IMG/VR virus record: IMGVR_UViG_3300001919_000035
Location: 10,257-74,256 of that record
Length of the DNA: 64,000 nucleotides
Origin: a virus
Taxonomy: Duplodnaviria; Caudoviricetes
Strand: one strand, 5' to 3'
In this document: piece by piece, positions 1 to 64,000 of the stretch
Layout of the letters: each line of letters opens with the position of its first letter
Position numbering within the stretch: position 1 is the stretch's first letter
Made by a program: the position numbers and the translations under genes
The notes under the pieces: model-generated
Databases searched by the model: none
Seen by the model: only the letters and a program-made list of their open reading frames with translations
What the model was told of the DNA's origin: nothing

Positions 1-216
1 TTTAGTAATACCTAATGTTGAAATTATATGCTTTCTATTTAATCTATTAGCAATATTCTTATTCTCATTTGGTCCTTTTACATAGTTAATATCTAGTCTT
101 ATAAATTCGGCCATTAATTCTAGTTCTCTATCTGTTAGCCGAAGAATACCATTAAGTGACATTAGAAACTCTGTGATGAGATCATCTCGATCAACAGACT
201 TTACTAATTTATTCAT
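1..216 (-). CDS. Partial (runs off the window edge) hypothetical protein, possibly HTH DNA-binding
   Basis: Not in the ORF track. ATG at 216 overlaps the stop of 209..691 and reads MNKLVKSVDRDDLITEFLMSLNGILRLTDRELELMAEF... open to position 1. Confidence 0.65.
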   Translation of the reverse strand, partial: MNKLVKSVDRDDLITEFLMSLNGILRLTDRELELMAEFIRLDINYVKGPNENKNIANRLNRKHIISTLGITK

Positions 217-691
217 TACTTTTATCTTTATCTACATCTAAGATTTGCTTTACAGCTTTAATAAACTTCAACAGATTACAATTAACTGTTTCACATTCTA
301 CTTTTACACAAGTCTGAACTTTACCTTCTTCATAATCAGATTGAATCTTAGCAATATTATCTTCATACTTCTTAGTACAATCATCCAAAAATGCTTCAAG
401 TGCAATCAACTTCAATTCTGCTGTAGATGGAATGTTTTCTTCATCTTCTGAATCCTCAATAGTTATTTCTGCACCCCAAGGTTGCAAGTTACCACCTTTT
501 ACTAAAGAATCAATATAGTTCATATTGATAGACATATAACGTGAATTTGTGCCTTTCTTCGTAGTCTTAGTATCTTCCATTTCGTATTCAGCATATTCTT
601 CATTTCCATCAAATGAATCTACATCCAATCTAAAGATATCACCTACTTTAGCACAACCAAACGGTTTAATTACTTTATATTCTGTTCTCAT
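209..691 (-). CDS. Hypothetical protein, 160 aa
   Basis: Long ORF tightly packed with co-oriented neighbours. Confidence 0.75.
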   Translation of the reverse strand: MRTEYKVIKPFGCAKVGDIFRLDVDSFDGNEEYAEYEMEDTKTTKKGTNSRYMSINMNYIDSLVKGGNLQPWGAEITIEDSEDEENIPSTAELKLIALEAFLDDCTKKYEDNIAKIQSDYEEGKVQTCVKVECETVNCNLLKFIKAVKQILDVDKDKSNE

Positions 692-695
692 TTCT

Positions 696-998
696 TTACT
701 TGTTTATTTGTTTAACCATCAATTCTACCCACTTATTAATATCAAAATCAGCATCTCCTTCTTTAACTGTACTAGCACCATTATTAGTAGTATATTGCTT
801 TGCTTGGTTCATAAATGAATAAGCTTGCATTAACTGCATAGTGGTTAAGTCTAATTTGTATGCATTATCCTTACTTGGATTATTCATATCTTTAGGAATA
901 CTCATTCTATATTGATCATTAGGTAGTTTTTCTATCCATTCTGATAGACCTAGATTCTTAATCATAGTATCTACCATATTACTATTTCCTAACACCAT
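696..998 (-). CDS. Hypothetical protein, ~100 aa
   Basis: ORF in the leftward operon, with a candidate promoter at 1006-1032 just upstream. Confidence 0.7.
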   Translation of the reverse strand: MVLGNSNMVDTMIKNLGLSEWIEKLPNDQYRMSIPKDMNNPSKDNAYKLDLTTMQLMQAYSFMNQAKQYTTNNGASTVKEGDADFDINKWVELMVKQINK

Positions 999-1005
999 GA
1001 CTATA

Positions 1006-1032
1006 TAACGTAATAGTATTAATTTTGTTGTA
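1006..1032 (-). promoter_or_regulatory. Candidate late promoter, copy A (TACAACA-N14-ACGTTA)
   Basis: Variant of the four-copy motif, immediately upstream of ORF 696..998. Confidence 0.5.
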
Positions 1033-1045
1033 TATTTTATGCAAT

Positions 1046-1080
1046 AAAAAAGCCTATACTTCTTTTTTGAGTATAGGCTT
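1046..1080 (-). terminator. Intrinsic terminator
   Basis: AAGCCTATACT/AGTATAGGCTT 11-bp stem followed by a T-run on the minus strand, downstream of 1111..1497. Confidence 0.75.
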
Positions 1081-1110
1081 AATAATTTATATTAAAAATC
1101 CAACTAAATA

Positions 1111-1497
1111 CTAGGCACCTCGCTTGATAAAAGCTACTACATTATATGGGTTAACTAGTTGGCTATCCTTAAACAAGTCAAATGAAACTGCCCCTTTACC
1201 AGGGTAAGCTACCAAATCTCCTACTTCTGGATGATTATCTTTATCTTGCCATTCATAACCAGTAGGAATAGCTAGAACTACACCTTTCTTAAAGTTTGCA
1301 GGTACTTTCTTTACTTCACTTTTAGTTTCATACTGATCAATACCATCTTTATCTTTCTTACCAGTCGCAACTGGTTCTGATATTTCTTTCTCTACAAATT
1401 CTTCAGGTAGTGGTTTTACTAAAATATCTCGAGTAAACGTATACTCGACTTTTTCTACTACTTGTTTCAACAAGATTTTATCTTTATCCTCTGCCAT
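1111..1497 (-). CDS. GroES-like co-chaperonin fold protein
   Basis: ILVKP...KGVVLAI...EVGDLVAY...LVNPYNVVAFI resembles the Cpn10 strand pattern. Confidence 0.55.
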   Translation of the reverse strand: MAEDKDKILLKQVVEKVEYTFTRDILVKPLPEEFVEKEISEPVATGKKDKDGIDQYETKSEVKKVPANFKKGVVLAIPTGYEWQDKDNHPEVGDLVAYPGKGAVSFDLFKDSQLVNPYNVVAFIKRGA

Positions 1498-1519
1498 AAT
1501 TACTTTTTATTTCTAGCTA

Positions 1520-1546
1520 TAACGTTACTTATTCTTAAATGTTCTA
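1520..1546 (-). promoter_or_regulatory. Candidate late promoter, copy B (TAGAACA-N14-ACGTTA)
   Basis: Ends 22 nt upstream of the ATG at 1497. Confidence 0.6.
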
Positions 1547-1729
1547 TTGTTTATGAAATATTACTCCACCTGTGCAGCATGTTTTTCTAGCTAAATCTGG
1601 GCAGTCCAGATTTTGATAGAAACAACATCCATCACACCATCCTTTAGGATGTTTCTCTATTGTGTATACTTCATCATTTACTATAATAAACCCTTCTCTT
1701 AGAGCTTGATGTGCTTCTGGTTCTCCCAT
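1544..1729 (-). CDS. Small Cys-rich protein, possibly metal-binding
   Basis: WCDGCCF...CPDLARKTCC in a 61-aa ORF. Confidence 0.6.
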   Translation of the reverse strand: MGEPEAHQALREGFIIVNDEVYTIEKHPKGWCDGCCFYQNLDCPDLARKTCCTGGVIFHKQ

Positions 1730-1924
1730 TGTTAATCTTCGTAATTAAATTCACCATTATCGTAATCTACTGGTAATTCAAAATCATTATAAAAGTAAAA
1801 TTCATCATCCATATATAATAGTATATAGTATATTAATAGTAATTATCTAGAGTAAGGATAACTTATTAAGTTCTATCTGCATATTAACTGCATATACTAC
1901 TATTACTCCTACTTTGGATAGTAG

Positions 1925-1952
1925 TAACGTATATAGTTTGATATTTGTTCTA
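1925..1952 (-). promoter_or_regulatory. Candidate late promoter, copy C (TAGAACA-N15-ACGTTA)
   Basis: Motif copy in an intergenic region upstream of leftward small ORFs. Confidence 0.55.
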
Positions 1953-2136
1953 TTCTTCTGATAAATCTTGTAGAGTTTTTCTCTCTAATTCTACCCATAT
2001 TTCATTACAAAAACGGGCTTGAACAGTGCTTAATAGCGATTCTAACTCCTCTGGTAGATCTCCGTTTTCCCTATAGTACTCATATGCTTTGTCTTCAATA
2101 GTATCCATATTTTTAACATTATTTAAGATTATTTAA

Positions 2137-2325
2137 CTATACTAAAGTCATACTATCGTATAAATTATCTTTAGTATTACAGAATAATTCAACACTTTTA
2201 ATATTTTCTCCTTCTAAATCTATTTCTAATATAATAGTTTCATCTACTTTTTGATAGATTTTATACGTATCATATTCTTTTATACATATAAATCCATGAT
2301 CTTCTAACCATTTAGCTGTACTCAT
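2137..2325 (-). CDS. Small hypothetical protein
   Basis: 62-aa ORF co-oriented with neighbours. Confidence 0.6.
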   Translation of the reverse strand: MSTAKWLEDHGFICIKEYDTYKIYQKVDETIILEIDLEGENIKSVELFCNTKDNLYDSMTLV

Positions 2326-2350
2326 TTTAACATAATTTATATATTTTTAA

Positions 2351-2551
2351 CTATTCTACATAATCATCATAGATCATTACTACTAATTCTATGCCATTCT
2401 CTATATGTAACTTATCATATGGTAGATCTACTATTACTCCATTAGCACTTTCACAAGCTATAGTTTTTAGTTCTTCCATAGAATTTATTTCTATTACCTT
2501 ATTTTCTTTCCCATACAGGCTGTCACTTGCCTTTGTTAATAAACATTTCAT
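2351..2551 (-). CDS. Small hypothetical protein
   Basis: 66-aa ORF with an A/T-rich upstream region. Confidence 0.6.
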   Translation of the reverse strand: MKCLLTKASDSLYGKENKVIEINSMEELKTIACESANGVIVDLPYDKLHIENGIELVVMIYDDYVE

Positions 2552-2783
2552 AATTTGTTATTAGTTTAATGCCAGCTCCAATAATATACATTGTTATATC
2601 TATAGTAATATACAGTATCGTCTGTATTTGGTTTACTTGTGATTCTATTCTCTTCTAATAAATCTTTCCACCATTTTGAACGCCCATATATACATTTTTT
2701 AGATTTTACGTGCTCTGTTATTTCTTCTATACTCATAATAATTCTATTAATTATAAATAAAAGGGCACCGAAGTGCCCCTTAA

Positions 2784-2993
2784 TTATCGCCTGTATTCAG
2801 CTTCAATTTTCTGTTCTGTCGTACGTTTCATAATAATCTCTTCTATCCAGGCTAATGCTGCATCAAACCCAGCACAAAAAGCTGCTTTGGAGATGTGGTC
2901 TGATTCTTTCTTATAACATTCGTATTCACGATGCATTTCTGTCTCTTTGATGCGGTCATCTCCTATAACCTCATATAAGTATTTTCTAAACAT
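2784..2993 (-). CDS. Small hypothetical protein
   Basis: 69-aa ORF, first leftward gene after the divergence point. Confidence 0.6.
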   Translation of the reverse strand: MFRKYLYEVIGDDRIKETEMHREYECYKKESDHISKAAFCAGFDAALAWIEEIIMKRTTEQKIEAEYRR

Positions 2994-3063
2994 ATTGATT
3001 ATTTTTATTATTGATTAACATTATTTAACTTTTTAAATCTTTACATTATGATATATCTAGTAC

Positions 3064-3090
3064 TAACGTATGTAATACCGTAATGTTCTA
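3064..3090 (-). promoter_or_regulatory. Candidate late promoter, copy D (TAGAACA-N14-ACGTTA)
   Basis: Motif copy upstream of the first leftward gene. Confidence 0.6.
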
Positions 3091-3201
3091 CAAAAATTTT
3101 TTATAAAATAAATTTTCATGGGGAATTATTGAGAGGGGAAATATATATATAAACATCCCCCTCCCCATGCAGCAAGAAGGAAATACCCCCGGTACTACAT
3201 T

Positions 3202-3237
3202 ATGCACCAAATCAATTTCCTTTGTCAGTTATTGTGA
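3202..3237 (+). promoter_or_regulatory. Candidate early promoter, copy 1 (ATGCACCAA-N20-ATTGTGA)
   Basis: Three-copy motif with fixed spacing, upstream of the first rightward gene. Confidence 0.55.
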
Positions 3238-3262
3238 TTATTAACGTTAAAATTTAAAGATT

Positions 3263-3670
3263 ATGTTGTGTAATGTAATTACTCTGGAAGCTAAACAAGC
3301 TTCCAATGAGAATTGGTATGTTAACATCGTGGCTCAACCTGCTGATGATGCATGGGCTGAAGAGCTCAAGTATCGTATGTGGTGTAGTGAAGCATTAGCT
3401 GGGAGACTGACAGCTAACAAACCTGCTACGATAGAGTTGCACAAGGTTAGTGTAAAGGTAGAACCATTTCAACGTGTTGATGATGACGGCACTATCAATG
3501 ACAAAGTCTTCGATTCACTTACTGTAGTTGTTAGGCAACACAAAGGTGAAGATGTAGATGATGCCGTCAAAATGGCTAACAAGCTTCGCAATCAGTTGTT
3601 AAACGATGGCAAAGTGGTTGCTGTAGAGGCTGATGCATTTGAGGGTGCTATAGGTGATCTACCAGAGTAA
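3263..3670 (+). CDS. Early protein, paralog of 4236..4826
   Basis: Aligns by eye with 4236..4826 (C.VI...N.Y.....P..D.WA...Y.M...EA...EPF.RV...VF....VV.R). Confidence 0.75.
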   Translation: MLCNVITLEAKQASNENWYVNIVAQPADDAWAEELKYRMWCSEALAGRLTANKPATIELHKVSVKVEPFQRVDDDGTINDKVFDSLTVVVRQHKGEDVDDAVKMANKLRNQLLNDGKVVAVEADAFEGAIGDLPE

Positions 3671-3698
3671 GGACAAGGGCTTCGGCCCTTTCCTTTTT
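3671..3698 (+). terminator. Intrinsic terminator
   Basis: AAGGGC-TTCG-GCCCTT hairpin followed by TCCTTTTT right after the stop codon. Confidence 0.8.
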
Positions 3699-3704
3699 AC
3701 TACT

Positions 3705-3740
3705 ATGCACCAAGTTTATTTCCCTTTTAGCTGATTGTGA
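3705..3740 (+). promoter_or_regulatory. Candidate early promoter, copy 2
   Basis: ATGCACCAA-N20-ATTGTGA directly after a terminator. Confidence 0.55.
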
Positions 3741-3776
3741 GGAATATTCTGATCATAATTATAAAATTGTTATATC

Positions 3777-3974
3777 ATGTTAGCAGTAATTAGATGTTAT
3801 AAACACGCAATGCCATTAGTAGTGGAAGTATTTGAAAAATGTGATGAACAGTCTCAGAAAGATGCTGTTGAATTAGCAGCTATTTTAAGTAGAAAGAACA
3901 ATTGTGAGTATAAAGTCCTGATTGATCTATCTTGTGCTGATGTTGTTAATGATCGTGAACCATTTCAGAAATAA
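3777..3974 (+). CDS. Small early protein
   Basis: 65-aa ORF between motif copy 2 and a hairpin (AAATAGGC-TTTAT-GCCTATTT, ~3977-3997). Confidence 0.65.
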   Translation: MLAVIRCYKHAMPLVVEVFEKCDEQSQKDAVELAAILSRKNNCEYKVLIDLSCADVVNDREPFQK

Positions 3975-4007
3975 GAAATAGGCTTTATGCCTATTTTCTT
4001 ACTAATC

Positions 4008-4044
4008 ATGCACCAAGTCAAATTACCCTTTTAGAATATTGTGA
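4008..4044 (+). promoter_or_regulatory. Candidate early promoter, copy 3
   Basis: ATGCACCAA-N21-ATTGTGA directly after a terminator-like hairpin. Confidence 0.55.
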
Positions 4045-4235
4045 TGAATGAAGGATATGCTATGGTTGAGAGTGTGATGGATAGACGGTTTTTCTTATGT
4101 TTCTGCTTTTAGTAGATGCTCTTCTGGCCTGTTTCAAAGCCTCCTTTATATTTCTACATTTCCGCTCATATATAATATATAGCACATCCTCATTCTGATC
4201 AATTAAACAATTAAACAACTAAATTATCAAGCATT

Positions 4236-4826
4236 ATGAAATGTCAAGTTATTGCACACGAATTTAACACTTCTGAAAACGGTAATATCTACTGTAAACT
4301 AGAAGTAAAGCCCGTAAATGATGAATGGGCTGCCTCATTTAATTATGTTATGTTTGTAACAGAAGCTATGCAAACAACATTAGAGGCAAACTTTCCTAAG
4401 TTTATATACTTAGAGGAAAAGCGTATAAAAACACCTGAACCATTCTATAGAGTATGGGCTACAGACGGACCAGGTTATTCACAAGGAGAATTTGTATCTC
4501 GTCCTAACAGAGAAGATCCAAATAATCCTACGCTTATCGTATTTAATGACATAAAAGTCGTTATACGAACTATGCCTGATGGTACACCAGCAAGAGGTGA
4601 AGATGCTGAGAAACTATTAGAATCTCAGTGGAACAGAGGTATTGCTAATGGTACTATTATACCAGTATCATATTATGGTGCAGATCCGGCTACAGATCCA
4701 GCAACTACTGCAGATCCATTTGCAGGAGCAACCACTGCAGATCCAACAGTAGCTGAAGATAAACAGCCTGAAGCAACTAACAAGGCTCAGGCTAGACCAG
4801 GTATTACAGTACCAGGTCGTCGTTAA
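4236..4826 (+). CDS. Early protein, paralog of 3263..3670, with an A/D/P/T-rich tail
   Basis: Similarity to 3263..3670; C-terminal ADP/TTADP repeats. Confidence 0.8.
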   Translation: MKCQVIAHEFNTSENGNIYCKLEVKPVNDEWAASFNYVMFVTEAMQTTLEANFPKFIYLEEKRIKTPEPFYRVWATDGPGYSQGEFVSRPNREDPNNPTLIVFNDIKVVIRTMPDGTPARGEDAEKLLESQWNRGIANGTIIPVSYYGADPATDPATTADPFAGATTADPTVAEDKQPEATNKAQARPGITVPGRR

Positions 4827-4944
4827 TAATCACAGGGTAGGATAGTCGAAAGATTGTCCTACTCACTATTTAAGAAAACTCCCTATAACCTGCATATTGT
4901 GAATGTAGGCCTAGGTTATTTATTAACTTTTAAACATTTTTTAT

Positions 4945-5118
4945 ATGGAGGAACAACCTAAAAAGCCTCGAGTAAGGCTTACAGGCAAAGTGTTCTATAT
5001 AATCGCAGTGTTTATTTATATTTCAATATTTGCACATTTGTTGCCCACTGGTGCAGCAGGTTTGTTCATAATATTGAATATAATAATTGCATGTGCATTA
5101 TATAACGCTTACAAGTAA
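4945..5118 (+). CDS. Small membrane protein, 57 aa
   Basis: Not in the track. MEEQPKKPRVRLTGKVFYIIAVFIYISIFAHLLPTGAAGLFIILNIIIACALYNAYK*, two hydrophobic segments. Confidence 0.6.
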   Translation: MEEQPKKPRVRLTGKVFYIIAVFIYISIFAHLLPTGAAGLFIILNIIIACALYNAYK

Positions 5119-5194
5119 GGGAGGTCAGCTACACATTGCGAGTATAGTGTGTAGTTCGCTGCCTATCATACTAAGGTGACAATAAGTATGTGAT

Positions 5195-5267
5195 TCTCTA
5201 TTAGCTCAGTTGAGTAGAGCGTATGATTTGGGTCATAAGGTCACTGGTTCAAGTCCAGTATAGAGAA
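5195..5267 (+). tRNA. tRNA-Pro(TGG)-like with a 6-nt anticodon loop
   Basis: Acceptor TCTCTAT/ATAGAGA, D GCTC/GAGC, anticodon stem TATGA/TCATA with loop TTTGGG, T-arm ACTGG-TTCAAGT-CCAGT; no encoded CCA. Confidence 0.7.
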
Positions 5268-5272
5268 CAAAT

Positions 5273-5473
5273 TTGTGTATTATGAATAAAGAAAAAATAA
5301 ACAATTTAATATCAGAGTTAAAAGAAATATCTGATAATCATCTACGTCGGTGTAACATGGATGAAGAATGCGATCATAGTAGAGCAGATAATATCTTAGT
5401 TGAAATTATTAAAGAATTAGGATATCCTGAAGTAGAAGAATATTTTAATAATATTAAAAAATGGTACGCATAA
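5273..5473 (+). CDS. Small hypothetical protein
   Basis: ORF with EECDHSRADNILVEIIKELGY; real start may be the second Met. Confidence 0.65.
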   Translation: MCIMNKEKINNLISELKEISDNHLRRCNMDEECDHSRADNILVEIIKELGYPEVEEYFNNIKKWYA

Positions 5474-5501
5474 AATATTAATCATTAAAATAGTTTTTAA
5501 T

Positions 5502-5642
5502 ATGAGTCAATTTAAAAAGAATTTAAAAGATGCGTGGGAAGAAAATCGAGTCCCATTTATTATTAACTTGTTAGCAGTGGTTCTTTCTATAATTGCTTTA
5601 ATATTATCAACTATTTGTATGATAGAAGAATATTGGAGTTAA
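5502..5642 (+). CDS. Small membrane protein, 46 aa
   Basis: Not in the track. MSQFKKNLKDAWEENRVPFIINLLAVVLSIIALILSTICMIEEYWS*. Confidence 0.55.
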   Translation: MSQFKKNLKDAWEENRVPFIINLLAVVLSIIALILSTICMIEEYWS

Positions 5643-5834
5643 CTGTAGGATAATTGAATCTATAGTAGTAAATACAGTTAACGAGGTTCGAATCCTAAAA
5701 AACTCAATAACTTCCCAAGACATTGAGGGCACCAGTTTCTTAGTTATCCGTTCTTGTCAAACGGATGTAATAGATTACAGTTGCATGTAAGATTCTAAGT
5801 TTTAGGTGTAAAATGCAATTAAAAATTTAATAAT

Positions 5835-6077
5835 ATGATAAAAGTAGTAGAACAGCCTGCAGTAATATATGATAAAATATTACTTATCCGGGCTAACACA
5901 AGAGTAGAGGATATGCAGACTATTTTATTACAGATGCATATTACTATTTCATCCATTATGGATGTGCAAACAACTTATTATGTTGTAGATCTCTTAAACG
6001 ATAAACAATATCCGTTTAAATACATTGGTGATGCTTTTACTAAGTATGATGAAATAAAAGCAAATATGTCACAATAA
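5835..6077 (+). CDS. Hypothetical protein
   Basis: 80-aa ORF in the rightward block. Confidence 0.6.
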   Translation: MIKVVEQPAVIYDKILLIRANTRVEDMQTILLQMHITISSIMDVQTTYYVVDLLNDKQYPFKYIGDAFTKYDEIKANMSQ

Positions 6078-6106
6078 AGGTATAAAATTCTTAAAACATA
6101 ATCAAT

Positions 6107-6400
6107 ATGAAAGAGAAAGAAAGAGCAAGTAAATTAGGTGAACTATTACATATGGATATTCCAGAAGAAGTAGCTAAAGCTTTTAAGGAAAAAAGAAAGA
6201 GGAAATATAAATTCCATAAACAGAATTGTAATAGTACAGTACGTGTAACAATCAAATGTAACAATACTACTATATCATTAGTTGGTACACATGCATTTGA
6301 ATGGTCTATAATCAAAGAAATGAGTGGTAAAGTAATAATCACTACATTTCCTAAAAGAGAAAATGCAATCAATGAGTTTAAGAAATACAAGTCTAAGTAA
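6107..6400 (+). CDS. Basic hypothetical protein
   Basis: 97-aa ORF in the rightward block. Confidence 0.6.
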   Translation: MKEKERASKLGELLHMDIPEEVAKAFKEKRKRKYKFHKQNCNSTVRVTIKCNNTTISLVGTHAFEWSIIKEMSGKVIITTFPKRENAINEFKKYKSK

Positions 6401-6792
6401 ACTGATATGTATATATCCAGCATATGAAGTGATATGCAACTTTCATAAAAATAAACTTCTCTAGAGTAAATAACAACCTCATCGTAGATAAATAAGACTG
6501 CCGCATATTTACTGCCGCAGCATTATCAGGTTCTAGAGTCTAGTAGACTTAATATGTTGGGCTGAACGAATGTCTACAACAGTCGAAGCAAATAGTTATT
6601 TAAAAAGAACTCTTGTAAAAACTCATGATATAACAAGTATGTAAATCTAAAGGACACATTCTCAGATAACATGTGAATGGACTATGAGAAACTAATCTTA
6701 AGTAAGAACAGTAGCCTGATCGCATATCTTAGTATTACTTAAGATTTTTTATTTGAATCAAACAACAAAAACATAATTTTAAATCAATTAAA

Positions 6793-6972
6793 ATGAAACA
6801 AGTAGAAGCAACAAAAAATCCTAGTCCTTTTGAAAAGGCTAAACAAGCTGTATATTATCATTCCGATTGTATTCTTTTAACAAAAGAAGAATATCAAGAA
6901 CTCTGTAAGTATAAAGGATTATACCTTGATTTAAAAGGTGAAATCACTAAAATGGCTGAATCATGGAAGTAA
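6793..6972 (+). CDS. Small hypothetical protein, 59 aa
   Basis: Not in the track. MKQVEATKNPSPFEKAKQAVYYHSDC...AESWK*, overlaps the start of the next gene. Confidence 0.55.
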   Translation: MKQVEATKNPSPFEKAKQAVYYHSDCILLTKEEYQELCKYKGLYLDLKGEITKMAESWK

Positions 6973-7376
6973 CAGGAATGATAATTGTTGCAAGCATTAC
7001 TCTAGTAATATCTTTACTTGTACATAAATGTAAGGTAGAGAAAACTAGAGCAAGAAAACTACAAACAGTAGATAACACTATAATATCTCTGTTTAGGCTA
7101 AAATCAGAAGTCCTAAATATTAAAGATGCAGCACATTCTGCATTAATAATATCACGGATTAATTCTTTTATCATTGATAAAGAAAATTCAGACTTATTTT
7201 GTGTTTGTATTAAATATGAATATGAAAAAGTAATTAGTTCTAGTAAAGTTAGCAAATACATGCGTAATGATGTAGAACTGGAAGATATTGCTGATAAAAG
7301 AGTAAACTCTTTAGAATACATAAATTATCTTATATATCAACTAGATAAGTTGAGAAAACAGATAATTTATTCATAA
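6963..7376 (+). CDS. Hypothetical protein with an N-terminal hydrophobic segment
   Basis: 137-aa ORF. Confidence 0.65.
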   Translation: MEVTGMIIVASITLVISLLVHKCKVEKTRARKLQTVDNTIISLFRLKSEVLNIKDAAHSALIISRINSFIIDKENSDLFCVCIKYEYEKVISSSKVSKYMRNDVELEDIADKRVNSLEYINYLIYQLDKLRKQIIYS

Positions 7377-7385
7377 CTACAACAT

Positions 7386-7497
7386 CCGCGAATAGTGAAA
7401 GAATACATTTGGTACACACTATATAATGTTAATAGGAGTTTAATATTATATAAGATATGATGCATCTATCTTGTAGGTTCGAATCCTACTTCGCGGA
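7386..7497 (+). ncRNA. tRNA-like RNA with enlarged arms, 112 nt
   Basis: Acceptor CCGCGAA/TTCGCGG plus A, T-arm GTAGG-TTCGAAT-CCTAC, three internal hairpins, one an 11-bp stem with a 7-nt loop TAGGAGT. Confidence 0.65.
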
Positions 7498-7519
7498 CTT
7501 TACTAACTGTAATAATATT

Positions 7520-7894
7520 ATGGATAAGAATTTTGCGCATTTTCTTAAACACAAAGGTTATCATCCATATGAATTAAGTCCAAAAGATCGTAAATTCTTT
7601 TATTTGAAGGATCCAGAATTTATATCATCTTATGGACCAGTATTTGTAGAATGGTTCCCTGAATTTAGAGGTACAGAAGTATTTGTACTTGATGTGGATA
7701 GAAGTAGAAACTTCGTATACGGTCTACATGAAAAGGGTCATCCACCTTGTTTAATTTATCCTAGACCTGCAGTATTAATAGAAGAGCAGGTTAAACATTA
7801 TTATTCTGATTATATAATAGATAGAATATTTGAGAAATATACGTGCGAAGAAATTTATCGTGCTATAATAGGCAATTTCTTACTTATTCTATAA
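7520..7894 (+). CDS. Hypothetical protein
   Basis: In frame with track ORF 7457..7894; start moved to ATG 7520 because the upstream part overlaps the tRNA-like element. Confidence 0.65.
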   Translation: MDKNFAHFLKHKGYHPYELSPKDRKFFYLKDPEFISSYGPVFVEWFPEFRGTEVFVLDVDRSRNFVYGLHEKGHPPCLIYPRPAVLIEEQVKHYYSDYIIDRIFEKYTCEEIYRAIIGNFLLIL

Positions 7895-7895
7895 T

Positions 7896-8041
7896 GAGAT
7901 ACATAGTTTAAGCAATAGCATAGGTAAAACTTTATACGCGCTAATTACTCTTTGGGAATACTCTCCAGAATGGATTTATGTTAGTACCGAACACTACAGT
8001 GTGTGTATAAAATACAAAGTTCGAATCTTTGTTGTATCTTA
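7896..8041 (+). ncRNA. tRNA-like RNA with an expanded anticodon domain, 146 nt
   Basis: GAGATACA/TGTATCTT closing stem, T-arm ACAAAG-TTCGAAT-CTTTGT, 10-bp TTATACGCGC/GTGTGTATAA internal stem. Confidence 0.6.
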
Positions 8042-8066
8042 CTTTAGATATCCTAAATAAAATTAT

Positions 8067-8420
8067 ATGATAAGAGTAACAATTAAAAAAGGAACAAAGT
8101 GGTTACAAGTATTTGGTTTGGCTAGAATATTTGAAAGATATCTCAAACTAACTAAGTATGATGCTATAAAATTAGCATATACCACACAGAAACATGATGT
8201 ACTGATCCAAGGATCTAATAAAGATCTTAATCTGTATGCTCTTCATGTTAAACTACACAGGTTAAACATGCATGAGACATTAATTGAAGAGTTAGAAGGT
8301 TTTAAAGTTCAAGTTAATTTAACTGAATTTGAACCTCAAAGATTAGGCTATCCATATAGAAACAAGAAGCTATGGGAAAGTAAAACTAATCTACTAATTT
8401 TCCGAAGTATAGAATCCTAA
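8067..8420 (+). CDS. Hypothetical protein
   Basis: 117-aa ORF. Confidence 0.65.
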   Translation: MIRVTIKKGTKWLQVFGLARIFERYLKLTKYDAIKLAYTTQKHDVLIQGSNKDLNLYALHVKLHRLNMHETLIEELEGFKVQVNLTEFEPQRLGYPYRNKKLWESKTNLLIFRSIES

Positions 8421-8451
8421 TTTTTATTCACAATTAAACATTTATCAAAAA

Positions 8452-9018
8452 ATGGAAAATTCAAACAATGGTGTAGGTACTGGATTTAAAACAGTATTAA
8501 TCCTGTTGCTATTAGTAACAGTAGGATTATTAAGCTTTTTAGCTTATAATCAGTTTACCGAGAATAAACTCTTGGATAACAGCTATGTGGAGTATGAAAA
8601 GACTCCAACAATTGAAGAAGCTATGTATGAATGGAATGAACAGAAAGAGAGTGCACGCGAATATGCAGTGTATATCAATCTGCCAGCTTCCATCGTACAA
8701 GCATTGTATGAAAAACTTGGTACACAATGTAATGTATCCGATTATGTCAAGGAATATGAGCGTAACAGCGAGTATTATGTATCCTTACAAATTGCAAAAC
8801 AATTACAAGAAAGTGGATTAAAGGATCCAGGTATTGATGGTAAAAGGCTTAAGAATGTTGAAATAAAGACAGAATTAGAGCCAGCGCCTGTTGAAAAACC
8901 TGCTCCTATTCCAGCTGTGCCAAAGGATACTACACAAGTATCACATACGAAACCAATTTCAAACTACTTTTATGATATAGATGGTGGGTATTATTATACC
9001 CAGTCTAGGTTGTCATAA
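8452..9018 (+). CDS. Membrane-anchored hypothetical protein
   Basis: N-terminal TM segment VLILLLLVTVGLLSFLAY; TTATCAAAA leader. Confidence 0.75.
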   Translation: MENSNNGVGTGFKTVLILLLLVTVGLLSFLAYNQFTENKLLDNSYVEYEKTPTIEEAMYEWNEQKESAREYAVYINLPASIVQALYEKLGTQCNVSDYVKEYERNSEYYVSLQIAKQLQESGLKDPGIDGKRLKNVEIKTELEPAPVEKPAPIPAVPKDTTQVSHTKPISNYFYDIDGGYYYTQSRLS

Positions 9019-9481
9019 AACTTTTTCTTCTAAATAACAATTCAAAACCACGTTTGCATGTGAATGTAGACGTGGTCATCAGTAAATGACAAACCTGTGG
9101 GGCGTAAATAATCTCATGCGTCTGAGTGGTAAATGTAATTCGGCTTGATGGTGTTAGCACATACATTATCAAAATGTTTTATACACCGCCTTTTAGATGT
9201 GCTAGTGGCATGAGTTTTATGATCGTGCGGACGTAAAAATCAGGTAGATAATAAGAATTGTACTAGCAATACATTTCTGCTGTATCTTTAAACATGTAAT
9301 TAACGCTATAATTACTCTTTTCATTAGATCTCCTCGCTCATTGAGAAAGAGTAATTGTTTTCTCTCAAGGGAGTTGCACTTACGCTACAACGTAAGATAA
9401 ACGAATAGATCAGGCGACCGAAGCCTTATCCAGAATAGTTGTAGATATTCTGGCGTCATCAAACTTTTAAACATTATCAAA

Positions 9482-9922
9482 ATGAATGCAAAAGTAAATG
9501 GACTAGCATTGGTATTATTACCGGCTAATGTTACAGTACCAGAAGTAAAACAAATCTTTGATTCAGTATTGGCGAAACTACAAGAAGAAACCATTACTTT
9601 AAATGATTTAAGAAGCGGTTATGTTGCAATCTTGAATCAAAATGATTTGTTTGGCTTAAATCTGGCAGAAATGCCAAATGAAAAGCTAGTTACTGTAACT
9701 GAGAACCTTCTGAGCGCATTTGGTGATAAAACATCAGATCCGCTAAAGTTTGCTACATCATTTGTATGTGAATACTATGGACCACGTGATTTAATTAATC
9801 ACGAAGTCGTGACGATGTTTGCAAATGTTAAAGAGCACAGTTCCGATTGGGACTATTTATCTCGCAAGAAATTAATATTTCTTGTACATCAGTGTAGAGA
9901 CATCTTATCTAACAATAGATAA
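9482..9922 (+). CDS. Hypothetical protein
   Basis: 146-aa ORF with TTATCAAAATG leader. Confidence 0.75.
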   Translation: MNAKVNGLALVLLPANVTVPEVKQIFDSVLAKLQEETITLNDLRSGYVAILNQNDLFGLNLAEMPNEKLVTVTENLLSAFGDKTSDPLKFATSFVCEYYGPRDLINHEVVTMFANVKEHSSDWDYLSRKKLIFLVHQCRDILSNNR

Positions 9923-9924
9923 TT

Positions 9925-10047
9925 ATGAGCAAAACACGTAAAGATAGCAGAGAACTTAAGACTACACGCAGGGGAAACCCTGCGCGTAAGCCTAAGATGA
10001 CTCCTTATAAAAGAGAGTCAAGAAGTGAACGAATGAAGGAATATTAG
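9925..10047 (+). CDS. Small, very basic protein, 40 aa
   Basis: Not in the track. MSKTRKDSRELKTTRRGNPARKPKMTPYKRESRSERMKEY*. Confidence 0.55.
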   Translation: MSKTRKDSRELKTTRRGNPARKPKMTPYKRESRSERMKEY

Positions 10048-10324
10048 TCCGCCAGTCTAATATTCTTGTTTATAACTCTTAATAATTAAATTATGAGTAA
10101 AAGGTGGTCAACCCCAAGTATGTTAGTAATACATCTAACGCCCTAACCTCAGTAAAAGGTATATGAAGTCATATACTACGAGTAGTGTGTACATTTTATG
10201 TGCAAATGATATATTCACAGGAATATATTAATTAAAAGAAGGGAAGGAGATGCTCTCGAATAAGAAATAGGAATAAGAGAGACATACTTTTATTAGCAAA
10301 ACATTTCAAAATTTAACATTAATA

Positions 10325-10621
10325 ATGGAAAAAAGTGAAGTTAAACAATTAGTAAAGGAGCTTATTAATAAAGATCCACCATTAAAGAATTATCTAGAAA
10401 TAAATCATATATACGGTAAATATACGTCTAGGTTAACAAAATACGCAATAGCATGTGATCATCGTGACAAAGACTCCGTTAAAGACCGTATTGATGAAAT
10501 ACTTTGTAATCCTTATCCATTATATGGATTTGGTTTATCAAAATATTGTATTTCTAGATCACTCATAACAGACATTTATTATAATAGTATTAACATTTAT
10601 CATAATAGTATTAACATTTAA
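10325..10621 (+). CDS. Hypothetical protein
   Basis: 98-aa ORF. Confidence 0.6.
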   Translation: MEKSEVKQLVKELINKDPPLKNYLEINHIYGKYTSRLTKYAIACDHRDKDSVKDRIDEILCNPYPLYGFGLSKYCISRSLITDIYYNSINIYHNSINI

Positions 10622-10633
10622 AACATTATCAAA

Positions 10634-11047
10634 ATGGAATCGAAAGACATTCTATCACAGATTGAAGAAGGCAGAACAGTAAGTAAATCACTTGTTGAAT
10701 CTGCAAATCAGGAAATTCTGAAGAACAAGGAAGAATCTCTGAAAAGAGAAGTAATAACAGCACTTGTTGATTCCGAATATTCTATCAGTTATCGTAAATT
10801 GGCTCTCCGTCGTGCTCGTGCAATCGAAGAAGTTGAAAAAGAAACTATCGAAGCTACCGGTGAAAACCGTAAACGACTCGAAGAAGGAGGGATCACACCA
10901 GAACAGTGGCGTAAGAAAGAAGTTGAAATTAATGATGAAAATATTAAGAAGATATCTGAAGTACGTGGCAAGTACAATGAATATCTTCGACAGCTGAACA
11001 AAATGTCGCCAGATGTTTCTTGGGGAGTAGAAAAAGAACAGTTTTAA
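10634..11047 (+). CDS. Coiled-coil hypothetical protein
   Basis: 137-aa charged helical ORF with TTATCAAAATG leader. Confidence 0.75.
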   Translation: MESKDILSQIEEGRTVSKSLVESANQEILKNKEESLKREVITALVDSEYSISYRKLALRRARAIEEVEKETIEATGENRKRLEEGGITPEQWRKKEVEINDENIKKISEVRGKYNEYLRQLNKMSPDVSWGVEKEQF

Positions 11048-11449
11048 ATAACTATCTTTTACATTCCATCCTCAGTCTCTAGAAGCAAGAGGAATAAAAA
11101 CGAAGTTTAGTAGTGAAATGAGCATGAATGAACATGCTTACTCAAGACCTATAAGGCAGTAGTAGGAACTATTGTAGACATCACAGTCAAGGATATACAG
11201 ACCCTTAGAGGCAGGTTTAATTCCATATATCCAACTATCAAGGTCTAAGACGAAAGTAATAAGTGCTTTATGCCACCTATTGTTATAGTATCTTATATTT
11301 TAATGCAGGTTTATTGTTTAAGTACGAAGTGTATTACTAATAAATACTTTTAATAATAGATTATTATAAGTAATCAAAAAGGTGTAGGCTGAGAAATTAG
11401 CCTACACTTACTATCATTTTTTCATTTTTAAGTGATTTTATTCACAATA

Positions 11450-11740
11450 TAAGAACTGTATTGTGTCTTACTAGGCTTATTAATCATTGTTAGGACGAGG
11501 GTTCGACTCCCTCCAGCTCCACGCTCATAAGAGCTACAAAGGGCAAAGTAAAACTAGGATTTTTGATCGTGTTAACCGTGCGCCAAGTTTTTAAATTTTA
11601 GAACGGTTAAAAGGGGCTGCTTGGATTTGACTAGCAAAATTCATTAATAAGATAGGTTCATGTGTGTTTAAATGGCAATATTTTTGTCACAGACTATACT
11701 CAACTAGCAGTTGCGTAAAGTCACGTGCTAACTACGAAAG
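11450..11740 (+). ncRNA. ssrA: Circularly permuted two-piece tmRNA gene (outer ends approximate)
   Basis: Acceptor piece GGAC-GAGGG-TTCGACT-CCCTC-CAGCTCC-A (11493-11521) precedes the 5' piece GGGGCTG...GGATTTGAC (11613 onward). G3:U70 pair, P2 pairings TAGCAA/TTGTTA and ATTAATAAG/CTTATTAAT, tag frame 11674-11718 GNIFVTDYTQLAVA*. Confidence 0.9.
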
Positions 11741-11746
11741 TGAGGA

Positions 11747-11801
11747 CTATCTAGTAGAGTAATCGAGTGGAAAGGTGGGTTCGATTCCCACCTAGATAGC
11801 A
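11747..11801 (+). ncRNA. Minimal tRNA-like element (acceptor plus T-arm)
   Basis: CTATCTAG/CTAGATAG stem, T-arm GTGGG-TTCGATT-CCCAC, 20-nt interior without an anticodon arm. Confidence 0.6.
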
Positions 11802-11824
11802 ACATTTTTAAAAATTTATCAAAA

Positions 11825-12163
11825 ATGAATAAGGATGGTTTAACACTAACAATCGAACATTATCGATTGTATGTAATGGAGAACATGCCCGAATCTTGGA
11901 AACGGGCTGCACTGAATCACAATGTACTAGAACAGCTTATTGAAGCTGTAGCTAGGTATTGTCTAGAACATCGCTTAAAAGGCAGTGAATTGTACTATCA
12001 TTTACATGAAAATGAATTGATATGTGCAGCATCTTTTGATAGCGAACCTCAAGGAATAGATTGGTGGATGGACATTAGTTCTGAAGCTAGTATGTTAGAG
12101 AATCATGGTTGTATTAACACGTATGCAGAAGATGAAGAAAACGGCAACACAAATGAAGTATGA
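11825..12163 (+). CDS. Hypothetical protein
   Basis: 112-aa ORF with TTATCAAAA leader. Confidence 0.7.
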   Translation: MNKDGLTLTIEHYRLYVMENMPESWKRAALNHNVLEQLIEAVARYCLEHRLKGSELYYHLHENELICAASFDSEPQGIDWWMDISSEASMLENHGCINTYAEDEENGNTNEV

Positions 12164-12533
12164 TTCATTTAACTTATCACAGTTTGAAACAGAATTTATC
12201 TGTGCTGGTGTGCGTGAAAATATAGTAGGAATGTACAAATTTCTCATTGAGAAAGGTGCACAAACTGTTAACAGTCATTTGGATTCAGTTAGAATATCTA
12301 GCGGAAAACCAATTGTATTGTTATGCAAAAATGCTATAGTAAATAAGTCCTTCAACACGTTTGGAAATGTCCAAATATTAGATAGAAGTTGGTGGGACTA
12401 TTATCACAATAAACGTCGTAAAACGTGTAAGACAACTACTAGAACGTACAATCTGCCTTCACAATGGAATGTTGTACTTATGGTAGGCTGCGTGTGGAAG
12501 GAAGTAGAAGTATTAATACCTGAAGTTGTATGA
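12153..12533 (+). CDS. Hypothetical protein
   Basis: Frame of track ORF 12105..12533; likely start MKYDSF overlapping the previous gene end. Confidence 0.65.
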   Translation: MKYDSFNLSQFETEFICAGVRENIVGMYKFLIEKGAQTVNSHLDSVRISSGKPIVLLCKNAIVNKSFNTFGNVQILDRSWWDYYHNKRRKTCKTTTRTYNLPSQWNVVLMVGCVWKEVEVLIPEVV

Positions 12534-12715
12534 AAGTAGGAAAAAGAATCTATTTCGACAGTCCTCAAGAGAGAAAGAAATTTACTGATCTCTTGAAAGA
12601 TGCAAAAGACATTTTAGAAATGTCACAGATAATATCTGAAGCCTTTAATAGAGATATGACAGAAGCTATGGAAATAGCAGGAGTGTATAACGAATTTATG
12701 CGGAAGGAAAAATGA
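12530..12715 (+). CDS. Small hypothetical protein
   Basis: ATGA overlaps with neighbours on both sides. Confidence 0.7.
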   Translation: MKVGKRIYFDSPQERKKFTDLLKDAKDILEMSQIISEAFNRDMTEAMEIAGVYNEFMRKEK

Positions 12716-13143
12716 ATCAGTTAACAAGCAATGGTACTTACATAGTTACCGTAAAAGGACAAGAATACATTGTAGTAATAGTTGGAAGCGCACCAATGTT
12801 ACAAATCTCCAGAGTGTTCAACTTATCTGCATTCATCGATGATGGCAGTGTAACATGTGAAGATAATAGTGAAGTAATGAAAGAAATATCTGAGAATCCT
12901 TCAGAATTCAATTACCGTCCTATTGATTTAGTAACAGAGTTTCAAACATATGAAGTGAAGAATGACAAAGCAATGATCAAGTATTCGCAAAAGGAATATC
13001 GTAGATGGTTATCCTATGCAAATACACTTGAGAAATCTGAACTCGTGTCTAAACTTATGCTTGAAAGATCGGATTTAACTTATCCTCTTTGTGAAATATT
13101 AATAGAACAACTATGGAACGACAAAAGGAATCTCTTAAGATAG
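12712..13143 (+). CDS. Hypothetical protein
   Basis: 143-aa ORF, coupled to the previous gene. Confidence 0.7.
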   Translation: MNQLTSNGTYIVTVKGQEYIVVIVGSAPMLQISRVFNLSAFIDDGSVTCEDNSEVMKEISENPSEFNYRPIDLVTEFQTYEVKNDKAMIKYSQKEYRRWLSYANTLEKSELVSKLMLERSDLTYPLCEILIEQLWNDKRNLLR

Positions 13144-13598
13144 ATCTAAATGTTGCTGATCTAAATAATTATCTGAAAATGAGACTATGTCATCCATACC
13201 TACCAAAAGATTTGGTAGAGGATTGGAACATTTTTGGATCTATTGTATCTAGAGTATATGGACCTGACGGAGTATTTCCAAAGGAGTACAAAGATGAAGA
13301 CTTACTTTTATGGTTAAAAGACCGTCTAAAAGTAAGAGCTTTATTAAAGTATTGCCAATGGAAACTATTCAGTAATTATGCAATGCTTAAAAATAAGCGA
13401 GCTACAGATGATGTACTCATGAGAATAATAGTTTCAAAATTGAACAATTTGAACTTACCTAGGATATATGCAGATGAAATATTTGACAATATACATTTGC
13501 AATATGCTGTTCGCAAACCAGTATTTGAAGATTACTTTGTTATCAAAGTACTTGGATTACCATTTGAGTTAACAGCAACTAGAGTATGTCCATTCTAA
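13113..13598 (+). CDS. Hypothetical protein
   Basis: 161-aa ORF ending CPF*. Confidence 0.7.
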   Translation: MERQKESLKIDLNVADLNNYLKMRLCHPYLPKDLVEDWNIFGSIVSRVYGPDGVFPKEYKDEDLLLWLKDRLKVRALLKYCQWKLFSNYAMLKNKRATDDVLMRIIVSKLNNLNLPRIYADEIFDNIHLQYAVRKPVFEDYFVIKVLGLPFELTATRVCPF

Positions 13599-13630
13599 GG
13601 ATATGTGGGGTTCGACTCCCCACATATTCA
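13599..13630 (+). ncRNA. tRNA minihelix (12 bp, T-loop, discriminator A)
   Basis: GGATATGTGGGG-TTCGACT-CCCCACATATTC-A, starting on the base after a stop codon. Confidence 0.55.
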
Positions 13631-13648
13631 CTAACCAAATAGCAAGCT

Positions 13649-14209
13649 ATGAAAAGAGAGGATGAAGATCTTCTTATTGAACATGCTAAGCTTGGTAAAC
13701 AGGATGCTTTTACAAAGCTTTATGATCGGCATCATAAGCTTATTCGTTACATTATATTTGATATTGTAAAGAATGGAGATGTAGCAGATGATTTATTATC
13801 AGTTACCTTCACAAAAGCATTTGCTCGTATTAATTCTTATGTAAACCCTATTTCATTTGAAATGTGGTTAAAAACAATAGCAGTAAACAGTGCTATAGAT
13901 TACATAAGAAGTACGAAGAACGAGAAGCAGAATCATTACATAGATTCTGAGGATAATTACATTCAATTAGACAACAATGATCTATCTCCTGAAGAGGAAA
14001 TTATAAAAAGAGAAAATGTTGAACAATTGAAAGTAGCTCTGCGTAGATTAAGATTTAAATATCGTAATATATTAGAATTACGATACTTTAAAGGTCTTTC
14101 CTACGAACAACTCGCAGAAGAGCTTAGCGTACCAATAGGAACAATAAAAAGTGACCTGAACAAAGCTAAGAAGAAATTGCGAGAATTCTACAATAATATC
14201 AATAACTAA
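13649..14209 (+). CDS. ECF-type RNA polymerase sigma-70 factor
   Basis: Region 2 (DAFTKLYDRH...VADDLLSVTFTKAF...FEMWLKTIAVNSAIDYIR) and region 4 HTH (LRYFKGLSYEQLAEELSVPIGTIKSDLNKAKKKLR). Confidence 0.9.
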   Translation: MKREDEDLLIEHAKLGKQDAFTKLYDRHHKLIRYIIFDIVKNGDVADDLLSVTFTKAFARINSYVNPISFEMWLKTIAVNSAIDYIRSTKNEKQNHYIDSEDNYIQLDNNDLSPEEEIIKRENVEQLKVALRRLRFKYRNILELRYFKGLSYEQLAEELSVPIGTIKSDLNKAKKKLREFYNNINN

Positions 14210-14225
14210 CAAATATTCACAAACT

Positions 14226-14615
14226 ATGGCAGAAATTGTAATTATTGCAATTGCAGTATTAGTAGCAGCTATTATTATTGGGAAGGCCAACCGTAGTAAT
14301 GAGCTTATACTTAGACTGTTGTTCTGTTTCAGTGTTAGTGTATGTGTCTCTGTTGCGTTTTTGTATGTATTCAGTGCAAAACCTAAAGTTTCAGCACAGG
14401 CTACTACAACGCTTAGTAAGGCAATAGAATCTGATACAGCATCCCATGTAGTATTCTTTGACCAGATAGCAATGGACAAAGATTCCATATCAGGTGCTAC
14501 AGGTCAGGATTCTGTAAAAGATGATTGCCTTACATGGACACAAGTACCTAATATGTTTGTCATTCCAATAATAGCTGGAATGATAGCTGAACATGCGATC
14601 TTTGATTCTTCATAG
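14226..14615 (+). CDS. Membrane protein with two TM segments
   Basis: Hydrophobic segments at aa 3-19 and 26-48. Confidence 0.7.
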   Translation: MAEIVIIAIAVLVAAIIIGKANRSNELILRLLFCFSVSVCVSVAFLYVFSAKPKVSAQATTTLSKAIESDTASHVVFFDQIAMDKDSISGATGQDSVKDDCLTWTQVPNMFVIPIIAGMIAEHAIFDSS

Positions 14616-14705
14616 ATAGCAAGGAACAAAAATTAGAGAGAGAAAAAGCTGAAAAGCAAGTAATTAACATTTAAACACATTAACAAACAAAAATTCATTA
14701 TCAAA

Positions 14706-16172
14706 ATGAGCAAGAACAAAGACAATAAAAAAGGAGCACAAGCCGCTGCTCAGTCTACAAAGAAAGATAATACTGTAAAAGGCAAAGCAGTAGAAAACAA
14801 AGTAAAAGAACAGGAAAAGAAAGTTGCCGCTCAGGAAGAAAAAGTACCTGAAAAGCCGATAGAAGATGCTACAGGTGAATCACCTGCAACTGTACAGGAA
14901 GAAACTCCTGCACCAGCTCCTACTGTTCATAACCCTGCCGAAGCATCAGCAACAGTATTCAAGAATGCTGAATTGCAAGAAACATTAACAGCTATGGCGC
15001 TTACCCCAGAAACCGTTCTGGATGCTAATCATACCGTAGAATTGTTAACAGTTGCAACAAAGCGTTTTGAAGCAAAAGATCCCCGTAATCCAACGGTTAT
15101 TGCTGCAAATGAAATGCTGGATGAATTGACTTGTTATTGTATTGCACTCGCTGGCGTAAATATGTCAGTAAATGGCAAGAAAATCGGTCTTTCTATCCCC
15201 GTTGGTGCTCTTCCATCTTATGTACGGGCTATGGGTTACTTTGGAATTGCACTTCCTGAAGCAAGTGCAGTACCCGATCCTAAGAATCCGGGACAAATGA
15301 TTATTCCGTTTGACGGAGTATCAAAAGAGACAGAAGAAACTATCAAAAAGGAAATCAAATTACACAAAGATGCAAAACCAGCAATGGATGTATCGCTGTG
15401 GAAATCTGATGAAGATGTAAAGAAAGCAATTTCCTACATCCTCAGTGATACACTGAGTAAAGATAATCGGTTCCAGGTTTCTCTGTCAAAGATACGTATG
15501 TACAAAGTGCTGAACGCAGCTAACGATGATGAAAAGAAGATGTGGGAATCTGCGTCTCTTTCAGCAATCTTCGAAACAATGCTTACGTTGTTAGGAGACA
15601 GTAAGTCTACATTACTGAATGCAGTAGGTGGACAGGTTTATTCTGCTGCAGCAACACGTAAAAATCCGATCCTTTCGCATCTGGCATTAAAACGGAATTT
15701 CCCGCAGTGTACAGATAAAGACATTTCCGAAATTGTTCGGATTATTGTCAAGACGAAAGCTGCCTCTATGAATCCGGATCAACCTATTGAGCAGAATATT
15801 GCTTGGTTAGGTTTGAACAACGGAAAGCGAGAAGATTGTCTTCTTATTCCAACAAAATCTACCAGTGAAGATAAAGAAATCATGGGTAGAATTCAGTCCG
15901 CATACAGTGACAAAGTAGGTGTTCCCTCAGAAGAAGGTTACAACCTGAAAGTTACTAATTTCTTAGCAACAATCGTAAATCTGTACAAAACAGATGATTT
16001 CATTACTCAGTACAGTGCAGCTGACTATACTGATTGTGTCAACAAAGCTTTAGAAGCAATTTCCGGAAAGACTGCTCCTAAAGACGATAAGACACTGGAT
16101 CCGAAAGAAACTAAGAAAGAAGAAAAGCCGGCTGACAAAAAGGAAAAGAAGGACGACAAAAACAAGAAATAA
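14706..16172 (+). CDS. Hypothetical protein, 488 aa, with charged low-complexity termini
   Basis: Long ORF with TTATCAAAATG leader. Confidence 0.85.
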   Translation: MSKNKDNKKGAQAAAQSTKKDNTVKGKAVENKVKEQEKKVAAQEEKVPEKPIEDATGESPATVQEETPAPAPTVHNPAEASATVFKNAELQETLTAMALTPETVLDANHTVELLTVATKRFEAKDPRNPTVIAANEMLDELTCYCIALAGVNMSVNGKKIGLSIPVGALPSYVRAMGYFGIALPEASAVPDPKNPGQMIIPFDGVSKETEETIKKEIKLHKDAKPAMDVSLWKSDEDVKKAISYILSDTLSKDNRFQVSLSKIRMYKVLNAANDDEKKMWESASLSAIFETMLTLLGDSKSTLLNAVGGQVYSAAATRKNPILSHLALKRNFPQCTDKDISEIVRIIVKTKAASMNPDQPIEQNIAWLGLNNGKREDCLLIPTKSTSEDKEIMGRIQSAYSDKVGVPSEEGYNLKVTNFLATIVNLYKTDDFITQYSAADYTDCVNKALEAISGKTAPKDDKTLDPKETKKEEKPADKKEKKDDKNKK

Positions 16173-16189
16173 ACTAATCATCCATCAAG

Positions 16190-16582
16190 ATGAGACGTAC
16201 GTCTGATTTTCTTTGGTGTGTAGTGTTTGCATTTATTGCTGTCATAACTACCATCAAATTGAGCGGTCCACAGACTGTTGAGGCTTCAGAGGTTCCGTTA
16301 CCTCTTCCAGAGCTTACTATGCCCAAATTTGTTAATCCTGTAGGTCGTATTGACCTACAGATTGACTTAAATAAAGGCACTGCGAGAATAGAAAGTGATG
16401 CTGATATTGCTACAATTAATACTGTAGTTAATCATCCAGCTCCGAGTGTTAAACCTAAAACAAAAGTAGTTATAAAGAAAGATACAATAACAGAATATCT
16501 GGATAAAGTGGTCATGTTCTCTTTACCTAAAGGTCGTCTTCAGGTACCAGATATTGAATTTCCTAATAGAGTAGTACGATAA
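16190..16582 (+). CDS. Membrane-anchored or exported hypothetical protein
   Basis: N-terminal hydrophobic segment FLWCVVFAFIAVITTI. Confidence 0.7.
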   Translation: MRRTSDFLWCVVFAFIAVITTIKLSGPQTVEASEVPLPLPELTMPKFVNPVGRIDLQIDLNKGTARIESDADIATINTVVNHPAPSVKPKTKVVIKKDTITEYLDKVVMFSLPKGRLQVPDIEFPNRVVR

Positions 16583-16668
16583 TGAGTGAAAATGATAAAT
16601 TAGGATATCTTATATATCTTATGCTGTTAGTATTAGCAGCAGGAACTCTTTACTTACTCTGGTGTTAA
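16582..16668 (+). CDS. 28-aa single-TM peptide
   Basis: TAATG overlap with the previous stop; MSENDKLGYLIYLMLLVLAAGTLYLLWC*. Confidence 0.5.
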   Translation: MSENDKLGYLIYLMLLVLAAGTLYLLWC

Positions 16669-16689
16669 CAATACGCTCTAAAAGAATGG

Positions 16690-18910
16690 CGTCAGGTCAA
16701 ACGAGTATATACCTGTAATAAGATGATATACCGTGGTATTGTAGCTGTACACGTTAAAAGCAATAAGACAGCGTATATTTTATTTCGATAAGTCTGATCA
16801 ACTTATGGTATAATATAGACAAAAGATACAGGATAGGAGAATATGATAACAGCTACCACTGTGATTCAAAAGGTACTATGATAACTTACTATAGAGTTTT
16901 ATCTTTTTACTCTAGAAAAAGTAGTAAGATAGTAGGCAAGCGTGCAATCCTACCTGCAATATATTGAGAACCGATTGGTGAATATATTAGTACAGAAAAG
17001 ACGCGATCTAGCTCAAGAAGAGACGAAGACAAACAATGCATGGAGTAAACCTAAGTAGGAAGATATTAGCAACATCAACTGAAATCTCCATAAGAATCCG
17101 TAGGTACAATCATGTACGGCATCAAATAAGGACGAAAAAGGTTTAACTTATATTATATCCAAAGTAATATAAGGCTGATAAAAAAGAACTGACTAACGTT
17201 CTCGATGGGTCCAAACTATCGTTAAAAATAGCTACTCTAGTGTTCCATACTACAGTTATTACTGCTTTGTATTACAGTAATAAGGATCTAGACAACATGA
17301 CATCTGGCTAAGTCATGGAAGTATGTTTGAAAAGAGTGTTTAACTACCAAGAAATTAATAGACGATAACTGAAAGCTGAGTGGCTATGTCCCATTAATTA
17401 ACTAAAAGAGGTAACGGACTTTTATAAATTAATGACAGGTTATCCGGAGCAGGAGCCAATCCTGTGCTTGAGAGAGCTTATTAAAATGTTCATCTAGCCT
17501 TGCAACCTAGATTAAATAGTTTTAGTAAGGGGGTACTCCAGGTGCTGGGTTAAAGTCTATATAGGAGTGATTACTATGTCTTCTAAGATTCGTTCCAGAG
17601 GATTAAGAAAAGTACGGTATTAAACAAAAGTGACCGAGTTTTGTGTTTGCAATACATTAGTATTGAAGAGTTATGTCACTATAAGTCATGGAAACAAACA
17701 CACGGAAGTAAAAGCGCCGAAAAGACTACTACAAACTATTGAGATATTGTAGCGAAATATAAGAGTACGAATAAATGGAATTCTACCGCCAAAGAAACAA
17801 AGGTGTAGTAAATTTAGTTTAAGCTTTCTTTGATAGATATAACGAAAGTGGGGCTAGGAAATAGTCAATGGGTTAAATTCAAGGCTTACCAACAATAAGT
17901 GCTACTGAACTTACCATGGTTTATCACTGACCCGAGAGTTAACGAGACTCTTAAACAAAAGCGTTAATTAACATGTCTAACTTACGTAGGCCAAAAAGCC
18001 GAATAAATATAATCTGTGGAAGTCCTCGCTAGGGAAACTGACTGCGACCACAGCTTGGCGAATGCGATTGCTTAGTAGTATCAGAGTATAATGCGCAACA
18101 TTATATGTTCGAGAGAAAGCGTCTCATTGAAGCTTATAGACCTTTAAGAGTGAACTGAATAAGGAAACATTACTTATAGACCTGTCATAAGCAAGAGTAA
18201 GTGAGAAAAGGTGAAAGTCCTTAATCTTCAACCAAGTAAAATAAACAAAATCCTAGTCATGGTTACGTTGGCATCCCTGTACTTAGTAATAAGTATTATA
18301 TGGCGTAAGAGGTAGGTATTAGTGAATAACTATATGAAACCTATAAGTTGTTAAAAGCAACAAATACAACGATGGAAATTCCGTTTGTAACCTTGCAGTT
18401 GGTAACGTTTCTGTATAAAACGACCGGACATAACTACTTGCCCGATAGACAGTATAAAATCATTAGTAAAGATCTAACGTGATTTAAGTAGGTCAATCTG
18501 CTTAATATCTACTATATTAGTAAGAGTTGCAAACTACGTTCTCTTTATTAGTTAGTCCTGAGAAACCAGGAAACCTAGGTGATTTATACGGATCTTCTAT
18601 AATAGAGATTATAGAATATGGAATACAACATTAAACCAGTACTATGCCCATCGATGGGTCTCATTAGCCCTGGTCACAATGCGGTAGATAGTTCCAAAAT
18701 GAAGAGGAAGTTAATAATAGTTATCTAGTAAACTTAAGATCCTGTCTCGATCGAAAAGGAGTCTATATAGTCAGTAGACATAATAGCAAGAACAATAGAT
18801 ATTATTAAAACAATCTTAATATAGCAAGTTTAACGCTTACTTCTGAGCTTTGCATTGAATTGCATACGACCGTGGTTTTAACCTACCTGATATAAGATGA
18901 TGGTAAATCG
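16690..18910 (+). ncRNA. Candidate very large structured ncRNA, ~2.2 kb (strand and ends uncertain)
   Basis: No ORF of 60 aa or more on either strand in the track; dense helices and GNRA-type loops; putative long-range kissing loop; near-direct repeat at both ends. Confidence 0.55.
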
Positions 18911-18985
18911 TACAGAAACAAGTATAGAAGGAGCATTATTTTTTATTTTATTAATTTTATTAACAATTAAAACTTATCAAAAGAA

Positions 18986-19543
18986 ATGGCAACAATTAAA
19001 TATGACAGAAAGGTAGCATCACAGCTTGGTGCATTGTTAGGTATGAATCTTATTATGATCGAACGGAAAAATGTTGATCCAGATTACTCTAACAAAGAAA
19101 GAGATGGTAAACAGCGGTTGGCTAACGAAATTTATATATACGGTATCCGGCGCATACGAATTAAACAAGCTAATTTGGTTGACCTTGAAGAAGGTAAACA
19201 GATTGTACAGTTCAATGAAGATCCGAAGTTGCAGCTGGAATTAGCTGATGCTAAAGATATCAGTGATATCATTAAGAAACCGACTGTACAGGAAATCATT
19301 ACAGCTATCTCAAGTAATGCTGTAGGTCTGCCTAAATATTTTGTCGATGATGTGACATGTACTGAATTGGTTTGTTCATTCAACCAACGCTCTCGGAAAG
19401 AGATCAGTAACATGATGGAGTACCTGTCTAAGCAGGCTTCTTGTCTGGATGATGCAAATCGTATCATGCAGGATGCATGTAGAGCAGAAATGGCTACACT
19501 TGGCCAGTCTGTAGATTTTAAACCCATTAACTTAGGAGACTAA
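18986..19543 (+). CDS. Hypothetical protein
   Basis: 185-aa ORF with TTATCAAAA leader. Confidence 0.8.
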   Translation: MATIKYDRKVASQLGALLGMNLIMIERKNVDPDYSNKERDGKQRLANEIYIYGIRRIRIKQANLVDLEEGKQIVQFNEDPKLQLELADAKDISDIIKKPTVQEIITAISSNAVGLPKYFVDDVTCTELVCSFNQRSRKEISNMMEYLSKQASCLDDANRIMQDACRAEMATLGQSVDFKPINLGD

Positions 19544-19545
19544 GC

Positions 19546-20058
19546 ATGACTGAACTCAACAAGTCTTCGAAACTAAATTTAGAGCGAATACTTGCAGATG
19601 AGGATATACGTAATTCATTACTTTATAACGGTAAAAAGCCAAAAACTTTTAGTTTAGGCGACGACGGCTCTCTTACTTTAGGAGAAACTGGTTTAGGATG
19701 GTGGAACCGGTTTATAGGCTGTCAAAAAGTATTAAGTTTTATTGAACTTGTTACTCACCTTATCAATTTTATGGCAGGTGGAAAAAATCGTAATGATATT
19801 GCTTTAGATGGCATGTATCAAGATTTCATTAACTTTACATTGAAAATGGAAGATAAGAACAGGATGGTAGATATCTTATTGACCTCTTATTTGTATGGTT
19901 ATAAAGAAATACAGAAGGCGGGTGGTACACCTTCTTCAAAAACATTAGTACAAGCTATTCAAACTGAAAATATTCGCGAACTTGATGGCGTCGCGCTTTT
20001 AACAGCAGATGGCCCTGTGATCTTAAGAAAAGATATTACTTTTCAACGTATTCGTTAA
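19546..20058 (+). CDS. Hypothetical protein
   Basis: 170-aa ORF. Confidence 0.75.
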   Translation: MTELNKSSKLNLERILADEDIRNSLLYNGKKPKTFSLGDDGSLTLGETGLGWWNRFIGCQKVLSFIELVTHLINFMAGGKNRNDIALDGMYQDFINFTLKMEDKNRMVDILLTSYLYGYKEIQKAGGTPSSKTLVQAIQTENIRELDGVALLTADGPVILRKDITFQRIR

Positions 20059-20332
20059 ATAGGTTATTTTAAGTTGTTTTGAACTAGGAAGGTATAATAA
20101 CAATAATAAATAAGTTATTTAATTATAAAAAACATAATATAAAGACTTAGGAAGGTTAGTCTTTATAATGGCTGTGATACGGTATCTGTAGTGGATACTA
20201 AGTGACGGAAAGCTCTGAGAATAAGAAGGAGATGTCATATCGAGATGAACACAGCCTCTCGTTTCTATATATATTGGACGCATTATCAAAATGTTTCTCC
20301 GTATAAATTATTAACTAAAAAATTAAATTTAT

Positions 20333-21649
20333 ATGGTAAAAACTTTCGAAAACTTAGCAGAATATGCCAAAAAATTGCTTATCGAAAATAATGAAGGTAT
20401 AAAACAGGAAGATATTATTGTTACTATGTATAGTGATATTGATGATATCTTTAAAGCTATTACACAATCAGGCATAGGTTATATTGACACATACGGTGAT
20501 AAAGAAATACCATTAGTACGGTATAACATTACTAAAGATTATGATGCTATACGAGAAGATAAGAAAGTTCAGATGGACAAAAAAGACTTATCTTCATGTT
20601 GTCAGGGTATCAAAGCTTTTCACTGTGATGGTAAAACTTTCTTTCAATTGAAACTTATTAACGAAAGTGAAGTAGAAGAAAATTGTTATTCAGTATATGT
20701 CTTTACTGAAGACATATATAATACTGTAGCTAAATATGCAGCAGAAGTAGACGTTGTAAAAGAAACAAACGTACCAAAGAATGGTGTGTATAAGGCTCAG
20801 TTAAAGAAAACAATGTTCGGTTCTTTTATGGAATATGAAGAAGTAAAAGATATTCAGAGCAATCCGGCTATACATCAGTGTAAGGAAGAATTGATGAAGA
20901 ATACTGAGTTCTTCTTTGATAATATTTCTTTGTTCTCTAAATTCAATCAGAAACCGTTACGTAAATTCTTGTTGTGTGGAGAACCTGGTACAGGAAAGAC
21001 TTCTATTTGTTATGATGTAGCTAAGAAATACTCTCATGAAATTCCGGTTGTATTTGTAACCGAATTTGAAGATATGGCAGCGCATATTGCCGCTTGTGGT
21101 GAAATAAACCGTCGAACTATCGTAATCTTTGAAGATTGTGAAGCTAGTTTACGTTTCTCTGGAGGAAACTCTAAGATTCTAAACTTTTTGGATGGTATTG
21201 ATCGACCGAATATTGAAGATGGTGCAATCGTTATGATGACAACAAATCATCCAGAACGAATTGAAGCACGTATTACAAAGCGTCCGGGTCGAATTGATAA
21301 AATATTCTACGTAGATGCATTACAAGGAAAGTATGCATATGACGTATTCAACCTGTATTTTGGAGAATTTATGAAAGAAAACAACTTTGATGCAACAACA
21401 GATACTGCTAAAGAAGCTATTGAAATTATTGCATCTGGAATGACTGGAGCTCAGGTTAAAGAGCTGTTTAACAGTTATGTATGTTATATGGTATCTGAAA
21501 ATAAAAAGTTTAGTCTTACTGATGTACATGAAGTGAAAGTAGAACTATTCAAAGCATTTAAAGATATCGATAGTACTTATTCTTCATTAGATAATAATTC
21601 TTTTGATGAATTAAGTGTTAAACTTTCTAAAGTACTAAGTCGAAATTAA
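20333..21649 (+). CDS. Classical-clade AAA+ ATPase
   Basis: Walker A GEPGTGKT, Walker B IVIFEDCE, second region of homology TTNHPERIEARITKRPGRIDK. Confidence 0.85.
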   Translation: MVKTFENLAEYAKKLLIENNEGIKQEDIIVTMYSDIDDIFKAITQSGIGYIDTYGDKEIPLVRYNITKDYDAIREDKKVQMDKKDLSSCCQGIKAFHCDGKTFFQLKLINESEVEENCYSVYVFTEDIYNTVAKYAAEVDVVKETNVPKNGVYKAQLKKTMFGSFMEYEEVKDIQSNPAIHQCKEELMKNTEFFFDNISLFSKFNQKPLRKFLLCGEPGTGKTSICYDVAKKYSHEIPVVFVTEFEDMAAHIAACGEINRRTIVIFEDCEASLRFSGGNSKILNFLDGIDRPNIEDGAIVMMTTNHPERIEARITKRPGRIDKIFYVDALQGKYAYDVFNLYFGEFMKENNFDATTDTAKEAIEIIASGMTGAQVKELFNSYVCYMVSENKKFSLTDVHEVKVELFKAFKDIDSTYSSLDNNSFDELSVKLSKVLSRN

Positions 21650-21733
21650 GGTTATGGGGCATTGAATTGCCCCATAGTCACACTGGGAGTTGATGCGAAA
21701 TCGTAGTATTAATCATAAAAAATCAAAATTAAT

Positions 21734-22267
21734 ATGACAACAGCATCAGCAAATAATATCATTGATAAACGTGATAATCTTTCTACAGAAATAACTCGTG
21801 GTTGGAACATTATAAAGTCAGAAAATGTAGTATTTCGTGGTTATAAGCGAAATTATGACATGAAAAAGCAGCTTGAAAACATTATAGATATGTGTAAAGA
21901 GCGTATCGAAGTAAAGTTGCAGATTATGGCTATTAACTTAGGTTTAGATGATGTAAATGATCTGCCTAAAGATAATATCTATCCTTCAATTCTTGAATTA
22001 AGTGAATTGAAAGAAATAGATCGCCATTTAGGCTATGTTCCTACTCTAGACCCTGCTATAGTTAAAAAGTATGGCAAGAAAAAGATGAAGAAAACAGAAG
22101 TATTAACACGAGGTTTCATTTCAAACCTGCGCGGTAATTTAAATATTCGTATTAATGCTCTTAATAAAGAGCTTAAAGATTATAATGACAATCATTCGCT
22201 GAAGAATACTCAGCGTAAGAATGCTAAAGTAATCGATATGAGTTTCAAAGATAAAGCTGCAGCATAA
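21734..22267 (+). CDS. Hypothetical protein ending KDKAAA*
   Basis: 177-aa ORF. Confidence 0.75.
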   Translation: MTTASANNIIDKRDNLSTEITRGWNIIKSENVVFRGYKRNYDMKKQLENIIDMCKERIEVKLQIMAINLGLDDVNDLPKDNIYPSILELSELKEIDRHLGYVPTLDPAIVKKYGKKKMKKTEVLTRGFISNLRGNLNIRINALNKELKDYNDNHSLKNTQRKNAKVIDMSFKDKAAA

Positions 22268-22277
22268 AAAATAGGTA

Positions 22278-22349
22278 GTGTGTATAATTCAACTGGAAGA
22301 AATGATTCTTACGAGACTCTATATACAGGTTCGAGTCCTGTTACACACA
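22278..22349 (+). tRNA. tRNA-Arg(ACG)-like with a 6-nt anticodon loop
   Basis: Acceptor GTGTGTA/TACACAC plus A, D-loop with GGA (A20), stem GATTC/GACTC (one mismatch) with loop TTACGA, T-arm ACAGG-TTCGAGT-CCTGT. Confidence 0.6.
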
Positions 22350-22401
22350 CAAATCCGTTACATAAACATTTTACAAAATTATCAAAATTAAAAGTAAAGT
22401 C

Positions 22402-23250
22402 ATGAAAACTATATTCAACCAAGAAAAAAGAGAAGAACTAGCTAAAAAAGCTAAAGAAGAGGGCGTTACATTGAAAGAAATGATACGTCGTACTCGAGAC
22501 GAAGAAAGAAGTGTTAAAAAGGCTTCTAAGTTATCTAATCAGAAAAGATTAGCAGTGTTCAAAAAGCATCACTTAGATGCTGAACGAGAGCTTGTAAAGA
22601 AACACGAAAGTGCAGAAGTTCGTTTTGAGAAGATTATCAACGATAAAATCTTAGCACTTAATCAGTTTGCTAAGCAAAAAGGCTTAAGTAAAGAGGATTC
22701 TCAATATCAGGAAGCTAAGAAATTGATTGAAAATCACGATAAGCGAGAGAAAATGCTCGCAGAACGCAGAGCAAATCGTAAAGCAAAGAGAGAAAACAAT
22801 GCAGCTAAAGTAAGTAAAGAGGCTGAGGCTGCATTGAAACATTTTCTCAAATCTGAAGCTAAGCGAAAAGCAAAGCAGGAGGAGAAACGTTCAAAGTATG
22901 CCGGTAAAAAAGTGAAGGTCGCTCCTCGTCCTATAGAAGGACAAAATACAAGAGCTACCGATTTGAAGAAGTACTATATAGTGTATGAAAGATTCAGTGA
23001 TGATCGCTCTCAGCAATTTGACTCGGAGCCAATAGTTATTAACTGTTCTTCCACTAAATTGCACAAAAGATTAGCCGAGTTTCACAAGAAACACGCTGAG
23101 CAATTTGGAGATAACTATATAGGAACTTATGTATATAATGAAGAAACTTGCAATCATTGTATACTTGAGTCTATTAACTCGAAATATTACAATATTGACG
23201 GTTATTTGACAAGTCGCATAGCTGCTCAAAGGGCAGCTGCAGCTGCATAA
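22402..23250 (+). CDS. Basic coiled-coil protein ending RAAAAA*
   Basis: 282-aa K/R/E-rich ORF. Confidence 0.8.
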   Translation: MKTIFNQEKREELAKKAKEEGVTLKEMIRRTRDEERSVKKASKLSNQKRLAVFKKHHLDAERELVKKHESAEVRFEKIINDKILALNQFAKQKGLSKEDSQYQEAKKLIENHDKREKMLAERRANRKAKRENNAAKVSKEAEAALKHFLKSEAKRKAKQEEKRSKYAGKKVKVAPRPIEGQNTRATDLKKYYIVYERFSDDRSQQFDSEPIVINCSSTKLHKRLAEFHKKHAEQFGDNYIGTYVYNEETCNHCILESINSKYYNIDGYLTSRIAAQRAAAAA

Positions 23251-23284
23251 GCAAGTACAGGGGTGCGTCTGTAACGCACAACAC

Positions 23285-23356
23285 AGCGGGATGGCGCAAT
23301 GGCAGCGCGTCGGTTTCACGAGCCGGAGGTTGATAGTTCGAATCTGTCTCCCGCAA
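23285..23356 (+). tRNA. Initiator (fMet)-type tRNA body with CAC anticodon
   Basis: A1xA72 mismatch, GCGGGA/TCCCGC acceptor, stem TCGGT/GCCGG, loop TTCACGA, AGGTT variable loop, A73; colinear with bacterial tRNA-fMet. Confidence 0.8.
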
Positions 23357-23358
23357 CG

Positions 23359-23391
23359 GTCAGAAGCATAGAGGTTCGATTCCTCTTGGCA
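23359..23391 (+). ncRNA. Short tRNA-like T-arm element
   Basis: GTCA/TGGC plus AGAGG-TTCGATT-CCTCT. Confidence 0.35.
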
Positions 23392-23393
23392 AA

Positions 23394-23491
23394 GGATAAC
23401 TAATAAGCTTGATAAACTTATACATGGAACTATATGACTGAATTTGTACGGTAGATGCACATATAGGGTTGTTCGATTCAACAGTTATCCA
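23394..23491 (+). ncRNA. tRNA-like RNA, 98 nt
   Basis: GGATAACT/AGTTATCC plus A, T-arm GTTG-TTCGATT-CAAC (12 stacked bp in total). Confidence 0.55.
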
Positions 23492-23508
23492 CTATAATAA
23501 CCACAGCT

Positions 23509-25458
23509 ATGAAAATTAGAAACAAACCAGTATTAGTATACGATATTGAGGTATTTCAAAACATATTTCATTGTGCAGTGAAGAACACTGAGACAAATGA
23601 AATACACAAATTTGAAATTTCTAAACGTAAAAATCAACTATCTGAATTAGTTTCTTTCTTTCAACAATTTGATAACAGGGAAGGCTCATGGAATGAGTCC
23701 TATACCACAGATTATCAATTTGATACAAAAGTAATATTTGCAGGATATAATAATATTCATTTTGATAATCCTATAGTAAACTATATGATAGATTACTATT
23801 ACAGGTTATCTAAATTATCTTACGATAAAGTTTGTGAAAGCTTATATAACATGAGTAAGATAATAATAACTAGTAAGGATGGTCAAGAAGATCAATGGAA
23901 GAAGTGGAAATATCAACAATGGTTTGAATCATTTGATATTCTTACTATGCTTTATTCTACTCAACTTAGAGTAGGATTAAAGGAAATGCAAGTAACTATG
24001 CAATATCCAAATGTACAAGAATTTGTATATGATTGGAGTAAACCTTTACCAGAAGATCTATTTGAAGAAATGATTCAGTATAATATAAATGATATTGAAT
24101 CTACTGCAGAATTATTAGAAAGATGCAAAAAAGAAGTTGATTTACGAATAGCAATTGAAGATGAATATGGTGTAAGAGTCCTAAGTAAAGATGGCGTTAA
24201 TATTGGCATGAAAATTATTACCCAGAAATATCTTGAAAAGACTCATCAAACATGGTGGCAAATACGTGATTTACGTTCTCCAATGAATATGATTCCATTG
24301 AAAGATGTAATATTACCGTTTATTAAGTATAAATCTCCTATTTTAAATAAAATGCTTGAAGAAATGAAACAACAAATAGTTTCTCCAGGTAGAAAAGGAT
24401 ATGAGTATAAATTTATATTTAATAATTTACGCTACTCTGTAGGAGTTGGTGGAATACACTCTGTCAATGATCCTGAAATAATTATACCAAAAGAAGATGA
24501 AATGCTTATAGATATAGACGTTGCTTCTCTATATCCAAGTATGCTAATACAATACAAGTTTTATCCTAAACATTTAGGACCAGAGTTTCTTGAAGTTTAT
24601 TCTCAAATTAGAGAAGAACGTTTAGAAGCAAAAAGAAACGGGAACAAAGTAAAAAATGAAACTTTGAAACTTGCGTTAAATGGTTTAAGTGGTAATTTAC
24701 AAAATGAACATAATTTTTGTTATAGTCCATTTGCAGTAATGCAAATTAGGATTAACGGGCAACTATTGTTACTTATGTTAGCTGAATCTCTATCAGAATT
24801 AGGATGTAGAATAGTACAGGCTAATACTGATGGTTTATTTGTCTTACTTAAGAAAGATAAGTATAAACAAGTAAAAGAAGTTTGTACTTCTTGGGAACAA
24901 CTAACAAAACTTGAGCTTGAAGAAGAACGTTTTGAAGCTATGTATCAATTTGCAATCAATGATTATATTGCAATTAAAGAAGGATACAAAGAAACTAAAG
25001 ACGATAACCTTATTAAGAAAAAAGGTATGTTTATTACAGATGTATTACTAGGAAAAGGTCTTAATCCAAAAATTATACCTGAAGCAGTAATAAGATATTT
25101 TGCTGATGGAATTCCAGTAAAAGATACTATAAACAACTGTAAAGATATACGTAAATTCTTACAAGCTGAAAAAACTGGTAAACAATGGACTGTAGAATAT
25201 AACAATAAAGTACAGCAAAGAATCAATAGATTTTATGTTAGTACAGATGGTTTATATTTATGGAAGTGGAAAGAAAATAATGGTATAAAAGAATATCAGA
25301 ATATGCTTAAAGGTTATGGAGTAACAATTCATAATAAACTAACTCCAGATAAACCAATTGAAGAGTATAATATTAATTATGCTTACTACATACTACAGGC
25401 AACAAAGATTATTAATCAGTTGAAACCACAACAGTTAAGTCTATGGGACTTCTCATAA
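23509..25458 (+). CDS. DNA polymerase family B
   Basis: Exo I YDIEVF, motif A DIDVASLYPS, motif B KLALNGLSG, motif C ANTDG. Confidence 0.95.
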   Translation: MKIRNKPVLVYDIEVFQNIFHCAVKNTETNEIHKFEISKRKNQLSELVSFFQQFDNREGSWNESYTTDYQFDTKVIFAGYNNIHFDNPIVNYMIDYYYRLSKLSYDKVCESLYNMSKIIITSKDGQEDQWKKWKYQQWFESFDILTMLYSTQLRVGLKEMQVTMQYPNVQEFVYDWSKPLPEDLFEEMIQYNINDIESTAELLERCKKEVDLRIAIEDEYGVRVLSKDGVNIGMKIITQKYLEKTHQTWWQIRDLRSPMNMIPLKDVILPFIKYKSPILNKMLEEMKQQIVSPGRKGYEYKFIFNNLRYSVGVGGIHSVNDPEIIIPKEDEMLIDIDVASLYPSMLIQYKFYPKHLGPEFLEVYSQIREERLEAKRNGNKVKNETLKLALNGLSGNLQNEHNFCYSPFAVMQIRINGQLLLLMLAESLSELGCRIVQANTDGLFVLLKKDKYKQVKEVCTSWEQLTKLELEEERFEAMYQFAINDYIAIKEGYKETKDDNLIKKKGMFITDVLLGKGLNPKIIPEAVIRYFADGIPVKDTINNCKDIRKFLQAEKTGKQWTVEYNNKVQQRINRFYVSTDGLYLWKWKENNGIKEYQNMLKGYGVTIHNKLTPDKPIEEYNINYAYYILQATKIINQLKPQQLSLWDFS

Positions 25459-25518
25459 ATTAACAAAGACTTTCAGAATCTAAAATCATAGACTTCCTTT
25501 TAACGAAAGAGAGAAGAT

Positions 25519-26088
25519 ATGGTATTAGAACTAAATACAGAATTGCTTGATAAAATCAAGCCGTTAACTATTAATCAGTTAGTATTTTTAAATCTTGTAT
25601 TAGACGGAAATCAAAAAAATATCAATGACGTCTTGCTACTCATCAGTCTGGTAAGCGAGGCAGAAATACAAGATTTAATTGATCGAGACTTCATAATAAA
25701 AGAAACCGAGCTAGGCTCAGTAACTTATAGCCCTAGTAACGGACTTTTGGAACTTGTCAAAAGAAAGGTTACTATGTTTGATGAGTTTTATGAAGCATAT
25801 CCGCAAGTTGTCATTCGACCAGATGGTACTAAAAGCTTTTTAAGAGCAAATAAGAACAATTGTCGTAGAAGATATAATTCAATAGTAGGAAAGAGTACAG
25901 CAGCACACCAACATCTCATGGAATGCTTGAAATTTCAATTGAATGAATATGCTATGACTGGTCGTATGGGTTATATGAAAACAATGTGGAAATGGCTTAC
26001 CCAATGTGAATGGGAAGCACTCGACGAGCAAATGAAAGAAAGTGTTGAATCTGAAAAAGTGAATACTTATGGAACAACACTTATGTAA
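25519..26088 (+). CDS. Replication-associated protein (possible wHTH / helicase loader)
   Basis: Position before DnaB; FDEFYEAYP...WLTQCEWE pattern. Confidence 0.6.
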   Translation: MVLELNTELLDKIKPLTINQLVFLNLVLDGNQKNINDVLLLISLVSEAEIQDLIDRDFIIKETELGSVTYSPSNGLLELVKRKVTMFDEFYEAYPQVVIRPDGTKSFLRANKNNCRRRYNSIVGKSTAAHQHLMECLKFQLNEYAMTGRMGYMKTMWKWLTQCEWEALDEQMKESVESEKVNTYGTTLM

Positions 26089-27028
26089 GCCATTGCCTTT
26101 TAGGCATATTTCAGAGGTAACAGTAGAAACTCTGGAATATATAGACATGCGTAGAAAACATGAGATTGAACCTCTTAGAACGAGATGGAAGAAGTTTAAT
26201 CGAGTCTGTAATGGAGGAATAGAACAAGGTTGTGTATACACCATAGTAGGTGCATCAGGATCTGGTAAATCTTCATTTGCAAATATGTTAGAAACTGATT
26301 TAATTAGTTTAAACTCTAATAAAGATATTATAGTATTGTCTTTTTCATTTGAAATGATATCTAGTAGACAAGTGGGTCGAAAGATAAGCAATGCTACAGG
26401 TAGAACAACTGGTGAGTTATATAGTGCAGAATCTGATTTAAAAGATGATGAATTTGTACGTATAACACAGGAAGCAGAGGAACTTTCGAAGTATCCTATC
26501 TATTATGTAGATACTGCAGCTACTGTAGAGCAAATAGAAAGCACAATAAAGTATTTTCAACAAAATCTTGCCAAAGATAAATGGCTAATAGTAATATTAG
26601 ATCATACTTTACTTGTAAGAGGTAAAAGTGATGAAAGTGCTTTAATCATTATTAGAGATTTGCAGAACTGTTTTATAAATGCAAAAAAGGTAGGTTGTAC
26701 AAGTATAATACAGCTCTCACAAATGAACAGGAATATTGAATCTCCTGATCGCATAAATAACCCAACATGTCACTATCCTATGAGAAGTGACATTTCTTCC
26801 GCAGATTCTATCTTTCAAGGAAGTGATGTTGTAATAGTAATAGCCCGTCCAGAGATTTTAGGCTTTACAATATATGGTCCTCATCGACTCCCAGTACAAA
26901 ACAAGATATACCTTCATATTCTAAAGAATCGTGAAGGTCAATTAGCAATTCTTGATTTCGAAAACGACCTAGCACACAACAATATCATCGAAATAGAAAG
27001 AGAATCAGAATCTAATCCTACTGATTAG
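26069..27028 (+). CDS. DnaB-like replicative helicase
   Basis: Walker A GASGSGKS, FSFEM, ILDH, IQLSQMNR, KNREG. Confidence 0.92.
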   Translation: MEQHLCKPLPFRHISEVTVETLEYIDMRRKHEIEPLRTRWKKFNRVCNGGIEQGCVYTIVGASGSGKSSFANMLETDLISLNSNKDIIVLSFSFEMISSRQVGRKISNATGRTTGELYSAESDLKDDEFVRITQEAEELSKYPIYYVDTAATVEQIESTIKYFQQNLAKDKWLIVILDHTLLVRGKSDESALIIIRDLQNCFINAKKVGCTSIIQLSQMNRNIESPDRINNPTCHYPMRSDISSADSIFQGSDVVIVIARPEILGFTIYGPHRLPVQNKIYLHILKNREGQLAILDFENDLAHNNIIEIERESESNPTD

Positions 27029-27052
27029 TTCAACAAAAAAATTAAGACTGAT

Positions 27053-27565
27053 ATGAAAAGTTATATATTCAACTTAGGTAATTCTAATGATACAACAAGT
27101 TATTCATCTTCTAATGGAGTAAGTTCTTATACACAGAGTCTGTTTGACAAAGCATTATGTTCTGTTCCGTATTGGAGTAAAACAAACAATAGTTATACTC
27201 CCTTTCGGTCTACATATAGTAATGAAACTCCTATTTTTACTCTTCCTTTTACTCTAGAAAAGAAGAGTCCGTTGTTTGATCCGAATTTCAAATATAAGAA
27301 GATCCAGAAAGATTTGGATGCTTATGAGGCATGGACAGCAGCAATGAATAAGATGAAAGCTTATCGTAATTATTACGGTGACCGTAGTTATGATGCATTA
27401 GTGGGTGGCATTCCGGCGAATTTCTTTGGAGATTTTGCACAGATCGGAGATGTAGTTATTCCTACATATGCAAATCGAGATTATTTTAATCGTCTTCCGC
27501 GTGAAAGCGCTTTAACGATTGTAAGCGTATCTATTACTATTTTGAATATTTTTGTGATCGAATAA
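27053..27565 (+). CDS. Hypothetical protein
   Basis: 170-aa ORF. Confidence 0.7.
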   Translation: MKSYIFNLGNSNDTTSYSSSNGVSSYTQSLFDKALCSVPYWSKTNNSYTPFRSTYSNETPIFTLPFTLEKKSPLFDPNFKYKKIQKDLDAYEAWTAAMNKMKAYRNYYGDRSYDALVGGIPANFFGDFAQIGDVVIPTYANRDYFNRLPRESALTIVSVSITILNIFVIE

Positions 27566-27653
27566 AATTTTAAAATAACATATACTTACTATTTCATATT
27601 TTTTCCAATCTTATCATATCGTATCAAACCAGTAAGCTAATAACTTCATTATT

Positions 27654-28397
27654 ATGATAGTATTACCTACTGAAAAAGTTAAAGCCAAAGTAAAAAACCC
27701 AAGGTTTCTTATATTATTTGGCAAACCAAAGTCAGGCAAAACTACTATAGCGAGTGATTTGAAAGATAATCTTATTATTGATCTTGAGGGTGGTTCAGAG
27801 TTTCTGGAAGCCCTCAGTGTTCAAGCTCGTAATATAAGCGACTTAGGCGAAATTGCATCTGCAATTCGTCAGAAAAATAAGGAATGTGGTGGATATTTCT
27901 ATAAACATATAACAATCGATAATGCAACAAGGCTCGAAGAGCTTACGTTATCTTATGCTCTTACTCTTTATAACCAAACTCCAATGGGTAAAGGTTTTAA
28001 AGGTGATATAAGAACACTTCCTCAAGGAGGCGGCTGGTTCTATATTAGACAAGCAGTAAGGAAAGTTATTGATATGTTTAGAGACTTATGCGAAGAATTT
28101 ATTCTAGTAGGTCATACTAAGGATAAACTAGTTAATAAGGATGGTGAAGAACTATCTGAAATGCAATTAGACTTAGCAGGTAAGCTCAGTGATATCATTT
28201 GTGGAGAAGCAGATGCTATTGGATATGTCTATAGAAAGAAGAACCAGACCTTAATTTCGTTTCAAGGCGGAGAAAACAATATAGTAGAAGCGAGAGCGCC
28301 TCATCTTAGAGGACAGAAAATCATTATCGCAGAAAGTGACAATGATGGTAGGGTAACAACCTACTGGGAGAGAATATATTTGCCTAACAATGATTAA
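27654..28397 (+). CDS. Sak4/AAA_24-like P-loop annealase
   Basis: GKPKSGKT, IIDLEGG, ITIDN, ILVGH. Confidence 0.8.
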   Translation: MIVLPTEKVKAKVKNPRFLILFGKPKSGKTTIASDLKDNLIIDLEGGSEFLEALSVQARNISDLGEIASAIRQKNKECGGYFYKHITIDNATRLEELTLSYALTLYNQTPMGKGFKGDIRTLPQGGGWFYIRQAVRKVIDMFRDLCEEFILVGHTKDKLVNKDGEELSEMQLDLAGKLSDIICGEADAIGYVYRKKNQTLISFQGGENNIVEARAPHLRGQKIIIAESDNDGRVTTYWERIYLPNND

Positions 28398-28409
28398 TAA
28401 TATACGTAT

Positions 28410-29051
28410 ATGTACAGTTCTAGCAGAGCAAAACAGATTGTAAAAAAGGATGTAGCATTTTTAACTGCAGGTATTCATGATGATGTCTATCTAGTAGGAA
28501 TTAGATGCGAAACTTCTATTCAAGGAAATAACTTCATTGAATTTAAGTTTGAAAAAGAAGGTAGAACAATGACTCACACTGAGTGGGAACCTTCAAAATC
28601 TAGTCCACAGAAAGAATTAACTCAAGAAGAATTTGAAGATAAATTAGACAGACAGTATAAAAGAATTGAACAAATTCTTTTGTGTTTCTATACTTCAGAT
28701 GAATTGCAGTTTGAAGATGGAGATTTTAAAGCATTTGCAAAATGGGTAGAAAGTCTACTTACTGCAGATAAAGTAAAACAGACTCCGTTGAGAGTAAAAA
28801 TAGTATATAACAATAAAGGTTATACTACATTACCTCAATATGCACGTTATACATTCATTGAACCAATGAGTGTAGTAAAAGAAGATAAGTCTGTTATTTC
28901 TCCATTGAAAATCGATAACTTCGAAAAGCCTATCGTAGCAGACAATGAAGCATCTAATGCTAATCCATTTCAAGTAGTAAATGGTACCTTAAATACTGTA
29001 GCAGACAATGAAGCATCTGCTACAAATAATGTTGATGATTTGCCTTTCTAA
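28410..29051 (+). CDS. SSB-like protein
   Basis: Acidic C-terminal DDLPF tail and position next to the annealase. Confidence 0.65.
   Translation: MYSSSRAKQIVKKDVAFLTAGIHDDVYLVGIRCETSIQGNNFIEFKFEKEGRTMTHTEWEPSKSSPQKELTQEEFEDKLDRQYKRIEQILLCFYTSDELQFEDGDFKAFAKWVESLLTADKVKQTPLRVKIVYNNKGYTTLPQYARYTFIEPMSVVKEDKSVISPLKIDNFEKPIVADNEASNANPFQVVNGTLNTVADNEASATNNVDDLPF
28935..29018 (+). repeat. 21-nt direct repeat within the SSB-like tail
   Basis: GTAGCAGACAATGAAGCATCT at 28935 and 28998 (VADNEAS twice). Confidence 0.85.
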
Positions 29052-29075
29052 AAGGCAACCAATAGCAATTGGGGG

Positions 29076-29105
29076 GAGGGGTAACGAAAGTTACTCCTCT
29101 TTTTT
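29076..29105 (+). terminator. Intrinsic terminator
   Basis: GAGGGGTAAC-GAAA-GTTACTCCTC followed by TTTTTT. Confidence 0.85.
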
Positions 29106-29129
29106 ATTAACCTCTAAAAATAAATCAAT

Positions 29130-30479
29130 ATGCTAGATATTCAAGAGTTAGAATCAAAGTTAAAAGAATCAAAATATAGTTTTAAGAATGGTAAGTTTGT
29201 TCCTGGCAACGGACATGCAGATGAAACATCTGGAGGAAATACAGGAACTTTCTCTGTAAAACAAGAATACTTGGAAGAATATTTCAAATCTAAGCAGACA
29301 AGCAAGGATTTTCAAGATCTTGTTGCAAAAGCTCTTGCACAAATGAAAAGTGAAGAAAATGGAGAAAACCAGCCAGAAACTGAACGAAAACTTACTGATA
29401 AAACTAAATCAAGAGATTTGGAAGTAGGTGATGAATTCTTTGGTAGTATCATTACTTCTATTAAGAAGGATGGGAAAAAAGTACGTTCAAAACCTATAGA
29501 CTACTGGAAAGTAGTAGAGAAAGATACACGTTTCGGCATTACTTTTACTGTAGAAAATAGTAAAGGTGAAAAGTTCAAAACTTCTGCTGGAGGTATCAGT
29601 ATTAAAAAAGCTGGAGACTTTGAGAAGAAGTTAATGGAAACACGTAAAAAGCTTGAAAAAGAGCTTGAAGAACAGAAATGTAAGGCTGAAGAAGAAGCTA
29701 AGATGATAGATATGTCTAAGCTTGAACCTGAGGCTCAGCTCAAGAAAATAATTGAGGCTGGCATACGCAACGTTTGGATGGTAGGTCCAGCTGGCTGTGG
29801 TAAATCTACTATGGCTCGTAATGTTGCAAAGGAATTAGATGTTCCTTATTTGTGTATATCCTGTGGTATTGGTACTTCTGCCACAGAATTTGTAGGATAT
29901 AAATATCCTAATCGTGAAAGTACTAAATTTGCTGAATATTATGCTAAGCCGTCTATTATCTTAATTGATGAGATGACTGCTTTAGACCCTGCAGTAGGTC
30001 AGGTATTAAATGCTGCTCTTGCCAACGGTGAGATTGAGACTACTACTGGTTTAGTGTGTCGTCACCCCGAGTGTATCATCATTGCTACTTCTAATACGTT
30101 TGGTAATGGTGCGAGTCGACAGTATGTGGCTAATAATCAGTTAGACGCATCTACTATTGACCGATTCATCGGTGGCATTATAGAGGTTAACTATTCTGTA
30201 GCTTATGAAAGTCAGTATGATACTGATGTAGTAAACTATGTATGGAAACTTCGTGAGATCATTAAAGAGTGCAACTTACGTCGTATTGCATCTACGCGTA
30301 TGATACAATCCGGACACGTAATGAAGAAGGCTTATTTCAAAAACTGGAAAGACATGTTAATAACTAACTGGACTGATTCTGAAAAAGAAATGGTTCATAA
30401 GCAGTTAGTAGAGAATACTACTGCTAGTAAGTTTAAGTTTTTAACAGATGGTGATGACAGTTTTAAAGTAGCAGCGTAA
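29130..30479 (+). CDS. MoxR/CbbQ/CobS-like AAA+ ATPase
   Basis: GPAGCGKS, ILIDE, IIATSNTFG, QLDASTIDRF. Confidence 0.85.
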   Translation: MLDIQELESKLKESKYSFKNGKFVPGNGHADETSGGNTGTFSVKQEYLEEYFKSKQTSKDFQDLVAKALAQMKSEENGENQPETERKLTDKTKSRDLEVGDEFFGSIITSIKKDGKKVRSKPIDYWKVVEKDTRFGITFTVENSKGEKFKTSAGGISIKKAGDFEKKLMETRKKLEKELEEQKCKAEEEAKMIDMSKLEPEAQLKKIIEAGIRNVWMVGPAGCGKSTMARNVAKELDVPYLCISCGIGTSATEFVGYKYPNRESTKFAEYYAKPSIILIDEMTALDPAVGQVLNAALANGEIETTTGLVCRHPECIIIATSNTFGNGASRQYVANNQLDASTIDRFIGGIIEVNYSVAYESQYDTDVVNYVWKLREIIKECNLRRIASTRMIQSGHVMKKAYFKNWKDMLITNWTDSEKEMVHKQLVENTTASKFKFLTDGDDSFKVAA

Positions 30480-30482
30480 ATT

Positions 30483-31292
30483 ATGGGAAAAAGATTAAAG
30501 GTAGAGTTTGATGATCTCGAAAAATTTTACACGGAATGTGATATTCAAGAAGATACTGGATCTCCTAGTCAATGGAAAGAAATTAGTGAAAAAAACGAAC
30601 CAAGTTGGGTTGGTCTACCACTAGAAGAAATTAAAAAATCTAAGTATTTTTACAATAAAGGCTTAGATAAACTTGGTTCTTTAACTGAAGAAATACTAGG
30701 AGGTTGTTCTAAAACGGAGTTCAAGTATGATGAACAGGATGGTGATGATATGAATTATGATAGATTTATCGAAGGATTACCATCTATGAAGAAAAGAGTA
30801 AGGAAAGGAGGAAATAAAAACGGAAGATTTATCAATCTTCATGTAGGTATATGTGAATGTTGTGCTGTAAGTCATAAAGATATGCTATATAAGGCATATA
30901 CTGCAGTAAAATTAGCAGATTATCTTGAATCTCAAGGTTATAGAGTTCAGATTACAACATTTGCAGAAGTAGCCAGTTTAGGTTATTTCAAGAGTGAAAT
31001 TTTAGATTATCTATTAGTAGAAGTTACTATTAAGAAATTTGAAGATCCTTTATTATTACCTACTATCCTTACTTGTGTATCCCCTTGGATGTTTAGACAT
31101 CATATGTTTAAATTTTGGACAGCAAAATTTAGATGTGGTTGGGGATTAGGTCATGTACCAAGTATGACTAGACAAAGTAATAAGGAACATATCTTTATTT
31201 CTTCAGGTGAGTGTCTTGATGAAGCAGATGCTAATCGAAAGATTAAAGAGATCCAAAAAATCTTTGAAGATGAACATGGGGACGAAGAATAA
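30483..31292 (+). CDS. Probable VWA-like partner of the MoxR-type ATPase
   Basis: Adjacent to the ATPase; beta/alpha alternation INLHVGICE...AVKLADYLESQGYRVQI; MIDAS motif not clearly intact. Confidence 0.5.
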   Translation: MGKRLKVEFDDLEKFYTECDIQEDTGSPSQWKEISEKNEPSWVGLPLEEIKKSKYFYNKGLDKLGSLTEEILGGCSKTEFKYDEQDGDDMNYDRFIEGLPSMKKRVRKGGNKNGRFINLHVGICECCAVSHKDMLYKAYTAVKLADYLESQGYRVQITTFAEVASLGYFKSEILDYLLVEVTIKKFEDPLLLPTILTCVSPWMFRHHMFKFWTAKFRCGWGLGHVPSMTRQSNKEHIFISSGECLDEADANRKIKEIQKIFEDEHGDEE

Positions 31293-31314
31293 GTATTGCG
31301 AGAGAGTAATCCGG

Positions 31315-31416
31315 CGAACTACTGGCCTGGGGAAGGCAAACTTGAAAAGAGTGTAGGGTACTTAGGTGTGGCGCTAATATTATATTAGCACGGGGGTTCG
31401 AATCCCCCCTAGTTAC
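31315..31416 (+). pseudogene. Degenerate tRNA-Ser(TGA)-like element
   Basis: AACTA/TAGTT partial acceptor, GCC/GGC D-stem, CTTGAAA loop without a stem, T-arm GGGGG-TTCGAAT-CCCCC. Confidence 0.45.
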
Positions 31417-31554
31417 AACAGATTCTTTTTAATTTAACAATATATAGTCTATAATATATTCTAATGGCTGGAAGAAAGTAAGCACATAACTACTACTAAT
31501 CAGGCTAATACGGTTCATGAGAATGAGTCGTCGGCGGTTGAGTGGAGGTAGATA

Positions 31555-31639
31555 GTAGAAAGATGTGTGAATGGTCCAGATACGATTCGCTAACTAGCGT
31601 GTATCTAAATGGGGAGGTTCGAGTCCTCCACTTTCTACA
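31555..31639 (+). ncRNA. tRNA-like RNA, 85 nt
   Basis: GTAGAAAG/CTTTCTAC stem, T-arm GGAGG-TTCGAGT-CCTCC, inner AGATAC/GTATCT stem. Confidence 0.55.
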
Positions 31640-31655
31640 ATTAAATTTATATCAT

Positions 31656-32654
31656 ATGTATGATTCTAAAAGAGCACATAAGACAAAAGCAATTACACTT
31701 GACTATATCTTGTCAAGAGTATCAGAATATGATATATATGCTCGTTATTTAGGACAATTTAAAATAGGTTATATTTACAATAGTCCGTTTAGAAAGGATA
31801 AGAATCCTTCATTTGGAATATTCCGAAGTAAAAAGACTGGTAAATTATTATTCAAAGATCATGGAAATGGTCTATGTGGAGATGTCATTAAATTTGTACA
31901 AGAATTCACTGGTATTACTAACTATAATGATTTATTAAATCAAATAGTTAAAGATCTTAACATAAAGAATAATACTGTTTTAAAGAGTACTAAGGAACAA
32001 GAAAAGTCTGAAGAAACTATAATAGGAGTAGTTAGACAAGACTTTACAGAAGCAGATATAGAATACTGGAAGCAATTTAATATAAAAACAGATACTTTAA
32101 AAAAGTATAATGTTAGTAGTATTAAATATTATCTCTGTAACGGTATAGTAAAAGGTATATATAAGGAAGATAATCCGATGTTTGCATATAAAGTATATGA
32201 CAGATTTAAGATATATAGGCCGTATGGTGATAAATACACTAAATGGCGTAATAATCTTACTGAATATGATATACAAGGTTATGAGCAATTGCCTGAATCT
32301 GGAGACTTATTAATAGTAACTAAGTCTATGAAGGATGTTATGTGTTTAAGAGAAATGGGTTATAATGCTATTTCTCCTTCATCAGAATCTACATTTATAC
32401 CTGATAGAGTATTAGAGGTGCTTAAATGTAGATTTAAAAATATAATTGTTATCTACGATCGAGACAAAGCAGGATGCAAAAATTTACGTAAAATCACAAC
32501 AACTTATAGACTAAAACCGTTATTAATCCACAAAAGTTTTAAAGCAAAAGATATTTCTGATGCTATTAAACTTAATAATTTTGAAACTATAAAAAATTGG
32601 ATTGATAATGAATTCAGAAAACAAAGAAATTTGGAAAAAGATAGAAAATTATGA
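31656..32654 (+). CDS. DNA primase (Toprim)
   Basis: Degenerate CHC2-like SPFRKDKNPSF...FKDHG, Toprim IVTKSMKD and YDRDKAG; start moved from the GTG at 31542 to ATG 31656. Confidence 0.88.
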   Translation: MYDSKRAHKTKAITLDYILSRVSEYDIYARYLGQFKIGYIYNSPFRKDKNPSFGIFRSKKTGKLLFKDHGNGLCGDVIKFVQEFTGITNYNDLLNQIVKDLNIKNNTVLKSTKEQEKSEETIIGVVRQDFTEADIEYWKQFNIKTDTLKKYNVSSIKYYLCNGIVKGIYKEDNPMFAYKVYDRFKIYRPYGDKYTKWRNNLTEYDIQGYEQLPESGDLLIVTKSMKDVMCLREMGYNAISPSSESTFIPDRVLEVLKCRFKNIIVIYDRDKAGCKNLRKITTTYRLKPLLIHKSFKAKDISDAIKLNNFETIKNWIDNEFRKQRNLEKDRKL

Positions 32655-33096
32655 CTATGTAGTTAGTAATTTTGGAAGGATTAAAAACTTAAAAAATAAC
32701 AATCTTTTAAAACCACAAGATAATCAAAATGGTTATTTAAAAGTATGTTTATCTAAATATGGAAAAGTTAAGCAATTTTTGATGCATAGATTAGTAGCAG
32801 AATTGTTTGTAGATAATCCAAATAATTTACCACAAGTTAATCATATAGATGAAAATAAGAAGAATAATAATTTTTCTAATCTAGAATGGTGCACTAAAAA
32901 GTATAACATGAATTATGGTAAATTAAAAAATTTTCATAAAAAAGAAATTGCAAAATATAAAAATGGATATTTTAAGTGTAAATATAATTCTTTAAAAGAA
33001 GCTGCAGAAATAAATAGTTTATCTAAAAGTTCTATTAGTCGTTGTTGTAAAGGGCTACAAAAAACATATGCTGGTTTTACGTGGAAATACATTTAA
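32602..33096 (+). mobile_element. Free-standing NUMOD4-HNH homing endonuclease
   Basis: EIWKKI...YVVSNFGRIK, MHRLVAELF, VNHIDENKKNNNFSNLEWCT, C-terminal NUMOD1-like CKG..KTYAGFTWKY. Confidence 0.9.
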
Positions 33097-33181
33097 GAAA
33101 TTCAAAAGTAAAGATATATCTGATGCTGTAAAAAATAACGGGTTTGATATAGTAAAAAATTGGTTAAAAGAAACATTATGA
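33095..33181 (+). pseudogene. Orphaned original primase C-terminus
   Basis: KKFKSKDISDAVKNNGFDIVKNWLKETL* matches primase KSFKAKDISDAIKLNNFETIKNW at 15/23; its TGA overlaps the next ATG. Confidence 0.85.
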
Positions 33182-33474
33182 AAAAGTTTTTCTCAAAAAT
33201 ATTTGATGTAATTCGTCAGGGTATAGCATGGTTATTAGCTATACCGTTTATTCTTTCTGTAATTCTTCTAGTATTCTTTGGTTTTCTAGTAGGTATTACT
33301 AGTTTGAAAGTATTCGAAAAACTTGGTTGCAAAATCAATAGTTTCTCTAGTTCTTCTGAAAATAATCTTGATGCTAAAATCAAAGATTATGAAGAACTTA
33401 AAAAGAGTTTAGAAGAACTACTTGAAAAAGTAGAAAAAGGTAATGCAACTGTAACAAGTTATAAAATAGAATGA
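33178..33474 (+). CDS. Membrane protein
   Basis: MKKFFSK...IAWLLAIPFILSVILLVFFGFLVGI; ATGA overlap with the orphan primase tail. Confidence 0.7.
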   Translation: MKKFFSKIFDVIRQGIAWLLAIPFILSVILLVFFGFLVGITSLKVFEKLGCKINSFSSSSENNLDAKIKDYEELKKSLEELLEKVEKGNATVTSYKIE

Positions 33475-33674
33475 TAGACTTCTATTCTACTGAAATAACA
33501 GTTAATCTTGTTCAATTCTTATGCTTCTGCTTTTTATGCTGTACTATAAGCAACATAATTAACTTTGCATCGTTTCATTTAATATTTAAAGAATATGTAA
33601 ATGTTATCAAAGAAGCGAAAAAGCAAAAAGAAAGAGAACAAGAAAGTAAAGAATGCAACTCCGATAGTAATTGA
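33471..33674 (+). CDS. Small membrane protein
   Basis: ATGA coupling; hydrophobic VNLVQFLCFCFLCC. Confidence 0.55.
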   Translation: MIDFYSTEITVNLVQFLCFCFLCCTISNIINFASFHLIFKEYVNVIKEAKKQKEREQESKECNSDSN

Positions 33675-34014
33675 TGGAATACAATTCCGAAGTAAACTAG
33701 AAGGATATGTATATACTGAGTTGAAGAAGAATAAATTGAAGGCTGATTATGAACCCATAGCATTTGAGCTCATGCCAGCCTTTCAATTTAAGAATAAGAA
33801 ACTAAGACGTATGACATATACTCCTGATTTTGTAGGAAGTAATTTTATCATTGAAGCTAAAGGAAGACCTAATGACGTATTTCCATATAAATGGAAATGG
33901 TTCATGTATTACTTAAAGAATAATGGACTAGAAGATAAATACAATTTATATATAGTTCATAATCATAAAGAAACTGATGAATGTATAAAAGAAATTAAAA
34001 GCTATGGAAAATAA
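33601..34014 (+). CDS. T7 endonuclease I-like PD-(D/E)XK nuclease / resolvase
   Basis: FRSKLE...YTPDF...IIEAKG. Confidence 0.8.
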   Translation: MLSKKRKSKKKENKKVKNATPIVIDGIQFRSKLEGYVYTELKKNKLKADYEPIAFELMPAFQFKNKKLRRMTYTPDFVGSNFIIEAKGRPNDVFPYKWKWFMYYLKNNGLEDKYNLYIVHNHKETDECIKEIKSYGK

Positions 34015-34104
34015 AAACATTTTGGAAGAATATGATGTAATTATCAATCTTGGATCTGCTTATAAAAAAGAAGAAAAGAATGATAATGACACAGAAGGAT
34101 AATT

Positions 34105-35124
34105 ATGGATTTAAGCATACCTTATTATGAAGATACATCTAGAATATCTAATAGTAATATAGGATATTTCCTTAAGAAAGGACCGCGTTATCTTAAGAAT
34201 ATGCTAGATGGAACAGCTGAAGGTCTTAAAGCAAGTTATCTCGATAAGGGAACTATGATACATATGTATATACTTCAACCAGATGAGTTCTGGTCACATT
34301 ATCGAATATTAGACTTTGAAACTCCAAGTAGTAAACAGCAACAAGTATTTGCTGACAAACTAGTTAATACTGTTGAAATAGACACTGATTTAGCCCTTAT
34401 AAAGGCATATTCAGATGCTTACAGTACAAAGAATAAGAGTGAAGACAAAGTACTCTTAGAAGCTAAAGAATTAACTAAAAAGCTAGAAAACTATATAGAG
34501 TATCTTAAGACTGAAAGACAAACAGAGATGAAAGTTATTTCATTTGCAGACTTAGCTATGTTAAAAACTATAAAACAGAATTTACAGAGTCATAAGAAAG
34601 CAAATGAACTATTATATAATCTAAAAGAAACTTGTGAACAATATAATGAGTTTCACATAAATTGGGAATTCCCAAAACTTTTCGAAAACTATCAATTACC
34701 TTGTAAGTCTTTATTAGATAGATTATGCATAGATCATACTGAAAAGAAGATTATGCTAATAGACTTAAAAACTACTGCAGATGTTAGTAATTTTGAGCAC
34801 TCTATTGAAGAATATGATTATAGAAGACAATTAGCATTTTATTGGCTTGCTATACATTGGTATTTCAAATATGAGTTAAATATTGACATTGCAGAATATA
34901 CTTATGAAACATATATTATTGCAATACAAAGTAATAATGGATATGGAGTAAGAGTAATAAAGTTTAGTCCTGAATCTATCGAAGAAAGACTTTCATTAAT
35001 ATCAGAAACTATCAGTGCTATCTGCTGGCATAAGCAGAACAATTTATGGGATTACTCTCGTTCATATTATGAAGGAGATGGATCAGAAGTGTATTACAGC
35101 GTCAATAGTAGCCCTATTCTTTAA
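34105..35124 (+). CDS. RecE/ExoVIII-like PD-(D/E)XK exonuclease
   Basis: GTMIHMYIL, CKSLLDRL, LIDLKTT, YDYRRQLAFY. Confidence 0.85.
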   Translation: MDLSIPYYEDTSRISNSNIGYFLKKGPRYLKNMLDGTAEGLKASYLDKGTMIHMYILQPDEFWSHYRILDFETPSSKQQQVFADKLVNTVEIDTDLALIKAYSDAYSTKNKSEDKVLLEAKELTKKLENYIEYLKTERQTEMKVISFADLAMLKTIKQNLQSHKKANELLYNLKETCEQYNEFHINWEFPKLFENYQLPCKSLLDRLCIDHTEKKIMLIDLKTTADVSNFEHSIEEYDYRRQLAFYWLAIHWYFKYELNIDIAEYTYETYIIAIQSNNGYGVRVIKFSPESIEERLSLISETISAICWHKQNNLWDYSRSYYEGDGSEVYYSVNSSPIL

Positions 35125-35434
35125 TACTAGTTATGTTAGTATTATACTGCATAAACTAAATAAGTATTGGATAAAAAAAGACCTGTATATAGATTATACA
35201 GGTCTGTCATACTTAGAATATAGAGATTTATGTAACTATTTTAAGGCACATAAACTATATTTAGGTCATTATAGATATAAAGGAGATTCAGACTATCATA
35301 CTGTTTTTATATTTAAAATTGAAAAAAAGCAACAACGATTAATATATATGGTTGAGAATAAGTATTTTCATTTGCTTTCAACTGAGGTTAAAAAGCAAAT
35401 ACATACATTCTCTAATTATAACTTTATATATTAA
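35078..35434 (+). CDS. Hypothetical protein
   Basis: Frame of track ORF 35015..35434; start uncertain. Confidence 0.55.
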   Translation: MDQKCITASIVALFFNTSYVSIILHKLNKYWIKKDLYIDYTGLSYLEYRDLCNYFKAHKLYLGHYRYKGDSDYHTVFIFKIEKKQQRLIYMVENKYFHLLSTEVKKQIHTFSNYNFIY

Positions 35435-35452
35435 AAAATTGGAGGAATAGTT

Positions 35453-35572
35453 ATGAAAGATGAAATTACATTACAGGTAAAAGAAGAAATTTTTATAGTA
35501 AGTATTGCAGAATATGATGGTTCATACAAGCATACTTTACTACAAGATACTGATTGCTTCAGTTGGGAGTAA
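35453..35572 (+). CDS. Small acidic protein, 39 aa
   Basis: Not in the track. GGAGG upstream; MKDEITLQVKEEIFIVSIAEYDGSYKHTLLQDTDCFSWE*. Confidence 0.5.
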   Translation: MKDEITLQVKEEIFIVSIAEYDGSYKHTLLQDTDCFSWE

Positions 35573-35594
35573 TCAAGCTATAATTTAGTTGTTT

Positions 35595-35633
35595 AAAAAG
35601 AAAGGGGTCGTTGTGAAACGATCCCTTTTTATT
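35595..35633. terminator. Bidirectional terminator at the convergence of the middle and late blocks
   Basis: A-run, AAAGGGGTCGTT-GTGA-AACGATCCCTTT hairpin, T-run. Confidence 0.85.
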
Positions 35634-38600
35634 TTAATTAAGTGTATTAGACAGATTTCGAAGCTTTTCAGCAGGATTCTTCATATTATAGTAAGCATTA
35701 GTATACTTATTTACTTTAAGTAAATCTCTCTGCCATCCATATAGTCCTTTATAAGATCCTTTTGTTATCTTCTTCCATTTTCTTTCTTCTAAGTATGCAA
35801 GAGGATTAAATACATTAGAAAGATCTTCTGCAGTATTGATTAAAGGAGTTAAAGAGTTTAAGATATTTAATACATCCATAGGATTATATCTAGAGCCAGA
35901 TTCTAATGATATTTTCTTTAACTCTAATCTCATATAATTACTCCAGTAATAATCATCTTGATCATCTCCACCTAAACTAAAGATATTAAATAAAGTAAGC
36001 CAGAATATATATGTTAATATTTGAGCGCTTGCTCTTCTAGTATAGGATTTAACTTGTTTTTTTACAGTGTCCTCACCGTATAATTTTACAGCTTTTTCAT
36101 AATTATTTTTATTGAAACCTGTTAGAACTTGTAGATTAAATGCATACCAATATGCAGTTAAAGTACCCATTGCTAACTCCTTAGTTTGGTAATTCCAATA
36201 CATAGGAGATAACGTATTTTCAATATTTTTCGGTAGAAAAGCACGGAACATCAGTATACTGCTAAGAGCAGTACTCAAATAAACTCCACTTTTATCAGCT
36301 TCTTCAACCATACCTTCTGCATGACTAGATATAGCTCCTAATCTACTAGATACTTCATTTTCAAGATCTTGATCTACATACTTAGCATACTTTGGTTTAA
36401 CTTTTAAACCGTTCTTTGTCATTTCATATGCACCCCATAGATTCTCTTTAGTATTGTTGTATATTACTTTCTTTTCTTTTAAAGACTTCTTAGGAAAATG
36501 GTTGTTAAGAAAATCGTTCTCAGAAATAAAATGTAATTTACCATCCTCTAGTTCGATTAATCTATAGTTTAAATATGTACCTATTGCAAAAGTACTATTA
36601 GGTAAGATAGAAGCCATCTTAAATACAGCATATGGTTCTGTTAATCTTTTAGCCATTTTACCTATTCTCCATCTGTTAGTATTAGAAAACTCTTCTTCCT
36701 GATTGAAAGATAGACCATTTAACTCTAATACTCCCATCAACTTGCTATTAGACATATTCTTACCAAACTGTCTTAAAAATTTTAAAGTAATAAGTTCCTT
36801 AGCTAACTCTTTATTTGCTATTATAAAGTCTCTGGTATTAATAAACTTACTAATAAAAGAATCAGCTGCATAAAAACTCCATGCAGATACACCACCTGAT
36901 ATAGCAGATCTAGGATTCCAAGCAAGCCCTAAGTCTCTTCCCCAATCAGCAAAATATCTATATACTTTTTCTAAAGAAATTTTTCTACCATTTACAGTAA
37001 CATCTTTGAAATTAGCAGTTCTTCCATACAAATGAAATCCTAAATATTTGTGTACTTCCTGAGATAGAGCACTATTTTCTGCCTGTACAGATGTTTTACC
37101 ATTGTTAATAAATCCTTCTTTACTTATGATACTATCTAATAGATTAAGCTGTGGAGCTACTTCTTTCTTATTTTGATAGTTAGAAGCCATTCTATAATAT
37201 TTAATAACAGCACCAATTAAGTCATTTGTACCTACAGAAGGATCAGTTAACATAGAAGTATACATAGTAGGCATAATATTTATTTCAGTACCATTTGGTC
37301 TAGTCTCTACCTTTACTCCATGTAATTCATCATCTGGATTAATAGCAAAAGCATCTGTCATATAATCTCTTGTTCCTGTAATCAAGCCTTTACTAGTCAT
37401 ATAATTAAATATACTACCATTTACTTGAGGTAATTTGTAGTTATTTTTATACCTAGCATGAGAGATTTTATCATTACTTTCATTCATGGTATCAATAAGT
37501 ACATCATACAAATGCTTAAGATTAGAATCACGCATTACTGCATCAAATTCCTTTCTGTTATCATATTCTTTTTTAGATAACTTTGGTTGTTCTGCCTCTG
37601 GTATAGTTCTATCATAATTATGATTGTAATAAGCTGCTTCTTCAGATGTTTCAGCCCAATTACTATTAGGAACTCTATGCATATACTTATCTAATACTGG
37701 TTTAACAGTAGTCATATAGGAATGATAATGTTTAACTCCTTTATCATCTACCCATATATCTTCTGATAATACAGCATCTTTTCCTCCATTATCTTTTGCA
37801 ATTTGACTTAATTCAGATTTGAATAATCTTCTATTGCCTTTTACTTTAGGAGCTTTACTACGTACTTTATACATAGCAATGTCTAATTCTTTAATTTTGT
37901 CTTTAACCATCTGAGGCATACGAGTATAATCTACTTCATATTTATCAGTTCTGTAAAGTTTCAAAAGATTAGCTCTTGCTTGATATAATTTATCATATAC
38001 TTCACCATACTCAGCTTTATTTTGTTGTGAAATCATCTTTTGAAATTCCTCTGTGAATTCCCATCTTGTATTTCTTTCTAACCAAGCTTCATATAAAGTA
38101 TATTTACCATCTGGAGTATATCCTTCTGTGTTTCTCATTTTCTCCATCTCAGCAAGGAAAGCCTCCATATTGACTTTTGACTTTAAACCTTTAGATAGTT
38201 CCTCATAAGCCTCAGTTAATTCCATAGCAATTTTATACTCTACACTACCTTCTGGTTTGATTTCTCCAGTAGCAGGATCATATGGATTTGCAAGGTTCCT
38301 TTTTTTCTCAAGTAAGGATAGATATTGTTCATACTCATCTTTAGACATTTTCTCAAATCTAGGTTTCTTGGTTACCTCATCTAAGAAAGGTTTAAGTAGG
38401 TTTTCAATATCTAAATTTATTTCAGATAAAGCCATGTTTGTTTCCATACTTAGTTTAGCAAATATTCTATAGAATTCTGGAGTATATCGTCTTTCTGCGT
38501 TTTCAGATTTCCATTCATTATAGTCTATTTGATATTGTACCCATAAATCTGGATAAAGTTTTAACTCATCTACACTGGCTATTTTATGGTCCTTCAACCA

Positions 38601-41117
38601 TTTCTTTCTCCATTCATACTTATTATTTTGATATACACCATAACGTCTAGGACGGATAAAATATCCTGTCTTTTTACCATTTATATCTCTTTCAAATAAT
38701 TTAGCATGATCACTAGTAGCACTTGCAGCTACTTTAATTTCAGCATATTTGTTATATACTTGTTTATGTGTCTTACTATTGACATCACCAATAGTCTTTC
38801 TTATCAATCTATAAACAAATTGTGGAGAACTAACAGGAGTTGATAACCAACGATTATACCATTTTAAATCACCATCAAATGTTAACCAATTCATTAAAGC
38901 ATTATCTACAGAAGGATCATGAGCACTTTCCATTTCATCTCTAAGAAACTTCTCAGTAGTTCTAATAACAACATTTTTAAACTTATAGCCTATATTCTTT
39001 CTAGTAGGCATTTTAGATGATGATAATTCACTTATTAGACCATTTATAGTAGTAACTACATTATTAAATTCATTTTCTCCTAAGATAGATGAAAATACAT
39101 TATTATTAAACTCAATATTTAATTCATCATGTATTCTACGTAAGTTACTCTCATGTGGATATATATACTCTGCTCCAAAGTTATCTAATGCAGTACGAAG
39201 CTTATTCATTTGATCTACATTATTACTTTGTTGTGCTAGCATTAACTGTTCATCAATTTTATCTATAACACTTTCTGCTTCATTTAAACTATATATAACA
39301 TTATCTACATAGTCTAACACACCATTAAGATAATTAGTTATATTTTCTATATCTTCAGCATCTTTAAGTGAATTCTTTAGCATGTTTAAAGAAGATAGTA
39401 ATTTATCATTACGAATAGTTTCATTTCTATCGAATTTATCTTCTATAGTATTATATTTTAATGATGCTACCCTATTTTCCGCTGTCTTTACTAAATCATT
39501 AAATACAGTTCTTAATCTCATTGCAGAGATCTCTTCACGTTTACTAGCTGCTGGTAGTACATCAGGTATATAATCATGAGTGTCTTCTCTTTTTTCTAAA
39601 GTTTTATAAGCATTAAACTCTATAACATTATCTACTATTTTGTTAATTAAGTCCTGATGAGTAGTATTTTTATTAAACAGTCTTTTAAACCAGTCAATAA
39701 GCTTTTGTAATAATGTTTTTTCTCCAGTAGAAGCACTGAAATCCTGCATATTGAAAATTACATCAGGATTAGAAAACAGTTCTGCTGCAAATTCATATAC
39801 ACTTTCACTAGCATGGTCATTATATTTAGTTGCATATTCTTTTTGTATAGCTCTAAGTTCATTTGCTGCTTCTGTATTCGCTGCTAAAGAATCTAGAGTA
39901 ATAGCATGGGTTATTTCATGTAACAATACATTTTCTAATGAACCATATCTACTGAAATCACCATTTCTATTTACTACAATCTTATCTGCATTCCTATCGT
40001 ATATAGCAGGTGTCCAATAAGTAGCTTCAGGATACATTTCATTTAATGGTCTATCTGTATATTCAATAGATACAGGCTGCATATTTATTTTACTAGCAAC
40101 ATCATTGAGTACAATAGCCATTTCAGAATCCATATTATCTAATAGTTCTTTACTATTACTATAAGATTGCATAGATTCTAATTGACTTATATTTTCTGAG
40201 TTACTATCTGCTAGATATATATTATTATCCTGAGTAGAGAATGTACCTTGATTATCTATTGATTTAATTTGATTGGGATTAAATGCTACATAAGTAGTAG
40301 TAATACCACTTGTTAAAGCAATTCCAGAAGCGTTTTCATCTACGTTTTCAATTATTGCACCTTCTGAATTATTTATTGATTCTTTTTGTTCTTTAGATAA
40401 ATGAGCAATAGTTGATCCTTGCATATCTACTGTAGTAGTATTACGTAAGTTTAAAAAAGCAGGTATTACTTCACCTTCTATATCAATTTTTGATGCAAAG
40501 AATTCACCTGTAAAATTATCTGGATCGTTTACTACACGATTATATTTTTCCATCATTTCATCATAATATTGTGAAGTAACATCAGGAAAAATTTCTAAAA
40601 ATTCTTCTTTGGTCACAGATAATGCACCGCCATCTTCTCCGAACCTATATTTTGCCATATCTCTATCTAATTGCGACGCATAATCTCTACTGCCAGAATA
40701 CATTTCTGCAATTTGTTTATCTTTTGTAAAATATACTCCTTTTTTAATTAGTCCGGTCAAGTGAGTCCGAGATCTTTTAGATTCCAGATTAAAAGTTGTA
40801 GCTCCCTTTGTTGGTCTGCCAGAGTATACTATTAAAGGTTCCCCATTCTCATCCACTACTTTGGATTCACCAAACCAATTTCTAAAGCTTTCAGAGAAAG
40901 TTCTAGCCTTAGCTTGAATAGCAGCTACTCTATCACCATTATAATGCTCTAAAAGGTCTGAAAAGAGCTTAGATGGCTCCCCATTGGGAGCCTTATCTAT
41001 GCCATTACCATTATTTTCAGAAAGAACAAAGTAAGCAGCATCCTCACTACCTAATATGTTCGTGTATTCACTAAGTAATGTTTGTACTTCTGGATTTTTT
41101 GTATTTAAACATTTCAT
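35634..41117 (-). CDS. Giant ejected virion protein with ART-PolyVal-like and zincin-like domains
   Basis: FRNWFGESKVVDENGEPLIVYSG...GVYFT...YVAFNPNQIKS; LLHEITHA...EFAAE (HExxH). Confidence 0.8.
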   Translation of the reverse strand: MKCLNTKNPEVQTLLSEYTNILGSEDAAYFVLSENNGNGIDKAPNGEPSKLFSDLLEHYNGDRVAAIQAKARTFSESFRNWFGESKVVDENGEPLIVYSGRPTKGATTFNLESKRSRTHLTGLIKKGVYFTKDKQIAEMYSGSRDYASQLDRDMAKYRFGEDGGALSVTKEEFLEIFPDVTSQYYDEMMEKYNRVVNDPDNFTGEFFASKIDIEGEVIPAFLNLRNTTTVDMQGSTIAHLSKEQKESINNSEGAIIENVDENASGIALTSGITTTYVAFNPNQIKSIDNQGTFSTQDNNIYLADSNSENISQLESMQSYSNSKELLDNMDSEMAIVLNDVASKINMQPVSIEYTDRPLNEMYPEATYWTPAIYDRNADKIVVNRNGDFSRYGSLENVLLHEITHAITLDSLAANTEAANELRAIQKEYATKYNDHASESVYEFAAELFSNPDVIFNMQDFSASTGEKTLLQKLIDWFKRLFNKNTTHQDLINKIVDNVIEFNAYKTLEKREDTHDYIPDVLPAASKREEISAMRLRTVFNDLVKTAENRVASLKYNTIEDKFDRNETIRNDKLLSSLNMLKNSLKDAEDIENITNYLNGVLDYVDNVIYSLNEAESVIDKIDEQLMLAQQSNNVDQMNKLRTALDNFGAEYIYPHESNLRRIHDELNIEFNNNVFSSILGENEFNNVVTTINGLISELSSSKMPTRKNIGYKFKNVVIRTTEKFLRDEMESAHDPSVDNALMNWLTFDGDLKWYNRWLSTPVSSPQFVYRLIRKTIGDVNSKTHKQVYNKYAEIKVAASATSDHAKLFERDINGKKTGYFIRPRRYGVYQNNKYEWRKKWLKDHKIASVDELKLYPDLWVQYQIDYNEWKSENAERRYTPEFYRIFAKLSMETNMALSEINLDIENLLKPFLDEVTKKPRFEKMSKDEYEQYLSLLEKKRNLANPYDPATGEIKPEGSVEYKIAMELTEAYEELSKGLKSKVNMEAFLAEMEKMRNTEGYTPDGKYTLYEAWLERNTRWEFTEEFQKMISQQNKAEYGEVYDKLYQARANLLKLYRTDKYEVDYTRMPQMVKDKIKELDIAMYKVRSKAPKVKGNRRLFKSELSQIAKDNGGKDAVLSEDIWVDDKGVKHYHSYMTTVKPVLDKYMHRVPNSNWAETSEEAAYYNHNYDRTIPEAEQPKLSKKEYDNRKEFDAVMRDSNLKHLYDVLIDTMNESNDKISHARYKNNYKLPQVNGSIFNYMTSKGLITGTRDYMTDAFAINPDDELHGVKVETRPNGTEINIMPTMYTSMLTDPSVGTNDLIGAVIKYYRMASNYQNKKEVAPQLNLLDSIISKEGFINNGKTSVQAENSALSQEVHKYLGFHLYGRTANFKDVTVNGRKISLEKVYRYFADWGRDLGLAWNPRSAISGGVSAWSFYAADSFISKFINTRDFIIANKELAKELITLKFLRQFGKNMSNSKLMGVLELNGLSFNQEEEFSNTNRWRIGKMAKRLTEPYAVFKMASILPNSTFAIGTYLNYRLIELEDGKLHFISENDFLNNHFPKKSLKEKKVIYNNTKENLWGAYEMTKNGLKVKPKYAKYVDQDLENEVSSRLGAISSHAEGMVEEADKSGVYLSTALSSILMFRAFLPKNIENTLSPMYWNYQTKELAMGTLTAYWYAFNLQVLTGFNKNNYEKAVKLYGEDTVKKQVKSYTRRASAQILTYIFWLTLFNIFSLGGDDQDDYYWSNYMRLELKKISLESGSRYNPMDVLNILNSLTPLINTAEDLSNVFNPLAYLEERKWKKITKGSYKGLYGWQRDLLKVNKYTNAYYNMKNPAEKLRNLSNTLN

Positions 41118-41118
41118 A

Positions 41119-44100
41119 TTAACATTCTTTTCTACGTTGTTTACCTTGTTCTGCTAAATTTTGAAGATCAGTATCTAATTCAGTAGATTGTATAGATTGT
41201 TCCGTATCATTTCCTATTACTATAGGAGAAGATTCTATTATTTCACCATTTTCATCTACTTCTGAATTAATTTCTTCAATACCAGATCTATTTTCACTCA
41301 TATCAAAACCGAACATATAATTTACAGTACTAGCAGGACTAAATATACCACTAATACCAGGAAGTTTAGGATTATTTGATTGAGAATTAACTTTGTTAAT
41401 AAGGTCATTTATTACTTCTGGTATATCTTCTAAGAAGTTATTATCATATTCAGAATAAGTAGGAGCTACATTATTACCTGTAATAATAGAGTATCTTGAG
41501 AACTTGGTACTACCCATAACATACGAACTCATATATTCTGTAACTACACCTTTACCACCTTCTCTAAATCCTTTCTTATTAACTAAGATATACAATGGTT
41601 TATTTAAAGTACGTTTACCATCTTGTTTAGTGTATGTACCAATGAATTTATAAAGATCATAACCACCAGTTGAATTATTACTTCTTACTTTGATATAAGG
41701 ATGGTATAAAGGAGTATCATCTAAGTTTTTGCATATCATTTGCCTATTACTTCCTTTAATAGCAACTGGTACCATTTTGTTACCTCTTCTTTCTCTATGA
41801 ACATATACTCCTTTCTTAGAAGTATCAAGAACTGGTACTAATGTATTGTCTTGCCAGTTATTACGATAAATTTCATGTACGTCTTCCTCTGTAAATATTC
41901 TACTAAAATCATTAGTTTCTTCTAATGCACGTACATTTTCATAATAACCTAATTCTTCTAATTGCCGCATAGGGATAAAATCAAACAAAGAATTAAGATG
42001 TTTAGTACCATGACCACTGAATACTGCATATCTAACAAGATCATATGCTAAATCGTGTAATTCATTGTTATCACTATCTAACAGTTCTTGCCAATACTCT
42101 CTAATTTGTCTACTAGCATTAGAACTAATATCATCAGAATAATCCAAACGGATATAATCTATAGCTTTACCACTACTATCAGTAACACCTGTTAAACTAT
42201 TTAAGAATAAATTACTTATTCTACCATTAGTTACAGATATAACAGGATATTTATTACCATTATTAGCCGCATCATTAATTATATCTTTTTTAATTCTGTT
42301 TAATCTCTTAGCAATACTATTATCACCAATAAATAAATCTCTCAAACTTCTAAGACTGCCTATAAGAGGACTGTTAACATTATCATACAAAGAATAAGAT
42401 TTCCAGTAAGAGTCCATAGCATTAGTAATTGCTGTAATAGTTTGCTTATTACTTACTGATTTTAAACCACTAGAATTTACAAATGACTTAAATAGATTGT
42501 AATATTGAGTTTTAGACTGTATATTTACTTTATCTAATAAATTTAAAGTAAATAATATACTATTGTCTATTTTTCTCTGTAAGAAAGTATCTTCATAGAA
42601 TTTCTTAATCATTTGTGGAGTAAAGTAAGGAGAGTTATACATATCTGCTACTTTATCCATAAACTGACGCATTTCAATAGCATTCTTACCAAACTTCTTA
42701 GTATCTACCTGAGATGCTTTTACAAGATCTGATAATGCTCTTGCCATAGGATCTAATTGCTTATACAGTTTATATACTAGCAATTGTCCATAGTAATAAT
42801 CAAAATCTTTATCTTTTTTATTAGCCTTATCAAGTAGATTCTCTAAATAACCTAATTTGCCTGATTCTGGTATTTCAAATAATACTTCATCAGTAATTCT
42901 ATCATTAAGCAATAAATCTTTAAGCTGTTCTTTCTGATCATTGCTCTTTGCTAAAGTCTGTGCTTTCTTAGTAAATTCATCTATAATAGACTTTTCTTTT
43001 TCATCATAGCGTCTTTGGAATGTCTTACTAGTATCAATGCCATATACTCCTTTACTCTGGATATAATCTTGAGCCATACGCTTCATTATTTCCTGAGATA
43101 CAAAGTACATAGTATTTTTACCAGCTCCATTTCTAAGTAATAAGTTTGTTATATTATAAGTAAATGTATTTACATTCAGCTTAATAATATAATTATCCTT
43201 AGCAACGTCTACGTGAGCACTAATTAATGCAGACAGCCAGTCAAGGATATGGATGTCATCTACTCCAGTTACTTTATGTAGATTACCCATATTAGGCATA
43301 TACTCTGGAGCTTGCATTACTAACTCTACTAATTGTCCTAATACATGATGTGGATTGTTAAGAGCAAATGGACCAATACCACTCTTACTATCTGCAAAAT
43401 CTTGTTTCAGATTATCTTGATATTCTTCTGTATATTCATATAAAGCAGTATTATTAGTAACATCTGGGAAATACTTCTTAACAATACCGTTTTTCATAAT
43501 ATTTACTGGAACATCAAGAGGTCTAGTAGTATCATGTACATTCTTAGGATCAAGCATTGAAGCCATAAAGGTATCTATAAGAAGATTTTCAACAGCACCT
43601 TGACTATTTTCTTCTACAGATTTATTAAAGTCATATTGAGTTTTAGTAGCTGTATATGCATATTCTCTATAAGTACCAGTATTAACATCGTAAGCAATAT
43701 TAGAATTAGTTTCAGATAAATACTGATTAATAGATTCTGATGCCTTCATAGAATTTCTTCTAGTAACAGGCTCACCATCTTTAATTCCAAGTACTTCATC
43801 TGCCCATTCATTATATCCCTTAAGAGCTATTTCTACTTTCTCTTTACTTACTTCTTTACCTAATTGATTACTACGTCTAACTGTATAGTTATATCTAGTT
43901 AAGAACAATTTATCAATATCAAAGTCAGAACCAGTTCTAGCAGTAAACTCGTCAGGCATTATAATTATATCTCCTGCTTGAGACATTACTACATCTCTAA
44001 TAGTTAGAGCAGCAATAGAAGACATACCTTGAGTAGGTACACGATAAGCCATACTAGATGGAGAAGCATTATCTCCTATAATATGGTTATCTATCAACCA

Positions 44101-47100
44101 TTGTCTAGCTTCCAGGAAGGACATATTACTATAACCTGGTATAATATGTTTTAACAAATTGATTGAAATTACACAATCCATAGAATTGTTTGTATTCTTC
44201 AATTTCAATCTATTACCACCATTAACCATGTATTTAGAATACTGACCAGATTCACTTGCTTTTACCTTTTCGATAGACTTCAAACCAAAAGATGACATCT
44301 GTACAAAGGTACCTCCAGGAAGATTTATATCCACAGTTTCTTTGTTTACTCCAGATATGATCTTAGTAACTAACTGTTTAGCAACAGGAGAAGCAGATAG
44401 AGGAACATTGAATTGACCTTTTTCATTCAGACCAACTTGTTCTATCATATCTGTATCCATATTAGATGCTATCATATCTCTTGTAAGCTTATCTGACAAT
44501 CCAGCTAAGTCATTGAAAGAATATGTACCATCTTCATTTTTAACAGCGTGTAAACTCTTTAAAATACGATTTAAACCTCTATCAGATAAGTTATCAATAG
44601 CTTTCATAGCTAGATCTCTCATCTCTCTACCCTTCACTACTTTACCACCAGGTAATGTATAATCTCCATCTAATCTAATATTAGAATATACAGTTTTCAT
44701 AGCCTGAGTAACCAACATACGCTTTTCGGCATCATGTGCTTCAATAGGCATCTGATTAAGCAGGTTAGAGAAATTCTGTTGTCTAAAGGTAATGGGTTGT
44801 TTATAATAACCATTATCGTCTTTAGTAAAGAAATCTGTTACTTGAGATTGAGTAGCATCTGTGTAGAAATCATATTCTACTATATTACCTACTTTAACAG
44901 CAGAGTCTGTAGTAAACATGTCTATAGGGTTTTTAGTATCTGACATTCTATCATACAATACTCTTAAATCACCAGTAGCTAATACTTTGAATAAAGGGAA
45001 AATAGCCATCTTGTTAAAGATAGGCATATTGATAAATTCACCTGGTAATGGTTGTAGTATTTCATTACCAAAGTATACCATCTTTTTAGGAGATAATATA
45101 GCAGCTAATGTGTTAGTATATTTACGTATATCACCTAAATCATCTGCATGTTCTTCTACATAGTCGATAGCTGCTTCTACTTCTGGTGTAAGCTGACCAT
45201 GTGAAGCTAAAATAGCCTTATACATAGTAGGAGACACATATACAGAAGCATCTGCTTGGTTAATAGGAGTTTTCTCTTCATTAACTTCTATAGTACCATC
45301 TTCTTTTCTCTTTATATCACCATACAAAGACAAATCACGCTCAGTATTTTGCTTAGCTAGTGCTTTTATATCTTCTGGTACACTTTCACTTAAAAATACA
45401 TCATCCGAAGTAAATACATCATTAATATATTCATCTGTGAACTTACCAGATGCTTCCATATATTCTCTTACATACGCATTATAAATAGCTTTATACAATT
45501 CAGCAGGCTGATTAGTACGTAACTCAATGTCTTTCAATCCAGCTACATTATATCTACCTTGTTTGAATCTTTCATTGCTATTCATTATATGATTAGGGTT
45601 TGAGAAGTCTGTTCTAGGCCTATCTCCAGTAGATAAAGTACCGGCAAGACGCTTAGATACATCAGGATAACTCTTGTAAAATGCTTCATCTTTATAAAAG
45701 ACTTTTTCAGTCTCAAACATTGATACAAAGTTATTAACAGTAAAGGTTGCAATGGCATCATATATTGCTAAATTTTCTCTAAAGTCTTTATTTTGATCTC
45801 CAGATAATGTACTGATAGAATTTGCTAAACTGTTAGTTCTTTCATTTATATTACTTACTGGTAAGTATACATTCTTATATAAACCATTATTATTCTTAGT
45901 AATAAGACCTAATTTCTTTATATAATCTAATTGTTTACCAACCATCACTTGTAATGTAGTATTAAGATCCTCTTTGAGTTGTGCTTTATTGTTAAAATAA
46001 TCCATTAACTCTTGATCACTTAAACTATCAAATGACATGTAATTTAGATTACCATCAGCATCATATTTATATACTCCACGAGTTATTCTAAACTTACCAC
46101 CTCTACCATTATCTTGTCCACGTTTACCAAAATACTTAGTAGGTCTGTTAGCATCATCTATTTTATCTTCTGCTAATTTCATTCTACGATACTGTAGAAT
46201 AGCATCATACTCACTTCTATAGTACTTATAAAATTGTTCTATTACATCATTAGAAAATCTTACATCCACACTATTTTCAATAGGAGTAAATTGAAGAGTT
46301 CTATTTTTAAACAATTTCAAACCTTGTATTGGCATATATGTCTTCTTATCAGACATTGTGGGCAATAACAAAATATCATTTTCAGAACATACGAATTTAG
46401 ATATGAATGTTTCAATTTTAGGAGCAGATTGATAATCAGTACCAGTGTTACCAGAATTATATTCAGTGATATTAAGTAAAGTACCTACAGTAAGTCTAGT
46501 ATTTGGATTGCTCTTTAACGAATTATACACTAAAGAGGAAGTATTAATAGGACATTTCAATAACTTTGAAACATAGTTTCTATCATTATTTAATTTCTTT
46601 ACTTCTAGAGTAAGGTAATTATACTTAGATAATGGGTATACTGTAGTATTCTTTGGACCTAATACTTTTTCTTCAAGATTATTAGTATTTTTCTGATAAT
46701 GTACTATTGCTAAATTCAATATACTACTTTCACCAGTAAATATGCCATCTAAAGTACGTTTAATTCTGTCCGAATTTTTATCTTTTACTGGTCTACGTAA
46801 TATTTCAGGTAACGCCTTTGCAAGACTACCGTCTCTATTACTTGTTAACAGATCTTTAGCAGCTTGTAATAATGTAGGTTTATTGACTGAATTAACAGCA
46901 GATACTTTATCTACAATAGCTTGAAACAATGTATCATAATTTACACCTATACCAATACTATTATAAAAGTCTACAAACTTATAAAGTACTTCATTAAATT
47001 GTTCATTAGACGTAGAATCGGTCATTCTAGCTAATTCATTTGTAATACTAGTAAGTTTATCTCTTGCTTCTTTCAATTTATTCATATCTGGCTTTCTATT

Positions 47101-50100
47101 ACCAGATTCATCTGTATATACAAATGCACTATTGAAGAAATTCCTATTCCAGTCATTTACAATCTTCTTACCATTACGTAAGTTAACACTACCGCCTAAG
47201 TTAGCCATATATTGGATAGCATTCTCACCAATATTTTGAAAACCTACAGTAAGGAAATTATGTCTATAGCCAGTAATAGTTTGAAATATCTGAGTTTGTA
47301 AGTTTTCATTTTCTACAGAGGATAACTTATCATATACAGATGCAAAAAATGAATCAGTTTTAGCTAATTGAGCAGCACGTTTGATAAGACCACTATAAGT
47401 ATCTTCATCAAACATTTTATCAACAATTCTACGCCAAGCAGTTAAGAATGGAGTTACTTTAGGTATACCTGTTTCAGGATTAATATCTCTAACATAAGAA
47501 CCATTTTTATATAAACGATCTTCTATTGAAGACAAGAACAATTTAACAGCAGGTCTGATATTATGTAGTATAGAAACTTCATACGAAGCTTTATCATACT
47601 TATCAAAGTTTTCTTTTTCTATATCCCCACCATCTCTTTCTTCGTCTTCTTCATATATTTCTTCTTCCTTTACTTGTTTAAGATTAAGAGAAGACAAATA
47701 CGATTGTAAGTCTTGTTGAAATATATCAAAGTGATCATAGAGTTCACCAGCAGCAGCTCTTTGTTCTGGTGTAGCATTTTCATCTTCTGACAAATCTAAC
47801 AATAATTCTCTCATATCAGCATAATCAATGGTAATATTAGAGAGATCGTTAACTACATCCTGACTATTAAGAGATTGATTAATGTAAGATATAGCAAAGA
47901 ATTCTACAGCTTGATTATAATTATCAAGAGCTTTTATATTCTTAAATTCGTAACCATGCTGTGTAAAATTAACTCTATCACCATATACTTGTTCAAATCT
48001 AGCCTTAGACTCTGCATTTACAGGTATATTAGCATATTTACCTTCGTATATACCTCTAAATATACTTGTAGGAGTTACTCTACCAAATAAAGATAATACA
48101 AAGTCTCTAAGTTTATCAAACCATTTAGTTATTCTGTAAGCTTTTTTAGTAGCCCTATTTAACATAAATGCTCTGAAATCTTCTGCTAAGTATTCTTCTA
48201 TTACTTTATCGGTTGCATTCTTAAGATTTCTATGGGTTCTACGATACTCATCATATATCTTATTTCTCTGTTCGTTAGACATTAATAACAAAGATACTCT
48301 ATGATATCCTTCATGATATTCAACACCAGCAGGATCACTAGTAGCTAATATAACAGCATCATTTGTCATATGAGACAATGCGGTAGAAGGTATACCAGAT
48401 GAAATAGCAGTGTCAATTATACTAATTTCAGAATCATTCATACCAAGTTTCTCTTTCAAGAATCTTTTAGCTTGAATAGGATTCATCTTTTCTTTAGTAG
48501 TATACTTTTTATTTGGTGTAAAGTTTACTTTTACTTCTGCTTTACTACCACCCATTGTAGTAAGATCAGAGAAGCTTCTACGTTTCTTAGCTTTTGGTCT
48601 TTCTGCTACAGGTTGTTCTTGAACAGGTTGTGCAACTGTAGGTATAGCTGTAGATTGAGGTATAGTAGTAGGCATATCTTGAGTAATACCATCAGCTATA
48701 ACATAAGGTCTATTATATCTTTCAGCATTCAGATTTGTTTGGATTAAACCATTCTTAACCAACCAGGCTAAAAGTGATTTATCCATATCATCCTTAGTAA
48801 AGGATATACCATCAAATAACTGTAATTTGCCACCTGCTTTTTCTACACTACTGTTTAATCTACCCTGAAATGCTTGGCTAAGCTTAGTAGTTACACTTAA
48901 TTCCTGATTATTCTTACTAGGTACTTTAAATGGTATAGATCCTGTAGTCATTAACCAGTCAATAAAATGCTGTTTCTCCTGTTCTTTTTGAGCAGCTGAT
49001 AAACCTGCTAATTGTACTTGATTTGTACCATAATGTAATACACCAAATTGACCTTTATTATCAATATATAATTGTTTATTTCTAAGATTATTCTTAGCGG
49101 CATCATTAATATCACTTTCAACATTTACTGTTGTAGGATCACCATAATTTAAAAATAAATCAATTATATCACTACCAATCAGGTTAGTATCATTTACTTG
49201 ATCTCCACTCTTAAATCCATACTTAAATACTATGTCTGCAATAGTTTTTACTAATTGTGGATGTTTATTAAGTCTGGACATATTTAACTTAAGTGGTAAT
49301 GGTCTACTAGATAGTCTTTTTTTACCATCAATTATGTAATATACACCACCAGAAGTAGTACCAATAAAACCAGTATTATCCCCTTCAAGGTTAAATATAG
49401 TTTCTGTAGATCTTACACCTGTACTATATGCAAAATTTTTAAGTTCTTCATCAAGATTAGAACTTAATTGGAAAATTGTATTATACTGTTTATCAGATAT
49501 AGGTCTTTCACTTGCTAGAGTACCCTCAATAGCATTATGAAGTAATAATCTTGTAGGAGTTACTTTAATATTAGGATCTATTGCATTGAGTAATTTACCA
49601 TTTTCATCAGTCTTTACAAACCTAGATATAATATCAGCTCTTCTTTCTCTAAGCTTATTTATCATATCTTGATACTCTTCTGCAGATAAACCTCTGATAT
49701 TATTAGGACTACGCATAGCAATCCAATATCTCTTACCCGATTTACTATCAGTAACAATCATTCCTACTCTAGCATAATCATAAGTATTTGGATTACTCCA
49801 ATTTACTGTTTTACCAGTTGCTCTTTCATAGTAAGGAGCTACTGCATATTCATAAGATAAATTACTAGAATTATTCTTGAATAATTCTGGTAGTTCAGAA
49901 TTAGGGGAGAACTGTATGTATTGACCATTAAGTTCTATTTTCTCTCCTACTGTAGCAGTTGGTAAATAATGGAAAGTATTTAATATACCTAATTCACTAT
50001 TTTCAGAAAAATCTGCTAATTGAGAATCAGTGATAGCATCTTGTGGTATAGCATCTGGTGCTTGTGGAGAAGGCAGTACACCATCATTCACTGCATCCTT

Positions 50101-53100
50101 TATTTGATCCTGAGTAAGATCAGAAACTGGGGCTTCAAATAAATCATCTACAATAATTTCAGCTACTTCTGCTGGTGTAGTCATTTGATTCCTTATATCT
50201 TCTGGCATATTATAATATGCAGTAGAATAAGCTCCTTTAATTGCATCAAAATGTTTATCTAATCTTTCTCTATTTTTATCAATAGCCTCATATATACTTA
50301 AAGATACTTCTTTAAATTTATATGCCCCAACATTGAACGCATCACCAAGTAGTTCCAAGAAAGCTTTAAAGATTTTAGCCTGTTTATCTGCTTGTGCAGC
50401 AGGATCAAATGCAAAACCAACACTATCATCCTCAAGTAAGTCCATGAACTTTCTAGCAGATTCTCTTAATTTTGCTTTAGCATCCTGAGTTTTAGTCTTA
50501 GCTTCTTGCTTTTTAGATTTAGTCGGTTTTTCTTCAATTACTGCTCCACCAGTTTCAGTAAATATATCATCTACAGTGGGTTCACCAGTACCTCCTGCAA
50601 AAGGATCTTCATCTGCTCCTATAGGTTCATCTGTAGGTTGAGGAGCAGGAGTTTCTTTCTCATTTACTTGAGTTTCTACATCCATTGGAGCTTTAGCTTC
50701 TGTAGCAGGCTTATTAGGATTAGGTTTCAATCCAATATCCTGTCCTTCTGCTGCTGCAATAAGAGCTGCATCTGCTTCTTCTAATTCAGAAGCTGCAACA
50801 CTATTTGTAATTGTAGCTTTTCTTTGTGGTCTTATAGGCTTCGTAGGTTCTACAGTTATAGCTTCTGGAGCTTCCTGAGCAGTAATTTCACCAGCAGGTA
50901 CAGTAACTGGTTTTGATGGAATAACAGGAGTAGCAGCAGCCTGTGCTTCTTTTACTCCAGACATACCTTCTATCTGTTCTTTACTCTCAGATTTCTTTTG
51001 CTGATAAAGATCAAACATTTCAGAAATAAGATTATCACCTTGATGTTCATGTATATTTCTTAATGCTTGAAGTTTAAGTTTACCAAGTTTTTTTCTACGT
51101 TTTCTATCTATTTTAGTACCTTCTTTACTAGTAGCAGTTTCAATTATATTATCTCTTTCTAACTGTTCTGTACCAGTTATTCTATTATTAGATAAACCTG
51201 CAAACGAATTGAATATTTCTTGATTTCTTTCTGAAGTAATACTAGATAAAATAAGATCTTCTGTTGCAGTATTTAGATCTTTTAACTCATCAACAGATGA
51301 AATGGCATCTAATGAATTAGAAAGATTATCAAATCTTTGTTTATTATCTTTATACCATTTTGGCATAGACTTCTGTAAAGCTTTTTCTCTTGCCCTAAGT
51401 CTATATTTAGCATCTTCAAGTTTAGCTAGCGTATATTGATTACCTCTAAATTCTGCTTCATTAACTTCACCTTTTAATGTACTAATTGCTTGATCTACTT
51501 CACCAAGCATATCGGTTATTAGCTTATTTTGTCTTACTGAATCAAATACACTTCTAATATCTTCTTTAGATATTTTTTGATCATTAGACTCAATAGCATT
51601 ATTTATTTCATTATAGGCGTTATTTAGACTCTTTTCAAGTACATTATTAAGTATTGTATTATTAGAAGCTAATTGATAAGCATTTCTATAAGCTATTTCT
51701 TTATCACTAACGTCTTGTAAAGAACTTATAAATTCTTTTTCAGATTGCATGTACAATCCTACAAGTTCACCAAATTCTTCTGTATCAGGTTCAATATCAA
51801 GAGTTTTAGCAAGATCCTTTACTCTATTGTTCTTTGCTAAATCAAATGCTCTAGCTGCATATTTAGCTTCTTCAATAGCATCTTCTCTATTAAATCCTTC
51901 TGGTAGATTTTCAGCATTACCATCAGCCAACGATTGCCAAGCATTTACTATTTCGGCTTCATGACCTTTAAACTTACCACTAGCATAAGCAACAGCTTTA
52001 GCCATTTCTTCCTTAGTATTAATTTCATTAGCAGCAAGTTCATTTACTCTGTCCATTCCTTGAGTTTCTTTTGCTAATGCATATGCACCACGAACATTTG
52101 TAGCACCACTAATAGGAGAGAGTAAACTAGCAGCTGCTCCTAACTTAACATTTTGCCAATATTCTGTATCATTTTCATATAAAGAGTCTTGATAACCAAA
52201 TGGACTACCAAGAATGTTAGCAGCAGTTCTAGCTTTCTCTTTATAAGCGCCTAATACAGATGATGCAATACCTTTTAAATCCAAAGTACTATCATCAAAA
52301 TCGCCTCTCTTGTATGCTTGACCCGTAGTATATTGAGAACCTTCTTCTACTCCTTCAATAAAGGCATCTGCAATATTACGAGCAGCAAGATCTGTACCAA
52401 TATAAGCAGCCTTTGCTGCTCTATTAGCCCACTTTCTAGTAGCAACGTCTATTGCATTTCTACCAAGTATATACTTAGATAAACGTTTCTTAGCTTCATC
52501 AGCAGCATATTCACCAACAGCCTCAGCAGGATTCATTACTTTGGTTGTTTTGCCTAATGCCTTGCCAACCCAACCATTAGCTACTTTACCAAAGTATGGT
52601 AACATGAGCATATCTCCTGCTACATTAGAAGCCCAAGTAATAGACATGTTTTGAGCAAAATCTCTATCCATACCTAATCTTGCTGATGAAATCATATTAG
52701 ATAGATTCTCATCATCTGTTTGTATTTGACCATCTAATATCTTTTCAAATATTTTGTCATCAGAAAGATTATTGTATTTTTCTGGTATGTTACCTTGTGC
52801 TCTAGCTCTATCTACTACATTAAAGATTGAATCACCACTATCAGTTAACATAGTAGCTACTCTATCTCTAAAGTCATCTGCAACATTTGCGTTTGCTTCA
52901 TTTTCAGCTTGCTTATAGTTAGAGTAAATCATTAATCCTGCATTAGCAACATCTAATGCAGTAGATATACCACCAACAACTGCACCTGCTGAACCACCTA
53001 CTAAAGTACCAAGACCAGGAACAACACTACCAGCAGCAGCGCCAGCAGCAGTAGTAGCAGCTGCTTTAACTAAAGCCTTTGTAGCAACACTTTTAAGAGC

Positions 53101-53892
53101 AGTAGTAGCATATGGAGCTACTTGCCACCACCAAGCAGAAGAAGAACTACCTACAGCAGAAGGAACTGTATAAACCCATTTACTAGGTTCTGACCATTTG
53201 AATTCTCCATTTTGTTCAGCAGCTTGTTTGAATCTTTCATCAACATTATATCTTGATATATCATTCTCATCAGTTTCTATATCATCATATAATTCTTGTG
53301 CCCTTTTTTTATAGTTATCTAATTCTACTTCTTGTTGAGTACGTATATCAGCAGCATTACTCATATCAGGATTAACTCCAATACTACCTAAATATTGTCG
53401 AGTTAATTCTAACTTATTATTGATTTCATTTAATCCTTGCTGAATAGCATTTACTTCATCTGCACTTTCTGCTACTGCACCACGATTCAATAATTCATCT
53501 TTCTGTCTCATTAAATCATCGTATGCAGAAAACATACTAATGTTGTAATTAGCTTTGTCAATATTTGGTAATACTTCTCTCCTAAGAACTCCTTGTGTAT
53601 TAGCAATTTGAGCTTCGTTCATACTAACTAAAGACTGCTTAACAGAATTAGTTATAAGATCGTATGTATTCAAATCTTTGTAACTGTCTTCCATTGTAGA
53701 ATCCGTATCAAGATTTTCATTATAAGTATCTTTCTTATAACTAGCTAAGTCTTTAAGCACCAAAGTAGGGTCAACAGTTGACCCTACTTCAGGATTATTA
53801 GTACCATTTGAAGCATTCAAATAATCTTCGTAATTTTTCTTGCGAAGTTTAACTGCCAATGGAACATCTTGTATTTTTGTCTTATTCTCCAT
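41119..53892 (-). CDS. Virion-packaged RNA polymerase polyprotein, 4257 aa
   Basis: Two-barrel RNAP catalytic motif ARTGSDFDIDK; zincin YHEGYH...EEYLAE; crAss-like gene context. Confidence 0.88.
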   Translation of the reverse strand: MENKTKIQDVPLAVKLRKKNYEDYLNASNGTNNPEVGSTVDPTLVLKDLASYKKDTYNENLDTDSTMEDSYKDLNTYDLITNSVKQSLVSMNEAQIANTQGVLRREVLPNIDKANYNISMFSAYDDLMRQKDELLNRGAVAESADEVNAIQQGLNEINNKLELTRQYLGSIGVNPDMSNAADIRTQQEVELDNYKKRAQELYDDIETDENDISRYNVDERFKQAAEQNGEFKWSEPSKWVYTVPSAVGSSSSAWWWQVAPYATTALKSVATKALVKAAATTAAGAAAGSVVPGLGTLVGGSAGAVVGGISTALDVANAGLMIYSNYKQAENEANANVADDFRDRVATMLTDSGDSIFNVVDRARAQGNIPEKYNNLSDDKIFEKILDGQIQTDDENLSNMISSARLGMDRDFAQNMSITWASNVAGDMLMLPYFGKVANGWVGKALGKTTKVMNPAEAVGEYAADEAKKRLSKYILGRNAIDVATRKWANRAAKAAYIGTDLAARNIADAFIEGVEEGSQYTTGQAYKRGDFDDSTLDLKGIASSVLGAYKEKARTAANILGSPFGYQDSLYENDTEYWQNVKLGAAASLLSPISGATNVRGAYALAKETQGMDRVNELAANEINTKEEMAKAVAYASGKFKGHEAEIVNAWQSLADGNAENLPEGFNREDAIEEAKYAARAFDLAKNNRVKDLAKTLDIEPDTEEFGELVGLYMQSEKEFISSLQDVSDKEIAYRNAYQLASNNTILNNVLEKSLNNAYNEINNAIESNDQKISKEDIRSVFDSVRQNKLITDMLGEVDQAISTLKGEVNEAEFRGNQYTLAKLEDAKYRLRAREKALQKSMPKWYKDNKQRFDNLSNSLDAISSVDELKDLNTATEDLILSSITSERNQEIFNSFAGLSNNRITGTEQLERDNIIETATSKEGTKIDRKRRKKLGKLKLQALRNIHEHQGDNLISEMFDLYQQKKSESKEQIEGMSGVKEAQAAATPVIPSKPVTVPAGEITAQEAPEAITVEPTKPIRPQRKATITNSVAASELEEADAALIAAAEGQDIGLKPNPNKPATEAKAPMDVETQVNEKETPAPQPTDEPIGADEDPFAGGTGEPTVDDIFTETGGAVIEEKPTKSKKQEAKTKTQDAKAKLRESARKFMDLLEDDSVGFAFDPAAQADKQAKIFKAFLELLGDAFNVGAYKFKEVSLSIYEAIDKNRERLDKHFDAIKGAYSTAYYNMPEDIRNQMTTPAEVAEIIVDDLFEAPVSDLTQDQIKDAVNDGVLPSPQAPDAIPQDAITDSQLADFSENSELGILNTFHYLPTATVGEKIELNGQYIQFSPNSELPELFKNNSSNLSYEYAVAPYYERATGKTVNWSNPNTYDYARVGMIVTDSKSGKRYWIAMRSPNNIRGLSAEEYQDMINKLRERRADIISRFVKTDENGKLLNAIDPNIKVTPTRLLLHNAIEGTLASERPISDKQYNTIFQLSSNLDEELKNFAYSTGVRSTETIFNLEGDNTGFIGTTSGGVYYIIDGKKRLSSRPLPLKLNMSRLNKHPQLVKTIADIVFKYGFKSGDQVNDTNLIGSDIIDLFLNYGDPTTVNVESDINDAAKNNLRNKQLYIDNKGQFGVLHYGTNQVQLAGLSAAQKEQEKQHFIDWLMTTGSIPFKVPSKNNQELSVTTKLSQAFQGRLNSSVEKAGGKLQLFDGISFTKDDMDKSLLAWLVKNGLIQTNLNAERYNRPYVIADGITQDMPTTIPQSTAIPTVAQPVQEQPVAERPKAKKRRSFSDLTTMGGSKAEVKVNFTPNKKYTTKEKMNPIQAKRFLKEKLGMNDSEISIIDTAISSGIPSTALSHMTNDAVILATSDPAGVEYHEGYHRVSLLLMSNEQRNKIYDEYRRTHRNLKNATDKVIEEYLAEDFRAFMLNRATKKAYRITKWFDKLRDFVLSLFGRVTPTSIFRGIYEGKYANIPVNAESKARFEQVYGDRVNFTQHGYEFKNIKALDNYNQAVEFFAISYINQSLNSQDVVNDLSNITIDYADMRELLLDLSEDENATPEQRAAAGELYDHFDIFQQDLQSYLSSLNLKQVKEEEIYEEDEERDGGDIEKENFDKYDKASYEVSILHNIRPAVKLFLSSIEDRLYKNGSYVRDINPETGIPKVTPFLTAWRRIVDKMFDEDTYSGLIKRAAQLAKTDSFFASVYDKLSSVENENLQTQIFQTITGYRHNFLTVGFQNIGENAIQYMANLGGSVNLRNGKKIVNDWNRNFFNSAFVYTDESGNRKPDMNKLKEARDKLTSITNELARMTDSTSNEQFNEVLYKFVDFYNSIGIGVNYDTLFQAIVDKVSAVNSVNKPTLLQAAKDLLTSNRDGSLAKALPEILRRPVKDKNSDRIKRTLDGIFTGESSILNLAIVHYQKNTNNLEEKVLGPKNTTVYPLSKYNYLTLEVKKLNNDRNYVSKLLKCPINTSSLVYNSLKSNPNTRLTVGTLLNITEYNSGNTGTDYQSAPKIETFISKFVCSENDILLLPTMSDKKTYMPIQGLKLFKNRTLQFTPIENSVDVRFSNDVIEQFYKYYRSEYDAILQYRRMKLAEDKIDDANRPTKYFGKRGQDNGRGGKFRITRGVYKYDADGNLNYMSFDSLSDQELMDYFNNKAQLKEDLNTTLQVMVGKQLDYIKKLGLITKNNNGLYKNVYLPVSNINERTNSLANSISTLSGDQNKDFRENLAIYDAIATFTVNNFVSMFETEKVFYKDEAFYKSYPDVSKRLAGTLSTGDRPRTDFSNPNHIMNSNERFKQGRYNVAGLKDIELRTNQPAELYKAIYNAYVREYMEASGKFTDEYINDVFTSDDVFLSESVPEDIKALAKQNTERDLSLYGDIKRKEDGTIEVNEEKTPINQADASVYVSPTMYKAILASHGQLTPEVEAAIDYVEEHADDLGDIRKYTNTLAAILSPKKMVYFGNEILQPLPGEFINMPIFNKMAIFPLFKVLATGDLRVLYDRMSDTKNPIDMFTTDSAVKVGNIVEYDFYTDATQSQVTDFFTKDDNGYYKQPITFRQQNFSNLLNQMPIEAHDAEKRMLVTQAMKTVYSNIRLDGDYTLPGGKVVKGREMRDLAMKAIDNLSDRGLNRILKSLHAVKNEDGTYSFNDLAGLSDKLTRDMIASNMDTDMIEQVGLNEKGQFNVPLSASPVAKQLVTKIISGVNKETVDINLPGGTFVQMSSFGLKSIEKVKASESGQYSKYMVNGGNRLKLKNTNNSMDCVISINLLKHIIPGYSNMSFLEARQWLIDNHIIGDNASPSSMAYRVPTQGMSSIAALTIRDVVMSQAGDIIIMPDEFTARTGSDFDIDKLFLTRYNYTVRRSNQLGKEVSKEKVEIALKGYNEWADEVLGIKDGEPVTRRNSMKASESINQYLSETNSNIAYDVNTGTYREYAYTATKTQYDFNKSVEENSQGAVENLLIDTFMASMLDPKNVHDTTRPLDVPVNIMKNGIVKKYFPDVTNNTALYEYTEEYQDNLKQDFADSKSGIGPFALNNPHHVLGQLVELVMQAPEYMPNMGNLHKVTGVDDIHILDWLSALISAHVDVAKDNYIIKLNVNTFTYNITNLLLRNGAGKNTMYFVSQEIMKRMAQDYIQSKGVYGIDTSKTFQRRYDEKEKSIIDEFTKKAQTLAKSNDQKEQLKDLLLNDRITDEVLFEIPESGKLGYLENLLDKANKKDKDFDYYYGQLLVYKLYKQLDPMARALSDLVKASQVDTKKFGKNAIEMRQFMDKVADMYNSPYFTPQMIKKFYEDTFLQRKIDNSILFTLNLLDKVNIQSKTQYYNLFKSFVNSSGLKSVSNKQTITAITNAMDSYWKSYSLYDNVNSPLIGSLRSLRDLFIGDNSIAKRLNRIKKDIINDAANNGNKYPVISVTNGRISNLFLNSLTGVTDSSGKAIDYIRLDYSDDISSNASRQIREYWQELLDSDNNELHDLAYDLVRYAVFSGHGTKHLNSLFDFIPMRQLEELGYYENVRALEETNDFSRIFTEEDVHEIYRNNWQDNTLVPVLDTSKKGVYVHRERRGNKMVPVAIKGSNRQMICKNLDDTPLYHPYIKVRSNNSTGGYDLYKFIGTYTKQDGKRTLNKPLYILVNKKGFREGGKGVVTEYMSSYVMGSTKFSRYSIITGNNVAPTYSEYDNNFLEDIPEVINDLINKVNSQSNNPKLPGISGIFSPASTVNYMFGFDMSENRSGIEEINSEVDENGEIIESSPIVIGNDTEQSIQSTELDTDLQNLAEQGKQRRKEC

Positions 53893-55648
53893 AGATTAAA
53901 TTCTCATTATCTGCTCTATATAAAGCATTATTTTTGGATCCCATTTTAGTATATTGGAATTCTTCCTGATTAGCTCTTTCTCTAGTTTGCTGATTAGTAA
54001 GTACTCCTTTCATTACAGGTATTTCTACATATACTCCATTATACTGTACTTCTGCACCAGGAGAGAATGTACCATCTTTTTCTGTTCTAACACTGCTAAT
54101 ATTAACAATTTTACCATCTGGTCCAGGTATTCTACCATTTACAGATTTTAAGAAGTTATTAAACCCATCACTTTTTAGTACATCTTCAGGATCGCCTACT
54201 CCACCAAACATTCCTGTTTTAGTAAATCCGTATCTATCAGCATTATCAATAAAGTATTGTACAGGTACATATGCTTTATATTCTTGAGTATAGGATTCGT
54301 CTCCAGGTAAACCATTCTCTATTAATACTTTACTTGTAGGAGTAACACCTGTATTTGGTATAGCACCTGAAATAAGATCTTGTTCAAACGCTACCCTAGC
54401 TGGATTCCAATTAGCATCATTAACGGTAATACCCATCTTAGAGTTGACATATTGTTCTTGTGTCATCATTCCAGTAAGATTAGTACCTGAATAAATAGGA
54501 GCTCCAGTAATACCTTTTATAATTGTACTCTTATCTAATTCTGCATCATTAATGAACTGAGCATTACTACCTATATCTGTTGATAATTGAGATATAATAT
54601 TAGAAGCACTCTTATTACGATTTAATGGTAATTGAGTACCATTAGGATCTTGTCTATTAATATAAGTCTCATACCATTTACTACCAGGAGAGAATGTTTG
54701 TTGCATTCTTTCAAGTTGAGAATTATATTTCAGTTTCTTACCATCTGGAGTAGTATATGAGCTTGGTTTATCCATTAAAGAAGCTGCAAGTTTAGTAGTA
54801 AACTGTACTGGCATTGCTCCTTCTTCACCTTTCTTTTGAGCAGCTGCTTTTAGACCAGCCTCATAATTAAGTTTAGCAAAGTCATTAACCTCTCTAGTAG
54901 GTCTAATAGTTCTATCTATGTTAGATTCGATTATAGAATCTCTAAACCATTCAATTGCTTGAGCATCATTAGCACCAGTTCTTTGCTTATATACTTGCAT
55001 ATGCTTTTGTGCTTCTGGCGTACTTACTATATCATTTAAATGAGCATCTGCAACATCCTCAAGATCTTTTAATGTATTACCAAAGTAATCATATCCACCT
55101 TTTGTATAAAGGTAACCTTTCTGTAATTTAGCATAGTAAGGATCTGATAATTCTCTAATATCTTTGTAAGCTAAAGGAGAAACGTCATTGTATATACCAG
55201 AACTAAGAGTGTCATAATTAGCAAAATCAACGCCATGCCACATTTCATTAAATTTACCAGCAGCGGCAAGTTTCTGATTCATTTGCATTCTCTGTTCCAA
55301 TCCTTCTTTACTTTGCTTTAATAATGATAATTTATATCTATCAACATTATTAATTAAAGAATTAATTTGAGCTCTACCTTCTGGAGTTTTAAGAGCTTCA
55401 ATATTCCTAGATAATTGTTCTACTATAGGTTTTGCTCTACCCATAGTTTCATCATACCAAGCTTTTGTGTCCTTAGCAGATGGAGATCTAAAATCTGACC
55501 ACTTATCTAATGCTCCAGAGAGATCTTGAATAGCTTTGTCTACTCTAGCATTTGCATCCTTACCAAGTGTATATAATTGTTGAAATGGTATAGGAGCATA
55601 TGTATTTATGAATTGTGCCTGAGCAGGCTGATCGTATCTATTTACCAT
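53882..55648 (-). CDS. Ejection / virion cargo protein
   Basis: 588-aa ORF, MVNRYDQPAQAQFINTYAPIPF, adjacent to the virion RNAP gene. Confidence 0.7.
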   Translation of the reverse strand: MVNRYDQPAQAQFINTYAPIPFQQLYTLGKDANARVDKAIQDLSGALDKWSDFRSPSAKDTKAWYDETMGRAKPIVEQLSRNIEALKTPEGRAQINSLINNVDRYKLSLLKQSKEGLEQRMQMNQKLAAAGKFNEMWHGVDFANYDTLSSGIYNDVSPLAYKDIRELSDPYYAKLQKGYLYTKGGYDYFGNTLKDLEDVADAHLNDIVSTPEAQKHMQVYKQRTGANDAQAIEWFRDSIIESNIDRTIRPTREVNDFAKLNYEAGLKAAAQKKGEEGAMPVQFTTKLAASLMDKPSSYTTPDGKKLKYNSQLERMQQTFSPGSKWYETYINRQDPNGTQLPLNRNKSASNIISQLSTDIGSNAQFINDAELDKSTIIKGITGAPIYSGTNLTGMMTQEQYVNSKMGITVNDANWNPARVAFEQDLISGAIPNTGVTPTSKVLIENGLPGDESYTQEYKAYVPVQYFIDNADRYGFTKTGMFGGVGDPEDVLKSDGFNNFLKSVNGRIPGPDGKIVNISSVRTEKDGTFSPGAEVQYNGVYVEIPVMKGVLTNQQTRERANQEEFQYTKMGSKNNALYRADNENLIYGE

Positions 55649-55650
55649 AT

Positions 55651-57618
55651 TTATTTTCTCCCATAATATCTTCTATCCATATCTTCTATTAATTCTTTAG
55701 AATTTCCATATGCTAAGAAATTCTTTAAGTATGGATAAATCATTTCATCTCTATTAGCTTGATTTCTCTCTTGTCTACGAACCTGATTCCACTGACCAAG
55801 CTGACTAAGACCTGTACCAGTAAACGTTCTACTCATTGCTCTATTTCTAGCATTAGCGTCATCAGTAAGTCGTTGACCTTGTACAAATTGCTGACCAAGA
55901 TTATTCATCATATTTGCATATTCTCCTAAGTAAGCATTATCAGCATTTTGTTTAGTAGCATACATATCAGCATTATTAGCATATTCAGATACAGCTGCTT
56001 GAGTTCTGAATGCTAAGTTAGCACCTGTATTAGCATTCATATTAGCTGCATTATAATTAGCAATTGCTCTAGAACGTCTGTTTGCTTCTCTTGCAGGATT
56101 GATGTTCATTCTACGTCTAGCCATAGTTCTAGCAGTAGCACCAGCATATGGATTAAGAACATTGTCTTCTATTTCTGGTCCTCTAATACCTTGTATTAAA
56201 TTATATGCAACTGGTGCTAAATCTAACCAATCACCTAGATTACCAGTATTAAACTTACTAGATTCTCTATCTCTCGTTTCCTTATCTGGAACATTAATTT
56301 CTGCTAATTTTGGTTTATTTAAAGTCAGTGTTGGAGTAGGTAATTGCGGCGTATCCAGATTGAATATTTGAACTGGTGGTGTTGGTGCCCAATTGAAAGA
56401 ATCTAAATAATTAGGTTTAGTAGATTTTGTTCCAGATTGAATAGATTTTTTATTAGGCGTAGCAGCTTTTACTGGACTAACTGAAGGATCAGTTTCATTT
56501 ACTTCTACTTGTAGAGTATTAACAGGAGAAATATTTGGCGTTAATATAGTTTCTCCAGTAATACCGTCTACAGAATAATCAGGTAAAGCAGGAGCATAAT
56601 CATAAAATGCTGGTGCACTACCGTATGTTTGTATAAGTCTTTTATTTGGATTTAACTGTATATCAGAACCTTCAGATCCCTTAACTACATAATTAGGACT
56701 AGCACCTAATCCAGCTCTGTTACTTGCATTTGTAAATGCTCTACCAAGTGATTGATTTGTATTAGCATTACTAGCTGGAGTAAGAAGAAATTCTTTGCCT
56801 TTCTTTACCAAATAATCACCAAGTCGTCTTGTCCAATCACCACCACCATTTTGGTATGCAGGTATACCTTTATTCTTAGGTTTAATTCCTTTTTTAGCTT
56901 TCACTTGTTCTTGCTCTGCTAATAGTTCATTATATTTTCTATTTGCATTACGTCTATTTAATTCATTAGTATTATCTGCAAATACATCTTTACCTTTACT
57001 TGATTTTGTCATCTTAGTAAGTTTTTTTCCTTCCTCTGCAAACGTTTTATTCGTTCCAGGTCTTTTTATCTTATCTGACAATACAGATTCTAGATCACTA
57101 GCATCTACTAAGTGATTATCTGTACCAGGTTTGTTATTAGGTACTTGATCTATATTACCATATACATCTCTAATTACTTCATTGTTATCTAAATAAGCCA
57201 AATCATTAGGTATAATACCACCATTAGCATATGTATATGCCATAGCATTATCATCCCAATATTCTGATTCATTAATAGCAGCATTGTTTAATCCTAATTG
57301 AGCTTCTTGTGCAGTTTCTTTTCTACGTTTCATTTCACGTATTTTCTTACGTTTATTGAATCCTTTAAATAAACCACCTGCTAAACCTATAACTCCACCA
57401 GCAATGGCACCAATAGGACCCGCAGCCATACCAATAGAAGCACCAGAAGCAGCACCACTAAGAGCACCTCCTGCTATATCTGCACCAGAACCTTCTTCTC
57501 CAAAAGCAGACATAGAAGATCCAGCTACACCGCCAATACCAGCAATACCTTGCATTTGATCTATTCCGAATGCGTATGCTGGAGCTTTTACTCTCTTTTT
57601 ATTAATTCTTTTTTTCAT
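55651..57618 (-). CDS. Virion cargo protein with a glycine-rich hydrophobic segment
   Basis: GAASGASIGMAAGPIGAIAGGVIGLAGG, YANGG motif, N/Q/A-rich helical C-terminus. Confidence 0.7.
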   Translation of the reverse strand: MKKRINKKRVKAPAYAFGIDQMQGIAGIGGVAGSSMSAFGEEGSGADIAGGALSGAASGASIGMAAGPIGAIAGGVIGLAGGLFKGFNKRKKIREMKRRKETAQEAQLGLNNAAINESEYWDDNAMAYTYANGGIIPNDLAYLDNNEVIRDVYGNIDQVPNNKPGTDNHLVDASDLESVLSDKIKRPGTNKTFAEEGKKLTKMTKSSKGKDVFADNTNELNRRNANRKYNELLAEQEQVKAKKGIKPKNKGIPAYQNGGGDWTRRLGDYLVKKGKEFLLTPASNANTNQSLGRAFTNASNRAGLGASPNYVVKGSEGSDIQLNPNKRLIQTYGSAPAFYDYAPALPDYSVDGITGETILTPNISPVNTLQVEVNETDPSVSPVKAATPNKKSIQSGTKSTKPNYLDSFNWAPTPPVQIFNLDTPQLPTPTLTLNKPKLAEINVPDKETRDRESSKFNTGNLGDWLDLAPVAYNLIQGIRGPEIEDNVLNPYAGATARTMARRRMNINPAREANRRSRAIANYNAANMNANTGANLAFRTQAAVSEYANNADMYATKQNADNAYLGEYANMMNNLGQQFVQGQRLTDDANARNRAMSRTFTGTGLSQLGQWNQVRRQERNQANRDEMIYPYLKNFLAYGNSKELIEDMDRRYYGRK

Positions 57619-57619
57619 A

Positions 57620-60600
57620 TTAAATCATCGAATATCTATAAGCTGTGCTAATATATGGTACTTTAAATGTGTTTCCACCATTACAATCGTATTTATAGTG
57701 ACATATTAAGTATTTACCTTTCATTCTGTCTTTATACGACTTATTAACAAGCTGTTGAGCTTCATTTAATTCTATACTATTTCTAGGAATAGCAAATTTA
57801 TAAGTATCCTCTCTATAATCTATACCAGTCTTAGTTGTTGTGTAACTAGTTTGACGTTTTGTTTCAAAGTAAATGTTATCAAAATTAGTATCATATGTGA
57901 AATCTCCACCATATTCTACATTATCAAATGTTTTAGTTTGTGGATAAGCATCGTTTACTATGAAACGTATGTATGATATTTTATCTCTATCTCCATACAA
58001 ATCTAACTCATCTCCAGAATTATACTTAAACAATCCTAAAGATTTAAATGTATAGATCTTATCTGAGAACTCTATGTACCAATCTGGAGCAAACGTATAG
58101 AATGATGTCATTACTCCAAGTTGTTCATTAAAAGCTAATGTTTTATTTTCCAGAGTAAAGAGAGCCTCATTATATTTCTTATCGTAACACAATTGAGGAT
58201 CAATACTAAACGGTACATCTTTATCAGATAAATATGATTGTACACCTTTAATCTTTGATAAAGTTTCTAATGAACCATTAAATGCACACAACTCTTTTCT
58301 ATCATCATCATACCAGTATACTGTGGAATCTGATTGAGTAGTAGCTCTTAATTGATTTCTTTTCAAACCATTCTTAGTAGTTACATAATCAAATCTAGTA
58401 AGTATACCACCAGTACCCAGAGTAAGAGAGCCTAAATTGTTATCACTTATCAACGAACGTTCATTGACTGCCAATGTGCCAAATGCGTCATCTTGCCAGT
58501 ATACTAAATTATTCTTAAACAATTTCATATTGTTGATAGAACCGAATCTATTATCAACATCTATGTAATTAGCAACTTTAAACTTAGTCCAAGAATCTGT
58601 TACTTCATTATTAGTTTTAGGCTGTGAACTTAATACTCTAGAATCTGTAGTTAAATTGTCAATACTATATATTGACTTACTTACAAATACTTTAGCTCTT
58701 GGTTGAGCTGAAAATGCATCATTATAAGCATACAACGGAACTGTTTGTGAATACAAGTCACCTATCTGAGTTATATCATTTTCAACAAAGTGATTAGCAT
58801 ATCCAGTAGCAGGATCATATGTTCTACTTACTTGGACATTGTCAGATCTTAAAGATAAATTGATAGATGATTCACAAGGTATGTAAGCACCATTATATGT
58901 ACGATTCAATCTACCACTCTTTTCATCATTGGAATCATATTGATCAGCTTGATAAGCAAACATAGCATTAGCATAATCTAATACACCAATATATGTATCT
59001 CCTCCAAATACTCTAGAATAACTAGTATCTACTTTGTTATAAGATCCTGTTGAAATATATACTGAATTCTGTCTAGATGCATGTGAACTACCACCATATT
59101 GATTTACATTCTGTTTAATATTACAAAGCATTACTGCATTTGTTTTATTAATATCAGAATTAGAATTTGCTAGTGGTATATTAGTATGTAAGTTATCACT
59201 TCTAAACACAGCACAAATGCCATGAGGACCTATCTTCTGTACATTGTTCCAATCTTCAGAGGTTCCGTGTGCATACCACATCCAATTATAATATACAGAA
59301 TCACCAATTGAAGTAGGTTTAGTTTTCCATGCATTATCAGTCTGATCAAAAGGATCAGTATTGATTGCCATTCTAATAGTATTTATAGATGCTTCTGGAT
59401 ATGATACCGAAGCTCTTTTATAATACTTTGCTAATGTGGCAGTGTAGAAATTACCAGCATCTATGCGTATAGCTCTATCAGTACCTACATAACCATTATT
59501 CTTATTATAATCTAAATCAGAAACATTGTGTATAGTTCTACCATCAGACTTAATAGATTTAGCATTTGCTAGTACTTTGGGATTACTTTCTGTACCAATA
59601 GTTGAATTAATAGGAGAAGACAATTCGTATATTGCTTGAATGGTATCAAATCTATCAACCATTTCCTCAGCATTTTCTCTATTAACACATAACTCTGGTG
59701 ATACGAATATAAAGTAATTAGGTGAAGTATAATCAGACATTGCAAATACAGCATGGTATTTGCTGGAAGCGCTAACATACTTATGGTTATTAGAATAAGC
59801 CAAGTAAGGATATGGATATATCTCATTACTGGACGCTCCATCTCCTGTAGTTACTCCACTGATAATACCTTGAGCTATAATACTTCTATCAGAAATAGTA
59901 CGTTCACATCTAACTATTTCATATCCAGTAACACCTAATTCTTTAAGTTTGTCTATATTAACATGAAATTCTATACCAAGGGGATGAGTTACTACAGATA
60001 ACTTAGCAGTTTCCATATCACCACCCAAGTCTACTTTACCAGATGAAAATATCTCATAACCAGGTGTATTAGCTTTTGGCATTCTAATATCTGCAATCCA
60101 ATGAGCTGATGATGCCATACTGCTTTCATTGTAAAGTATTATGGCAAATCTATAAACCTCATCACGTTGATAACTTCTAACATAAGCATCTACATATGGA
60201 TTAGAATAATTAAGAATATTATCCGAAGTAGGTAATATAAATCCTCCTACTCTTTCTTGAAATCCAGTATGATCAGTTACTGTATATAGATTTATTTTAT
60301 TTGTACTATACTTCTTAGATATTAAAGAAAAGTCTTCATTGAAGTATCCATCCCTAGCAACAGTAGAACTATCTTCAATAAGATCTGCGGTTACAAATCT
60401 ATACCATATATTCTTCCCTGCGCCACCATACAAATAATTACCTGTACTAGTTCTAAAGTATCTATATTCAGAAGATTCGTCATAGTTATAAGGGCATATA
60501 CAATCGTGATCAATTGGAATATCTGGTATATTGTCAATATCAAATGATCTAGATTGCTGACCTGAATTAGATATTAATGATACATTACCAGTTTTATCAC

Positions 60601-61648
60601 ATCTATATGCTCTTGCATCAAATTCTTCATCACTAATGTCCCATGTTTCCTCAGTAATATTAGCAGCAAATAACATATTATCTTTTGCTTCTAATACTTT
60701 AGGTATAAACTGATAACTAGTAAGTCCATTGAATTCGTCTACTGTCATTTCACTTATCATACCACCTTTATCCTCATATGATAATGTGGAACCAGTAACT
60801 GATACTTCATCTACTATAGTTATTTCAGGTACATCTATATTATTCTTATAATACAGTCTAATGATTCTAGCTCTAGAAAATGAACTATCTGGCAAATCTG
60901 CTTTTAATATAATAGATTTATTAGAGTTAGATTCTGAAGTACTACCTATAATGGTTTGGCTGTTAGATGCATCTGTATTCTTTGAAGCAGTAATCATCTT
61001 ACTTAGGGAACTTACAGAAGTTTCTAAGCTACGTGGATTAAATAATTGATATGCATATTGATACTTACCAGCTTTAAGTGAACCTGATCCCATACCTGCT
61101 ATATACAAACTAGGTAGGGTACTCTTAGGAATTATATTAATAGAATCCGCAGTAATGTTAGCACTAGAAGCATCATGAGAAGGATCTACATTGAGTAATC
61201 TTATTTGATTAGAACCATCGCACCAATATATCTTCACATTGTCATCACTTTCCCATCTGCATACACTACTAATAGCATATATACCATTATCTGCTTTCTT
61301 TATATCTAATGGTTTATCACTTACTATTTTAGTGGCATCAGGTTCTGTTTCAGATTTAGAAAAGTCATATCTGTAAATATTAAAGTTATCAGTACCATTA
61401 GTATTAGTAAATACTATTGCCCAGTCTCTAATTGTATTAACATGTATGATAGTTTCTCTTTGTAATGTAGTAGAAGGTATTGTTTTTAAGAACCCTTCAA
61501 TATTCTGCATAACGCCAGTAGTACCATTGTCATGAGTAAGAATACGGATGTTATCAGCATACTGATATTGATTACCCTTTATTACAGAATAATCTAAATC
61601 CATATTCATACCAGAAGTAAATGTGTTAGTCTGTCGTAATGTATTCAT
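57620..61648 (-). CDS. Muzzle / tail stabilisation protein (P22 gp10-like)
   Basis: 1342 aa, NTFTSGMNMD start, beta-rich, position between cargo and ring genes as in crAss-like phages. Confidence 0.75.
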   Translation of the reverse strand: MNTLRQTNTFTSGMNMDLDYSVIKGNQYQYADNIRILTHDNGTTGVMQNIEGFLKTIPSTTLQRETIIHVNTIRDWAIVFTNTNGTDNFNIYRYDFSKSETEPDATKIVSDKPLDIKKADNGIYAISSVCRWESDDNVKIYWCDGSNQIRLLNVDPSHDASSANITADSINIIPKSTLPSLYIAGMGSGSLKAGKYQYAYQLFNPRSLETSVSSLSKMITASKNTDASNSQTIIGSTSESNSNKSIILKADLPDSSFSRARIIRLYYKNNIDVPEITIVDEVSVTGSTLSYEDKGGMISEMTVDEFNGLTSYQFIPKVLEAKDNMLFAANITEETWDISDEEFDARAYRCDKTGNVSLISNSGQQSRSFDIDNIPDIPIDHDCICPYNYDESSEYRYFRTSTGNYLYGGAGKNIWYRFVTADLIEDSSTVARDGYFNEDFSLISKKYSTNKINLYTVTDHTGFQERVGGFILPTSDNILNYSNPYVDAYVRSYQRDEVYRFAIILYNESSMASSAHWIADIRMPKANTPGYEIFSSGKVDLGGDMETAKLSVVTHPLGIEFHVNIDKLKELGVTGYEIVRCERTISDRSIIAQGIISGVTTGDGASSNEIYPYPYLAYSNNHKYVSASSKYHAVFAMSDYTSPNYFIFVSPELCVNRENAEEMVDRFDTIQAIYELSSPINSTIGTESNPKVLANAKSIKSDGRTIHNVSDLDYNKNNGYVGTDRAIRIDAGNFYTATLAKYYKRASVSYPEASINTIRMAINTDPFDQTDNAWKTKPTSIGDSVYYNWMWYAHGTSEDWNNVQKIGPHGICAVFRSDNLHTNIPLANSNSDINKTNAVMLCNIKQNVNQYGGSSHASRQNSVYISTGSYNKVDTSYSRVFGGDTYIGVLDYANAMFAYQADQYDSNDEKSGRLNRTYNGAYIPCESSINLSLRSDNVQVSRTYDPATGYANHFVENDITQIGDLYSQTVPLYAYNDAFSAQPRAKVFVSKSIYSIDNLTTDSRVLSSQPKTNNEVTDSWTKFKVANYIDVDNRFGSINNMKLFKNNLVYWQDDAFGTLAVNERSLISDNNLGSLTLGTGGILTRFDYVTTKNGLKRNQLRATTQSDSTVYWYDDDRKELCAFNGSLETLSKIKGVQSYLSDKDVPFSIDPQLCYDKKYNEALFTLENKTLAFNEQLGVMTSFYTFAPDWYIEFSDKIYTFKSLGLFKYNSGDELDLYGDRDKISYIRFIVNDAYPQTKTFDNVEYGGDFTYDTNFDNIYFETKRQTSYTTTKTGIDYREDTYKFAIPRNSIELNEAQQLVNKSYKDRMKGKYLICHYKYDCNGGNTFKVPYISTAYRYSMI

Positions 61649-62330
61649 AATCGTTAGTTTTTAGTTTCCATAAAAATCCATATGCACTTAATTGTTTGCC
61701 ATTACAACAATCTTTTATTCCGGATCTTGCGACGTTGTTTTTTCTTGCAGCATCACAAATACTAGAGTACTCTTCAATAAATTCTCCATCTAAAGAATAT
61801 TTAATTACGGGTTTTCTAAGGCTTTTTACTCGTTCAGATACCTTTATAGTTACTGGTTTTACATCACATTCTGCATAATTTTGCCATTTAATATTACTAA
61901 CTTTTATTACACCTTTGTGAGATAATGATTTCTTTAACTTAGCCTCAATATTTTGTTTACATCCTAAATTACTGCCCGCCACTGGTGCATTGTTATATTC
62001 AGGTTTTAAATCTAAATATTTTTGTTCTAAAAATAATATTGTATCCTTTATAGGTTCACAAGTTTCAAGAATTTGAAATACAAAATGCTTTTCACCATAC
62101 TTGTTCCAAGCCGCCTGTAAATGTTTATTATGATGTGTATTTTTTGATAATTTAAAAAAGTGATCTTTTAATCGTCTTTTAACATTAAAAGAACTTCCTA
62201 TATACCTTTTACCATTTAATATATTTTTAATCATATACACACCAGAACAACAAGTAACATTACAAATATTCCTTTTGTTTAAAATATTCATACCTCCTAC
62301 AAAAGTATTTGTTTGTCTCTGTGCATTCAT
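61626..62330 (-). mobile_element. Free-standing GIY-YIG homing endonuclease fused to the original muzzle N-terminus
   Basis: SGVYMIKN...YIGSS...RLKDHF; NUMOD3/NUMOD1-like tail; starts MNAQRQTNTFVGGMN. Confidence 0.9.
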
Positions 62331-63286
62331 ACTCTATTAGCATTATATATATGTTGCCTAGAACCAGCATGACTATAAAAAGAACTATGTTCATGATACT
62401 CTGGATATAAAGTATTCCAAGTATTCTTTATAGATTCTACTTCATCTTCATTCGGTAACATAGCTTCAGCATAAGCTTGTTTACAATAGTAATTCCAAGA
62501 ATTACGGAATGTTACATACATTTTTTCATTCCATTCTCCCCTGATCCATTTCTGTAATGCTATTTTCTGTGCAATATACCAATATATTGCTTCCATATAA
62601 GATACATGATCAGGAATTAATGGATAGCCGTCTTCATCAGTAAGTATAGCACTATAGGATAGCTTTAGAAAACCACACGGAGCATTTGTCATAATATACC
62701 CTGGTTTAATACTATATTGCAAATCCCAATTAGGATTAACACTAGTACTACCTCTTAAATAATCTATATTTACAGTATGTGAGTTAATAAGATTTCTAAG
62801 TATAGTCTTCATATTAGGGTTAGTATTAAGCATTTCTAATGCTTCTGTTTTATCTATATTTCCATATAGATCTACTACTAAGTTAACTAATACTTCATCT
62901 TTAACCCACATTTCTGGTTTGTCACATGAACAATTACATCCTTTCTTACAAGGGTCCTTACAACAATCTTCACATCCCCAAACAGCAAATGAACCTGTAG
63001 CTTTCCTCATAGGAAACCAAGGTCCATCACAATTAAAAGAATATGCTACTTGATGTAACTTATGCAGATTGCATGGAAGAGGAGCTTGATGACATTCAAT
63101 CTTTACTATTGGTGCACCATTTACGCCAGACACAACTCGCTCAAATTGCTGTACTGCACCAATCTTTTCTAAACCTTCTCCGATCCACTCACGCATATCA
63201 GATATTAAAATATCATCTTCCTCCAACCCTAAATCTGCTATAACTTTAGCTATAGCTGCTTTTGAACTAACAAGTTTTGTTATCAT
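62327..63286 (-). CDS. Tail tubular / ring protein
   Basis: MITKLVSSKAAIAKVIADL...WIGEGLEKIG...GYPLIPD...YMEAIYWYI; position upstream of the muzzle gene. Confidence 0.7.
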   Translation of the reverse strand: MITKLVSSKAAIAKVIADLGLEEDDILISDMREWIGEGLEKIGAVQQFERVVSGVNGAPIVKIECHQAPLPCNLHKLHQVAYSFNCDGPWFPMRKATGSFAVWGCEDCCKDPCKKGCNCSCDKPEMWVKDEVLVNLVVDLYGNIDKTEALEMLNTNPNMKTILRNLINSHTVNIDYLRGSTSVNPNWDLQYSIKPGYIMTNAPCGFLKLSYSAILTDEDGYPLIPDHVSYMEAIYWYIAQKIALQKWIRGEWNEKMYVTFRNSWNYYCKQAYAEAMLPNEDEVESIKNTWNTLYPEYHEHSSFYSHAGSRQHIYNANRV

Positions 63287-63926
63287 TTTTATATTTCCAT
63301 TTAAAATTATAAGCAGTTTTTCTTTTGCCTTGACAACATCTTTTTATATTTACTCTTCTGTTTTTATCACCCAAATTAATTGCCGCTTCCATTATAGAAT
63401 TATATTCTCTAATAAATTTGTTATTTAAGTCGAATTGCAATATAATTTTACGTTGTTTAGCATTGTGTTCCGAGTTTTTAGAACTTATTGATAACTTTTT
63501 CCTTGATTCCTCAGACCATATTCTATTTTTATTAGACTCTGATATTATTTTCCTATGCTTTTCAGAAATTTTATGACCAGTATAAGATTCTCCACAATGA
63601 TGGGAGGCTAGTTTGCAAATATTATAATCACCATCTGAATCTATATATTTTTGTTCTATATAAAGTAAAGTGCTTCTTACATTATCACAAGTTTCTAATA
63701 TAGAAAACTCAAAAGCATTTTCTCCATATTTATTCCAAGCATTTTGTAAATGAGTATTTACATGTTTGTTTTTAGATAAATCATTATAATGTTGTCTATA
63801 TCTTTTCCTAACATCAATAGAACTACCTACATATTTTTTATTATTTAATTTATTTACAATAGCATATATTCCAGATACTTTTGGAACATTTATGTGACCG
63901 CCATAATATAATTTAAAGTGCGACAT
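63267..63926 (-). mobile_element. Free-standing GIY-YIG homing endonuclease
   Basis: SGIYAIVN...YVGSS...RYRQH; NUMOD3-like GHKISEKHRKIISES and NUMOD1-like tail. Confidence 0.9.
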
Positions 63927-64000
63927 AATCTCTTTCTTTATTTTTAATAATTTGAGCTAGTCTTCTTTTATTTGCTCTAGTCATTACTAACTGATACATT
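63913..64000 (-). CDS. C-terminal end of an upstream gene (partial)
   Basis: Open frame ...YQLVMTRANKRRLAQIIKNKERDYVAL* overlapping the GIY-YIG start. Confidence 0.55.
   Translation of the reverse strand, partial: MYQLVMTRANKRRLAQIIKNKERDYVAL

Follow-up and report, generated by a model that had tools for sequence, protein, structure and literature searches.

The window, the whole 64,000-nucleotide stretch analysed here, very probably carries at 11440–11747 of its plus strand a functional tmRNA (ssrA) gene in circularly permuted form, which belongs to a crAss-like phage of the Suoliviridae (Boorivirinae). This gene most likely derives from a one-piece Bacteroidota host tmRNA. Two-piece tmRNA is a textbook case of gene permutation, known from three bacterial lineages and from organelles. 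In the window, the acceptor piece comes first, followed by a 91-nt spacer and by the coding piece. The predicted mature RNA is of ~85 + ~135 nt (~220 nt), against ~395 nt for the host genes. Judged from its sequence and from its relatives, the element is a real permuted, half-sized tmRNA gene of a gut crAss-like phage. The unit is predicted to begin after a terminator-like hairpin, and the following features were delineated.

11380–11409, plus strand: terminator-like hairpin of the upstream gene, a 13-bp stem followed by a T-rich tail.
11443–11465, plus strand: 5' hairpin of the acceptor piece, stem CACAATA/TATTGTG, loop TAAGAACTG (−7.6 kcal/mol, z = −2.8).
11471–11475, plus strand: conserved CTAGG (UUAGG in most relatives), internal loop between P2c and P2b.
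11476–11492, plus strand: 3' strands of P2b (11476–11484) and P2a (11487–11492), from covariation.
11493–11521, plus strand: 3' half of the tRNA-like domain, with GGAC (11493–11496), the T arm, the acceptor 3' strand and the discriminator A (11521).
11497–11513, plus strand: T arm GAGGG-TTCGACT-CCCTC, read from the sequence.
11514–11520, plus strand: acceptor 3' strand CAGCTCC, pairing with GGGGCTG.
11522–11612, plus strand: intervening segment, predicted to be removed in processing, with hairpins at 11523–11534 and 11572–11610.
11613–11631, plus strand: 5' half of the tRNA-like domain, with the acceptor 5' strand GGGGCTG (11613–11619), the D-loop analogue CTTGGATTTGAC and GAC (11629–11631).
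11632–11659, plus strand: 5' strands of P2a (11632–11637) and P2b (11643–11651), ATAGG (11652–11656) and the P2c strand GTTC (11656–11659), from pair counts.
11674–11718, plus strand: tag frame GNIFVTDYTQLAVA, conserved in relatives, with resume codon GGC after TTTAAAT and stop codon TAA.
11705–11730, plus strand: helix-5-like hairpin around the stop codon, TAGCA/TGCTA outside and CGT/ACG inside (predicted fold).
11719–11747, plus strand: 3' tail of the coding piece with the motif GCTAACTACGAAAGTGAGG, conserved in relatives.
11748–11799, plus strand: tRNA-like minihelix, acceptor stem TATCTAG/CTAGATA, T arm GTGGG-TTCGATT-CCCAC (−15.8 kcal/mol, z = −2.1).

ARAGORN calls a permuted tmRNA at 11432–11853, with the same two tRNA-domain halves as listed above. 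No tmRNA is reported in the window by Rfam 15 at gathering thresholds. In a permissive Infernal/Rfam scan, RF04321 (tmRNA_permuted) is matched over the whole model at 11464–11718, with 46.5 bits (E = 4.5e-8), thus missing the gathering cut-off of 47 by 0.5 bit. This match ends exactly at the TAA of the tag frame at 11718. Among the 18 related loci scanned, 13 pass the RF04321 cut-off (49.6–66.2 bits), and ARAGORN also reports the genes of the relatives as permuted. The sole other tmRNA match listed is that of beta_tmRNA, with 30.7 bits for a cut-off of 84, and it is confined to the tRNA-like domain (model positions 76–168). The alpha and cyano tmRNA models scored lower still and were removed by clan competition. 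An attP-type fragment of a host tmRNA is ruled out by the presence of both halves of the tRNA-like domain and of the tag frame. The original prediction had described a circularly permuted two-piece tmRNA and proposed ARAGORN and Infernal runs on the window and its relatives. These runs, together with an architecture showing covariation in 44 distinct relatives, bear the description out, and all its coordinates were found correct on re-reading.

By BLAST against phage records, the region was found only in Suoliviridae crAss-like phages: cr55_1, cr1_1, cr10_1, cr50_1, cr52_1, cr60_1, and cr114_1, in agreement with the crAss-like origin first proposed. The nearest phage is cr10_1 (Canhaevirus, Boorivirinae), with ~77% identity across 78% of a 12-kb stretch, a distance indicating that the window phage is of a related but different species. 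At the homologous position, GenBank/RefSeq records of cr10_1 (NC_055875.1, 26352–26737), cr50_1, cr52_1, cr60_1, and cr114_1 already bear the label "transfer-messenger RNA, SsrA". As these homologues are annotated and flagged as permuted by ARAGORN, and two-piece phage tmRNAs have been published for marine phages (PMC9004378), the novelty initially suggested for the gene is not supported in that form. One ARAGORN survey counted 53 phage two-piece tmRNAs, 50 of them from marine or aquatic samples (PMC9004378). The 2025 tmRNA database contains 79 phage sequences, and RF04321 was derived solely from genes of the alpha, beta, and cyano lineages (PMC11915505). Our full-text literature search returned no account of a crAss-like phage tmRNA. 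The GenBank/RefSeq records hold a feature label only, and no text describing the permutation, structure, or origin of the Suoliviridae tmRNA was found. The window gene is therefore a new member of a family that is catalogued but undescribed, and this family is a new variant of two-piece tmRNA.

The annotated gene of cr10_1 is homologous to that of the window, with 78% nucleotide identity over the gene. The annotated Suoliviridae genes and the window gene have in common the permuted order, the helices, the tag family (GN..VTDYT..), and the genomic neighbourhood, with Hatchet and RAGATH RNAs upstream. Compared with cr10_1, the window gene differs by one tag substitution, N3I (GNNFVTDYTQLAVA in cr10_1, GNIFVTDYTQLAVA in the window), by a longer P2b, and by a downstream tRNA reduced to a minihelix. 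In the window, a Hatchet ribozyme (9075–9245, 72.9 bits) and a RAGATH-9 RNA (10104–10292, 81.6 bits) lie 1–2 kb upstream of the tmRNA gene on the same strand. The upstream block of the relatives contains Hatchet, RAGATH-9, RAGATH-20, RAGATH-22, and RAGATH-7 RNAs.

An IMG/VR pattern scan built from the phage T-arm and acceptor sequence, supplemented by the RefSeq loci, yielded 44 distinct crAss-type genes. An alignment of 25 diverse sequences (A1) was used for pair counts. The two halves of the tRNA-like domain, GGGGCTG (11613–11619) and CAGCTCC (11514–11520), form the 7-bp acceptor stem with G3:U70 that had been read at the outset, and G3:U70 is found in 25/25 sequences of A1. Acceptor positions 5–7 covary (GGGGCTG/CAGCTCC, GGGGCAT/ATGCTCC, and GGGGTTG/CAACTCC), and the T stem is GAGGG/CCCTC or AAGGG/CCCTT according to the relative. 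The T-arm, GGAC, and GAC elbow motifs are invariant in A1. The missing CCA and the 91-nt gap between the halves (spacer 11522–11612) are likewise as first described. The discriminator A11521 is followed by CGC in the DNA; with no CCA encoded, that of the acceptor piece would have to be added after transcription.

Below the tRNA-like domain, the two P2 helices of the original reading hold in the window: P2a pairs TAGCAA (11632–11637) with TTGTTA (11487–11492), and P2b pairs ATTAATAAG (11643–11651) with CTTATTAAT (11476–11484). Among relatives, P2a occurs as TAGCAA/TTGTTA, TAGTAG/CTATTA, or AGCGA/TCGTT, and P2b as ATAAG/CTTAT, ATAGA/TCTAT, or AATGA/TCATT. All these variants, like those of the acceptor stem and T arm, are complementary. 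Pairs of the acceptor stem, T arm, P2a, and P2b were counted on A1, with slid 3' partners as a control. Over the 25 sequences, 88% of the cells are paired (48–59% with slid partners) and 11 pairs are changed on both sides (at most 4 in the slid controls). The observed covariation score was reached by 0/500 shuffles. In the same sequences P2b is 96% paired, with changes on both sides in four of its six counted pairs, and P2a has three pairs changed on both sides. Run on joined MAFFT alignments, RNAalifold retrieved no more than the T arm, P2b, and a portion of the acceptor stem owing to shifts in the alignment, and we therefore relied on the explicit pair counts. The canonical two-piece fold is at most 1.8 kcal/mol above the unconstrained cofold minimum. 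TAGG of the 11471–11475 motif is invariant in 25/25 sequences of A1. Two conserved UAGG motifs (11471–11475 and 11652–11656) face each other in the loop between P2b and P2c.

Three elements missing from the original prediction were found subsequently: the 5' hairpin of the acceptor piece, the P2c helix, and the downstream tRNA-like minihelix. The stem of the 5' hairpin covaries in relatives (ATATCA/TGATAT, TACGATA/TATCGTA) and its loop never changes. Bases GAAC of this loop (11453–11456) are complementary to GTTC of the coding piece. This P2c pairing is GTTC/GAAC in the clade of the window versus GTCAA/TTGAC in the other clade, corresponding to two compensatory changes. As GAAC belongs to the invariant loop of a covarying hairpin, P2c would form a two-strand pseudoknot where PK1 normally sits. 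No canonical PK1 exists in the window, as the 22 nt separating P2b from the resume codon cannot accommodate one, and the P2c helix occupies its place. We found no conserved pseudoknot after the tag, nor on either side of it. The pseudoknot loss suspected from the window is thus supported, canonical PK1 and PK2 being both absent. In contrast, known two-piece tmRNAs typically keep both (PMC3985003).

The tag frame has 14 codons, no start codon, and a hydrophobic Ala-rich C-terminus. ARAGORN marks its own window tag as "not identified" and gives ANYESEDYLVE followed by a stop (11727–11762), a frame overlapping the tail and the minihelix and without counterpart in relatives. The ARAGORN tags of the relatives (GNNFVTDYTQLAVA, GNNFVTDYTAIGA, GNTSYVTDYTRLVA, GNTSYVMDYTRLAA, and GNFYVTDYTRIAA) fall in the frame originally proposed, GNIFVTDYTQLAVA in the window. 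This frame is therefore the right one and the ARAGORN window tag is a mis-call. A further tag among relatives is GNTFVTDYTALGAA. Altogether, 13 tag variants share G-N/K-..-F/Y-V-T-D-Y-T/S-..-A. Within the six core codons, third positions vary in 6/6, first positions in 2/6, and second positions in 2/6, and the V, D, and Y codons undergo synonymous changes only. This is, on the alignment, the pattern expected of a translated frame. All 44 frames stop at TAA or TGA; 43 start with GGC and 43 have GCG before the stop. In relatives the resume codon retains its UAAAU context, and the tag family persists across three subfamilies. Loss of pairing or of the tag frame in relatives would have counted against the original prediction; both are kept.

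The coding piece continues beyond the tag. The equivalent of the helix-5-like hairpin in clade 2 is GCTTAG/CTAAGC, and support for this hairpin is weaker than for the other helices. In the 3' tail, the motif GCTAAC-TACGAAAGTGAGG (11727–11746) is conserved. Pairing of the tail (11725–11744) with the P2 strands of the acceptor piece, which forms the RNAcofold minimum, was rejected: in 15/16 relatives the canonical P2 duplex is the stronger of the two, and the tail pairing is no better than in shuffles and lacks compensatory changes.

The spacer folds as noted from the window sequence, with GCTC/GAGC at 11523–11534 and TTAACCGT/ACGGTTAA at 11572–11610, the second hairpin ending 2 nt short of G1. 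Its stem TTAACCGT/ACGGTTAA covaries with TCTACCGT/ACGGTAGA in cr52_1. Spacers of the relatives measure 17–216 nt and their content is replaceable. Some contain a tRNA-His(GUG) or an opposite-strand ORF (loci L007:1561–1633, L093, and L118; L247, L251, L260, and L263). The spacers of 17–18 nt belong to two relatives (L246 and L280) that have an altered elbow, GAGAC and GAT instead of GGAC and GAC. We found no host-type promoter, sigma-70-like or TAnnTTTG, upstream of the unit or in the spacer. A second promoter within the spacer was discarded: there is no sigma-70-like excess and no Bacteroides-type TAnnTTTG, and the 17–18 nt spacers leave no room for one, which makes a single precursor the simplest model of transcription.

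The minihelix at 11748–11799 has neither D nor anticodon arm. Rfam reports no tRNA at this position and gives only 16 bits to tRNA-Sec. A T arm is present 60–98 nt past the stop codon in 41/44 relatives, and in 21 of those 41 ARAGORN identifies a full tRNA, such as tRNA-Lys(UUU) or tRNA-Leu. In several lineages, including that of the window, only the acceptor stem and T arm are left after independent reduction. By this comparison, the window minihelix is a truncated remnant of the tRNA-Lys(UUU) seen at the same place in relatives. An acceptor/T-arm minihelix is the minimal substrate of RNase P. The repeated reduction to this form fits the role of a cutting mark, and the minihelix probably marks the 3' end of the coding piece. 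In the tRNA located just 3' of the tmRNA gene, at least 12 relatives show an anticodon oddity ("tt"). The same oddity affects two tRNA genes of the window, at 5195–5268 and 22278–22350, to which ARAGORN attributes 6-nt anticodon loops ("2-nt anticodons" tg and ac). These two genes score 59.1 and 37.9 bits, respectively, with the Rfam tRNA model.

We infer the processing and function of the window tmRNA from these features and from the RNase P and tRNase Z model proposed for two-piece tmRNA (PMC3985003). One precursor would span the acceptor piece, the spacer, the coding piece, and the downstream minihelix. Host RNase P would cut 5' of G1 (11613) and 5' of the minihelix (~11748), thereby releasing the 3' end of the coding piece. 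After A11521, trimming by RNase Z or an exonuclease would be followed by the action of a CCA-adding enzyme. The products would be an acceptor piece of ~85 nt and a coding piece of ~135 nt, joined through the acceptor stem (7 bp), P2a (6 bp), P2b (9 bp), and P2c (4–5 bp). Host AlaRS would charge the RNA through G3:U70, and host SmpB and EF-Tu would deliver it to stalled ribosomes. As the 74-kb record (73% complete) revealed no SmpB gene, SmpB would be supplied by the host. Translation would resume at GGC 11674, appending Ala-GNIFVTDYTQLAVA, with release at TAA. The benefit to the phage would be ribosomes kept available during infection and a phage-specific tag. As this tag ends in AVA instead of the LAA of host tags, it is uncertain whether it targets proteins to proteolysis.

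Three other interpretations of the gene were weighed against a functional two-piece tmRNA. The RNA could be made and folded but act mainly as a decoy, soaking up host SmpB, AlaRS, or EF-Tu and thereby blocking host trans-translation instead of tagging. The absence of a canonical PK1 and of a host-type LAA end would suit such a role, and mycobacteriophage DS6A offers a reported precedent, its CDS-less tmRNA inhibiting that of the host (cited in PMC11915505). However, the tag frame is maintained at the protein level by third-position changes that are synonymous, the resume codon retains its UAAAU context, and a stop codon is never missing. A pure decoy would need none of these, and we consider this explanation improbable. 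Slightly less credit still is given to a gene that is decaying and non-working in the window phage, as could be suggested by the Rfam score just below the cut-off, the failure of ARAGORN to find the tag, and the downstream tRNA cut to a minihelix. All helices, G3:U70, the T loop, GGAC/GAC, and the whole tag frame are nevertheless intact in the window, where P2b is even longer (9 bp) than in relatives, and several other lineages with a reduced minihelix have retained the gene.

The permuted precursor might also pass through a circular intermediate and be rejoined as a one-piece RNA, so that the mature tmRNA would not be in two pieces. Permuted tRNA genes are rejoined by the archaeal/eukaryal splicing endonuclease and a ligase acting on a bulge-helix-bulge motif, and such rejoining is not known from bacterial tRNA processing. 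We saw no bulge-helix-bulge motif in the window gene, and the tail of the coding piece and the leader of the acceptor piece are separated by the downstream tRNA-like element and the upstream terminator. Despite the precedent of the permuted tRNA genes of red algae (cited in PMC3985003), this is the least probable of the three. A functional two-piece tmRNA is thus the reading that we retain.

The origin of the permutation was addressed by scanning 185,579 genomes, one per prokaryote species, with two independent patterns corresponding to the 3' and 5' halves of the phage tRNA-like domain. Each pattern returned 120 loci, mostly from Bacteroidota. ARAGORN identified ~200 tmRNAs in the returned loci, all of them one-piece and most with Gly-first tags (GENNYALAA, GNNNYALAA, GNTSYQLAA). 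The original prediction took the Bacteroidota gene to be one-piece; accordingly, ~200/200 bacterial tmRNAs sharing the tRNA-like domain are contiguous. The phage 3' half (region of 11493–11521) is 97% identical over 35 nt to the 3' ends of Bacteroidota tmRNAs (RF00023), and the 5' half is 95% identical over 19 nt. The phage gene also has in common with them a Gly resume codon in AAAUGGCAA context and, frequently, the UUUGAC elbow. Among tmRNAs picked by the 3' half only, U precedes GAC in 70/86 Gly-tag genes (81%) and C in 10/12 others, and the elbow is UUUGAC in all crAss genes. Outside the tRNA-like domain and ~12–17 nt around the resume codon, the phage gene does not align to host genes. 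The Bacteroidota tmRNA is contiguous, ~395 nt long, and has pseudoknots and an encoded CCA, whereas the phage gene is permuted, of ~220 nt in its mature form, and has neither canonical pseudoknots nor an encoded CCA. The phage tag is longer than Bacteroidota tags such as GENNYALAA and GNNNYALAA, and unrelated to them past the first two residues.

The two-piece tmRNAs of alpha, beta, and cyano lineages (RF01849, RF01850, and RF01851, merged in RF04321) and marine phage copies such as that of Melnitz (PMC9004378) have the acceptor piece first, as in the window. The alpha, beta, and cyano forms also resemble it in a tRNA-like domain made from two RNAs, a tag frame on the coding piece, and presumed processing by tRNA enzymes. 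Their match to the window is however limited to the tRNA-like domain. The RF04321 consensus, derived from these lineages, has a UUCGAC elbow and an Ala resume codon (GCA), whereas the window has UUUGAC and the Gly codon GGC. Their coding pieces typically have PK1 and PK2 flanking the tag (PMC3985003), and the window coding piece (~135 nt) has neither. The nearest bacterial relatives of the window gene are one-piece Bacteroidota genes and not these two-piece tmRNAs. The Gly resume codon, the UUUGAC elbow, and the near-identical 3' half shared with Bacteroidota, together with the failure of the lineage-specific models, favour a separate permutation derived from the host gene. The independent permutation suggested at the outset is therefore the best reading and a likely one, based on a few characters in short conserved segments and not on a resolved tree. 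With somewhat less than even confidence, we propose that the Suoliviridae tmRNA represents a fourth independent two-piece origin, having arisen in phages from a one-piece Bacteroidota gene and lost all four pseudoknots. P2c would then replace PK1, the tRNA or minihelix would be retained solely to mark where the 3' end of the coding piece is cut, and the F/Y-V-T-D-Y-T core, conserved at the protein level, would be a phage-specific signal directing rescued polypeptides to a fate unlike that conferred by the host LAA degron.

In cr55_1 (L002:2555–3260), cr1_1 (L003), and six IMG/VR contigs (L249, L255, L294, L295, L272, and L297), the T loop is interrupted after TTCGAT by a group I intron of ~705 nt. 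This intron matches RF00028 with 58.7 bits (cut-off 50), and its opposite strand bears an HNH-endonuclease ORF. Neither cr55_1 nor cr1_1 has a tmRNA annotated in RefSeq. Intron type and site are those of described intron-containing tmRNA genes with a group I intron in the T loop (PMC11915505); the window itself is intron-free. In contrast to the gene forms listed in Table 3 of PMC11915505, which do not include "permuted plus intron", the split gene of the crAss relatives is permuted. In the window, standard finders report a wrong tag or narrowly miss the gene; where an intron splits the T loop, they miss it wholly. Permuted tmRNAs with the same tRNA-like domain and other tags (GKTINFSNAPLRAVA, GKVVNMNQVGMRKAA, AKVIQMNPFQAVATAA) were observed in five non-gut IMG/VR loci (L013, L115, L055, L081, and L111). 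These may be relatives of the gut family from the environment, and the two included in the Rfam scan, L013 and L055, pass RF04321. We also considered stop-codon recoding. The longest ORFs of the window, up to 4258 aa, are already obtained unchanged with the standard code, and we therefore claim no link to recoding.

If this reading is true, a further origin of two-piece tmRNA would lie within one of the most abundant groups of human-gut viruses. The gene would also provide a natural minimal tmRNA, of ~220 nt and without canonical pseudoknots, which could serve to test which parts of tmRNA are needed. These phages would invest in ribosome rescue with a tag unlike that of their host, which raises the question of how crAss-like phages manage host translation.

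Follow-up and report, generated by a model that had tools for sequence, protein, structure and literature searches.

The locus described here is a conserved, base-paired non-coding RNA element of about 2.25 kb, predicted from comparative sequence analysis, that matches no known RNA family. It lies in a window of 64,000 nt (the whole stretch of DNA that was analysed), whose source is a delta-group human-gut crAss-like phage with cr10_1, cr50_1, cr55_1 and cr1_1 (Suoliviridae/Boorivirinae) as its nearest named relatives. The element consists of a structured body of ~1.5–1.6 kb shared between clades and a fast-evolving 3′ part of ~650 nt. It was delimited as follows:

~16670/16683 to ~18920, + strand: whole conserved non-coding element (~2.25 kb), from blastn and conservation boundaries; no ORF, flat substitution phases, identity above that of the flanking genes.

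Between 16583 and 18985 (2,403 nt), both strands lack ORFs of 60 aa or longer whether read with table 11, TAG=Q or TGA=W, and a TAA=Q reading yielded small scattered frames only. The claim of the original prediction that ~2.3 kb lacks such an ORF is thus borne out under three codes. This is the largest ORF-free stretch of the window, the runner-up measuring 777 nt. The ends of the element were set where conservation rises (~16670) and falls (~18920), very close to the coordinates first proposed (16690–18910). The first 87 nt of the desert (16583–16669, + strand) are occupied by an ORF for a hydrophobic, TM-like peptide of 27–30 aa, which overlaps the stop codon of the upstream gene and ends 24 nt before the 5′ pseudoknot. 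It is kept as a peptide in Boorivirinae (...LGYLIYLMLLVLAAGTLYLLWC in the window, ...LAFVGLIIFFIMCLFFAWCIT in cr10_1) and is missing from the relatives' annotations.

The two flanking genes (130 aa, 16190–16582, upstream; 185 aa, 18986–19543, downstream; both + strand) are complete and have full-length homologs. Around the gap, the gene order in all five Suoliviridae subfamilies is a sigma-factor-like gene, a 460–570-aa protein, a 130–155-aa protein, the gap, then 185–210-aa and 170–190-aa proteins. All neighbouring genes are on the + strand, in the same direction as the element, which adjoins the replication module, with an AAA+/DnaC-like ATPase gene downstream. PHROGs and Pfam gave no family for the 129-, 488-, 130-, 185-, 170- and 177-aa proteins near the element, and an Atlas search of a neighbour protein returned a viral hypothetical cluster and nothing else. 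AF2 models of the 488-aa (pLDDT 63.7) and 185-aa (pLDDT 80.8) proteins had no fold match in the PDB (best E 0.17 and 0.64, respectively). The 488-aa protein (14706–16172, + strand), which is always upstream, is modelled with a disordered Lys-rich N-terminus of ~114 residues, an all-helical body and a basic C-terminal tail. The four always-adjacent proteins (488, 130, 185 and 170 aa) were found only in crAss-like contigs. The surroundings offer no clue to the element's function.

The window was aligned with two relatives over 5 kb for identity and codon-phase counts. Nucleotide identity was 70–95% in the element as compared with 57–69% in the flanking genes; 50–62% of the substitutions in these genes fell at one codon position, whereas their distribution was flat in the element (33–45%). 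Because identity is higher and the phases are flat, the nucleotide sequence itself is under purifying selection, stronger than that acting on the neighbouring genes. Neither an open frame with a reassigned stop nor a codon-position bias, as expected of a protein-coding region read in an alternative code, was detected in the element. These alignments show that it behaves as non-coding DNA selected at the nucleotide level and not as decayed coding DNA.

Synteny, one of the checks suggested at the outset, was found in related crAss-like genomes: an unannotated gap of 1,849–2,520 nt lies at the same site in 5 of 5 Suoliviridae subfamilies (Boori-, Louti-, Uncou-, Beari- and Oafivirinae), the Oafivirinae member being a macaque phage. 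A degenerate core motif run against IMG/VR recovered dozens more copies, giving 40 sequences non-redundant at 98% identity. The core covariance model matched subfamilies outside its training set (Oafivirinae, 2e-8; Uncouvirinae, 6e-7 and 1e-5), with one match per genome, always on the + strand. When the same model was run against crAss001, cr108_1, cr116_1, DAC15 (Steigviridae), cr127_1 (Crevaviridae) and crAss002 (Intestiviridae), the best E-value was 0.19, and the Suoliviridae positive controls of that search gave 1.4e-8 and 4.5e-7. A scan of bacterial and archaeal genomes with the core motif returned, among the at least 120 matches listed, none that was homologous, all being due to chance. 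The element appears to be specific to the crAss-like family Suoliviridae. In cr113_1 (L059, 3438–3875) and cr109_1 (L060, 3440–3877), the annotation places a 145-aa ORF on the minus strand within the variable 3′ portion of the element, which may be an artefact of gene calling or an insertion confined to this lineage.

All column pairs were scanned without bias for runs of at least four conserved canonical pairs. Helices with at least three Watson-Crick compensatory pairs numbered 14 in Boorivirinae and 15 in Loutivirinae, versus 0–2 in column-shuffled alignments; nearly all are local hairpins. In a held-out test, the structure was derived from clade A alone (which includes the window) and scored on clade B: 59% of cells were paired versus 38–41% with slid partners, with 601 compensatory cells versus ~350. 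By segment, support was clear from 16683 to ~18180 (52–79% versus ~40%) and nil at 18183–18932, and predicted pairs spanning more than 100 nt scored barely above controls. Just one long-range helix, spanning ~175 nt, has good support, and no helix joins the 5′, central and 3′ parts; conservation along the element is patchy, with poorly conserved linkers. In the 24 covariation-supported pairs of the core domain, G·U/U·G combinations occur in 57 cells versus 2 for A·C/C·A, and at one core position 31 of 37 sequences have G·U. Since these G·U cells would be mismatches on the minus strand, + is the functional strand; alifold energies favour this strand by ~7% only, too little for a strand call on their own. 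Together, these tests show a predicted conserved base-paired structure extending over at least ~1.5 kb (16683 to ~18180, plus the core to 18265). It contains numerous covarying hairpins, an H-type pseudoknot with support and a second, probable one, a long-range helix, and invariant loop and junction motifs.

The 5′ domain (16683–16990) was tested on 14 Boorivirinae sequences. Paired cells amounted to 96.7%, versus 83.8% in shuffled alignments and 32–48% with slid partners, and compensatory cells to 90, versus 26 and 3–20 respectively; the observed values were attained in 0 of 500 shuffles. The domain contains the following features:

16693..16731, + strand: 5′ H-type pseudoknot, stem 1 16693–97/16711–15 and stem 2 16705–09/16727–31 (95.7% and 98.6% paired; 2 and 4 pairs changed on both sides).
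16744..16772, + strand: hairpin GCUGU/ACAGC (100% paired in 14 sequences; 2 compensatory pairs).
16774–83/16808–17, + strand: 10-bp hairpin (7 of 10 pairs changed on both sides).
16833..16879, + strand: helix 16833–36/16876–79 around hairpin 16844–52/16859–68 (5′-domain alignment test).
16885..16957, + strand: hairpins 16885–91/16922–28 and 16932–35/16953–57 (4 and 2–3 compensatory pairs).

Both loops of the 5′ pseudoknot are conserved (CAAACGA and GUARUAAGA). An RNAalifold helix closing the domain (~16690–95 with 16975–80) was left out; its changes are all one-sided, and it is incompatible with the pseudoknot stem, for which support is better. The element is bracketed by an 18-nt direct repeat (89% identity, 16710–16727 and 18884–18901); the repeat is present in clade A and missing from the alignment in cr50_1, cr55_1 and cr1_1, and is thus not family-wide.

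Four features were retained in the central part:

17203..17221, + strand: hairpin with the conserved loop GUCCAAA (3 Watson-Crick compensatory pairs in the unbiased scan).
17256..17317, + strand: hairpins 17256–64/17275–83 and 17296–301/17312–17 (G-C to A-U compensations, with G·U intermediates within clade A).
17450..17464, + strand: hairpin CAGGA-GCCAA-UCCUG (conserved across subfamilies).
17629..17702, + strand: probable pseudoknot, helix 17629–34/17675–80 crossing helix 17642–49/17695–702 (pairing records of both helices).

The two crossing helices probably form a second pseudoknot. The first is paired at 6 of 6 positions in 16 sequences, in four sequence versions. The second keeps lineage-specific complementarity amid register shifts between sequences; when it was scored per sequence, the scrambled control did not discriminate, one strand being G/U-rich. 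An exact 12-nt repeat (TAAGTCATGGAA) is found at 17309–17320 and 17682–17693, each copy just 3′ of a covarying helix, and clade B also has its YUGRAAAC portion; the repeat may serve as a recurrent motif for tertiary contacts or protein binding.

For the core domain, the test alignment comprised 39 sequences belonging to four subfamilies. Of the 24 pairs that RNAalifold predicted, 20 had both partners changed, and one hairpin was then added. Paired cells reached 94.4% (71.6% shuffled, 35–47% slid) and compensatory cells 227 (72 shuffled, 6–40 slid), values attained by none of the 500 shuffles. The core and the 3′ region are made up as follows:

18007..18265, + strand: core domain, conserved in all five subfamilies (formal pairing test and covariance model).
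18014–19/18048–53, + strand: core helix CTGTGG/CCACAG (compensatory changes).
18054–58/18232–36, + strand: core long-range helix (5 of 5 pairs covary; span ~175 nt).
18086–93/18099–106, + strand: core hairpin with a YGCAA loop (core pairing test).
18208–11/18219–22, + strand: core hairpin with the invariant loop UGRAARU (core pairing test).
18270..18860, + strand: fast-diverging 3′ region (held-out test equal to controls; structure supported within clade A only).
18863..18920, + strand: 3′ terminal block (90–95% identity within clade A; holds the 3′ copy of the 18-nt bracketing repeat).

The long-range helix closes a multi-helix junction with three hairpins, two bearing the YGCAA and UGRAARU loops and one variable. 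Clade A has a short GAAA-type loop where the other clades have a peripheral hairpin with a GUUGUAA loop; swaps of peripheral hairpins are typical of large RNAs. The variable core hairpin (~18145–18180) bears an insertion of ~36 nt, in part a duplicate of TTATAGACCT, which L015, cr50_1 and cr55_1 do not have. In the 3′ ~650 nt, clade-A alifold gave compensatory hairpins at 18457–18660, no structure is conserved beyond clade A, and clades A and B cease to align.

We take the invariant motif GGUGRAARUCC to recall conserved regions of RNase P, and its 7-nt loop UGRAARU presumably fits the T-loop signature U-G-N-R-A. The hallmark of RNase P is the P4 helix, formed by CR-I and CR-V. An RNase P RNA was rejected: the GGUGAAAGUCC motif forms a simple local hairpin (18208–11/18219–22) and not a P4-type helix, and no RNase P model matched.

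These results bear on the individual contacts that had been read from the single sequence. Among the five helices listed in the original prediction, four (17256–64/17275–83, 17296–301/17312–17, 17642–49/17695–702 and 18014–19/18048–53) show compensatory changes in relatives. The fifth, 16741–48/16849–56, does not hold: it is 76% paired only and is lost in the cr10_1 clade without compensation, the actual partner of strand 16741–48 being local (16768–72, 100% paired in 14 sequences). The description of the region as helix-dense is likewise not upheld, with a mean MFE z-score in 200-nt windows of −0.44 inside versus −1.81 in the flanking genes (rough shuffle); visual helix density is not evidence in itself, since the folding energies of single sequences do not fall below those of shuffled ones. 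A kissing loop of ~1.57 kb had also been proposed (17190–95/18768–73), and it fails on three counts: only 43% of cells pair; its 3′ hairpin falls outside the conserved sequence and half of the subfamily lacks it, even though these members retain the 5′ loop; and the cr10_1 clade alters the 5′ loop from TGACTA to CGAATA with no matching change. A given 6-mer is expected by chance an estimated ~0.5 times in 2.2 kb. The conserved loop CUGACUAAC (~17189–17197) may make another contact. The broader claim, a very large structured ncRNA or a tight RNA cluster, stands on nucleotide-level purifying selection, family-wide synteny and strand-specific covariation.

The Rfam search that had been suggested was performed with Rfam 15 cmscan on the window at gathering scores, on 16300–19200 at E up to 10 and on five other subfamily loci at E up to 1; no family matches inside the element. 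The covariance models of GOLLD, ROOL, OLE, raiA and HEARO did not match it. An intron identity was rejected, there being no intron core-model match and both flanking ORFs being complete. The element is described neither in the analysis of Yutin 2021 (PMC7886860) nor in the Crassvirales review (PMC10136315). Two surveys of structured-RNA candidates (PMC10690425, PMC8040213) list phage motifs of 30–151 nt and do not mention crAss phages; single hairpins of the element may be present anonymously in their catalogues. No description was found in the other full-text literature, a coverage outside which most subscription journals lie. A paper on UG/Abi reverse transcriptases (PMC9226505) has no bearing on the locus.

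Other RNAs are encoded in the window, all on the + strand. A Hatchet self-cleaving ribozyme (9075–9245, 72.9 bits) and a RAGATH-9 RNA (10104–10292, 81.6 bits) score above the Rfam gathering score, each in its own ORF-free stretch. ARAGORN called a permuted tmRNA (11432–11853, tag peptide ANYESEDYLVE) within the 777-nt ORF-free stretch, and no Rfam tmRNA model reached gathering score on the window. Three tRNA genes are located at 5195–5268, 22278–22350 and 23285–23357: one is a tRNA-Val(CAC), and two have odd anticodon loops to which ARAGORN assigned no anticodon.

The element is probably a single + strand structured RNA of ~2.2 kb, transcribed with early/middle genes and acting as a folded particle like GOLLD and ROOL. 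Transcription would proceed together with the co-directional early/middle genes on both sides, and the product would most likely be one RNA of ~2.2 kb with a conserved 5′/central body and a variable 3′ part. The compact pseudoknot at the 5′ edge may mark where this RNA starts or shield that end. By analogy, it would work as a folded particle (scaffold, cage or decoy, possibly with proteins) and not by coding or simple antisense pairing. We advance more tentatively that the whole ~2.2-kb block is one molecule folding into a new RNA machine (a cage or scaffold, a ribozyme, or T-loop-like hairpins binding tRNA-like RNAs) that is needed for infection. The last of these options is suggested because odd tRNAs and a tmRNA-like gene are found in the same genome.

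Several smaller, mutually independent structured RNAs in a tandem cluster (5′ pseudoknot, central and 18007–18265 core modules, for instance), separately transcribed or processed, form the main rival reading, which seems to us less likely. Such a cluster would agree with the almost exclusively local covarying helices, the lack of covariation linking domains and the fact that the sole well-supported long-range helix closes a domain of ~230 nt, as well as with patchy conservation, poorly conserved linkers, an independently evolving 3′ third and the presence of other small RNAs (Hatchet and RAGATH-9) in the same genome. However, order, spacing and total size are preserved in all five subfamilies, the whole block is more conserved than the neighbour genes, and no module matches a known small RNA family. 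A promoter and terminator search at the element identified none, and no internal promoter- or terminator-like site stands out.

This lack of a recognisable promoter or terminator of its own, together with the position between co-directional genes and a start 24 nt after the stop codon of the small peptide ORF, would also suit a giant cis-acting structured UTR in a polycistronic mRNA, influencing the 185-aa gene downstream, for instance its stability, processing or translation. This alternative is improbable: the element is better conserved than the genes it would regulate, and a 2.2-kb leader containing dozens of conserved helices along with pseudoknots and invariant loops would, to our knowledge, far exceed any known from bacteria or phages. 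A DNA-level element, either a replication origin or a packaging site, is more improbable still. The adjoining replication module, with its AAA+/DnaC-like ATPase gene, speaks for it, but no iterons or tandem repeats were found in the element, cumulative GC skew climbs monotonically across it without inflection, and strand-specific pairing (57 G·U versus 2 A·C) is not what duplex DNA or symmetric cruciforms would show. A protein gene that has decayed, been recoded or been riddled with introns, an outcome already considered with the original prediction, is hardly credible, barring an unknown code: delta-group phages are reported to use stop-codon reassignment (TAG=Gln, TGA=Trp) and to carry group I introns (PMC7886860), but none of TAG=Q, TGA=W and TAA=Q opens a reading frame, substitutions have no three-base periodicity, no intron family matches and the flanking ORFs are intact.

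Suoliviridae (delta group) are reported to be the largest crAss-like group in the human gut (PMC7886860). The conserved RNA locus represents ~2% of every Suoliviridae genome and is left blank by annotations; its covariance-supported domains are markers for annotating it in gut viromes. The core is missing from the cultured phages crAss001, crAss002 and DAC15, which may explain why the locus escaped transcriptomic notice. GOLLD is the largest among the three ornate RNAs of a cryo-EM study (10.1101/2024.12.08.627333). If transcribed as a single RNA, the element would exceed GOLLD more than twofold in size and would be a clear candidate for cryo-EM and for the discovery of ribozymes or RNPs. As one molecule, it would be the largest structured ncRNA known in a phage or bacterium, rRNA and introns aside. 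Should the RNA-machine reading be true, one of the commonest phage families of the human gut would depend on it for infection.

The single structured RNA that we favour can be compared with four known systems. Like group I and group II introns, which are common in delta-group phages (PMC7886860), it is structured on the kilobase scale, with GNRA-like loops and long-range helices; unlike them, it has no Rfam match at E up to 10, interrupts no host gene and contains no intron ORF. OLE RNA, a ribonucleoprotein RNA of ~600 nt from Firmicutes, is also large, with highly conserved nucleotides among covarying helices and constant neighbour genes. The element differs from OLE in that it has no Rfam match, is phage-encoded and not cellular, and has neighbours (488, 130, 185 and 170 aa) without known family or fold. 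With ROOL (~580 nt, phage/prophage, octameric nanocage), it shares the character of a phage-borne ornate RNA with multiple pseudoknots and without a known protein partner; it differs by the lack of an Rfam match, a length about four times greater and the absence of support for the proposed intramolecular kissing loop. GOLLD is a phage/prophage "giant ornate" RNA of more than 800 nt that forms a 14-mer nanocage, and both GOLLD and ROOL are phage-encoded, often near tRNA genes, cage-forming and composed of a conserved and a variable half (10.1101/2024.12.08.627333). Their homo-oligomeric cages are joined by intermolecular kissing loops. In comparison with GOLLD, the element does not match the Rfam model in sequence or structure, is ~2.5 times longer and is confined to one crAss-like family; its conserved 5′/central part and variable 3′ part are the reverse of the arrangement in GOLLD. 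In kind, the element is phage-encoded, spans several hundred nt or more and has a covariation-supported structure with pseudoknots. It thereby resembles GOLLD in its phage origin, its very large size, its many covarying helices and pseudoknots and its division into one conserved and one poorly conserved part, and tRNA genes lie a few kb from it (22278 and 23285 in the window, and in relatives too).
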